Assembly (NCBI GenBank): GCA_951406725.2
Contig: OX597815.1
Location: 18,910,001-18,974,000, forward strand
Reading direction: 5' to 3'
DNA length: 64,000 nt
Source: Octopus vulgaris
Taxonomy: Eukaryota
Shown here: one piece after another, positions 1 through 64,000 of the stretch
How the letters are laid out: each line of letters starts with the position of its first letter
Numbering within the stretch: the stretch's first letter is position 1
Program-made: the position numbers and the translations under genes
The notes under the pieces: model-generated
What the model saw: only the letters and a program-made list of their open reading frames with translations
Databases searched by the model: none
Told to the model about the DNA's origin: nothing

Positions 1-600
1 ATTTATACTTGTATGTATGGATTTCATTTCAATTCATAATTTTTTAAAAACGTTTGATATCCACGTGCAAAGAATTGTTCGGTTTTCTTTTGAGTGTTTA
101 TGTATGTGTGAAAATGTGTGTGTGTGTGTGTGATTGTTTGCGTAATTTATTTATCTGTATGGGTGTGGGTGTTTATATATTGGTATATATCGTGTTCTGT
201 ATGTATGTGTATGTATATGTATGTGTGAGCGGGTATATGTATATTGTTTATGAATTGAGTGTTGTATGTGTGTGTGAGAAAGTATGAATAAGTAATGTGT
301 TGAGTGTATGAGCATGTGTGTGTATATATAGTTTATTTTTTGTTTTTTGTTTTTTGGTTTTTGTTTTTTGCTTGTTGTTTTTTGGTTTTTGTACATTTTT
401 AAATATGAGAACTTTTATAATAGGTTTTTATATTCATTTGTTTATAGGGTTTATTTTAGATTATTTTAGATTATATATTGATTATATATAGATTATATAT
501 AGATTATATATAGATTATATTTTTATTTTTTTATATTCTTTCATTGATAATTTTATTATTTTATTATTTTAAATTATTTTAAATTATATTTTAAAATATT
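1..600. repeat. Low-complexity (TG/TA)n mosaic and short TAGATTATATA tandem units
   Basis: Visible dinucleotide mosaic at 90-330, a T-rich tract, and repeated tagattatata around 460-520. Confidence 0.85.
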
Positions 601-620
601 GATATTTTTAGATCGAAAAT

Positions 621-664
621 CCACCTGAAGATTGTCGGTAGCAGACATGAAACATTTGTAGTGG
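621..664 (+). ncRNA. Minimal hammerhead-ribozyme-like motif, probably a decayed PLE end
   Basis: ccac-CTGAAGA-t-tgtc(ggtagca)gaca-t-GAAA-ca(tt)tg-TA-gtgg: stem I ccac/gtgg, CUGANGA and GAAA boxes, short stem III, GUA triplet. T-T mismatch at the base of stem II. Confidence 0.6.
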
Positions 665-887
665 CGGTTTATTTAATTTATATTAAAATTTTATGTATTG
701 ATTAAGTCTTTCATTGTTTGGTTTTAAAATAGTGGTTTTGTCTCGAATTATATTATATATATATATATATATATATAAGATTAAGTTGAATTATTAGGAA
801 CCTCACGGATTACGAAGAGGTAAATCACAACGAAAGCAGCACCAGCAGCTTTTCTCTGTCATCTTTCGGCAGATAAACCAGCTAATA

Positions 888-2165
888 TTGGGTTATCCCA
901 TAAATAATGTTTTTTCTTTTCAATTGTATGGACTAAAAATCGGAGGGAATCAGGAGAAACTACTTGCATCAACTTGCTATAAAAAGAGGTAGTAATTTTA
1001 CATTGTTGCTTATTCTTATTGCAAGCTTTGAAGAGTGCAGTTCGATTTTAACAGGGTTTTGTTTCAAAACTATAATGGAAGTGACAAATGGGCATATTTG
1101 GCATATTTTGCTTTACGAGTACAATAAAGTCAACAACGCAAAGGAAAGTGCGGGTAATATTAATGCAGTATATGAGGATTAGATAATAATCGTAAGCCAG
1201 TGTCAACGATGGTTCCAAAAATTCCGAGCCGGAAACTACAACCTAGAAGACGAGCCTCGTCCTGAATGATCTGCAGAGCTCCGTGAGGATGACTTGTAAA
1301 CCGTTGCGGAACAAAATCTCATAGCAACCGTTGAGGAACTAGCAGAGAAGCTTGGATTTGTTCATTCAGTCATTAATCAACACTTGTATGCCATCGAAAG
1401 AGTCAGCAAACTGGGTCAATGGGTTCCTCACAAACTTTCCGAATCTAATCGTGCACAGGGAACGGATGTGTGCTCCCTTTTGCTATCACGTCTCCCGAAT
1501 GAACCCTTTTTGGACCGAATAGTGATTGGTGACGAGAAATGGGTTCTCTATAAAAATGTCAAGCTCTGGAGACAATGAGTAGGGAAAGGATGATCACTGG
1601 CACTCCAGGCTAAAGGTCATCCACTCCCGTATGTGTTGGATGGGATATGAAAAGTTTAGTCCACTTTCAACTTTTAAACCCAAACCAAACGATAACAAAG
1701 ATCTACCGCGAGCAGCTAGAGCGTCTTAAGTCAACGCCAGAAGAAAAACTACGATCTTTGGTTTTAAGACAAAAGGTGTTTTTCCATCAGAAAGATACCC
1801 GGCCACATACAACGAATATGATATTCCAAAGACAGGTGCAATTTGAGTGGGAAACTATGCCCTACCCACCATATTCGCTCGACATTGCGACAGCTGATTA
1901 TCACTTTTTCTGCAGTCATTTGGACGGAAAAAATTTGAATTTTGTAGACGTGTTGCGAACAGTACTGGAGGTATAGTTTTCGTCACGGACAAGTGAATTT
2001 TGGAAGATGGGACTTGCATGTCTACCAGATAGATGGAAGAGCATTGTAGAAAATGAAGAAGAATATATTTTAGATTAAAAAGAAATTTGTTTAGATTAAA
2101 AAGAAATCTTAATTTTAAAAAATAAAAGAAGTATAAAAAATTGCATTATTTATGGGATAACCCAA
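888..2165 (+). mobile_element. Full-length decayed mariner (Tc1/mariner) transposon
   Basis: Perfect 22-bp TIRs ttgggttatcccataaataatg (888-909 / 2144-2165) flanked by TA. Broken transposase with WFQKF..LEDEPR, GQWVPHKL, IGDEKW, HQKDTRPH and PPYSLDIATADYH motifs. Confidence 0.95.
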
Positions 2166-2330
2166 TATTTATGATGTTAAGCTTTTCAATACTCTGAGAG
2201 AAAGAAAAGAAAACCAAAAGGACAGTTCCGTTATTGCTAGAGGCTCTTTCTGCCACGACGGTATCTAATTTCGGCTTGCTTCAGATAATTTGGTTATTTT
2301 CCTCTTGATTACATTGACGAAACTAACAGA

Positions 2331-2492
2331 GGCGCAGGAGTGGCTGTGTGGTAAGTAGCTTGCTAACCAACCACATGGTTCCTGGTTCAGTCCCACTGTG
2401 TGGCATCTTGGGCAAGTGTCTCCTGCTATAGCCCCGGGCCGACCAATGCCTTGTGAGTGGATTTGGTAGACGGAAACTGAAAGAAGCCTGTC

Positions 2493-2548
<56 letters not shown>

Positions 2549-2760
2549 TTGTGTGTCTGTGTTTGTTCCCCTAGCATTGCTTGACAACCGATGCTGGTTT
2601 GTTTATGCCCCCGTTACTTAGCGGTTCGGCAAAAAGAGACCGATAGAATAAGTACTGGGCTTACAGAAAGAATAAGTTGCTTGACCAAAGGCAGTGCTCC
2701 AGCATGGCCGCAGTCAGATGACTGAAACAAGTAAAAGAGTAAAAGAGAGTAAAGAGAGAG
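2331..2760 (+). mobile_element. tRNA-derived SINE, family A, with internal (TA)n(TG)n
   Basis: A/B-box-like head (tggctgtgtggtaa ... ggttcagtccc), cttgggcaagtg core and ccagcatggccgcagtc..tgactgaaac(aagtaaaagag)n tail. Near-identical copies at 35599 and 50676. Confidence 0.9.
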
Positions 2761-2976
2761 GTGTGCCGTCTCTTCACCATCATAAAAAACCTTATAACAG
2801 GTCCACACTTGATTTTGAGAAATGGCGCGCAAATTATAATGATTTATATGGCACACATCCAACGTACAATATACACACATACACAAACATACACGAATGC
2901 ACACATACATACACACATCATCTACATACAGACACAGACCCACCCACACATATCTATACATACATACACGCAGGCG

Positions 2977-3008
<32 letters not shown>

Positions 3009-3071
3009 TTACTGCAATCTTCTACGTATAGATGTTGATGTACATATACAAACATAGCTATATGAATACAT

Positions 3072-3301
3072 GTGGAGGTGTGTGGCTTAGTGGTTAGGGT
3101 ATTGACCTCATGATCGTAAGGTTGTGGTTTCGATTTCTGGACCGGGCGATGCATTGTGTTCCTTAGCAAAACACTTCATTTCACGTTGCTCCAGTCCACT
3201 CAGTTGGCAAAAAATGAGTAATCCGTCCAGGTGTGAAATTTCTACGCCACTGAAACCGGGAAACCGGCCCTTATGAGCCTGGCATGGCTCGAAAGGAACA
3301 C
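3072..3301 (+). mobile_element. tRNA-derived SINE related to family C (different core, same tail as the 44480 copy)
   Basis: Head tggaggtgtgtggcttagtggtt..ggtttcgattt; tail gaaaccgggaaaccggccct..ggctcga; TSD atgaatacat (3062-3071 / 3302-3311). Confidence 0.85.
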
Positions 3302-3410
3302 ATGAATACATATGTGAAGAAAGATCTTAGCTAAAAAATATTATCAATTCTATACTGTTAATCGTAAAAAAGCAGAACGACACGAATCTTGAAGATAAAA
3401 AGCATCCATA

Positions 3411-4090
3411 AACTATAAACGCTTTCGCCATTATACAGCTTTTCAAAAACAATTGTTGTATGATAATCTCTTTTGATGAAGTTGGTTTTAGAAGCAATTT
3501 TAGATATTTCCTGTATAGGTTAGAATTTAGGACTTTTATAAAGTATTCTTACTTTGCCTTTACTTGGTGATCATTTTCTTCCTTATTTTGAAAAGAAATA
3601 CGGTTATTTTGAATTCTTGCACAGATGTCAAGATTTACAATACATATAAGTCAATCATTGATTTGTGGCATTAATCCTGTTTGGCCGATATCATTCACAT
3701 TATAGACACGTAATACTGTAAATGAAATTTTCTGTTTTGTAAATCACATTTGCATTAACCTTCATTTATTTCCCATTCTTCAATATTTTGGTTTTGCCTC
3801 TTTCAGCTATTTTGCACGTCCTACAATGACGGTCACCGCAATATTTTACTGTAATATTTCTTTTCCGATATGTATTTCGTTTTTGCTTAAAATGTTTTAA
3901 TAGTTGGTAATCATCTTCCGATGTTTGTAATATATGATTGTTTAATTATTTTCCTGAGATTTGATAAATGTGTTAAGATAGGAACGTATCGTTTAATCGA
4001 TTGTAATGTATTGTAGTGACTAGGTTAATAGGTGACTACAAGTGGAATATTTATATTTTTGGTTTTGACATAGTCCTCATGTAGGAACAG
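3411..4090 (-). mobile_element. Decayed Penelope-like element, GIY-YIG endonuclease end
   Basis: The minus strand reads NIPLVVTY*P (~4050-4022) and KTENFIYSITCL*CE/(D)IGQTG (~3738-3675), matching the PLE GIY-YIG pattern IYxITCxxC..YIGQT. A very degenerate hammerhead-like remnant follows at 3411-3456. Confidence 0.65.
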
Positions 4091-5873
4091 TCACTTAGTT
4101 TATCAGACACGTTGTTTCATCAGATGCTAGGAGCATATATATAAATATACATATACATATGTATATACATGTGTGTGTACGTGTATAGCCTAATCAATAT
4201 GCTGTTAACATTCATATAAACAGTATATAGATTAGGCTATCATTTCAGAAGTTGGTACTAATTAGTGGTACTAATGGCAAAGCATTATCCCCCTTTATCT
4301 GTATTCGTGCTTAATTAAACATGTAACTACCCATACGACGTATGTGTATTCGTTTATTACGCGGATTGTGTGCGTCACAAATGATAGAATTCTGTTTTGC
4401 GTTATTTTATTTCGTCACTTTGGATCCTAATCCCAAATTCAACCGTCATTGATTTTGTCTTTGAATACCACGTGTCCGACAAACAAAGTATCAGCAACAT
4501 CTTGGTCTCGTGATAATTCCACCACAAACTGCCATTAAAATTTCGTGGCATTTTGCCAAAGTGATAAATCTTTATCGGGACTGTGAAATGACAGAAGTAA
4601 ACCCATTGATTTAAATGCTTAATGAGCTTTATTTAATCTCGTCATGGGAGCTAAATTATGTTTCTTGTGCATTTGATTCTGGTTTAAGTTCAGATCCAGG
4701 CAGATTCCATTTTGATTTTTATCCATGTTTCAACAATACATTACTGTGTCTTGACATCGAGATTTCTCTCCAGTTAATTTGTGATGTTTCAGCAACGTAC
4801 AGAAGCTCTTCCCAAACTATATACACAGACTGAATGATTATAAAAGCAGTTTTAATTAAAATACATTTCATTTTCAAAATTTAACAGAATTCACATTCAG
4901 AGGTATTTTATTTTATAAACGCGTCTTTCCAAATCGATGGGCGATCTGATGCAGGCTTTGCTGACAAAATGAACGTTAAGAAACATTTGATTTGGTATTT
5001 GTGCATATTTTCGTTGAATTTTTGTCTTGAATTCACCGACTGTTGCCGGATTTTTGCCGTAAAGGTTATATTTAAAGTATCCCCATATAATAAAAAGTAT
5101 TGTGCAATGAGGTCCGGTAAATGCGGAAGATATCCTACAGACCCTCTTCGTCTAATCGATCTATTTACTAAAATCTTATCAAGGTAATCCCCTCATGATG
5201 CTATGGTACTGTGGGTTTGCCCCCATCTTGCTGAAAATACAACATATTCAATTCTTTCTGAATGATTGGGAATGTTAGATAGTCACATAAATTTCAAGTA
5301 AATGTGACCAACCACAGTACAATCTAACGAAAATGGTCCATTTTTACCTGCTGATGAAAAGTCCTAGGACACTCCTAGTAAATTAATTTGAAGTTCCTCA
5401 GTATACGTGTGCATTTTAAAGTACCCTGCCGGTACAACTGTTCGATTTAATTCAGCAATTAAATTTAAATGTAATCGCATCACTCCAAGCAAGTTTTATT
5501 GGAAAGTGTGCTTCTAGAAATCTTGCCAAATATCACCCACAAATATCACTCCATTCTTCGATCCAGATCATTGACAGTATGAAACATTCCTAGAATATAA
5601 CTTTGTTCAATAATAGCTCTATATCATGCGGGGAATGCTCGATTTTGAAATTCTAATCACAAGGACTCGCTTCCTCCATACATTTACTTCATGTCTGACG
5701 ATACGTTTCTCGTAACCTGCCTTGCTTTGGGGGGTTCATCGATGTTCGCAGCCTTTTGGAACGTTTCTAGAGGAAGTTCTGAAGAATTTCCATATGACTG
5801 GAGATTTGTATACTAGGTTTAGTAGATTCAAAACTGTTACGAATTATACTTTAGTACCTTCCCACGTATTAGT

Positions 5874-6215
5874 CGGCGAGCTGGCAGAACCGTTAGCATG
5901 CCGGACTAAATGCTTAGCGGCACTTCGTCCGTCTTACGTTCTAAGTTCAAATTCCGTCGAGATGCCAAAAGATGAAATCAATATATTCCCATGTATGAAG
6001 GTATGAAGGCGACGAGCTGGCAGAATCATTAGCACGCCGGACAGAATGCTTTGCGGCAATTTGTCCGTCTTTATGCTCTGAGTTAAAATTCCACCGAGAT
6101 CGACTTCGACTTTCATTCTTTTGGGGGACTTTAAAATAAGTACCATTTGAGATCGACGTAATCGACTTAGCCCCTACCCCCAAATTACTGGTCTTGTGTC
6201 AACATTTGAAACCAG
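5874..6215 (+). mobile_element. Two tandem family B SINE copies (first one 3'-truncated)
   Basis: gcgagctggcagaa..ttagca..gagttcaaattccgccgag..tttcatcctttcggggtcgata consensus, shared with many copies in the window. Confidence 0.85.
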
Positions 6216-6231
6216 TATATTCCCATCTATG

Positions 6232-6344
6232 TTACAGTATTACGTGTCTATAATGTGAATTATATTGGCCAAACAGGATTAATGCAACGAATCAATGATT
6301 GACTTCTACGTAGTGTAAATCTTGACATCTATGTAAGAATTCAA
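6232..6344 (+). repeat. Inverted duplicate of the PLE GIY-YIG fragment at 3609-3721
   Basis: Reverse-complement match to 3609-3721; reads YSITCL*CE/NYIGQTG with the same stop and frameshift. Confidence 0.85.
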
Positions 6345-8137
6345 GCCAAATCAAACCTGGTCGTGAAGTCAAATAATCAAAAGCATTCCATCCATGCCTA
6401 AACCACCTTTTCCAGGACAACCCAACCTAGCGTACAGTAGGGTGTAAATTGAAAATTGATTGCTCTATCTAGAAGACTAAGCGTTCTGACAGAGTCTCAT
6501 TTGTTGACACGTGTTTTAATGTGATGCTGAATTAATGTGAAACTAACTCTATAATTGATTTGTTGCGAAATAATTATGCAAAAACTACCCTGGGTAGGTC
6601 GCCTCTAATAGTATATACTGCACAACCTTGTTTCTTCAGTTCAAGTAATTTGAAGTGAACCTGTATCTTTGTTACTATGCAAGTTATTTAAATGAAAGAA
6701 ATGAAACAGAAAAATAATAAACAATCGCTGATGACGTTCTCCTGGATAATGTCTCTTAAATCCGTCTCTGTTTCATCCCATCTCAAGCTCACGTTCTTCA
6801 TTTGACTGAAAGCAGTAGAACGGTAACAAAATTATAATTAAAAGACCTGATATGATAAGCTAAAAATATCTCTGCCTGTAAAGAAAACAAAACCATTGAA
6901 AAATAAAAATGCAGTGATGGATTAAAAAGCTTTAGCCTACTTTTCGTAAGAACCAATATTCATGAAAAATATTAGTAGTATTTTTGGAAAGTGTTTATCA
7001 TTGTTTAGAATGAAGGTGTATTAATCGAATCGGATTAATCCTGTTTCTCGGGGTTCCTGTCAATCGTCTAAATATATCATCGAGCTAACGCTGCTTTGCT
7101 CCTGCCTATTGTGAGAAGAAATGTTGTTTTATTTATTGACTTATTCGTTTATTTTTATCATAGTATTTGAGAGCGTGAAGACATAATTAAGCACACCAGA
7201 TACTTTACATTGTCTGTTTAACTGCCTAGAGCTCCTGAGTTCAAATCTCCACATTTGCTGGCTATTGTTTTCATTATTCGTAGAATTGTAGTTATTGTTT
7301 AGCTCCAGAACAATTATGATCGGGCGGCTTTATTAGCAAAAACCTTGATTCCAACTGTGAGAGTCTTCTATTATTTTCCTCAGTAGCAGTGCCTTTAGGA
7401 CTACATCATCCAATGACATTTTACCTAGATTATTTTTCCTTGCATCTCCATAAAGATAGGGATTTGGCAGATATTTCTAGCAAGTCACATGACGAGTTAT
7501 CGATTCCCACTGGAAGTTTTTGAACGAAATATTTATAAGTTACGGAATTGAATATACTCTACATCTTTTGAAGCTTAGAAAATACTATCTCTTTGTTAAC
7601 TGTAACGCATTATAAACAGGTGATTGGTTCAGCGAGAATACTATTTAACATATGGTTATTAACCTAATACAATTCTTAACTCTTTATATAACCAAGATAT
7701 CTTTTTAATGTTGCCTATTATAATACGACGAGTATTTATTTCCTTTTCAAAGTTCTTCGCTTATATCATCCTTCATTCCCTCGAGAAATAAACCAAATAT
7801 GATCTACTAGTCTTATTTTCCGGGTTTTATTTGCTCTCAACCATTCACTCCTCAAACCTATTGGCTCTCTCCTTACTTCCCGGTGAGGCTTATAAAACCT
7901 GCCATATCTGGTACTTGTCTTCCTTTCTTTACTGTATATTGTACTTGTATTTCACTTAGCATCGGTTTATATGGTTAGCACCTCTTGTTCGTAATAACGC
8001 ATTTATTATTCCAATAGAAAAAAAAATCACTTTTTAGAAAGCTTTTAAAGACAAGGCCTGGAGGGAATGAATTAACAGATGCTATTGCCAGGAATATAGC
8101 ACTGACGAATTCAAAGTGCCTGTCGTCGGCAACACGC

Positions 8138-8143
8138 CAGTAA

Positions 8144-8207
<64 letters not shown>

Positions 8208-8235
8208 GGTGGTGGTGGTGGTGGTGGTGGTGGTG
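8138..8235. repeat. Compound (TAG)n(TGG)n microsatellite
   Basis: Directly visible. Confidence 0.95.
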
Positions 8236-8914
8236 CTTAGAATGGTGTTGATTTTTTAGTACAAGTATGGTGCAAATTTCTTTTATATCATCTATAAACT
8301 CTGCTAAATTATAATGCATCATTTTATGCAGTTCTGATAAGACAAATACCATATTTCTGCGAGATAGGTGTTTCGATGGCATTATTAGCTCGTATACAAA
8401 CTAAGATCATTGCTCAGTGTTATGCAATCACATATGTCGAGTGTGCTCAATGGTTCTGTGGCTCATTTTGATGCGAATAACATACACCACAATATACACT
8501 TTAACATCACCACCTGGGTGTTATGTTCTTTTAGGAAAGTCAGCTACATTCCCAACAATCGGAGTAGGGTTTCAATATGATTTATTCAAATGATGTGTTG
8601 TCCCCTACAACACCTCTTGTGTAGATACACTTGTGATTAGGGTGTAGAACTTAAATGTTTCTCATATATAGCTATTGTCAAATGAAAGAAAGGCTCATAT
8701 ATTTGAGTAACATTTCAGAGAGAGTGTGTGAGCATACGGAGAGGGAGCGCTAAACAGTATTAAGGGATAAGGGAAATTTCTATCAAAATAGGCTTCATGC
8801 AGGTTTGAACTGGCGAACAAGATACCCACTGCGTTTTGTCACGGAGAATATATCTCTTTTGTTGAAAAATGGTGTTTATACACCTAGATCAGTTTGCAGT
8901 ACCATCTACCTAGA

Positions 8915-8962
8915 CTGTGAGATTCTGGCATTTCGGAATAGCTATCTCTTCATCGGTCACAG
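8915..8962 (-). ncRNA. Type I hammerhead-ribozyme-like motif (left arm)
   Basis: Minus strand: ctgtga-CCGATGA-agagatagctattcc-GAAA-tgccagaa-TC-tcacag; perfect 6-bp stem I. Confidence 0.65.
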
Positions 8963-9256
8963 ACACTGAGCAGACGACACTACACGCTGAATTAACAGAT
9001 TATCTCTTTTATGCTTTTCCAGTCACTGTATTATAACAAAACTCAGTGAGTAGCTTGTCCCCCAGTTTGAACGTGCTTCAAGCATATTCAAACTGGTGAT
9101 AACATTGTAATTTCACTTATCACTGCTTAGTGCCCCATCTCTGTAATTTACTTACGGTGAGCCGCCGCAGAGCGCTGCCAGCCATCGTAAGGTGACTGGA
9201 AAAGCCTTAAGAGAGGTAATCTCTCAATTCAGCTCGTAGTGTCGTCTGCTTAGTAT

Positions 9257-9304
9257 CTATGACCGACGAGGAAATAATTACTCTGAAATGCTAGCATCTC
9301 ATGG
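9257..9304 (+). ncRNA. Type I hammerhead-ribozyme-like motif (right arm)
   Basis: ctatga-CCGACGA-gga(aataattac)tct-GAAA-tgctagca-TC-tcatgg; palindromic stem III tgctagca and AUC triplet. Confidence 0.7.
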
Positions 9305-12300
9305 TCTAGGCAGATGGCACTGCGAGGTGATCTAGGTGTATACACACAATTTGTCAACAAGCGAGATTTCTTCTGCATGGCAAAACACAGTAAGTAGCTT
9401 GTTCACCAGTTCGAACGTGCATTAAAAATATTCGGACTGATAATAACATTGCAGTCTGTGAGAGAGCAATCATTTAATTCTATATCTTCATGACAGGCAC
9501 CTTTTCTTGATTAATATCACTTACTTTTTCAGATGTTTTACACACAATTTTTGACATAGTGGTTAGCAGTGGCTCGCGAACTATTGCTTACACCACGTCT
9601 CCCTTACCGAAGTATTGACATTCAAAGCGAGAAACAGTCACTTTGAAATAGCGTTAAAGTATGTTGTAGGCAAATGTCACTTCCTTACAAGTATATTCCG
9701 GGTAATACGACATTTAACCCTTAAATTCTACTCCCCTTAGTGAGACACACATCTAATCTAATATCCATAATTCACTTCTACAATCCTTCAAGAAAGCGAT
9801 ATTACTCTCCCTGCAAGTACTCTTCCGTACCATTACTATTCCTTGCCTAAAAATTAACAGGAAATACTTGTAGTACCCTGTCTTTCTTTGCTTTCAAGAA
9901 ACTCGTTTATCTCTACTGCTATTAACAAATGATTAACGATTTCTTATTTTGCATTAAGGGCATGTCATTCAACTTCTCTCTCTCTCTGGGGTCATCGGTA
10001 ACTTCAATAAATACGCCCTCTATCATGTCGAAAATCGCTTACACTACATAGCTATATAGAGACTGTATCTAAAGAATCTAGTCTAGTTTGAATTCAGTCT
10101 AACTCATCACTTGGGTGGTAGTTTTCCCGTCAAATCACATCATGATGGAAAGCGCTGGCTAAGATTTCTCTTTAAATAGCAAATTAAATGCCCAGTCACT
10201 CTCATTATGAACAATATAAAAATTATATACATGTTACCACTCTTAATCTTCTACATACACACAGATATCATACACACCTAAACAATGCAATGTAGGCCTG
10301 TACGATCACGATGGTCTAAGATCTTGAAAAAACACCTTCAACAACAAATTTATACACATATCAAAGAAACTACATTATCTCTTCTTAGTCAAAGTTTCTG
10401 CGATTAAGAGATCTCACAATATATACTTTTTTTATTCATTAATAATTTCTTCATCGCTCTGTTTGAGAATGCTCTCATAAATAGTTTGACATTTAAAACG
10501 GAACCCGCCTTTAGAAATAAACCTTGAAATGTCATATTTTGCCTTATAGCTTAGCAGAAACCCCGAAATAAATATGACGCGTAGACATTGTGCATCTCAA
10601 ATTCTTCTGACCTAAAGGAAATATTGAAGCGTACAAAAATACATAAAGGTTTATACCATCTCTACAAAGTTACACATCTGTGAGGAGTAAATATAATTTA
10701 TATGTCTCCAGTACATAACAGATACATTTGTCTAATCGAACCCAGAAGCAGAAAGGCAAAATGAACAATAGTACGATGGAAAATTTAGATCTAGAAAATC
10801 GAAAGTGTACAGCAATGAAAGAAAATTAAATAACTAAATATTATCAGCAAAGTAGATTAACAGCAAATCAATCAAACATCAATCAGAAGACATTGTTTAC
10901 ATCTGATCAAGATTCACATGGTGTTACAAATTAGTGAGATGATTTTTTTCCTTACATGAAATAATGTGCAATATTACTACTCATATCTAATTTTTGTTAA
11001 TAAGACTAATATCGATTGTTTAAATGCAGTGCATTGGAGTGGCACAAACTGTTGGATTACGGACAAAATGCTCGCGAGTGGTTACTCGGATCACTTTACC
11101 TTTCTCATTTTGACTTCGTACCTGGCTTGAGATAAAAATATATTACATCTTTAGAATAACCGTAATATATTCCAGTCTCATCGGCTACAGCCTTGTTTAT
11201 TCTTAAATTTGTATAAATGTAAGAAATTCACTATACTAGCAATGTCTATTTTATCGATTTCTGTCATTGAATCTAAAGTTTGTTGTGATGTTTAAAAATC
11301 GGATATTATGAAAGAAGGCTTCTCAAAGCATGGTTGTTTTGAAAAACCGGTATCGATGAAACTACGAAGTCACTATAGGTAGTAAGAAAGATCACTCAAT
11401 ATATGTGTACGTGTGAGTGTGTGTCGTGCGCGAGTACATGTAAAATAGTTTGCGTAACTCAAGAACTCTTAATTAATTCTATGTAAATAGCAACTGTTTT
11501 GAGAATAATTTATCATATAAATGTTTTGTGAGCGCAGCTAATAAAGTCAAATATATTATATAGGTGCGGCAGTATCAAAATGAAAATTTCGTTTGCCTAA
11601 ACATTCCTTTAAGTACAAAATGAAAGAAATAGAGCACCACACTATCTAAATTTATCCGGGACCTCAAGGGTAACAGTAACAAATACTGAATTTCGAGGTC
11701 AATTATATGTAGTACACTTTCAAACAATGGGAAATGGGTAACAGTACTTTAGTGCTTATTAAAGCCTAAGAAAATCTCGAATGTAGGTATAATTTAATTA
11801 ATAAGCATAATGAATTATAGATGCGTTTCTTCTACTTATTTAATGGAACTTTCTGAAAAGTTCCTCTTGGCTAATTTAGCTAAGTTATTTGATTCACATA
11901 CTAGTGTTGTTACCTTTTTCATGGTCTCACCTCCTACTCAAAATATCTATATAACCAACCAATCACTCATTTCTTAAGTAATGTTTCTAATTTAATATTA
12001 ATGTAATAGTAATTTCCATTTAATTAAGGAACAAATATTCTAGACAATAATGCCGAGATAATGCATGAATTTTTTATGTACCTCTATTCTCACTCTCTCG
12101 TTTCTTATTTATTTTAATTCCTTTCAAGCATCATTTCTATTTTTTTTCCTTTTTATACTATTATATTTCTTTAATAGCTCCTCTTAGAGTGCAACAGTAA
12201 ACTGTCTCCTCTTTTAACTTTATCGTTTTATCTCTTAAATATATTCCTCTCTACAACCAACATGTAAACAATAAATTTGACAACCTTTTAACCTGTGCTG

Positions 12301-13318
12301 GAATAAAGGAATCAAACTGATATATCCTGTCTTCATCTACTGACACATCTCCATCATGCTGTGAAATCTAGCTGTTTAATTCATCACAAGGATATTATAT
12401 ACCCAGCCATTTCTCACTATACTTTTTGTAAATATCTCAAAATATACTTCAGTTTTATAAGCTTAATTTGGTCCGAGAGATGGTTAGTGCTATCTTCATT
12501 GGTTATTAGTAGGATTTTCAAGATTTCTTATATATATATATAAACCAAACTGTAGAGTGAGGAAATGGTTCCACTAACTATTGAAACGATCGGAACCACT
12601 GTCATTCCATCACTTCTGTAGTGTTATATTATAAGATATGCACATTAACCGCTTAAACGGTAAATTTCCTTAGTTTCACATTTTGTGTTGAACCTCTGCG
12701 CATTAATACAATACGAAATGAGATAGTCCTCCTTACATATTCTATTAGCCAAGATTTCACATAGAGTGCTAGCTGAGGTATTGGCCTGAATTTCCTAAAT
12801 CACGAAACACACACACACACACACATACACACACACAGACACACACACACATACATATTTATATATTACCAGAGGACCAATGTTAGTAACGTCAAGGAAA
12901 TCGACTCCAGTACTTAAATGATAATATATTGTTGACCCTTATAGGGTGACTGGTAAAATTGATCCCAGTGATCTTACAATGAGTTGCTGGTGCGCTACCA
13001 CGTCTAGTATCTACTACCTTCAAAATATTTCTTAACTAAAACCAATGACAACCAAAGACGAATGGAACTAGTAGCAACCTTTCCCTCTCAAAGCACTCCT
13101 ACCATCAAATATAAAACGGATGGAAGAATACACGAGGTTATGTAACCTTAGATACATTACGTCTGAAATTACAAAATTCGACGCCATGCTCTAATGCCTT
13201 TATAGATAGGTGTACTCAATCAATATGAGTGAGCATGACCTTGTGGGGAAGGTTTTGCTCTAGACGTGGTCTTACTTTGTGTTTTGAGCAAAATACTTCA
13301 TCTCAAGTTGTTCTACCC

Positions 13319-13470
13319 ATTTCTTTACTACCCACAAGGGGTTAAACACAGAGGGGACAGACAATGACAGACAGAAGGATTAAGTCGATTATATCGACCC
13401 CAGTGCGTAAGTGGTACTTAATTTATCGACCCCGAAAGGATGAAAGGCAAAGTCAATCTCGGCGGAATTT
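13319..13470 (-). mobile_element. Family B SINE, 3' portion
   Basis: Reverse complement of the family B 3' half; abuts the head of the next copy. Confidence 0.9.
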
Positions 13471-13695
13471 ACGGCGAGCTGGCAGAAACGTTAGCACGCC
13501 GGGCGAAATGCGTAGCCGTATTTCGTCTGTCGTTACGTTGTGAGTTCAAATTCCGCCGAGGTCGACTTTGCCTTTCATCCTTTCGGGGTCGATAAATAAA
13601 GTACCATTTGCGCACTGGGGTCGATATAATCGACTTAATCCCTTTGTCCTTGTTTGTCCCCCCTATGTTTAGCCCCTTGTGGGCAATAAAGAAAT
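13471..13695 (+). mobile_element. Family B SINE, full length
   Basis: ggcgagctggcagaaacgttagc..gagttcaaattcc..gcctttcatcctttcggggtcgataaa..gtgggcaataaagaaa. The central part resembles the Meta-SINE domain as I recall it (unverified). Confidence 0.9.
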
Positions 13696-14114
13696 ATATA
13701 TATTATGCTGAATCAATGCTTACTAAGGGATAAATAATAACAGCAACTATGAATCAACCATCTCACTGTTGTTTCATATCAATATTTATTTCAGTCGTCA
13801 CCAACCATAATACTGGCGTGTTTTGTTTGTTTGTGTCTTCGGATTAATAAAAGGTAGTTAATACTACTAAGCCTATCTTACGTACGAACTAGCTTAAGGT
13901 GATTAGTAATCTTCTATTCATGTTATGAATTAAATCTTGCTTGGATCGACTTTGCTTTTCATCAGTTGGATGTCGATGAAATAAAGTACCACTTAAAAAT
14001 GTTCGTAGATTTAATCGAATATATTCTCTTTCAAATTCATTATTTGTGCTTATGTTAAAACTCATTATTTACAATCAAAGTGCAATGGATGATAGAATCC
14101 ATATACACGCAGAG

Positions 14115-15379
14115 CGAGGGTGGTCTGAAAAGTCCATAGGCCCACAGTGAAGGAGTAATTCTAGAGCTGTGAAATCTTGCGTGCATTAATTCCAGTATTT
14201 CCTATTTATAACTACATTCTTTATTTCCAATTAAACTGACAAGTCAATGTTCAAATATTCAAAAGAAATTAGTAACGACTCCTTTTGAAAATCAGTAAAA
14301 TTTGGCATCGTTGTGTTAACAAGTACTAGCAGAAAAAGCGTTTAGCCCCCAAGGATATTAAAACTGATAGGGTCGCTACATTAGGGAATGACACTCCAGC
14401 TTTATCAACACTGCGAAAGTAGTCAGCTCAATTTATGAGGGGAATGAAGAGTCTTGAAAATTACCCAAATTCTGGACGTCCTGCAACTGCCACCATTGGT
14501 TATGTTCACCAAATGATGATGCATGACATGCGATTGGCCATAAATCAAATAGCCAATGCTATTAACTTATCTCGTGAGAGTGTTGAGAATATTCTGCACA
14601 ATGAACTTGGATAGACGAAAGTTTCTGTTCGGTGGGCCCCACTTCTTCTGAAAGCTGCTAAAAAGCGAACGAGGCTGATCAAATCACGGAAAAATCTGAC
14701 ATTGCTTGTGAAAGATCCAGCTGGTTTCCTTGAACATTTCCTAAGTGGCGATAAATATTGGGTTCATGACTTTGAGCTAGAGACAAAGAGACAATCCATG
14801 CAGTAGAAACACCCCCTCTTCACCTTCTCCAAAGAAGGCCAGAATCGATTCATCTGTAGGGAAGGTGAGGGCGTTAGTTTCTTGAGATGCAAAAAGTATT
14901 GTTGACTATCTTCAACAAGGCCTCGCCACCAATGGAGAGTACTATGCCAACTTTCTGAGGCAGTTACGAAATGCTATTAAGACCAAACACTCAGGAAAAC
15001 TGACGAAACGAGGCTTGTTTCACCAGGACAATGCTCCAGCACACAAGTCCTTGGTATCAATGGCTGCTGAGCGTGACTGTCTTTTAGGTAGATCACCCTT
15101 CCTATTCTCCTGATTGTGCTCCGTCTGACTATCAGCTTTTCCCCAACATGAAAAGATAAACCACTCGGCTTGGAATCAGTATCGAAATGCCAATGACGTC
15201 AGATCTGCTGATGACGACTTTTTTAATCAAGTTTTTTCGCCAATTGGCTCCAAGCACTGCAACACCGATGGAAGAAGTATGTGGACCGCAAGGAGGACAA
15301 TGTTAAAAAAATAAGCCTCATTCGGTAGCATTTCATGAGAGTGCTTTGGTCAGCCTATGAACTGTTCAGCCGACCCTCG
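14115..15379 (+). mobile_element. Full-length decayed mariner transposon (second lineage)
   Basis: Imperfect TIRs cgagggtggtctgaaaagtccataggc / gcctatgaactgttcagccgaccctcg followed by TA. Motifs RWAPLLL, SGDKYW, FHQDNAPAH and YSPDCAPSDYQLF with stops and frameshifts. Confidence 0.92.
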
Positions 15380-15649
15380 TATTTAGATATATAAAAATTT
15401 ACGTGTTCAACTCCCACTTATAATGATTTCGCTTCTCGTTCCTCTGAAAGTTATATAAAAAAAATTAAATAAGAATACACGGAACTGTTTCAGTGGAATA
15501 CACACACACACGCAAACACACACGCACGTACACACAACACACACGTGCGCGCACACACACAAATATATGTGTATGTGTGTGTGGGGGGGGGGGACAATGT
15601 GCCAATGCACAAAATATTTAGTATAAAGTTTGTAATTAGATCACACACA

Positions 15650-16020
15650 ATTTCGGGGCAGAGGTAAGTCGTTTACATCGACCCACAGTGCACAACTGAT
15701 ACTCATATAATCATCCCCAAAAGGATGAAAGGCAAAGTCGACCCCGGCGGAATTTGATCTCCGAACACAACGTCGAAAGGAATACCTGTTTCTTTACTAC
15801 CCACAAGGGGCTAAACACAGAGAGGACAAACAAGGACAGACAAACGGATTAAGTCGATTACATCGACCCCAGTGCGTAACTGGTACTTAATTTATCGACC
15901 CCGAAAGGATGAAAGGCAAAGTCGACCTCGGCGGAATTTGAACTCAGAACGTTATGACAGACGAAATACCGCTAAGCATTTTCTCCAGTACAGTAACTAT
16001 TGTACCAGCTCACCGCCTTG
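15650..16020 (-). mobile_element. Two adjacent family B SINE copies
   Basis: aaggatgaaaggcaaagtcgacc..ggcggaatttga occurs twice (~15721 and ~15905). Confidence 0.88.
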
Positions 16021-16329
16021 TCCACACACACACACATATATATTGTGGTCTGTATGCAGTACGATAAGGCTATACATGGAAAAACCTATAGCAATAGATT
16101 ACGTACGTATAGGTATCTTAGCGTATGACCCAAGTTGTCACAGAAGGTCGTTTTTCTGTAAGGAAACACTAGCGTTGAACCTTTTATGCATTCTGCCATG
16201 TTAGTTTTTACTCAACCCAAATTTGTGAGTAAAACTGAGTAGACGGAAACTGTGCGGAAGCTCGCTAATTAAACAGTGTTTGTAATTCGACGACTTAGAC
16301 TTGTTACACAAGACCTACTGTTGTTACGT

Positions 16330-16580
16330 TTTTAAACGTAGGAGAGTCCAGTTTGCTGGACATTGTTGTAGAGCTGAAAACGAGGCAATTTCCACTCTTC
16401 TTCTCTGGAAGCCATCTACTCACGATACCAGAAGGCGCACACTCTCCTACCGTGATGTAATCTCCAGGTATACAGGCATCCAGCAACAGGACCTCCGTAA
16501 TGCTATGTTGGACCGTGAAGTCTGGCGTAGCATAGTAAATTCCATTGTCTCGACCCACGGTCGAACAATGATGATGCTGT
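16330..16580 (+). mobile_element. RTE-clade LINE 3' fragment
   Basis: KRRRVQFAGHCCRAENEAISTLLLWKP...AMLDREVWRSIV matches the RTE C-terminus pattern (RR.laGHv.R ... DR..WR); short (GAT)n tail. Confidence 0.8.
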
Positions 16581-16724
16581 TGTTACGTTTACTACTACAT
16601 GACTATATAAGGAGCACAATTGTCGTCTTAATACAATAAGTAGGTTGATCAGCTGATTGAATCACTAGAACGAGCTAAACAGTCACCTTTAAGAGACTTT
16701 AATTTGAAACAAGTGACAAGATAT

Positions 16725-17044
16725 GGAAGCACTCCGTCGGTTACGACGATGAGGGTTCCGGTTGATCCGAATCAACGGAACAGCCTGCTCGTGAAATTAA
16801 CGTGTAAGTGGCTGAGCACTCCACAGACACGTGTACCCTTAACGTAGTTCTCGGGGATATTCAGCGTGACACAGAGAGTGACAAGGCTGGCCCTTTGAAA
16901 TACAGGTAAAACAGAAACAGGAAGTAAGAGTGAGAGAAAGTTGTGGTGAAAGAGTAGAGCAGGGATCACCCCCCCCCTGCTGGAGCTTCGTGGAGCTTTT
17001 AGGTGTTTTCGCTCAATAAACACTCACAATGCCCGGTCTGGGAA
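16725..17044 (-). mobile_element. Family C SINE, 5'-truncated, tail type 1
   Basis: Shares its body with the 38756, 41178 and 44480 copies; TSD tgacaagatat (16714-16724 / 17045-17055). Confidence 0.9.
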
Positions 17045-17354
17045 TGACAAGATATAGATAACAATACAAAGAAAGGAATTTAATGTCTAGAAGCTACCAG
17101 TTGCAGACAGGTATTTTGTCTATAGTAACAATGAATTCAGTGTTTGGTGTTTTGACCCTTCCTATAACTATTGTTTCGCCCTTGGAAAGACCTATAAGGT
17201 TGGTTGACTATGATGTGTAGTGTTATGAAATAGGAGATGAAGGTGACATGGTTCAGCTTGCAGTCAGGAAATGGTCTCTCTAATTTAGTGGATCAGTGAT
17301 CAATGGCGTGTGGCAATGAAAAGGTGAGGTAGATGAACAGATAGGCAGAGATCC

Positions 17355-17714
17355 AGAAAGAAGAGAGAGTAAGAGAGAGAGAGAAAGAAAGAGAGTGAAA
17401 GAGAGAGAGAGAGAGAGAGAAAGAGAGTGAAAGAAAGAGAGGGGAGAGGGAGAAAGAGAAAGAAAGAGAGTGAAAGAGAGAGAGAGATGGGAGAGAGAAA
17501 AAAGGGAAGAGGGAGAAAATTAGGTTGAGGAGGTTGAAGACGAGAAAGAGAGAGAGAGAGAGAGGGAAGAGGGAGAAAATTAGGTTGAAGAGGTTGAAGA
17601 CGAGAAAGAGAGAGAGAGAGAGAGGGGGGAGAGAGAACATGAGGTTGAAGAGGTTGAAGACAGAAAACAGAGAGAGAGGGGGGAAGGGAAGAGGGAGAAA
17701 ATGAGATTGAAGAA

Positions 17715-17753
<39 letters not shown>

Positions 17754-17780
17754 AGAGAGAGAGAGAGAGAGAGAGTGAAT
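17355..17780. repeat. Polypurine (GA)-rich tract containing a ~60-bp tandem unit
   Basis: gagggagaaaattaggttgaagaggttgaagacgagaaag(ag)n repeated three times plus a partial copy from ~17509. Confidence 0.85.
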
Positions 17781-17899
17781 GAAACATACATAAATTGAAT
17801 GACAAAGATAGGCAGGTATGAAATACAGAAAGAGAAAACGTCTGAGAAAGAAACGAAGTGAATTATGACATACAGTGAGACAGAATAGACAGAATAGAT

Positions 17900-18843
17900 A
17901 GATAGGTGCCAGCACGCGCACACTCATTCACACACACACACATACACAACACACATATAATATATATGCACACACAAACACACACACACACATATACATA
18001 ATTGCGCGCACGCACACATACACACGGACATATAAATGTGGGAAACATACGCACATCCAATTATTTAACCTGAGTGAAATCAAGACTAAAATATATCCTA
18101 TATTTGTAATTATAGATCACCGTCTTGACAGACAGACAGACGGAGAAGAACGATAAGAAGACGAACAGACAGACGTACAGACAGAGAGAGAGACAGACAG
18201 ACAGCGAGACAGACATACAGACAGAGAGACAGACAGACAGACAGATTGATATATTGATAGATATATAGATATGTTTCTTTATTAGCCACACATGGCTTTC
18301 ACACAGACAGGACAAAATTACAAGGTAGAGCTTTTCTTTTGGGAGTAAAAGAAGGGGGTTTGGTTTTCGATCAAAAGGGATCGTAAATGGAAAGAAAGAG
18401 GACAAAAAAAAGGGGGGGAAAAAATAAAAAAAAAAAAAAAAAGATGGATGTGTAGATAGATAGCCATTATGAAATAGGAACAGGTAGATTGAATAATCGA
18501 CGGATTCGTTAAAGGAATGAACGATAGCAAAAGAGAAATACAGTATCCAAGCAGATGGATGAATACATAGCTGGACGTGAGTGTATGTGTGTATGCAAGT
18601 ATACATATATGTGTATGTATGTGTGTGTGTGTGTGTACGTGCGCTTTTGTGTGGGCGCGCTTGTGGGCGCGTACGCGTAATATATATATATTTTGTTAAA
18701 AGGGTGAGTCCAACACACCACGTTTGGTTTCGTTCGAGAACCTCCTGATCGGTTCTCGCGATGTTCCACTTGACAGATAACTCTGGGTTCTATCTGTGTT
18801 ACACAAGTGTAGGAACGGACTATTTTGAGTATTTATGTCTATG

Positions 18844-18912
<69 letters not shown>

Positions 18913-20920
18913 AGGTTATGTGCATCTGTCTGTCTGTCGTTCAGTCTATTTTCCGTTCTTCCTCCATATTTTTTATGTTTGTATATATGCATATGTATAT
19001 ATGTATGCGTTCATACACATACACACACACACTCACACTCTCTCTCTCACACACACACACAAAGAAAGACAGAGAGACTAACAGAAGCGCAAGCACACAT
19101 GCATATACATACATATATAGAGACACGATTTGGAAACGTTCACAGTGTGCGTATGAGAGAGAGAGAGAGCGAGAAAGAGAAAGAGAAAGAGAAAGTGAAT
19201 GAGAAAGAGAGAGAGAAAGAGGGAGAAAGAGAGAGAGAGAGAGAGAGAGCCAGAGATGTGCAGACATCCAAAGATAGAGATGATCAGAAAGATATAGAGA
19301 GGTTATAAGGCAAAGCAGAATGAGAGACAAATAACAGATATACGGGCAGGCAGACAGACAGACACACAGACAGACAGACAACCGTAGAGTCTTTCCACAG
19401 AGATTCACGTGTTTTTCTCTGTACGCACCTAAGTGTACATGTTGACTGGAACAGCGGTGAGAGGGGGAGTGGGAGACACAGAATCGTCTGGCAATTGAGA
19501 TAATGTTGATTGACAGCTAAATACAGCTTCTAACGTTTTACCGACACGACAACGTACACATTGACGTGGGGGGTGCCTTCTACGTTTATCCTTGATACAC
19601 GTACACACTCATATAACCACGTCCGTGTGTGTGTGTGTGTGTATGTGTGTGTGTGTGTGTGCATGTATTCATACACACACACATACATATATATGTATAC
19701 ACGCACTCACAGGCACGCATGTAATATACTAAGCACATTCACACCTACACGTACACACCCACACAGACGCACGTACGCCCATGCCTTCACGCACAATAAC
19801 TACACAGATGCATATATATATTTTTTTTTTACACGTACAGATAAAATATATGGACCTATCTAATATATCCGTATGTGCTTATTAGCTTACGCGCATTCAT
19901 AGATGCATGCATACACACATGCATGTAAATCCAGACACTGTTACACTCAGCATCAGGTCGTTGCACAGACTAGGCATAGTAACGCGCGCAGATACAAGCT
20001 CAGGCATACAAACACACATACCTTAGACGTCATATACGTCACACGTCCACACACGCACACGCACACATAGTCGGGCAACAGCGCGCGCACACAAACCAAG
20101 CCACGCGCACACTTACAAGTAATAAAGTGTTGTTTTCTTTGAGAAGGCGATTCATAAAACGGTATTGTACAGGCTAGAATTTTCGCATCCAAATGAAACT
20201 TCTTCACTAATTATTCTTTCTTTAATTTACCGTTGTTGAAATGACATTTTATCGATGAAGTTAACTGCCTAACCTGGCATCAAAATCTTAACTCAAACAC
20301 CCACACATACATACATACATACATACACGCATACACGCACGCATATATGTATATATATATATAGACACACACATACACCCATATATGTGTGTATACATAT
20401 GTATATATATATATATGAATGAATGCGATATACATATATCTTACGCTGACCAACGAAAATAATTAATATATGTATACATATACATACATATATGTATATG
20501 TATACATATATATATAAGCAAACACATAACATACCAAATTTACTGTCACCAAAAATTTGGTACTGTGGATATTTACATGTAACGGCTGATATATGAGGTA
20601 AGAATAAATATTAGTGTGTAGACTGTGTGTACATATATATATATATAAATATGTATATAAATATATAGGTTGTCTAGGTGTTTGTATGTGTACATATATA
20701 TATATGTGTGTATGTATGAGTGAACCTGTAGGTGCATGTACCATTTAATTACCAATATTCTACCTGTTACAGCACCTTCTCTTACCAAATTTGTTCCACT
20801 TTCGTCCAATATATAAGAAATCATTCATTCATAATATATGTGTATTTGTATGTCTATTCATACACACACATGTATACGTATAATTATATAGACATATACA
20901 TATATATACACACAGACACA

Positions 20921-20959
<39 letters not shown>

Positions 20960-20963
20960 CATA

Positions 20964-21000
<37 letters not shown>

Positions 21001-21014
21001 CATATATATAATAC

Positions 21015-21055
<41 letters not shown>

Positions 21056-21106
21056 CATATATAATATATATATATAATACATATATAATATATATATATA
21101 TATATA

Positions 21107-21177
<71 letters not shown>

Positions 21178-21477
21178 GTATATAATATATATATATGTAT
21201 ATATCTTTCGTCGGTATATAGATAGATGTACAGCACACACAACCATAACATTGGCTTTTAATATTCCAGGTGTACGTGTTTCCTCTGTCCGTCCTTCCAC
21301 TGTAATCACCAAAGCACCCTTTATATTGTATAAACCCCCATTCAGTGCCAAGCAGCAGCAGTAGCACCACCAGCAGCAGCAGCAGCAGTTAAATATCCAG
21401 GGCCATTCACCCGAAAATCAGAAGAATTTACAGGAATAGGGGATTGGGGGAGTAAGCAATATTAAACAACAATATCT

Positions 21478-21559
<82 letters not shown>

Positions 21560-22913
21560 AGTCGCTTGCTGTTCTGATTGCGACCTAGTCACTTATTTGC
21601 GACTATAATGTTGCAGCTGACTCCGACAACGATGACAACCATGATGATGATGATGATGACGATGACGATGGCGACAGTAATGACGTTACGACGACGACGA
21701 TGACGATGACGATGACGAGGGAAGATGACGACGAGGATGATGAAGCTCAGGTTCTCGGCTGCTGCTGCTGCTGCCGCTGCTGCTGCATCTAGAGAGCCGT
21801 AAAAGCCGGATCTTTTGGAAACCCCATCTCGATCTTTACAAAAACGTATTTGTTCCTTTATCTAAAAAAAAAAAAAAAAATATGCATTGTCGCTGCTTGT
21901 CACAATAACGTCATAATAAGCATCAACAGCAGCAACAAGAGCCACTACTACTACTACTACTACTACTACTGATATTACTACTACTACTACTGCTGCTTCA
22001 ACAAATGATGCTAAACATACGAATCACTGTTGCTGTGACTGCAGTTTGCAGTTTAACGTATGCTAGAATTTATATTTCTTCATTCTTTCTGTGAATCTCT
22101 ACCAAGAAATCTTTCAGAAACTGAACCTAGATATATCGGGAATTTAGTTGTCTTTATTGTCGATTTAGTTATAAATTGACTTTAAAAAACAAAACAAAAA
22201 CACAGGTGGTTGCAAGTTGTGACATTATTATTTACGCAGATCCTTACATAATTTCCTGTTCGGCACTGATTTCTCGATGTAATACTTTTTTTTTTTTACC
22301 GTACATCTTTTCATTTTTTTTATTATCGATTACTCTCATGTATTTTTGTCGTTTTTTTCTCTTTTCTTCTTTCCTTTATTTTTCGCACATTTACATGTGA
22401 CTTCTGGTTCTGAAAAATAAATGTATCGAAAAAAAATTAATTTTCAGTGAAAAAAAAAAACCATGTTATGGTTGAACATCGGCTCATCTACACCAAACAC
22501 ACATACACACAAGAACACATGTTCAACAATTATTGGAAATTTAAATATATTTTTCAAATTGTCAGAGGAATAAGTACCGGAAAAAGTAATTGGGTCGATA
22601 TGGACCATGGATGGTCGTACGCTCTAGATACACACTCCAGTAAAATATTTCTTGTATAATATTTACATCGATTCAAATTAGTCAACCAGAATGACCCTCC
22701 TAAGTGTAAATGCTAAATCAGATCCGGTGAACATTTAATAAATATTTGTATCATTCTCCAATAATAATCAATTTCGGTGAAACCAAAAATATAAATAATA
22801 CTAATGATAAAAAACAAAAACAAAATGAGATTGAGATAACTCTATTTAAACTTAAAAGAGAAAATGTCCTAATTTCTAAACAGGATAAGGTTTAGTACTG
22901 AAAGCAACATGTA

Positions 22914-23011
<98 letters not shown>

Positions 23012-23013
23012 CG

Positions 23014-23044
<31 letters not shown>

Positions 23045-23115
23045 GTATGTATAGATACGCATGTATTTATGCATTTATGTATTTAGGTATATTCATAAGT
23101 GTGTTTATGTGTTTT

Positions 23116-23160
<45 letters not shown>

Positions 23161-23404
23161 ATATATATCTATATATATATAAACATACATATATATATAT
23201 ATATATATTTATATGTGTGTGTGAGTCTGTGTGTATTTATATATACATTTGTATGTGGATGTATAAATGCGAGTGTATATATATATATATATATATATTG
23301 CACACATATACATATGTTGCTTTCAGCACTAAGCATTATCCTGTTTAGAAATTGGGACATTTATATATAAATGTAGGTATATTTATACGGGTGTGTATGG
23401 GTGT

Positions 23405-23491
<87 letters not shown>

Positions 23492-23658
23492 CATACATAT
23501 ATATATGTATGTATGTATATGTGTATATAGCAACATGTATATATATATATATAATATATATATATACATATATACACATACATATACGTGCATATATATA
23601 TGTATGTATGTATATGTGTATATAGACACACGTATATATATATATATATTTATATAGA

Positions 23659-23743
<85 letters not shown>

Positions 23744-24132
23744 CGAGAGACAGACAAAGAAAGTGGCATACAAGACATTTTTACAGTATGATACCTTTGT
23801 TCCTATTCACCTGATAAACATGGTGGTTAACCGTTGAAACCCTTAAACATATTTAATGTTATAACGCCCACATGACAGAATGCTTTCTTATTTCCCGTAA
23901 ATTCTGATTCGATTTCTCGGAGTTGTGACATGAAAACTCTTAATCGATTATTCATTGAAGATCGTGACAAGAACACCTACACTCACTTTCAGGACGACGA
24001 CCATTTTCAAATACAAATCTACCCACACCCTCCCACCCTTCTCTTCATCACTGGCTTTACCAAACTTCTCCAATCATCTTACACATTCTGTAACACTCTT
24101 CCTCTCTCTGTCTCTCTCTCCCTGTAAACATG

Positions 24133-24177
<45 letters not shown>

Positions 24178-24250
24178 TTATATATGTGTGTGTGCGTATG
24201 TGTTTCTGTGTCTATACAAATATATATATGTAATGGTCTGTGTATGTATG

Positions 24251-24311
<61 letters not shown>

Positions 24312-24517
24312 ATATATATATATGATGTTGATACATAGACACATGTATACATACATACGTACAAACAAACATATATATATATATATACATATATATAGAT
24401 ACACACTGAAGCCCTAGCACTGCATCACCTCAGTGGCTTCACCTACTGACATTTTAAAAAGATTTCTGTATATGTGTGGGTGTATATATATATATATATA
24501 AAGATAAATATAGCTAA

Positions 24518-24596
<79 letters not shown>

Positions 24597-24599
24597 TAA

Positions 24600-24638
<39 letters not shown>

Positions 24639-25078
24639 CATACGTACATGTACGGACGTTTATGTATGTATGTAGATATGTATGTATGCATGTGTATAAA
24701 TATTTACGTAAGTATGTATGCATATGCTTGTACATGTATGTGTATATGTGTATGTGTATGTAGGTATGTATGTATGTATGTATGTATGTATGTATTTACA
24801 TGAGATTTTCCACTTTCATTTATCGAGTAGTCTCTTCTTTCTCAAGAATAACACCGTCTCAATTCTGTTCACTTCCGAAACTAAAGATTGTTTTAACTAG
24901 AGATTGAATTTGCAATTTTTCTTTTTAATTACATACACATATACTTACACAGCCATCCCAAACCCATACATACATACATATATAGGATTGAATTTGAGAG
25001 TTTGTGTGTGAATGCATGTATGTATGTATATATGAATGTAAATCAACCGTGATAGATATATAATAACCATTTCCCATA

Positions 25079-25147
<69 letters not shown>

Positions 25148-25179
25148 TATATATATATATGTATATATATGTATATATA

Positions 25180-25215
<36 letters not shown>

Positions 25216-25341
25216 TATATCTATGTATATATGCATATATGTATGTATATATGTGTCTATGTATGTATATATGTATATACACACATGTATATAGATATAT
25301 ATGCATATATATATACATAGATATGCATATATATATAGATA

Positions 25342-25415
<74 letters not shown>

Positions 25416-25626
25416 TAGATAAACTTAGATATGTTTCGACCAAAGATTGGTCCAGGCCATGTCTAACTTAATAGCACATATATAAATGTATGTATATATA
25501 AATATACATAATCATTAAAATATATGTATACATACATATATACACACATACATGGATACACACACAGACACACACATAAACAAAATTTTAGATTATCTAT
25601 TATTCCTTCTCTGAGCATCTTATTAA

Positions 25627-25713
<87 letters not shown>

Positions 25714-25800
25714 GTACATACATACATTTTTATACATGTGTATGTGTGTTTAATGCATGTACATTTGTGTGAGCTTTATCCTTTTATGTGAGGTGTATGC
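17900..25800. repeat. Dense microsatellite field: (CA)n, (TA)n, (GA)n, (GACA)n, (GATA)n, (TATG)n, (CTA)n, with short unique islands
   Basis: Directly visible; source of most YI/CV/TH-rich ORFs in the track. Confidence 0.95.
22862..23362. repeat. 49-bp unique-sequence inverted repeat flanking an (AT)n array
   Basis: aaatgtcctaatttctaaacaggataaggtttagtactgaaagcaacat (22862-22910) matches the reverse complement of 23314-23362 with about 4 mismatches. Confidence 0.92.
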
Positions 25801-26589
25801 GTACGTTTATGTTTTCGAACCAAAGAACATAAGAGAATGAAAACCCTGGTAGAGTATTGATACTCATTGGTGAAATCATAGCAAATTTTCTGTTGTTACT
25901 CGGAGTTGGATGAACTGTAAATCATTCATATGATCTCTCAGAGAATATCGTAATGAAGCAACGTGCACATACATATATAGACATATACACATATTCACAT
26001 ATGTATGTACACATACATTCATATTGTACGTAGGCGCATACATAGATTCGCACACAAGAGATACTCAAGCAACACCGCCATCACACACATAGTCAAGAAC
26101 ACGCTGATACACGTATTTTCATCTGTCTATCCTCACCATTGCCATTGCTACGGTGGAAACCATACATGAACGACCATTTCCTCATTTCTATAAATAAACA
26201 CCTTTTCTTTCACTATCTTTTTTCTCTCTCTCTCTTTCTCTCCTTTTCCACCAGCTGTCTTTTTTTAAACATGACCTTCCATACAGCTTTTTCTCTCTCT
26301 CTTTGCCTCTCTCTTTCTCTCTTTTTTTTTTTCGTCCTTATTTTTTTCCAATTTTTTTCCACCTTCGATACATTGCAATCCTTTCCCCGGGAATGATATT
26401 GAATTGAATGATTTTTTTTCCGATGATACAATATCATCGCGCTTCTCTACTCATTTCGCTTTCCGCCAAGATACTCGGTAGATGATAAGTGATGACGTCA
26501 TGCGGAAGCAGTAGGTTATCAAATCGCTTGTGGTTATTTACAGGCTTTTAAATGTGTTGCTGCTTCCTGTCTTCGTCGTTGCCGTCATC

Positions 26590-26727
26590 AGAAGTCTTCC
26601 AGCATCACGTCGTCGTCATCATCGTCACCGACATCATCATCGTCGCCATCTTCATCATCATCGTCATCATCATCATCGTCGTCGTCATCGTTATCCTCAT
26701 CGTTATCACTATCATTGTCGTCGTCGG

Positions 26728-26763
<36 letters not shown>

Positions 26764-27105
26764 GATCATCATCATGATCATCATCATCATCATCACCACC
26801 ATCATCATCATCATCATCATCATCACCATCGTCGTCATCATCATCATCATCATCATCATCATCACCACCATCATCATCATCACCACCATCATCATCATCA
26901 ACACCATCATCACCATCACCATCACCATCATCATCATCATCATCATCATCAACATCATCATCATCATCACCATCACCACCACCATCATCATCATCATCAT
27001 CATCATCATCGTCATCGTCATCATCACCACCATCATCATCATCATTATCATCACCACCACCATCATCATCATCATCATCATCATCATCACCATCAACAAC
27101 AACTT
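26590..27105. repeat. ~500-bp degenerate (CAT/CAC/CGT)n microsatellite
   Basis: Directly visible; open in several frames on both strands (poly-H, poly-I, poly-M). Confidence 0.95.
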
Positions 27106-27449
27106 TGTCGTTGTCATCGTTGTTGGCATCGGAAGCATAAACACGTTCGTTACCAGTTACAATAGTTACGATATCAATTTTAAAAAATTTATAGTTTCTG
27201 AGATAAAAGTCCCAACGATGATTTCGAGGACGTGTTTTGGCGATGCTGTTGGACCCCAGTACTCCTACTGGTACAAATGTACTTTATCGTGCTGTACAAA
27301 TATGAAAGGAAAAATTGACAGCGATGAAATTTGAACTCGGAAGTTATAGCTCAAATCATTTCTTCTGACACTCTAAAGATTGTACCAGCTCACCATTTAT
27401 TTTTTTGCTATGAATTAATTAAAATATTCTGAAACCACACAACCGCGTG

Positions 27450-30580
<3,131 letters not shown>

Positions 30581-30881
30581 AGCTCTGCGCTAATTTCTTA
30601 CCGAATCTATAAGGCTAGTTATCTTGGACTGTATCTGTCTAACTATAACTATATCTATCTGTAATTGAATGTCTCGCTCTATCTGGTTATATATCAAATT
30701 GGAAGTTTTCATTTTTCCAGTAATGGGTACATATCTAAATGTATTTGTGTAAATTCACGCTATATACACTCGTACAAATGCAAATCTGGTGGGGGGGGCG
30801 TACACACACAAATATATATGTATGTATGTATGCATTCAAACACATACATACATATTAACTTTATCGCTTGTATAGTTAAAG

Positions 30882-31300
30882 TGGTAAGCTGGTAGCATCG
30901 ATAACACTCCGGGCAAAAGGCTTAGCGGGATTTCGTCCATATTTACGGCCAAGTTCACAAACCACCGGCGTCAAATTTGTCAATTTCACCTTTCATCCCT
31001 CGATAAAATAAGCACCAGTTGAGCACTGGGGTCGATGTAATCGATTTAACCCTTTTACTGAAATTGCTGGCCTTGTACTAGAATTTGAAATTATTATTAT
31101 AGTTTGTGTCGGTGAGCTTGCAGAATCGTTTGCAGGCCGCACAAATGCTTACCTGCTTTTCGTCCGTCTTTATATTCTTAGTTTAAATTCCAGCGTGTTT
31201 GACCTTGTATTTCATCCTTTTCGGGGTCGATAAAATACGTGCCTGACTATCACCACTTGCCCAAAATGTCAGGTCCTATATCTGTAATGGCAAGAAAAAT
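30882..31300 (+). mobile_element. Two diverged tandem family B SINE copies
   Basis: Degenerate heads at ~30882 and ~31110, each followed by tttcatcc..tcgataaaat. Confidence 0.75.
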
Positions 31301-31325
31301 TAGTATTATCATAATTTATGATATA

Positions 31326-31562
<237 letters not shown>

Positions 31563-31899
31563 TACATGGACATATAAATATACATATGCACGAACGTTTG
31601 TTTGGAACTAGTTTAAGAAGCAATACAGGTAGAAAATAAACAGTTCGATATTGTTCGATTATATGATGCAGTGATCGAATATCTACTTAGCCATGTACAG
31701 ATGTGAGAAGCCAAAATTAAATATTTAAGCATATACAATATCATCACAATTTCCCAACAAACTTACTTCTATCAGTTTCAAAGGCGTAGACAACGTTCAT
31801 TTACGCACATTTCTGTAAATCAAAAATTTGGCCTAAAAAAATCAAATTTCACAGATATTCCAACAGCCACTCCCCAAACACACAGAAAAATACATACGG

Positions 31900-32240
31900 A
31901 CGCAAACACACACACACACAAAATATACAGAGGCCTATAGCTCTTCAATGCCGTCACACAAAAATTAATAAACCTACACAATGTGGACGTAGATGCCTTC
32001 AAAAATCAGCTAGAGATTCTCCTCTCCACAATACCGAATGAACCGACATCCCGACATGTGTACAGCGAGGGCAGTGGAGTTAAACTCCCTCATAAACTAA
32101 ATCGGCCAACAGCCGGGACCAAGCCACATACAAGCGTGGTGATGTGAAATACCAAAATCACAAGTCATGGTGCAAAATCACGGTGGTGTTCCAGCATGAC
32201 CGCAGCTGCTTGGCTGAAACGAATAAAAGAAAAAGATAAA
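31900..32240 (+). mobile_element. CR1/L2-group LINE 3' fragment (ORF2 C-terminus plus 3' tail)
   Basis: 31929-32048 translates RGL*LFNAVTQKLINLHNVDVDAFKNQLEILLSTIPNEPT (typical LFN.LP..FK..LD..L..IPDEP end), followed by the tail ccagcatgaccgcagc..ggctgaaacgaataaaag. Confidence 0.75.
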
Positions 32241-33428
32241 GTGCAGTACAAATACACATACGTATCTAGCATACGTAGGATGGGTAGTGTCACCTCCCAC
32301 CCAAAGGATTTTACCCATGCTACATTAGGTTTTGTGGGAAAAAGTTGGATACTCTCGAACACGTGTATTTCTTTACTTAAATGGGGTTCGGTTTGTGGAG
32401 TTTGGATGTGTGCGTCTGTATAATTGTGGTATGTTAATGAAATTAGGAAGGTTATCGTTCCAAACATATCACAAAGGATATTTAGATATGGCTTCATAGC
32501 AAGAGCTTCTTTATTTGGCTGTGTTCAGTGCTTCAGATTATTTTGTTTTCAGTTTTTAAGTTGCAGGTCTTCATGGAAGTCTTTAGAGAATCCTTATAAC
32601 GTAGCTGTAGGCACAGCAGACTTGGTGCATAGCACCAGATCTAAGCTGGCAATAGAAGAAGGTTTTATGTTAGCGAGTGTCTTCAATGCGCATCACTTAC
32701 TCAGCCCACCGTCCTTGGGCTTTGGTATAGAATCTTCCTTTACGTAGAATGTCATATCTTCATGTAACTCTTAGAAATATCTTCAGAATATAGCGCAAAA
32801 GATGTTTTGGAGTTGTCGTTTATTTTTAGATCCAAGCAGAACTAAGATCAAAGGCATTCCTGCCGTGAACAATCCATTATATTTGTAGATATATTACATT
32901 TAGATATATCCATTCATTGTGACCTCCCTTTTTCAAAATTTGAAGTCATAAAATGAGCTGCTAATTCTAGCAGATAAATAATACGTAGTAAATATGCCCA
33001 TGCTAATTCTAGCACATGACCATATTCCATTGTAAAAGCATGTTTCTTTTTTCTTGATGATTTACATTCTATAATTAGTTTCAACCAAAATATGAATGTC
33101 AAGGACATAGCGATATGAAATACCACTCCCTTATTAGCATACATGAGAGATCATTGATTGTTTCCAATACATTACACAAGTTCAAATATACACATGCAAG
33201 TTACAACCTCTATAATAGTAATTCTATAGGTCAGACATCCGGGTCTACTATTCAAGGCGGATAACTATGCACCTATAAGTGCGTACGTGTGTATGTGCGT
33301 GCATGCACATGGACACATACCTACACACGCGCGTGCGCACACACATATGTATATATATATATATATATAATATATATGTGTGTGTGTATATATATATGTA
33401 TGTATATGTATATATATATATAATATAT

Positions 33429-33551
<123 letters not shown>

Positions 33552-34561
33552 GTATATATATATATATATGCAAAAAGCATAAGACATTTAAATTTCTTGG
33601 AAAAAGAAGCGAACATTCGTAAAATAATCTTTAAACATTCCATAGTTACATTTAAATCCTTAATTAACAACACACCAAAATGCCGGAAAATCATCAACAA
33701 TACACACTCTGCTAAAATAAGAGTGGAGATGTAAGCATATAATATATGTACATAAAATTACATATTCCTATGATATGTTAAGAGATATTTATAAATTATG
33801 GCTACACCATTCCCTCCTGAGATCCTGCGTCTAAAACTCTAATACGTATAAATGCCTATCCTTTTTAATGTACAATCAGCCGTCGAGAATATTGTTCCGA
33901 AGCTATACTATAAAACTGGTAATTCTGATTATGGTTTCTAACGACACCGACAGTTTTACGAATCTCTCTTGAATCTTTAAATTCCGTACAATATACGATG
34001 TCTACTAATGTGAGCATTCGAATATATGAACGACTTCACGGCATACTAATTACAAAGCTTTCAAGTCCTATGTCATCTAATTAATTAATTAACCGTAACA
34101 TTGATAATAGTGTATGATAAATCTATGTATATTACACACATGCACACACACACTCATACATATATATCGCTTATGATAGAGAATGGAGTAAAGGTAGTAT
34201 GTGTATATTTGCGGTTTCTTCAGTCACATTCATTGTTGAATGGTTTGAGCTTTTGAACTGTTCTAGTGAATAATAAAGGGTAGTGTATTAAACTTCTTCA
34301 TTGATAGAAGAAATACTCACCTCAACATGAATAACAATTGTAATCATTTTTCGCAGAGAGTAATACAACACTGGGACAGTCAGCCAAATTCTCTACTTAC
34401 GAAAAAAATTGTTGTTCATATCAATTATTCTTAACGATACGACTATACTAATGCAAGAACTTGGCCGCTAAATCCACGAGAGTAATATTGCTTGAATGTA
34501 AATTTGAATTGTTCATTCTCGTTGATAGAAATGTAACGATATAACATGATCTCAATATATA

Positions 34562-34598
<37 letters not shown>

Positions 34599-35598
34599 AG
34601 AAAGTAACTCTAGTTATTGTGTTTCACTTCATATTGTATTGGGAGTTAGTAGTAATTTGACGTCTGGTCGTAATGAATTTAGAAAAGTGTAATGTTTGTC
34701 CGTGTGCACATGTAGTACAATTGCTGCTTGCATTACTTTATATTAACTATAATCTAATATTTTGATATTCATTATATTTGCTCTTAAACAACTCAATTAG
34801 ACAGGAAGATATGGAAATGTGGGTTGGCCTATTACAAATAATTCGCGTATTATATTTCTGAAATAATATTTGGCTTCTTGTGCCATGAATCTATAGCTCT
34901 GACTGAATGGTTTTAACTGTTGCAACCTGTTTGCGCATTTATATACTTTTGTTTATTCAATCCTGGTTGTTGGTTTCACGTGTCCTATGTCTTTGCAAAT
35001 ATTTATAAAATTGATTTCTGTTTCCAAAGGGATAAAAAATAAATGTTATGATCTCACATTTGACAATTCAATCGAGTTTCCGCTGCAGTATCCTAGTTAC
35101 AGCGTAGCCATGCGAATCCGTATTATGTATACTTAACATTTATAGTTCTTTCACAATATCGATGTATAAGGTTCAAGCGGTTCTGGTTTAAGAGTCATTA
35201 TCAGAGCATTAGTCGTTATCTGTTCCACAAGTTGAAATAATTAGATATTACCATATATTAATAGATGAACAAACGTATTTATGCTCTAGATAAGGCAATT
35301 TCTGTGCATGATACATTTCAGTTCTGAATGGAAAATCAAATTTTAAGATAAGCTATTGTAAAACTTCCACTGGCCAAAACTCCGAGTTAACGAGTCACAT
35401 TATTAAAAAAAAAGTAAAAATACATTAAGCTTGTATAGTCTACGTATACATAATCACACTAATGTCACTATGTAACACTAAGGCATTACTATGGTTATTA
35501 TAATTTTCTATTCTCCTGAACTACTAATATCTTCAACACTATTCTGCTATCTGTAACTGCCAAACCGTTACTATTTCGAATGAAATTTCAATAATATA

Positions 35599-35743
35599 GG
35601 CGTAGGAGTGCCTGTGTGGTAAGTAGTTTGCTCACCAACCACATGGTTCCGGGTTCAGTCCCACTGTGTGGCACCTTGGGCAAGTGTCTTCTACTATAGT
35701 GGATTTGGTAGACGGAAACTGAAAGAAGCCCGTCGTATATATG

Positions 35744-35774
<31 letters not shown>

Positions 35775-35985
35775 ATGTATGTGTATGTTTGTGTGTCTGT
35801 CTTTGTCCCCCAACATCGCTTGACAACCGATGCTGATGTGTTTACGTCCCCGTAACTGAGCGGTTCGGCAAAAGTGACCGATAGAATAAGTACTAGGCTT
35901 ACAAAGAATTTGCTCGACTAAAGGCGGTGCTCCAACATGGCCACAGTCAACTGACTGTAACAAGTAAAAAAGTAAAGAATAAAGA
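35599..35985 (+). mobile_element. Family A SINE with internal deletions
   Basis: Colinear with the 2331 and 50676 copies. Confidence 0.9.
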
Positions 35986-36176
35986 GCAATTCCTCTCCAC
36001 TTCATATATTTTTTATGCAGTAACTTTGAATCTAAGTTTAAGTCTTCACTTATTGCTTTTCTCCTTGCGCAGTTCAATAATATGCTTCAAAATGGTGTTT
36101 CAACGAATGTTACATGATTAACATACATTTAGATCCACAGTGTGGTCTCAATGGACAACGCTAATTATAGAATAAC

Positions 36177-36425
36177 TCTTGAGCAAGACACTTTATTTCA
36201 CGTTGCCCCAGTTCACTCACTGTAGAAATGAGTTGCGACGTCACAGGTGCCAAGCTGTATCGGCCCTTGCCTTTCCCTTGGACAACATCGGTGACGTGGA
36301 GAGGGGAGGCCGGTATGCATGGGCGACTGCTGGTCTTCCATAAAACAACCTTGCCCAGACTTGTGCCTCAGAGGGTAACTCTCTAGGTGCAAACCCATGG
36401 TCAGTGTCTGACCGAAGGGGGTCAT
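36177..36425 (+). mobile_element. 5'-truncated SINE sharing its core with the 3072 copy but with a different tail
   Basis: cttgagcaagacactttatttcacgttgccccagttcactca..aaatgagt matches ~3161-3219, then unrelated 3' sequence. Confidence 0.75.
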
Positions 36426-37233
36426 CTCTCATCTATAAAACTGAATGGGATGGCCGTTGAAATTTACCTCAAATTGCAGGATATCTTTACCACCTTTAAA
36501 ATATTACATATATTTCCATACTTCAAAATCTGCTCAGAGACGGCTTATTTGTGAAATTGTTAAGAAAAAATATGCTTTACGAAACAGAGCCTGAAGTCTT
36601 CCGACAAAATTCACCAGCATTCCGATGTGTTTGCAGAAGCATCGTTATGATTTCTTTCAGCAACACATAATTGTAATTACAGTTACTGTTTGAGGTGTGG
36701 ATAATTTATATATTAATTCTGAATCCAGAGGCTATGTTTCTCTTTTCTTTTTTTTTTTTAATGGAAGCACATTCTGCTTCTTTCTCATTCATTTATTTCT
36801 CGAAAATTAATTGCTTAATCGTCAAACAGTAGCTAGTTATTTCATTAATAATAAAGATGTTATTTCAGAACAGAATATCCTCAGAGCTAAAATCCGATCC
36901 AAATACCACATTGGGCGCTCTCTCGGAAACAATTAACACTCAAATACATTTGCATAGCAACATTACAATTTATCAGAAAAAAATTGTATTTAAAATAATG
37001 TCAAACGAAATTTTTAACTGTAAGACATTTTCAACATTTACAGCTCAAAATATTTCCGAAATGTCGAGTAAATCAAAATAGCTTTCTTCTAATGTTTTTT
37101 TTTTTCCCCATTTGTTTGATATTGTACATTATTATTGTTGTTGTTGTTCGTCGCTCGACACGTGTTGCGCAACGCTCCGTAAGTATTGTTGTTATATTCT
37201 TATACACGAATATACATTGTACATTTGTTATCA

Positions 37234-39660
37234 TTACTTAGTTAAAGTAACCAGAACCTTGGAGATCTGATTAGTTCTTCTCCATCTATAGCCCTTAGGG
37301 GCTATTTTGGTGCTTGTTTCGGCAAAGTCACCCTTCATTTTATAGCTAAAAAACACTAAAATAGTGAACGAGAATTGTCCGTCCACTGAAAGGAGAAGCC
37401 AGCCGGCCGTCCGGAAGAGAGAACAACCAAGTCGTGAAAGACAGCGACTGTTGTAGCAGCAGCAGCAGCCCTTCAAGAATTTGGACCTGAAGATCTCCAT
37501 TTCCAGCGACTTCGAGGTCCACCTCCCAGTGGTGTCTGGCGTCAACGAAGAGCTCTCGACTACAACAAGACGACCAAAGTTTTTTTTTCACCAACATCTG
37601 GGGTCTCCCGCCCCTAAGCCCTAGACCATCACCTAATCACCCTTACCCTTCTCGTTCCTTAACAACAACAACAACAACAACAGCAGCAGCAGCAGCAGCA
37701 GCAGCAACAGGAGTAATAGTGCCAGTGAGGCCTATGAAAACAATTTCCCTTTGCTTCCAACATCGCCTTCATCTTAGGAGGAACAAAATAAATTAATGAC
37801 AAAAAGTGACAACACAAGCGAGAACGCTACCACGTCCATCGCCAACTTCGGTACCAGTAGCAGGTACATCCCCATTACTAACGTTACTAACGAGAAAGAC
37901 AACAACGAAAACGAGACATGCAATTCCAGTCTAAACAGTTTAGATTTTGCGAGAGCGACCAGAGAATTAAGTGAAGACACTTTTATAGACGAAAATGAAT
38001 TCAAGATTGCAAAATGTATGTTGGAGAAATGTGGGAGAAATGTGGCACTAATCATTCCTGGAATTGTCCAGCAAGAAATTAATTTGCCAACAATTCTATA
38101 TAAAACAATTTGAGCTAAAAGTAGAAAAGTGGAGCAGGCAACACAGTAGCAAATACAGAAATGCCTAAAACCAGTTTGGAAAAGCAAAACCTATATAACC
38201 AGGGGGAAGAATTATGGAACTGTCAAGGTGAGATTCGCCTCAGAGGAAGAGACCAGAAATCACTCGACATCTACCGTAACGACTGAGGAACTAATCAGCA
38301 TTCCCATCTCTCTTGTTCGAAGAGTGCTCAAAGTTAGAATACTATACTGCAATTCTCCTCGACATAGAAGACCAAACTACGAATTTGCGGAAACAGAAGA
38401 TACACAAACCGAACCGGTTAGGACAGGGCTTATAGAAGCAGAAAAAGGGGCAAAATTGAGGCTATCTGGGTCTAAGTAAGCCTACCGGATAGCACAAAGC
38501 TTTACGTGGCTGTTGAGGGCAGTAAGCTAAGATGTCACCTGCGAGGGGACACAAACCCCCTCAAAGCTTTCTGCCCGCAACAAAAGAGTGAAGTGAGCTC
38601 CCTAATTTTGCCGACACTACAACCACCACCACCATCACAACAACAACAACATCACTAGAAGAGGCAGGTGACTACAACTGCAAAAACAACAGTAACAGTA
38701 GTGGCACCAATTGCAATCACGGAAGCACCGACAGCAGTACAGCAACAACAGCAAGTGGAGGCGCAATGGCCCAGTGGTTAGGGCAGCGGAGCCGCGATCG
38801 GAGGGTCACGGATTCGATTCCCAGACCAGGCGCTGTGTGTGTTTATTGAGCGAATAAACACCTAAAGCTCCACTAGGCTCCGGCAGTGGGTGGTGGCGGC
38901 ACCTGTTGTACTCTTTCGCTCCAACTTTCTCTCACTCTTTCTTCCTGTTTCTTGTCCCCGACTTCCTACGCAACCGCTGAGCCTGGATGCGCATTCATCC
39001 ATCTGTCGATGGTCTCGGTGTCGAGGGTTGACCTGCTTTCTCTTCTGCGGGTCTTACGAATAACAAAGGACCAACGTTTCGGACTTCTCCCAAGGGACGA
39101 AAACCGCTTCGCTCAACAAACAAACAAACAAACAAAGCAACAACTGCAGCATCAGAACACTCTCTTCACCCCCAACAAAACAACAACTTCATCAACGAAA
39201 AACCCACAAAATTCTCGAACGATTTGTTCCTCCCATGTTCGGAGCAATGAGACATATCTTGCGACGACCCAAATTGGCAAATGGTTTCGAGATCAAACAA
39301 AAGTAAAAGAAACGAACCAACAGCGACATCAACACCAAAAACTGGCAGGTATGACCATCGAAAACAAATTCTTTAATACTTCTCCCAACAGCAGCCACAC
39401 CAGTACCGCCAACAACATCATCCCCATCACTACCATCATCACCACCACTATCACAAACATCACCATCACGTGCACAACCCAATCCATTTATACATCTTTC
39501 AGATCACACATCTCAACACCAGCAAAAAGTTAAATTTATTGAACTACACAGCAATAGACACCAACTAGGAAAAACTAATGAGTCACATATATATAACCAT
39601 ACAGACATCACATAACGACTTTATCACACCGAGAAGGAACTACTATGACGACGACGACGC
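37234..39660 (+). mobile_element. Decayed non-LTR retroelement ORF1 (gag-like), interrupted by a SINE
   Basis: Broken frame 37796-38580 including RGKNYGTVKVRFASEEE..RRVLKVRI and VAVEGSKLRCHLRGDTNPLKAFCP, which has exact C-x2-(C)-x4-(H)-x4-C spacing with two ligands mutated. No RT seen. Boundaries approximate. Confidence 0.6.
38756..39135 (+). mobile_element. Family C SINE, tail type 2 ending in (CAAA)n
   Basis: tRNA-like head tggaggcgcaatggcccagtggttagggcagcgg..ttcgattccc; imperfect TSD agcaacaac(a/t)gca. Confidence 0.88.
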
Positions 39661-40019
39661 AAATTTTACACCTATCTCATGTTTGCAGTTATATCGAATT
39701 CATTCACTAACACACTAAGCGCTTCATAGATTAGTATATTCCTTTTCCAGTTCGGATTATCTAAAAGAGACAAGTTAGAAATTCTACATAAACCGAGAAT
39801 TGAATAAACAATAAGGAGTGGTAGACGAAATCTCATGTGAAAATATGAAAATTTATTTCGTTCTTTCTTTCTTAGCATAACATACAAACATTAATCAAAG
39901 TAATTTAATAGTCTTACCCAAGACACAAAACAAATCTATAAATGAGATACAATTTAAGAGAAATCATGGTATTGTAGCTAAAATGTTTGCTTGACAAGCT
40001 ACATTGTTTCGAGTTTAAC

Positions 40020-40390
40020 CTACGGCACAGTACTGCCGGATATTGTCTTTTATAAGGGGTCGATCAAAGCCCCTGAAGGGAAATTTGGTAAGCGAAAACT
40101 GTCTGGAAACCCATCGAAAAATTATTCTTATACATGGAACTTCATCTCTCGTAAGTTTAATGCAATCACTTGCTAAAAACATTCGGACCAATTTCTCGAA
40201 AATCATGCTGGCCCTGAAAAATCTCATAAGAAGTGCTCATCCTACGATTATAAATCAATAGAAAGAGCAAGGAGAAGCCAAGAAGCCTATGTTTGTGTAT
40301 GCATCTAATATATATTCAAAATCAAATAAGACGAGCCAACATAGAATGATTCTTTTCAATGTCGAATTTTGTAGTCTTAAAAGGTGCATG
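40020..40390 (+). mobile_element. Possible very old pogo/Tigger-type DDE transposase remnant
   Basis: Fragments YGTVLPDIVFYKG, VLIL/DYKS and NVEFCSLKR loosely follow the DDE_1 motif order (G.kLP..I.KG, vLllD..sH, PLDv..f..LK). Requires frameshifts. Confidence 0.3.
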
Positions 40391-41177
40391 TTGATTCAAA
40401 AATGTCCCTCTATATCACAAGACATGTGTAAAAACTTACCTTCGTAAAATAAGAACTTACTTTTAATGCCAGAAAGCCGATATGTGATCTTCCGTTTGGC
40501 AGTCACTGAAACATATATAGCTTGAAATCAGAGAAGGAAATCACCTAAAATCTCAGTAGTGGAATACAAAAAAGTGACTTTTACATTTGATTTAGAATCG
40601 TTAAACTATAATGGAATTACTAAAAACCTGCATTATTCTGAACCTAAAGGAATGGCAATTGCAACAGCGATGAAAAATATTCGTTTCCTGTAGACTGCAT
40701 AAGTATAAAGAGTCATTAAAAGCAGCCTAGATACTTGAGATATAATCACATTTTATCGAACGATTCTTGTTTCAGCATTAAAATTTGAATTTACAATGGA
40801 TGTAAGTAACTGCTTCGACAGATGGCAGGTCTATAAAACAGTGTGAAGAGTGAATCAGTTTGTGATTTTTTCTTCGATATTTTTTATATTTGGTCTAAGG
40901 CGACTAAAATTAGTGTCAGATTGTTTCAGTTCCCCATACGTCAATTTTAAACTGTACACTCAACGATTAATATTTCTACAAATATTTTTCTCAAATATTT
41001 GTATATACATAGTTCTCATGGTTTCAATTACTGACTGGTTGGTTTATTTAATTTCCATTGTTCTTCGTGCCTGTGATTTCCAACATGCATTGGAGGCCAT
41101 AAGAAACGGTTTTCGTCCAGCTGACACTTTTAGCATGAAGTCTACATTTGAATAGTATAACTTATATTAAGTTATTA

Positions 41178-41486
41178 TGGAGGCGCAATGGCCTAGTGTG
41201 GTTAGGGCAGCGGACTCGCGGTCGCAGGATCGAGGTTTCGATTCCCAGACCGGGCGTTGTGAATGTTTATTGAGCGAAAACACCTAAAAGCTCCACGAAG
41301 CTCCGGCAGGGGGTGGTGGTGATCCCTGCTGTACTCTTTCACCACTCTTTCTCCCACTCTTTCTTCTGTTGGCCTGCTCGCTTAGCCAGCGGGGTGGCGT
41401 CATTCGAAGGCTAAAACAATGCGAACGCATTGTGACCAGCGATGTGTAACAACATCTGATGGTCTGGTCGGTCACGTGATCACGTG
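41178..41486 (+). mobile_element. Family C SINE, tail type 3 ending in (cacgtgat)2
   Basis: Full tRNA-like head; perfect 14-bp TSD atattaagttatta (41164-41177 / 41487-41500). Confidence 0.92.
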
Positions 41487-41573
41487 ATATTAAGTTATTA
41501 AAGTTAATCCGTTTTATTAAAAATTCAGAAATAACTGAAGCTTTCAAAACATAAATTAGTTTCTTTTACTTGT

Positions 41574-42467
41574 TTATGCGCTGAAACATTGTCCTGATGA
41601 AACGAGAACCGTCACTTTTCTTAAACGTTTGGTTTTAATATCATTTCGTAACTGCTTCAGAAATTTGACATTGTACTCTCCATTGATGGTGTGGCCCTGT
41701 AAAAGACAGCCAACAGACACAATGCTTCTTGAATCACAAAACACTGAAGTCACCATCTTCCCTGTCGATGAATCGACCATGGCCATCTTTGGAGGTGGAG
41801 AGGGTAATTCTAGTGCATGGCTTGTTTCTGGCTCAAAGTCATGAATTTAACATTCATTCTCACTTAGTAAACATTCAAGGAAACCAACTGGATCTGTCTC
41901 AGTGTCAGATTTTTCCTTGATGCGATCAGCCTGCTTCGTTTGTGAGCAGGTGTCAGAAGACGTGACACCAACCGAACAGAAACCTTCATCTTGCCAAGTT
42001 CATTGTGCAGAACTTTCTCAACTCTCTTACGAGATATGCTAATAGCATTTGCTGTTTGATTTATAGTCAATCGCTTGTCAATCAACATTTGGTAAACACA
42101 ATCAATGTTTTCCTCGGTGGTAGCAGTTGCAGACGTCCAAACGTTGATCATTTTCAAGACTTTCCATTCCCCTCCTAAGTTCAGCTACCCACTTTTGCAG
42201 TTTTGATAAAGCCGAAGAATCGCTCCGTAATGTAGCAATTCTCTCAGCAGTAATGTCCTTTGGGGCTAAACGCTTTTTTTGCTGATACTTGATTGACGAT
42301 GCCAAATTTTGTTGATTTTCAAGAGAGGTTGCGGCTAGTCACTTTTGAAATCTTCTTTGGACAGTAAGATGTCATCTTATCTGGAATGAAGCAAAAAGCT
42401 ATTAATACGAACAGTTGAAATCAATACATGCAAGATATTCTTTCATAAACTTTTCAACCCACCCTCG
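41574..42467 (-). mobile_element. 3'-truncated mariner, same family as 14115-15379
   Basis: One TIR (aacttttcaacccaccctcg followed by TA, ending at 42467). Minus strand reads LHNELGKMKVSVRLVSRLL, GKMVTSVFCDSRSI and HQDNVSAH. Confidence 0.9.
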
Positions 42468-42682
42468 TACTGCAAGTATATGGAATCTACCACGCACTAC
42501 ACCCGGACAGTAAATGAGTTTTTGCCATAGATACAAATATTAAATTCGAGAGCCTATGACATTTTCAGCTCAAATGATGTTTTTCAGAACACTCTCATAT
42601 GTTCATCGCAATTTCTTTCACTTCACTTATTCTTCTTTATCTTCAAGACAGCAGTTTCTTTCATTTTGTATTACGAATTAAC

Positions 42683-42894
42683 CTGTTTTTTTTACTACCC
42701 ACAAGGCGCTAAACACAGAGAGGACAAACAAGGACAGACAAACGGATTAAGTCGATTACATCGACTCCAGTGCGTAACTGGTACTTAATTTATTGACCCC
42801 GAAAGGATGAAAGGCAAAGTCGACCTCGGCGGAATTTGAACTCAGAACGGAGCAGCAGACGAAATACTGCAATTCTGCCAGCTCGCAGCCGTAA
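42683..42894 (-). mobile_element. Family B SINE
   Basis: 16-bp TSD tgtattacgaattaac (42667-42682 / 42895-42910). Confidence 0.92.
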
Positions 42895-43459
42895 TGTATT
42901 ACGAATTAACGTTGAAATGAAATTACATGATTTTGATACCGGTTACGTTCAATTTCAACTGATAGAATAATGAATTACATCGACTAAAGTTTACAATTAA
43001 AGACCACATGATTATGAGCTACATAATTCAATGCAAATGGTGCCAGGCTCCAATTCCATCGACTCTACTTTCTCACTTTTCATCTGACTTTCCCAGAGGT
43101 TTTTGAAAACAGTAGTGTGTGAAGACCGGTGTGTTATTCGGATCGATAAACTGTTCAATAATTTGTCATTCTTCACGCAAAAGACCAAACTTGATGCTCT
43201 TGCCTTTTCGAGCCGTTCTTGTGTCTACATCGTCGCTCAACCTCTAAAAAATTGTACCTAAAGTTCCTTCAATTTACACCGTACTATCTTTAAAAAAAAG
43301 GACGTATTACACATATTTTCCTAAATAACCATGTCTACGGGAGAATCATAGCCAAAACACCTTTGTCCGTGTGTCTGAGTATTCAGACTCTAGCCAGGGT
43401 CAAACGCTAATAACACAGGAGATTGCAAGAGTAATTATAATTTAAATGCTGACCAGTTA

Positions 43460-43665
43460 TTGGTTTCAAGTTTTGGCACCAGGCCAGGAGTTTTGACGAA
43501 GAAAGTAAGTTGATGACATCGTACATGGTTACTTATTTTATCGACTCAGAAAGGATGAAAAGGCAAAATCGACCCTGGAGGCATTTGATCTCAGAAAGTA
43601 AAATCGGTAAAGAATGTTACTAAGCAGTTTTACCCGCGCGGTTACGATTTTGTCAGCTCGCTGTC
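43460..43665 (-). mobile_element. Diverged family B SINE
   Basis: ttttatcgactcagaaaggatgaaaaggcaaaatcgacc..cagctcgc. Confidence 0.75.
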
Positions 43666-44479
43666 TTGAATGCAGCGGCAAATATTCATTAATATGTCAA
43701 ATTTTGATGAATTATTAATCGAAGATGTTTTAATAGCTTTTTTGTAAAAAAAAATTATATTGGCCCTCCTAAGAAGTTCTTAATTCGGTCAGAAAAAAAA
43801 GAAGAAAAAGGGAGATAGAAAAAGCAACCAGGATTACTATCAGAAGTTTAGAGCAAAACACTTTATCAATTCAAATCAGCTCAACATCCTAGCTCTTCTG
43901 AAAGGCTGACTTTTTTCCATTTTCTAGGCATATATTAAGCGGAAGCAGCAGCTTCTTCTGAAGAAATATTCATCTGTGCCTTCAGTTCTAAACTTGAACT
44001 ACTACAGGCTACTTTAAAATGTTGGTTACGGATGTGAAAATTTGATAACAGTACTTGTCATATTCGTTCTACGTTGCTCGGAACCATTTATCTTAAATTA
44101 TTTATTTCAGCATATCTCATATGAGACAATCTGATAAATTATTCTCAGCGCTGAAACAATGGCTTGCATACAAATAGGATAGATATTATATTGCAGTAAA
44201 GCAAAATTTCGGTCTTACTTGTTTTTGTTTATAATTTTTTTTTTTTACTGCAGTATGTTTATGTTAATAAAGATACACTAGTATGTGAAATCAGTTTTCT
44301 ATGATTGACAATATTACAAAAAACAAACAAAAATTCATGACATTCATTAGTATTATAAGCAGTGTCTATAGCTTCATTTTACGGGAGAATACATACATAC
44401 ATACATACATACATACATACATACATACATACATACATACATACATACATACATACATACATACATACATACATACATG

Positions 44480-44783
44480 TGGAGGCACATCGCTAGTGGT
44501 TAGAGCAGCGGAATCGCGGGCGAGAGATCACAGATGCGAATCTCAAACGCGGCAACGTGTGTTTATGAGTGAAACACCTCAGCTCCACGCGGCTCCGGCA
44601 GAAGGTAATGGCAAACTTCTGCTGACTCTTTCGCCACAACTTTCTCTCACTCTTTCCTCCTGCACCTTGCAGCTCACCTGCGACGGACCGGCGTCTCGTC
44701 CAGGTAGGGAACCTATACGCCAAGGAAACCGGGAAACCGGCCCTATAAGCCAGGTGTGGCTCGAGAAGGAACAAACAACAAAC
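44480..44783 (+). mobile_element. Family C SINE, tail type 4 (same tail as the 3072 copy)
   Basis: Diverged head and shared body, then ggaaaccgggaaaccggccctataagcc..ggctcgagaaggaacaaacaac. Confidence 0.85.
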
Positions 44784-45630
44784 TATATATAGTGATGTAA
44801 ATATGCCATTTGAATATGGCTAACCCCTAAGGGTGGATGCTACTGTAGTTTTTAGCCCCAGGAAGACATCTCCTCCAGCTGGCTATAGACACACTTTCTG
44901 TGCCCTATCAGTATTTGCAAAGGGAAGCCATCCTTCTACTGTTGATAACTCACTCTGATATTTATCATTGTTATATATATATATATATCGATGGAGAACA
45001 TTTTTTTCGAAAATTTTATACTCCTATCCAGCAGAGATGTAAACTAAGGCAGTGAAAAGTAAAATCTTCTGGCTAGAAACAGTAAACGCCTTTAATTCAC
45101 ACAGTAACCTCCAAATTAAGACACACACACAATTTTCTTTTATCAAGCTCAGCCAAACAATGGAGCCTATGACACGTTTTATGATCTGTCAACAGATGTG
45201 CAACATTTCGGGTGCACATATAATATCCTTATTCCCATGCTCATATAATATCCTTGTTCCCATGCTTGTAAGTTGAATAAATGCAGGATAAAGTGAACTA
45301 TTCAGGAAAATAATAAAATGGTTGAATTACATTTTAAATCACTTGTGAAGCAAGAGAACCAATCAATATATTAAACACTGATTTATTTAGATTCAACTAC
45401 TAAACAGTATATTAGAAATCCATGTGTTTGTAGCAATGACATAATTGTTGATAGGGCCCTCTACTGCTTAATTCAGTTCTCCAAAATGAGCTTATAGTGA
45501 ACATAGCCAAAATCAAATTAAAGGTGTACGGTCATAGAGCTTCATTACGATAGGTTTATGAATATATGTCTACCGATATTAGAAAGGTCTATTAAAAATG
45601 GATTGTTTTATTTAGTATATTTTACTTTAT

Positions 45631-45844
45631 AAAGACGGTGAGCCAGGCGAAATGCGTAGCCGTGTTTCGTTTGACGTTACGTTCCGAGTTCAAATTTCGC
45701 CAAGGTCGACTTTGCCATTTATTTTTTCGGGGTTGATAAATTAATTACCAGTTACACACTGGTGTCGATGTAATCGACTTAATCCGTTTGTCTGTCCTTG
45801 TTTGTCCTCTCTGTGTTTAGCCCGTTGTGGGTAGTAAAGAAATA
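45631..45844 (+). mobile_element. Family B SINE with a deletion in the head
   Basis: 15-bp TSD tatattttactttat (45616-45630 / 45845-45859). Confidence 0.9.
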
Positions 45845-48300
45845 TATATTTTACTTTATTTGTATATAACTTCAGTGAAAGGTAACACTCAGTGAAAAAT
45901 AACACCCAGTGTAAATATTGGGGGCCAAACATATAGAAGGGGGATATTACATCAACCGGAAAACTCCTACGGCATCTATGTAGTAATTCGTTAAAATCTG
46001 CACTTTCTACAGGATCCAGGGCACGTATATTAGATAATTAAGGTAAGACAAATATTTCTTAATTCCGAAATGAAGCTATATGTATATTCAGGTTAGTCAT
46101 CATACTGTCCCAGAAGCACGTTATGTACACACAAGAAAGTAATAGGATTCATTATTCAAAATAAGATATTTGCATAAGCAATTCATTCGCTATTGTCCTA
46201 GAACTGTTGCCAATCTATTAATATTTGAATTATTTATTTTATTAGCAACCAAGAAAAGAAAGAAAAAAAAACCTACATTTAAGACAATCAATTCCTGATA
46301 CATTTAAATGTAAATATAAATCTAAGTGGAATCATATGACATGTTATCTCTTCTTTGAATAGTGAACAAGTTGTTTTCGTACAAGTCATCACCATAAAAT
46401 GATTGATGATATTGCTGTTATTAATGTTGCTGTCGTTGTTCTTGTATAAAATTAATTTCAATAAAGTAATTTGAGAAATAAGAAGTTATGTGAAATATTC
46501 ATAATTGAAATGAACATAACACTGACACATCTCTGTACATTTTCTCATACATTTCAGGAGGAGCTGGGAAATCCAAGGCTAGCTAATGTATTCTGAAATG
46601 AAAGAAACTATTGAATCTTTGACTGTTTATTTTCTTCTCTGAAAGATTTGCAGTTTAAGTTCCCTAATAGCTTTTCAATATAAGTGTAGAACTCTACTTT
46701 TAGCATTTCTTAATTAATTTCATCTTGAAAAGCCCTTCTACTACAAAGATTTCTTTTCCTGTATTCTCTTATATTCCTTATACCACAAATAAATAGAAAA
46801 GACAGGAAAATGTGTTCAGAATAATAAAGAAAGCACTAACGCTGATGGCAACAAGGCAATAAAATAGAAGTGAAATAAGTGAAATATAAAATTATATGTA
46901 TGCATATAATTATATATATATATATATATATATATGCATATATTTATATATGAATATCAATGTATAAATGCAGGTGTGCGTGCGCGCACGTATTTGTGTA
47001 TATGTATGTATGTATGTGCGTATGTATATAGAATTGCATATGAGTGTCTGTACCGATTAAGTGCAGACGCAATTATGCATGCATGCATGCATGTCAGTCA
47101 GAGCTTGTATATGCTTATAGATAGGATCGGGTAATTATTTACGCACAATTATGAGCCTATATATATATATATATATACGTGTGTTTGTGTGTGTGTGTGT
47201 GCGTTTTTATGTATGTATATATGTTTGTATGTATGTATGTATGTATGTATGTATGTATGTATGTATGTATGTATGTATGTATGTATGTATGTATGTTTGT
47301 ATGTATGTATGTATGTATGTATGTATGTATGTATGTATGTATGTATGCTTGCATGTAGGTGTTTACATATGATTTCACTTGTTTTCATATGTCAGTTACT
47401 GAAGACCTGGTTTCTTACGTAAATCATTACTAGTTAAATTAAACTAATGTACTCTTTAACTAGTTCCATGACAGTTCTAACACAAACCTACCAAACTTTG
47501 TGTAAAATAAACAACTACATACATACATACATACATACGCACACTCACACACATACACATATATTTGTACATTTATATACTGACACATATCTATATACAT
47601 ATATATACAGACATATACCATTATCTATATGTGTGTGTGTGTTTGTCTTTATATCTATGTTTGTCTGGTGTCGGTGTGTTTTCGTCCCCGTAACTTAAAG
47701 ATTTAAGAAAATTGATCAACAACATATTTGAACTTGTAATACAGCCATTCACTGTGTTTTGTTATGGAGAAAGTTTCATGTTGTAGAAAATGGTGTCATT
47801 ACTTCTAAAATTAGCTTGCAGTGTCACCTACCCAGACTGAGATTCAGCCATTTTGTTAACGTTGGGCGGACGATCATACATTACCGTCCTGAGTTTCTGG
47901 GCCAAGAGCCGTCATTTCTCTTGCTATAGTTTGCTAAACGGAAAAGGGGTGTCGGCCGAGCGCTTACACAGCTCTCTCTCTTTCTCTCTCTCTCTCTTTA
48001 TCCCCTCTCTCTCTTTCCATCTTTCTCACTCTTTCTCCCCTTCTCTCTCTGTCTTTCTCACTTTTACTCTATCTCTCTCTCTGTCTCATTCTGGGGTTTT
48101 GTCACTAAGTCCAAAAGTATTCGAAAAGGATTCTATGCCTTCAGGCAACTATAAGGGCATGGCTACTGGCTCCAATGGTTCATCAGAATTCCGAGGTCTT
48201 TCATGAAACATGGAATGGAAATATATCAGTTATGAGGGATTCAATTTCCGATTAAATTGGTATTAAAATATCCAAGGAATTGAAACTCTCCTTATATCAT

Positions 48301-48446
48301 TTACAAGCTTACAATTTCGCACACCATCACATGCATATATACATATGCATACATGTGTATATATATATATATATATATACTAATATGTACACATATTTGC
48401 ATATGTATATATGCGTGTGTTGGTGTGCGAAATTGTAAACTTGTAA
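48301..48446. repeat. ~59-bp inverted repeat around an (AT)n loop
   Basis: ttacaagcttacaatttcgcacacca.. (48301-48359) pairs with ..tggtgtgcgaaattgtaaacttgtaa (48388-48446). Confidence 0.92.
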
Positions 48447-48466
48447 GCTTGCTGGAATATCTAAAT

Positions 48467-48532
<66 letters not shown>

Positions 48533-48535
<3 letters not shown>

Positions 48536-48899
48536 TCTAATAGGTAGGAAAAATATAAAATATAAAAAAATAAAAAAGATTAAAAATACACGCAACTATA
48601 TTCTCACAATACATAGACATAAAACCTCCTGCGTTCGTAACGTCTATACGTACACACAAAAACATGTATATGTACATGCCCATACACACAAACATATGTG
48701 CATTACTTACTCATACACTTATCCATACACACACACATATATATATATGTTTGTGTGTGGGGGGGAATGTACATATACATGTTTGTGCGAGTGCGTACGT
48801 TATGAACGCAGGAGGTTTTATGTATTTTGAGAATATGGTTGCGTGTAGTTCTTATCCTTTTTATTTTTACCTTTTATATTTTTCCTACCTATTAGAGTA
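48533..48899. repeat. ~105-110-bp inverted repeat around a CA/TA/TG mosaic (foldback or MITE-like)
   Basis: tactctaataggtaggaaaaatataaaa..cataaaacctcctgcgttcgtaacgt (48533-48643) matches the reverse complement of 48797-48899. Confidence 0.92.
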
Positions 48900-49099
48900 A
48901 CTTCACTTTTATTCAGGGGATTTTTATAGTGTCTGTTGCCATTAATAGCCAATGAGAATGTACCATAGCTCGTAGCTTCGGCATTTGAAACTCCTAGTAT
49001 CGTTATGACAACTTATTCATTGTCCTAAACTATACATTTATAAATATCCTATATTTACCTAATATCGAGGTCTCATTCTTTTGTTATCACTTTTTAATA

Positions 49100-49881
<782 letters not shown>

Positions 49882-50497
49882 TATTATTATTATTATTATT
49901 ACTATATATGCATACATACATGTCTATATGATATATATATAGATATACATTTATGTAAATATATATGTGTGTGAGTGTACGTGTGTGTCTGTGTGTGTGT
50001 CTGTGTGTGTGTGTGTATGTGGATGTTGTTTGTTATCTGAAGATTACTTCAATAGCTATTATTGTAAGGTGTTGATTCTTGAGTAAGTTTCTATCGCGAA
50101 TTGCAACCAGAAGCATTTTAACAACAGGTTATAGAATTTCTGCTTAAGATGCAATTCGGATCTTTATGTGAATGCATCGTTCACTTGCTGCAACGAGATT
50201 TGGCTTTGGTATTTCATCGATTCAGAGGAACTACTTTAGTTAATCGTAAAAAATAATAAAACTCCCTACAAAATAGAACGTTTTTAAACAAGGCACAACT
50301 TTGCCTGGTTTGGAATTTAAATTAGCTTAGACGAAAGCAACACTTTATGCGAAAATTATCAGATATTTACAAAAATAATACTTGGTAAAGTTTAACCAAA
50401 AAGCTATCCTAAATAATAAAAATAATAGCCATTATAATTGAAAGAATATAACTACAATTTTTTCTTAGGTTGATATCATTTTCTATGTGGAATATTC

Positions 50498-50616
50498 GTC
50501 AGCGCTCAATAACATATTTTTCTGAAGAGAGGTGGAGTATCTGTACTTGTTGATATCTCGTCTTAGTATCAGACTGCCTGAACTCGGAACCCAAACACGT
50601 GGGTAGTGAGTTTGAC
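50498..50616 (+). ncRNA. Degenerate hammerhead-like motif with a long stem II
   Basis: CTGAAGA (50522)-gag..long imperfect hairpin..ctc-GGAA-ccca(aacacg)tggg-TA. The GAAA box is mutated and stem I needs a 13-nt insertion. Confidence 0.35.
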
Positions 50617-50675
50617 GTCCATTGGTATTGAAATGTGCGCGAGGCTGTGGGAGTTTACATTTTTCTACATATATA

Positions 50676-51083
50676 GGCGCAGGAGTGGCTGTGTGGTAAG
50701 TAGCTTGCTAACCAACCACATGGTTCCGGGTTCAGTCCCACTGCGTGGCACCTTGGGCAAGTGTCTTCTGCTATAGCCCCGGGCCGACCAATGCCTTGTG
50801 AGTGGATTTGGTAGACAGTAACTGAAAGAAGCCTGTCGTATATATGTATATATATATATATGTATGTATGTGTGTGTGTTTGTCCCCCTAGCATTGCTTG
50901 ACAACCGATGCTGGTGTGTTTACGTCCTCGTTACTTAGCGGTCTGGCATAAGAGGCCGATAGAATAAGTACTGGGCTTACAAAGAATAAGTCCCGGGGTC
51001 GATTTGCTCGACTAAAGGCGGTGCTCCAGCATGGCCGCAGTCAAATGACTGAAACAAGTAAAAGAGTAAAAAAGTAAAAGAGT
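50676..51083 (+). mobile_element. Family A SINE, full length
   Basis: Most complete family A copy in the window. Confidence 0.92.
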
Positions 51084-51215
51084 ATACGCATGATGATGTT
51101 TCATCTCTCTTATATACAATCAGGTACAACCAATACCTTGAGCATTTCGATCGCGCATAGATTTAACAGGCGTCCCAACCATTGACTGACTTTGTCTTTG
51201 ACATTACTCCTATTT

Positions 51216-51444
51216 ATTTATTTATTGCCTACAAGGGGCTAAACATAGAGGGGACAAACAAGGACAGACAAATGGATTAAGTCGATTTTATCGACCCGAG
51301 TGTGTAACAGGTACTTATTTAATCGACCCCGAAAGGATGAAAGGCAAAGTCGACCTCGGCGGAATTTGAACTCAGAACGTAACGGCAGACGAAATACCGC
51401 TAAGCATTTCGCCCGGCTAACGATTGTGCCAGTTCGCCGCTCTT
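51216..51444 (-). mobile_element. Family B SINE
   Basis: 15-bp TSD acattactcctattt (51201-51215 / 51445-51459). Confidence 0.92.
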
Positions 51445-52382
51445 ACATTACTCCTATTTGTTTTGAGGTTGCTCTCTCCGTCTCCAAACTTCAATGTTTT
51501 ACAAGAGATGTCGTGCACATTTTGAGACTTAAAGATATGCATTTTAAATATGGATCAAACCGGTTTATGGTTTTAATGTACAGTCTACCGATTCTATATT
51601 TACCCTGCATACGGTTTGTTTAACAAGCACTTCTTTTCCAGAGGGTATCTAGACATGTCGCTGAAATTACTTTCGAGTTGGGTCGGTTGTTGACGATTAC
51701 AAATCTTTGCTTGTGATTAGTTGTATGTAAATCTATATTCCCCTTGCTGCCTTAACAGAACGGAATTCAGGTTTTATGAGATTTATTGTGGTATACCTGT
51801 GAAATGGTAGATTTCATGTTCAGTTGTGGATACATTTTAAGTATTGGTTGCATTTAAGTTTGCTGCTATTAGTTTTTGAGCTAGTTTGTTAACTACATCT
51901 CTGCTCGTGATGTTTTGTACATGCATCTGTTAATGCAATGTGCTGTATGATACTTGGAGGATGATTGGAGTTCCTGTTTATGTATATTAATTCTTCGTTA
52001 CGTTTACACAACCGGCTAAATGAATTACATAAGACCCCCACATGCAAAATCAAGCTTAAATATTAGCCCTTACTCTCTGTTTAACTACAATCACTTCCCC
52101 TCTCTTCAATTGTAAATGGTACTTGACGGACGAAATCTTTTCTTGCGGCTAGACACTTCCTTGTCAGCTTAACTGTTTGGGATGGCACTAATAGTTATTG
52201 GCGCATCTGGAAACCTGTAACTAATGAAGCATTTGTTCACAAATTGCGATATAAATACAGAAAATAGATATTTGTAAAGGAGGTCAAGGAACATTATTCA
52301 TTAGATACAAGGATCTTTATTTGTGGAAAATATTTATGCTCATCGCACTATACAATGAATCGTTTCCGAAAAATATAGTTGG

Positions 52383-52757
52383 TCTTACCGCTGTTCCAAT
52401 GTCTACCGTTAAATCTTAACGCTACTCCTATGTCCACCGTTAAAACTTACCGCTACTCCAATGTCTACCGTTAAATCTTACCGCTAGTCCAATGTCTGCT
52501 GTTAAATCTTACCGCTAGTCCTATGTCTACCGTTAAACCTTACCGCTACTCCTATGTCCACCGTTAAAACTTAACGCTACTCCAATGTCTACCGTTAAAT
52601 ATTACCGCTAGTTCAATGTCTACCGTTAAATCTTACCGCTACTCCTATGCCCACCGTTAAAACGTACCGCTACTCCAATGTCTACCGCTACATCTTACCG
52701 CTAGTCCAATGTCTGCTGCTGTTAAATCTTAACTCTACTTGAATGTCTAACGCTATG
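52383..52757. repeat. 31-bp minisatellite, ~12 copies
   Basis: Consensus tcttaccgctactccaatgtctaccgttaaa; units are contiguous with no spacers. Confidence 0.95.
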
Positions 52758-53640
52758 TCAAAATACTTATACTGGAATACTCTTTTAATTTTGCTACACA
52801 GAATTATTTGATGGACGCTTCGTGGTCAATCGATTGGATTATGGATAATCAATTAAGAACATAGCCTTTGTCTATGGCAGTTAATAGCTGAAACTTCAAC
52901 AAGAAACGAATGTTTTCGACAGCCTGAATTAGCCAGTCCATTACGTTGGTATGACAGAACGATTATGCATAGACATTACAATTATGCATTGTGTGTGATT
53001 ACACTACAGCAGCATTCTCTTTCTATATTCTGAACAATTGCATAACAAAGCTTTCTGAAGAAATACAGGAGCGATGAAGCGATTTTATTTTCTTGACATC
53101 TTGCGTAGATTGACATTTCTAATGCTGGATTGTGTCATTGAAACACGTCTCCTGAAATGTGCAGAAGACATTTGCATATTATTATTCAAGAACTATCGTG
53201 ATTCTTCTAAATCATGGGAGATGTGGGTGGAAATGATTTTTCATTACTCATATTAAGTTATACTGCATGCTGACCTGGCAGATGTGGCGACGAAATTACA
53301 ATTGCATTTGATTTGCCTTTACGTATTATATTCATTGAATGTTAAATGAAGAGCATTTGCATTCTTTCATTGGATCATATGACACTCGACACTCTGATCT
53401 ACGCACAGATTCGCTACAGAATTAATTTTACAAGCTTTATGCATGATGATGCTTGAGCAACGAAGAACCAGTAGTTTGGACGAGATTTAGAATTAAAGTT
53501 TTCTAACTACATTATTTAACTACATTGCATTGGGAAAGAATAGTTGTTCAGGTTCAGCTTATTTTATACACCCTTAGGGTTGTCTCAGAGTAGAAATTTC
53601 GTAATAATATTATTATAAGATTATTATATATATATATATA

Positions 53641-53733
53641 TTACTACATACAAGGGGCTAAACACAGAGGGGATAAACAAGGACAGACAAACGGATTAAG
53701 TCGATTAGATCGACCCCAGTGTGTAACTGGTAC
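53641..53733 (-). mobile_element. Family B SINE, 3' fragment
   Basis: aaggggctaaacacagagg..ggattaagtcgattagatcgaccccagtg. Confidence 0.85.
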
Positions 53734-54773
53734 TATTGGCGCCTTTATGTCAATGTTTTGACAGAATAAGGACAGAAATAGTGGAGGCCTACTGGTGATT
53801 CAGATATCGAGATATTTCCCCATCTCTCTCTCACGACTTGTGTTTATGGCACATGCACACGCACACATACACACACACACACACATATGTGATAAACTAA
53901 CAGAAAGGTTAAGTTTTTTAATTGATAACTGCGTGAGATATTCTTCTATTCTTCTATGCATAGTAATTATAACATCATGTGGTTCAAAGACTCCTGAACA
54001 TTCTGGATGGTGCATAATTAGGGAACCAGAGTTACTCTTCACATATATAACTAATTTCTTAAATGTAAATATTGATGTTCCATCTCAACAATAACTTTCT
54101 TAGAAATCCTGTTTACTGAAGGAAAAAATTATAACGTAACTTTTCAACAGTGATTTCATTAACCAAAAGTGTTTGAAATTTCTGGCAGTAATAGTTTTAA
54201 AAAAATACTTTTAAATATTACCTTAACTAAAGCTTGGAATATTTTTTGCCACTAGTAAGGTGAGAATGTAAATGAAAACGCTTGTAGTTCTTTTAACTTG
54301 GAAGACAGAAATGTAAACTAATTATAGTGCACTATACTTCATATTTTAATTAGTCTAATGGAGTTATTTTAAAAATAGATATTGTTTAAAAGTTATTTAT
54401 TCTTATATGTAATCATCTAATTAATTTAGTCGATATAAATACCGAAATAAATCCCAAAATGAAAAAATAAAGACTTGGTTCAAATACATTCAGCTAGTGT
54501 GAACATTGCTGTGGTACAAGCAAATATATTTGATTAGTTAGAATGAAGTAGCGAAACGCGTGGTTTAATATAATACAGAATGTAAAGTAAACAGTATAAA
54601 TCCGTATAATGGGAATTAAAAACAACACTAGTTCTTCCTATAACAAACAACACGTCACTGGCTAATACAGTAATCGATATAACTTATGCTGAGGGGTATT
54701 CCTTCTATCAGCTGTCGACAGGCGATCACTATTATTTCGACACTTGTCAAATTCAACGCAAAGAAACACATAC

Positions 54774-54859
<86 letters not shown>

Positions 54860-55375
54860 TTAGGCTTAAACCACGCGACACTCCTTTTCTTTCCAAGTCA
54901 GCACATTCAAAGAAACCGTACAGCCAAACTGAAATTAGCCGAGTCTATCCTATTGCCGTGCCGCAACTTATTTTTAACCGTTAGTCGAGCCAACTGTTTT
55001 GCTTATTCATTGAAATTAATACCTATTTTTGTTTAATTGACTGGCTTTTTTTTTGTTTCCTTTCTATTTTAATTATTATACGCCATGTTTGTGTCTAACA
55101 CTTAACCAAATAAACATGATTGATCATTGTTACTCACGTGATAGCACTATGTCCGCATAAAAAAAAAATGACGCCATAGTGTCAAATCACGTATCGCTTC
55201 TTCTACTCCTTTTTCCTTCTTCATTTCATTACTAACACATACAAAAGTTCTAAAATTTGGGAGATATATATTCAGCTGAATCTGCTCTAGTGCTTGACAA
55301 GAAATTATTTTATGCACCGAGGAACAATGAAAGCAAAATGGTCCCCGACGGATTGTTAATTCAGAACAAACATGA

Positions 55376-55536
55376 GTAAATACCTATTTCGTATAGCTAC
55401 GATATTTCAGTTTTGCAGAAAGGTATAATCGACAGTATTTGACAAGCACATGTATTTTGTGGACTTCATAACACAGAATCCACCCTGATAAAATTTTGAA
55501 CACAAGTACAATGTATATGCTTACGTTTTCATCCAG
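55376..55536 (+). repeat. Local direct duplication; second copy at 55843-55949 plus 56361-56388
   Basis: Near-identical gtaaatacctatttcgtatagctacg.. segments. Confidence 0.93.
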
Positions 55537-55946
55537 CAACGCTGCCAATCCACCTCTGAAGAATGAAATTCTTATACGGGTTATTAATAATTTTAAATAT
55601 TCCGGAATTGACTTTACTCTAATTCTTTTGAGGTGATATTTTTAACGTTACATTTCTTACAAAAAGAAATATTTACCTTGCGCTTGCGTTGGAAACAATT
55701 TTGCTAACTATTGAAAAAGACAAAGTAAGATACTGCCAAATCGGAAAGACTTAATACGGTCGCTTGTTTGGCAAAAAAATAACAGCAAAACTCTTCTTAT
55801 GTCGTATCAATTAGTATTTAAAGAATGGGAGTAGCTTGTTTGGTAAATACCTATTTCGTATAGCTACGATATTTTAGTTTTGCAGAAAGGTATAATCGAC
55901 AGTATTTGACAAGTACATGTATTTTGTGGACTTCATAACACAAAAT

Positions 55947-56360
55947 CCAGGTCTCAAAAATTTGTCCTACGAAGAAAGGCTGAGGACGCTCGACCTTTAT
56001 TCTCTTGAAAAACGCCGCCGCCGTGGTGATCTCATTCTCGCCCACAACATCATAAGCGGAAAGTGTAACCTCTCGAAAGAGCTGTTCTTCACTCCTGCTC
56101 CAGAGCGTCGGCTGCGGGGTCATTCCGAAAAGCTCTACCTGCGACGATTTCATCTCAATCGAAGGAGAGGAGCTTTCTCCGTCCGGGTTGCGGATCCGTG
56201 GAACAAGCTGCCAGACGAGATGGTGAAGATGCCGACGACCGCTTTGTTCAAGTGGCCTGAACTCTTTGCATGAACACCACCCTGTACTTAACTCCATGTC
56301 CCCCTACATGGCCTTGCTATTTGCTTTTGAGCCAAATTAACTAACTAACTAACTAACTAA
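55947..56360 (+). mobile_element. CR1-clade LINE, 5'-truncated 3' end with (CTAA)n tail
   Basis: PGLKNLSYEERLRTLDLYSLEKRRRRGDLI..RGHSEKL..FSVRVADPWNKLP is the canonical CR1 ORF2 C-terminus. Confidence 0.95.
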
Positions 56361-57389
56361 CAATGTATATGCGTATGTTTTCATCCAGGTACATTCTAGA
56401 TGCACAATGTTTCAAAGAAACGACCAGCTGATCATGACTGGAATTCATTTGATCATGATCATAGGCTTGCTTGATCAAAATCATCCCGAGGTAAACACCA
56501 ACAACATTAGCAGCCACAATATTTAGACGAATTTAGAAGAATGGGCCTCTGAAAAATCTTCTGTGCCCTTTCTGAACTTACTAAAAGTATTCAGCGCGCC
56601 CTGATATCAGACACTGCTATTTGGTACAAATTGAAAGAACATAGGATAACTCATTACCTTCACTATTTCTGAAATAAAAAGAGAAATGATAGATGTCTGA
56701 ACTTGGAATACATTTGATGATTGGTTAGTCTGCTCGATCAGACATGATCTCACGAACAAAATATCAATAGTAGCCACCAACAAAACAGCACCAACATATT
56801 TTGCAAGTGATGAAAAACATACTAATGCAAAGATTTTATATGGGAATATATCTAGGTAAATTAGAGTACATAAAAGAAATTGCGGAGGGGAAACTTAAAT
56901 GGTAGACACAGTAAGGGATAAGGACTGTTATATTACAATAATGTTGTTACCAAATAAAGTTAAACGATGTTTTTGTTTGTATAAAATGCTGATATACTTG
57001 GGACACGGCTTATAAGAAAGGAGCGCAGGGAATACATCTTCATTCGTTACATTGGAACATCGTTCAATCTCAGTAAATCTTTGCGTATATGCAAGACGAC
57101 GATCACATTTTTAAAAGGGCTGATTAAGAAGATTTCTGCACACTGGTAAAATTCAGAAGCAATGGTTTAGAGGAGAAATTATTTTAAGCCTGTAATATCC
57201 AATCCCTGTCTGTGCCATATCTGGTTCTTGATACTTCATTGATTTCTTTAGACATGTTACTATCTAACGACACACTCAAAGATGACAATGTTACTATTAA
57301 TAATGTTTACGGATAATAGATATAGGTGTGCTATAAGTAGCAATATTTTATAGTAGCAGCTAATCAGTGAAGTATGTTCATTTAGTTCA

Positions 57390-57790
57390 GTGGCTGTATG
57401 TGAGTATGTGTGTACGTGTGTGTATATATATATATATATATATAGATAGATACGTATGTATGTGTGCGTGTATGTATATATATATATGTATGTGTGTGTG
57501 TATGTGTGTGTTTATGTATATGTATGTGTATGTGTGCGTGTGTAAATATGCATCATACGACTACCTCTACATTAATGTATGCAAATATATACTTGTGCGT
57601 AGGCGGGTACTGACCAGTCTATCTACCTACCGATCTATCAATACCTGTATTTGAGTGCGCGGAGAGGGATATATATATTATATTATATCATATATATATA
57701 TAGGTAAATATGCGTATATATGTATATCTGTATATACACAAATATACACATATGATATACAAATATGCATATATATATAAATAAATATGC

Positions 57791-57822
<32 letters not shown>

Positions 57823-57849
57823 TATAGTTGTATATATACAAATAAGGAC

Positions 57850-57904
<55 letters not shown>

Positions 57905-57953
57905 AGAGAGAGAGAGAGAGAGAGATAATAGATAGATAGACATACAGACAGAC

Positions 57954-57987
<34 letters not shown>

Positions 57988-57990
57988 TAT

Positions 57991-58037
<47 letters not shown>

Positions 58038-58038
58038 G

Positions 58039-58071
<33 letters not shown>

Positions 58072-58098
58072 GTGTGTGTGTGTGTCTCTGTATGTGTT

Positions 58099-58147
<49 letters not shown>

Positions 58148-58150
58148 GGT
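57390..58150. repeat. (TA)n/(TG)n/(GATA)n field
   Basis: Directly visible. Confidence 0.95.
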
Positions 58151-60599
58151 GTTTAATAACCAGAAGTTACTAAAACAACAAAGATACCTACATTCACCAG
58201 AGAGTAACAAATACCCTCATATATATATCCTCGGGACAATTATTGAACGGCTGCAACAGACAACTCAACGAATCGATCATGGATCACTGAATGGTCTTAC
58301 CAGGTGTTTGGTAACTGAGCAACAGTGTTGAATATTTGGTGTAGTGCAGTGTCTTCGAGACATTGTCTGCTGCGCTAAAGATTCGTGATATATTCCAGTA
58401 GCATACGTGATGCCACGTTATAATGGACACATGATATAGCATTGATTAACTACAATGTATTTTCAAACTCACATTCATCTGAACCAACCCACATATATTA
58501 ATATCTATAAAATTTACATATATAAATTACTTTCATTTTCCCCTTCGAAATATGTTAACCTTCCTCGTGCCTTTCTTAATCTCGTGTCCTGTTTCCATCA
58601 ATCGAAATATGCGGCCTTACTCGAATTATTTGTAAGAATGACAGAGGATTGGTTTGAAATACCCAAATGAAATCTTTCTCTTTACCACCATTGCATTTTA
58701 TCTTCCTCTGCATGATTCGATACACCAGGGAAATATAGTATTTACAGATAAACTGTTCGCGTTGAAATATGTGTAGGTTTATATTATATCCTAAAACGTA
58801 TAAATAACTTATTTATTCTATTTATATCGAATGATATTATTGAAAGGTAACTGGTTTTGTAGTGTTTTGTAGTTAGTGTTTTGTTGTTCATAAAAGCTGA
58901 ATAGTCCATAACATTCGTGCATTTAGCAACACTGAAGTCTTCTCAGTCAAATTAAATCGAAGGTATGATATCATTTGAGAAAAAAGAAATGAATCAAAAG
59001 TATTACTACGTGTAGTGTCCTAACTGAAAGAATGTCTTAACCCTCACCTTCACCAATCCAACATCACAGAAACCTCCCTCTTGCTGCTACCTCTGTGACT
59101 CTAATCGTTGTAAGCGACACTACAATCGGTAACTACTTCTGCTTGGTATTTCTATAGATACTAATATTACAACTAGCTACGCTACTATTGTAAATACAAT
59201 AAACAGGTGCCAAGATCCAGTAGCTTTATAGTTGGTGTCTCAAGATGACAAGCAATGACATTCTGTACTGGACTTTATCTTATTACGACAGAAAGCAACT
59301 CCATTTACTTCTTCCTTGCATCTCACTGAAAGGATCAGGAGATAATGAGAAAATTCTCTGATCAAATACTTTCGTCAAGAAATTACACAACGTCTATTCT
59401 TGAGCTGCACATTTGATAAAATGTTACTACAACTACTACTGCAGAATGTATGCCAGTGATAGAGAAGTCGACGACGACAGCGGCGGCTCTAACATTCTGA
59501 TATTACTGCCTTGGCCAGGAAGCACCAGTTCCATTAATTCAATCGTTATTATTATCATCTTCATCTCTATTATCAGCAACACACCCACATCTCATCAAAC
59601 ATCGCAACACCCACTACCACTAACATCAGCATAAAAAAAAAAACACAATATTCTCTATAATAATAGTAATAGTAAAAACTAATAATTATTATAACAGCAG
59701 TAAAATTAATAGTAATAGTAATAATAATAATAATTAGCAGTAGTTGTAATCATGACCTCTACTATATACGCACGTCAACCTTACAACCAATAGTGTCACC
59801 AGCTACTTTGTCGTCATCATCATCGTCATTGTCGTCATCATTACCAGCATCATCACCATTATCATTATCATAACTGTCGTCATCATAACCATTAATATAA
59901 TCTTAGCATTTCGACCAGTGACCTGGCTAATGTCGATAGTAAATTCGAACACCCCCCTACATCATAAGATATACACTCATTGTAACCTTGGTTATAATTG
60001 AAACAGAAGCAGTAGTTTTAGTCAACCTTTGAAGAGCGTCTTCTGTTTTTACCTTTCCTCTACTGATATCTGTTGCGCCATTACGACTACATTTGGTGAC
60101 ACAGTACCTCTAGGAGATCCACCACTACAACCACTTCAACCATCACAGCCACTGCTACCACAACAATCAATATCCTTTTACAGTTCCATACCGTAATCCA
60201 CTCAGAGAATAAATAACACTGTGATTTTACTTCGATTCTATCATGGAAATACTATTAAACATCAAAAAATATATACGTATATATTTATATTTATAATACA
60301 GAATAAGATATACCACGTATACCTATCAGCGTATATACACCTAAACATTTTGCTTATAACACAGCAGCACCGATTTCACAGTGTGCATATACCATCATCG
60401 TCTTTTTATCAACTGTTTTTCTCCTCATCCTTCCCTTTTCCATGTTTGCTTCCACCTCTTGAATTCTCACCACCACCATCGACACCACAACTACCTTGCC
60501 GCCGCCCCCGTCATCGTTCCATTTTACTTAAGAACTCCTACCGACGCTGCCACCAATGCAAAGCTGTTACTACTGCTTGCTGTACGATAGCTGTTCGAA

Positions 60600-60810
60600 T
60601 AATCACCAAGTCGGCCTCACCGTTTTCGCTCTTTTGAATGGGTTTCGACTCCCACCGTTTTCTCTCCTCGGATAAACCAGTAACCGTAACGGCATCACCT
60701 CTCAATGTTGTTGTAGTCGTAACCCGTCGTCTAACGTCGAAGTGGCCGGCGGCGGCGGGAGGGGTCGGAAGAAAACAACAAGCCACGGTCCACGGGACTC
60801 GGACGAAAAA
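60600..60810 (+). promoter_or_regulatory. CpG/GC-rich patch, candidate promoter or transcription-start region
   Basis: ggccggcggcggcgggaggggtcgg and many CpGs in an AT-rich window, coinciding with the start of the ATG-free tract. Confidence 0.35.
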
Positions 60811-61238
60811 CAACGAAACCATCACCAGTACTGCCACTACAATTACCTCCACCGACATCACCATATTGCTAGTACAATCATCAGTCAACAACAGCAACAA
60901 CAACAACAACAACAACAACTACTACTGCTGCTTCTACTGCAAAGCCGCTGCCGCCTCTGTGGCTAGTGCTCATTGTAATAACACTAGTATAACTGCTACT
61001 TATTGTAAGCCAACTACAATTTTTATCACTTCTTTTGTGTGTATTCTCATTATTGTTGTTATTATATACATCGACATCAAATATAGTAAACATACATTCC
61101 CTAATTTTCATTTGACGAAATCTACCGACGCAATCGTCCCTTTCATAAACAGTAAACATTTCTCCGTGTCGTTCTTCTTGTCATCATTTTCTAACATATT
61201 GTTGTTATTGGCAACTAACACAAAAATACCAAAAACTC

Positions 61239-61270
<32 letters not shown>

Positions 61271-61309
61271 GCAGCTGCTGTGATCTCAACAACAAGAAAC
61301 ACTGCAACG

Positions 61310-61340
<31 letters not shown>

Positions 61341-61615
61341 GGAGAAGGAGAAAAAGGGAAGAAAAAGGAAAAGCTTTAACTGCAGTAATAATCGTAGTGG
61401 CAGTGGAAGCTGAAGTAGCTGCAGTCTTAGTAAATTCAGAATCCACTTTAGTAACGTCACCAATATCGTCAATAGACATCGAAGAATTTGTCACCGCACA
61501 GACCAGTGCAGCAAGAGGAACCAGTGTACCCGCTGCTCGCTACGTAGGCGACTGGTGTCGTCGTTGCCAGCACAACGACCACAACTGCTATTACTACTAC
61601 TACTACTACTACTAT

Positions 61616-61660
<45 letters not shown>

Positions 61661-62984
61661 AACTACTACGAGTGTTACCAATACTGCCACTGCTTCTATC
61701 ACAGCTGCTGCAGCAGCAACTACAACAACTACAGTAGCTTAGACAGTTGCTGCTGCCGCTGCTGCTGCTGCTGCTGCCGCTGCTACCGCTGCTGCTGTTG
61801 CAGCCACTGCAACTATCATTGCTACAAGTGCTATTGCTGCTGTCATTGCTGCTGCTACAACGACAAAAAATCAAAACGAAACCCCAACAAGCAACGCCGC
61901 CTCCTCCTCCTCCTCCCCCGCCCATTATCACCTCCACACTCACCCCCTCCTCCGCACCCTCTCCAACCACCCCCATTCCGCCTCCACAGACCGCCCCGGC
62001 AGCACCCCCCAAGTCTCCGCTCCACCAACTGGCACCACAACAACATAAACAACACCAATTATCCGATAACCGATCCCAACAGAAACGTCAACAACGCCGC
62101 CAGGCTCCGCCACCGCCCACCTCACAACGGCAAATTAGCAATCAGACCTCACCGAAGTATCAACAACAACAACAAAACCAAGACCATAAACAACAACAAA
62201 AACAAAAACCACAACCTCTGCAAGATTTGCATAACAATAAAAACAGCAAAATTATCGAAACTCAAAATCATCACACCCGACCCCACCCCAATCCCCATCA
62301 CAACAGCCAGACCAATCACATCCCCACCACCACCACCACCGAGCCACAACATATCAACCATCAAAATCACAACCACCATAACATCCAGCAATCGGCATCC
62401 CAAGTACAAAGACACCACACGCCAGCTAGTACCACTGACACCATTATTTCAGACACACCCACACGTAGTAGCGGCCTGGAAAGCTTTCAGCTCCTACAAC
62501 CTTCCCCTACGGGCCAACAGCACCTCCTCACTTCCCCCACAACACCCATTACTGGGTCACCACATTTACTCTATCACCATCAACCTTCACCTTTACCATC
62601 TGCCACTTCGTCAGCTGGAGACTTCCCACCCAACGGCACCGCCACCGGGGTCGCCAGTACCTCCCCGCCCAATCATAACAACAACAAGAATAGCAAAAAT
62701 AAAAACAATAACAATAACAATAACAACAACAACAATAACAATAACAAAAAATTATCGGGATCAACTACCTCTGTTACTGCTACAACACCAACCGTAACAA
62801 TAACAACAACAAACCAAAAACACCCCCAACCTATCTATCACCACCCTCAACGCCCTCCTCAACCCAACCATTCCCACTTAAATTTACAACAAACAAATAA
62901 AGTAGGTCCCCCTGTTCAAAGTTTAACTTCCGGATCCATCAAGGACGCGAGAACTCAAAAGACATCTACGACAACAGGACACAT
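60708..62984 (+). other. Putative long 5' leader (ATG-free, rich in trinucleotide repeats)
   Basis: No ATG in any + frame from 60708 to 62984 on a line-by-line read, while CAT is frequent. Confidence 0.6.
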
Positions 62985-63003
62985 ATGTAGCGGTAGTTAT
63001 GAT

Positions 63004-63179
63004 ATGTGTTCAATGGGAAAGAGTAGGTCTCTGAACCGAAAACTACCCTCAAAACCATCTTTGGACGACGATATTACGGTTCTGGAAGAAATCCCGGTGG
63101 TAGCCCTACCGCGTAAGGACGAATCATCCAAGAGAGTCACCATTTCAACCCCAAAGGCGTTTGACACATCAAATAAAAG
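63004..63179 (+). CDS. Probable first AUG-initiated coding segment of an unidentified host gene; may extend upstream in frame to ~61747
   Basis: MCSMGKSRSLNRKLPSKPSLDDDITVLEEIPVVALPRKDESSKRVTISTPKAFDTSNK(R) is non-repetitive and ends at donor AAG|GTGGGC (63179/63180, phase 2), followed by intron-like (TA)n. The frame is open from 61738. Protein not recognised. Confidence 0.55.
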
Positions 63180-64000
63180 GTGGGCTTTAACATTGATGTA
63201 TCAGCATTCAGTATGCACAAACATATATATTTGTGCACATAGTATGCCTGTATATATATATGTGTATATATATGTATATATGTATATATATATGTGTGTA
63301 TATATGTATATATATATATATGTGTTTTCATATATATATACACACATATATATATATATATACATACATAACATATTATATATTATATACATTTATGTCA
63401 GTAGATAGAAATAGATGTTATATTCGTGTATGTGTGAGTATTATGAATGAGTAAACGTTAAAATGCATATGTTCCAACTTAGTTTAATGCACAACGAAGC
63501 ATATCTCATAAATGTTTGTGTAAAAGTAAGTTTTATCAGTGTATATAATGATGAAATACATTGGTCATTATCCTCATGTCATTATTTATATCCACACGTT
63601 AATATGTCACTCAAATACTATATAATTCATCCCGGTTGACAGTTCCTGAAGTAAGGCTTCCGGTTGGACAAAATACAAAACAAGATTTTCTTAAGTATTT
63701 CAATGTGTCCCTATCCCATCTATATTTTCATCAAAAATTCATTTTACAATAATGATATTTTAGTAACTGGCGTGAGTTATGAATGCAGAATTGTGTATAG
63801 AAATGCAAATGTGCAAACATATATATATGTCCTTATTCATGTGTGTTTGAGAGAAAGCACGTAGGCATTCGTGGTTACACATAGAACGAATTTCCCGCCA
63901 GACAACATTAGTTGAGTGTTGACACCAACAATAAAATCGTCTACTCCATGGTAGCAGGCTTGTTATCTGAAATGCAGATATCAATCAAATTTAGCGAAAA

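Follow-up and report, generated by a model that had tools for sequence, protein, structure and literature searches.

Ivanov (2011; PMC3105428) recognized non-AUG extensions by purifying selection on codons that lie 5′ of the first AUG, and considered five causes of such selection: non-AUG initiation, frameshifting, readthrough, editing and alternative splicing. The new human extensions in that survey have a median length of 51 codons and a maximum of 300. Among innexins, UNC-7 of Caenorhabditis elegans has a conserved extension of 120 residues, its mRNA also yields a short form through internal initiation, and UNC-7L alone gives no currents in oocytes (PMC2694797); innexin N-termini of 24–168 residues change voltage dependence and rectification (PMC7455501). 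A non-AUG (Ile) start behind an in-frame stop has been proposed for the octopus and squid synapsins (PMC6817820), and the XLalphas and ALEX proteins of the GNAS locus are both established and interact with one another (PMC1186735).

The locus described here lies in a 64 000 nt stretch of Octopus vulgaris contig OX597815.1 (the window), in whose coordinates all positions are given unless another genome position is named (Table 1). It resembles the extensions of Ivanov (2011) in showing purifying selection upstream of the first AUG, but the octopus extension is 308–422 codons long, belongs to an invertebrate channel gene, is overlapped by a 719-codon AUG-started frame (ORF1), and has a start codon that deep conservation does not fix; at a predicted length of about 380 codons the AUG-less arm would exceed any extension given for that human survey. 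With UNC-7 it shares an innexin body, alternative first exons, a long conserved N-terminal extension and a shorter form, although the UNC-7 forms described are AUG-started with at most 168 residues before TM1, whereas about 470 AUG-less residues are predicted in octopus. By analogy with UNC-7L, the long form in octopus may act solely as a modifier. The synapsins are likewise cephalopod neural genes with a proposed non-AUG start, but that start was inferred from sequence and proposed as the start of the gene, and the available text describes neither a long/short pair nor a long extension. A parallel in gene architecture is XLalphas/ALEX, where an alternative first exon of great length also holds two long frames that overlap, one joined by splicing to a common body and the other closing within the exon; in octopus, the second frame is AUG-started and open beyond chance but shows no amino acid constraint, and no AUG is present in the spliced frame. 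The available text of two mollusc innexin surveys mentions no such isoform (PMC8049302, PMC7052179), and a literature search combining innexin with non-AUG or CUG/translation initiation, which mostly lay outside subscription journals, found none.

The distal first exon of an octopus innexin gene

Contigs of organism A from four studies cover the exon region piecemeal, with simple repeats skipped and no single contig spanning the whole exon. Those of runs X1 and X2 cease to match at 63179 and that of X11 at 63180, with further letters beyond, as for spliced RNA, in agreement with the long first exon ending at this donor that was proposed in the preliminary description. No run is recorded as RNA; we treated X1, X2 and X11 as RNA because their contigs leave at the donor, and X17 and X20 as probably DNA because theirs cross it.

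Two X2 junction sequences each map once in the octopus genome. Exon 2b, 972 kb downstream of the donor and behind a strong polypyrimidine-AG acceptor, opens a 400-codon innexin exon to which the window exon splices in frame. The match to Pfam Innexin (PF00876) scores 352 bits (cut-off 25) over residues 20–381 of this exon (L023), and that to the INX-6 structure 5h1q has an E-value of 1e-51. The exon 2b protein is 100 % identical to the representative of a cluster in which the members with names are unc-9-like innexin isoforms from Octopus and Argonauta, and the product from the ATG at 63004 is 459 aa long. Exon 2a, 425 kb downstream, has its own ATG before a donor and closes frame 0 (that of the 63004 ATG) after 12 codons; we note that the end of the frame in this junction form counts against the long-innexin reading. 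Scoring of open reading frames across 200 kb downstream did not reach exon 2, both forms of which are farther off (425 and 972 kb).

Three other annotated N-termini all map inside the 972 kb intron, with donors of the same phase, and the window exon is therefore the most distal found of an array of alternative first exons. The ATG gaps upstream of the other three are ordinary, at most 221–326 nt. The cluster has 31 members, and none of the 15 that are listed contains the window's first exon. Searches with exon-1 peptides, which covered representative sequences only, gave no match, whether with 94 aa against proteins of 166–2000 aa, in the ESM Atlas, or with 122 aa against 1.84 billion representatives. 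The 59-codon N-terminus itself is 41 % identical over 39 aa (E-value 9e-6) to gastropod protein P0194, and in gastropods (Haliotis, Babylonia and Pomacea) the same innexin has isoforms, among them P0022, P0187 and P0194, whose first exon is homologous to that in octopus, with the same residues at the junction. The AUG-started form is thus old, and a short AUG isoform, as suggested earlier, is plausible.

The 5′ end of the exon was considered from contig starts. The 22 loose letters joined to the X1 contig at 59219 are presumably a template-switch oligo. Contigs of X9, X11 and X14, from three studies, start at 60541, 60559 and 60580 with cover absent just upstream, and the first ATG after the 60559–60580 starts is that at 60638. 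Contigs of X11 and X14 also share a start at 61865; this may mark a 5′ end or a stop of reverse transcription, or reflect a branch with an additional A. Single contigs of X1, X2 and X9 cross 61805–62687 gap-free, each extending 47–54 letters towards the repeat, and therefore no acceptor within this segment is used in these contigs; the acceptor-like AGs at 61989 and 62614 are both crossed. No contig reads 61614–61757, 61758–61804 is read solely as unaligned overhang, and 62688–62756 is unaligned. An intron at the cover gaps of X11 (61230–61864) and X14 (60882–61864) was rejected, there being no listed joint and no donor there, and joints at 62343–62782 and three others were dismissed with sides of 20–22 letters in repeats.

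Table 1. Positions of features of the distal innexin first exon within the window
Feature	Coordinates	Strand	Basis or remark
Longest form of the most distal alternative innexin first exon found	59219–63179	+	RNA contigs, in pieces
Candidate distal 5′ end	59219	+	X1 contig with loose letters joined here
Possible proximal 5′ end cluster (weak hint)	60541–60580	+	Contig starts of X9, X11, X14
ORF1, AUG-started, 719 codons, no other Met	60638–62797	+	Overlaps innexin frame for ~350 codons
3-codon uORF with final ATG before the gap	60705–60716	+	
ATG-free stretch	60708–62984	+	Assembly ATG count, shuffles, gap survey
ACG in assembly, ATG in X1/X2/X11/X20; opens 6-codon out-of-frame uORF	61128–61130	+	Contigs of these four runs
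Unusually invariant single-copy block, probably a non-coding element	61387–61577	+	
Interrupted CAG/CTG repeat with hairpin-forming capacity; includes in-frame stop 61735 and CTG cluster 61747–61854	61690–61860	+	Fold z −2.30
AUG-less in-frame extension, 422 codons at most, P/T/Q/S/N/H-rich	61738–63003	+	
Imperfect slippery run C AAA AAA in ORF1 frame	61864–61870	+	X11, X14 contigs start at 61865
Best-context near-cognate start candidates ATC 61870 and ACG 61876	61870–61878	+	Both with A at −3
Part of extension under purifying selection, 308 codons	62082–63003	+	Synonymous share of listed substitutions
Two very short out-of-frame uORFs (at 62985, AUG followed directly by a stop; at 62999, 11 codons)	62985–63034	+	
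AUG-started 59-codon N-terminus, homologous to gastropod innexin isoform first exons	63004–63179	+	BLASTP
Phase-2 splice donor to exon 2b (G000:C2:19945560, innexin) or exon 2a (G000:C2:19398060)	63180–63185	+	

AUG depletion and purifying selection upstream of the first AUG

The complete absence of ATG from the + strand of the ATG-free stretch, reported in the preliminary description together with the abundance of CAT, is confirmed: the stretch has no ATG and 42 CATs. Dinucleotide-preserving shuffles contain 23.8 ± 3.7 ATGs (minimum 11) and shuffles of 60 nt blocks 15.8 (minimum 7), with none of the 2000 and 1000 sequences, respectively, being ATG-free. The runner-up among 11 801 ATG/CAT gaps in 264 kb (the window and the next 200 kb) is 649 nt long. 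The length of the gap depends on the allele, since a C>T change at 61129, present in all four runs with a long contig over this position, creates the ATG at 61128 and leaves a gap of 1854 nt (61131–62984). The assembly holds the minority base here and at 60989, where an A>G change is regarded as an allele because X20 also carries it. Thirteen ATGs lie between the distal 5′ end and 60705, so the stretch is not a cap-proximal leader; the ATG-free leader as first described therefore holds for the assembly but neither for the 61128-ATG alleles nor as a leader adjoining the cap. We note that these 13 upstream AUGs, counted from the distal 5′ end, also count against a near-cognate scanning model. 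The preliminary description did not include the identity of the gene, the 719-codon ORF1 or the 61128 ATG allele.

Frame 0, to which the ATGs at both 63004 and 63013 belong, is open back to 61738, immediately after a TAG at 61735, and opens on a CTG-rich run, as originally described. It contains no ATG between 60676 and 63003; within the extension, AUG-free status holds throughout the assembly back to the stop and is read-confirmed for 61805–62687 and 62757–63003. Taken alone, the absence of out-of-frame ATGs within the extension is unremarkable (P 0.13), and AUG is also depleted across 900 nt upstream of the repeat.

The evidence that the frame is coding comes from substitutions, scored in 40 of 51 rows from organisms A, B, D and E. 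Between 62082 and 63003, in relatives that are all close (an estimated synonymous divergence of about 9 %), 18 of the 20 listed substitutions are synonymous in frame 0, against 5.85 expected under a mutation-type-matched null (P 1.5e-8). Organism E by itself gives 15/17 (P 4e-7), the first 360 nt by themselves (62050–62410) give 9/10 (P 1.6e-4), and in the worst case, with 10 further letters of two relevant contigs all taken as non-synonymous, the count becomes 18/30 (P 0.002). The indels in the extension are −3, +3, −3 and a net −9. From the synonymous excess and these multiples of three we conclude that the sequence preceding the first AUG behaves as protein over 308 codons or more, and its composition points to a disordered one. 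Among the observations that would have made the region an ordinary leader or intron, neither lack of transcription, nor an acceptor in the extension, nor frameshifts or stops in the relatives were seen, 61614–61757 being unread.

Candidate start codons and the overlapping frame

Start candidates for the AUG-less frame span 61747–62029, and those after 61900 are the only ones covered in the most distant relative. The two in the best context, ATC 61870 and ACG 61876, lie in an A-rich run and are unchanged in X1, X2, X9, X14 and X11 (runs of organisms A and B, the organisms in which they are covered); A at −3 is generally preferred around start codons, though the preference in octopus may differ. 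No in-frame ATA occurs between the stop at 61735 and 62800, and A-to-I editing therefore cannot make an AUG downstream of the stop; upstream of it, both the UAG at 61735 and an upstream AUA would have to be edited, which we judge very unlikely. Readthrough of the stop is disfavoured by the lack of a frame-0 ATG between 60676 and 63003. Since splicing (in the parts covered by contigs), readthrough, editing and frameshifting are each disfavoured, near-cognate initiation is left, and judged from the sequence a start after the repeat, at one of these candidate codons, is probable. We thus favour, with a probability of about 0.6, the reading that the most distal octopus innexin first exon carries a near-cognate start that gives a long innexin beside the short one.

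Under this reading, ribosomes scanning from a proximal 5′ end would pass few and weak upstream AUGs (60638, 60705 and, in most alleles, 61128), and a fraction of the ribosomes would start just past the GCT repeat, with AUC 61870 and ACG 61876 as the likeliest sites, to give a subunit of 837 or 835 aa, respectively, with a disordered cytoplasmic N-terminus of about 470 residues. The remaining ribosomes would leak through the 1.1 kb that lacks AUG and start at 63004/63013, yielding the form of 459 aa. AUGs would have been selected against on either side of the weak start, which would allow the two products to be made, ORF1 would act as a repressive overlapping uORF, and the long N-terminus, by analogy with C. 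elegans UNC-7, may tune the gating or placement of mixed channels.

ORF1 stands in a −1 relation to the innexin frame, which it overlaps from 61738 onward, and it is open beyond chance (P 1e-8 to 7e-6 with block phases randomized; P 0.001–0.004 for 61870–62794 given the innexin protein). None of the 33 listed substitutions in it makes a stop, as against three in frame 2 and one in frame 0 upstream of 61738, and all the indels seen (−9, −60, −3, +3 and −9) keep its frame. Nevertheless ORF1 is not constrained as a protein and its residues change freely: outside the overlap 7 substitutions are synonymous and 11 non-synonymous (5.3 synonymous expected, P 0.25), inside it the numbers are 2 and 13, and the synonymous share of its 5′ part differs from that of the extension (Fisher P 0.0016). 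A Pfam search with ORF1 gave no match. A role as a repressive overlapping uORF fits the openness of its first half but not of its full length, and we note that near-cognate initiation alone does not explain why ORF1 is open for 925 nt past the start. The invariant block within ORF1 has no changes in organism D (216 nt) and two in organism E (191 nt), at a synonymous divergence of about 9 %; it folds marginally (z −1.97), and all 18 matches of an Rfam search fall below the gathering score.

A more elaborate and rather unlikely arrangement is that the 4 kb exon is a translational switch of an electrical-synapse gene with three outputs, namely a translated ORF1, the AUG-less arm of about 380 codons and the ancestral short channel, the last reached by leaky scanning. 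In such a switch ORF1 might, equally tentatively, be kept open for passage and not for its protein, and either gate the AUG-less arm or feed it by frameshifting.

Other routes into the frame and possible consequences for octopus gap junctions

The likeliest of the alternatives to a near-cognate start, though an improbable one, is a canonical start hidden in the repeat at 61614–61804: in the true or common allele this might conceal an AUG in frame, an assembly error of one base or a small intron, and the long innexin would then start normally. Contigs do not align over 61578–61804, and the minority bases at 61129 and 60989 indicate that the assembly is not the typical allele everywhere. ORF1 shows a coding-like G/purine periodicity at 60659–61618, which is in favour of this route; a fusion with ORF1, however, would take an indel lying solely within 61738–61804, and it would add runs of Ile (Ile10), Tyr and Cys together with several hydrophobic segments. 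The lack of constraint on the 5′ part of ORF1 (7/18 synonymous) contrasts with the extension, and the depletion of AUG upstream of the repeat as well also speaks against a hidden start. As for a small intron, the sole consensus-like donor, GT 61005, is crossed by RNA contigs, and a frame count indicates that joining it to AG 61742, 61746 or 61803 never reaches the innexin frame; the acceptor-like AG at 61704 leads into the stop at 61735.

Recoding is a further possibility that we consider doubtful. Ribosomes would start at AUG 60638, the earliest AUG to follow two of the three proximal contig starts, translate ORF1 and shift by −1 near the C AAA AAA run, or read an A added there by slippage, to give a fusion of about 1250 aa, the unshifted ribosomes finishing ORF1. 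The exact coincidence of the X11 and X14 starts at 61865 is what a homopolymer branch would cause, but contigs of X1, X2 and X9 cross the A run gap-free. The openness of ORF1, the absence of stop-creating substitutions and the frame-keeping indels are in accord with recoding; on the other hand its residues are not conserved, and in-frame indels are expected anyway in trinucleotide repeats. The run is an imperfect heptamer, no heptamer of the form X XXY YYZ lies upstream of the constrained codons, and the sole perfect one (A AAA AAT at 62746) is downstream of most of them. No stimulatory structure, which frameshifting would call for 5–9 nt downstream, folds 3′ of 61870, and 61870–61990 is essentially unpaired in a fold model without pseudoknots.

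The preliminary description placed the start in the CTG cluster. Such a start, whether scanning- or repeat-dependent, would give a form of 877 aa, in which the Leu run would serve as an additional N-out/C-in membrane anchor and not as a cleaved signal. This now seems quite improbable. Every CTG, TTG and GTG codon in 61747–61852 is in poor context, with C or T at both −3 and +4, and the Leu run comes from a (GCT)n repeat, the pattern of which extends 5′ past the in-frame stop; the X11 and X14 contigs, moreover, start downstream of the cluster. In favour of such a start are the roughly 20 in-frame CTG/TTG codons in tandem, the folding of the repeat and a hydropathy peak of 2.56 followed by basic residues. 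The signal-like hydrophobic start that was also suggested is disfavoured, because the innexin N-terminus is on the cytoplasmic side and cleavage would put it on the wrong side of the membrane. RAN translation uses a long hairpin-forming CUG/CAG repeat and gives repeat-length-dependent products in several frames; the octopus repeat is short and interrupted and folds better than 98 of 100 shuffles. The last alternative, a plain AUG-depleted 5′ UTR upstream of 63004 with an open frame that is a by-product of C/A-rich repeats, is very improbable and largely refuted already, as it leaves the 18 of 20 changes at the synonymous sites of one frame unexplained, even though trinucleotide repeats produce long open frames in other parts of the window, such as those of 216 and 260 codons at 26515–27331, and searches found no annotated protein with the extension sequence.

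We conclude that the AUG-less coding arm of 308–422 codons on this octopus innexin is real, transcribed and selected, and that it is probably entered at a near-cognate start. As innexin N-termini govern the gating and rectification of electrical synapses (PMC7455501), an AUG-less N-terminus of about 470 residues would, if this reading is correct, add translational control to the promoter-choice code of a 1 Mb gene, and such an arm would be missed by annotation. Were the less likely three-output switch to operate, the proportions of long and short subunits in the gap junctions of octopus would be set by start-codon stringency alone.

Start of the AUG-initiated innexin part and edges of ORF1

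The innexin frame has an in-frame ATA at position 62983 followed by Cys-Ser-Gly (62983-63003), which by eye matches how the gastropod isoforms with a homologous first exon begin, Met-Ser-Cys-Pro-Ser-Gly. On this pairing an ancestral AUG may have been lost; in a MAFFT alignment with the gastropod isoforms the ATA and Cys-Ser-Gly are not paired with that start.

ORF1, the overlapping AUG-started frame, is immediately preceded by TGA (60635-60640), upstream of which its frame stays open for 145 more codons. Near its other end it contains, in its own reading frame, a perfect A AAA AAT heptamer (62746-62752), 49 nt 5′ of the ORF1 stop; ribosomes slipping by −1 at this site would likewise move into the innexin frame.

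Exon 2a and chance open frames

When exon 1 is spliced to exon 2a, the long frame is closed after 12 codons; the resulting transcript would be a target for decay, or else would encode a soluble protein that is disordered. The late ATG of exon 2a itself (L022:1741) would give an N-terminus of 6 residues. The broken frames listed within the innexin intron are putative retroelement fragments, going by their appearance. A degenerate CAT repeat at positions 26515-27331 of the window yields open frames of 216 and 260 codons, and is a caution that chance open frames arise from repeats.

Features of the innexin locus (L, genomic stretches; G000:C2, genome coordinates)
Feature	Location	Strand	Remark
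Broken frame	L005:9287-10000	−	within intron
Broken frame	L014:1985-3628	−	within intron
Broken frame	L016:6435-7512	−	within intron
Small exon candidate	L022:1420-1449		ATG-started; phase-2 GT donor; ~50 nt upstream of exon 2a
Exon 2a	L022:1501-1757 (G000:C2:19398060 on)		cassette or alternative first exon; joined to exon 1
Alternative first exon	G000:C2:19572638 (L026)		same innexin
Alternative first exon	G000:C2:19737114 (L024)		same innexin
Alternative first exon	G000:C2:19929941 (L025)		same innexin

Alternative first exons of the innexin gene

Three sea-slug models of the same innexin (P0001, P0004 and P0225) have N-termini of 340-415 residues and a different first exon; these long N-termini may be prediction artefacts. 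In octopus the three alternative first exons in the table belong to an array of roughly 1 Mb and share one donor phase, and at least 13 isoforms of this innexin are present in the annotations.
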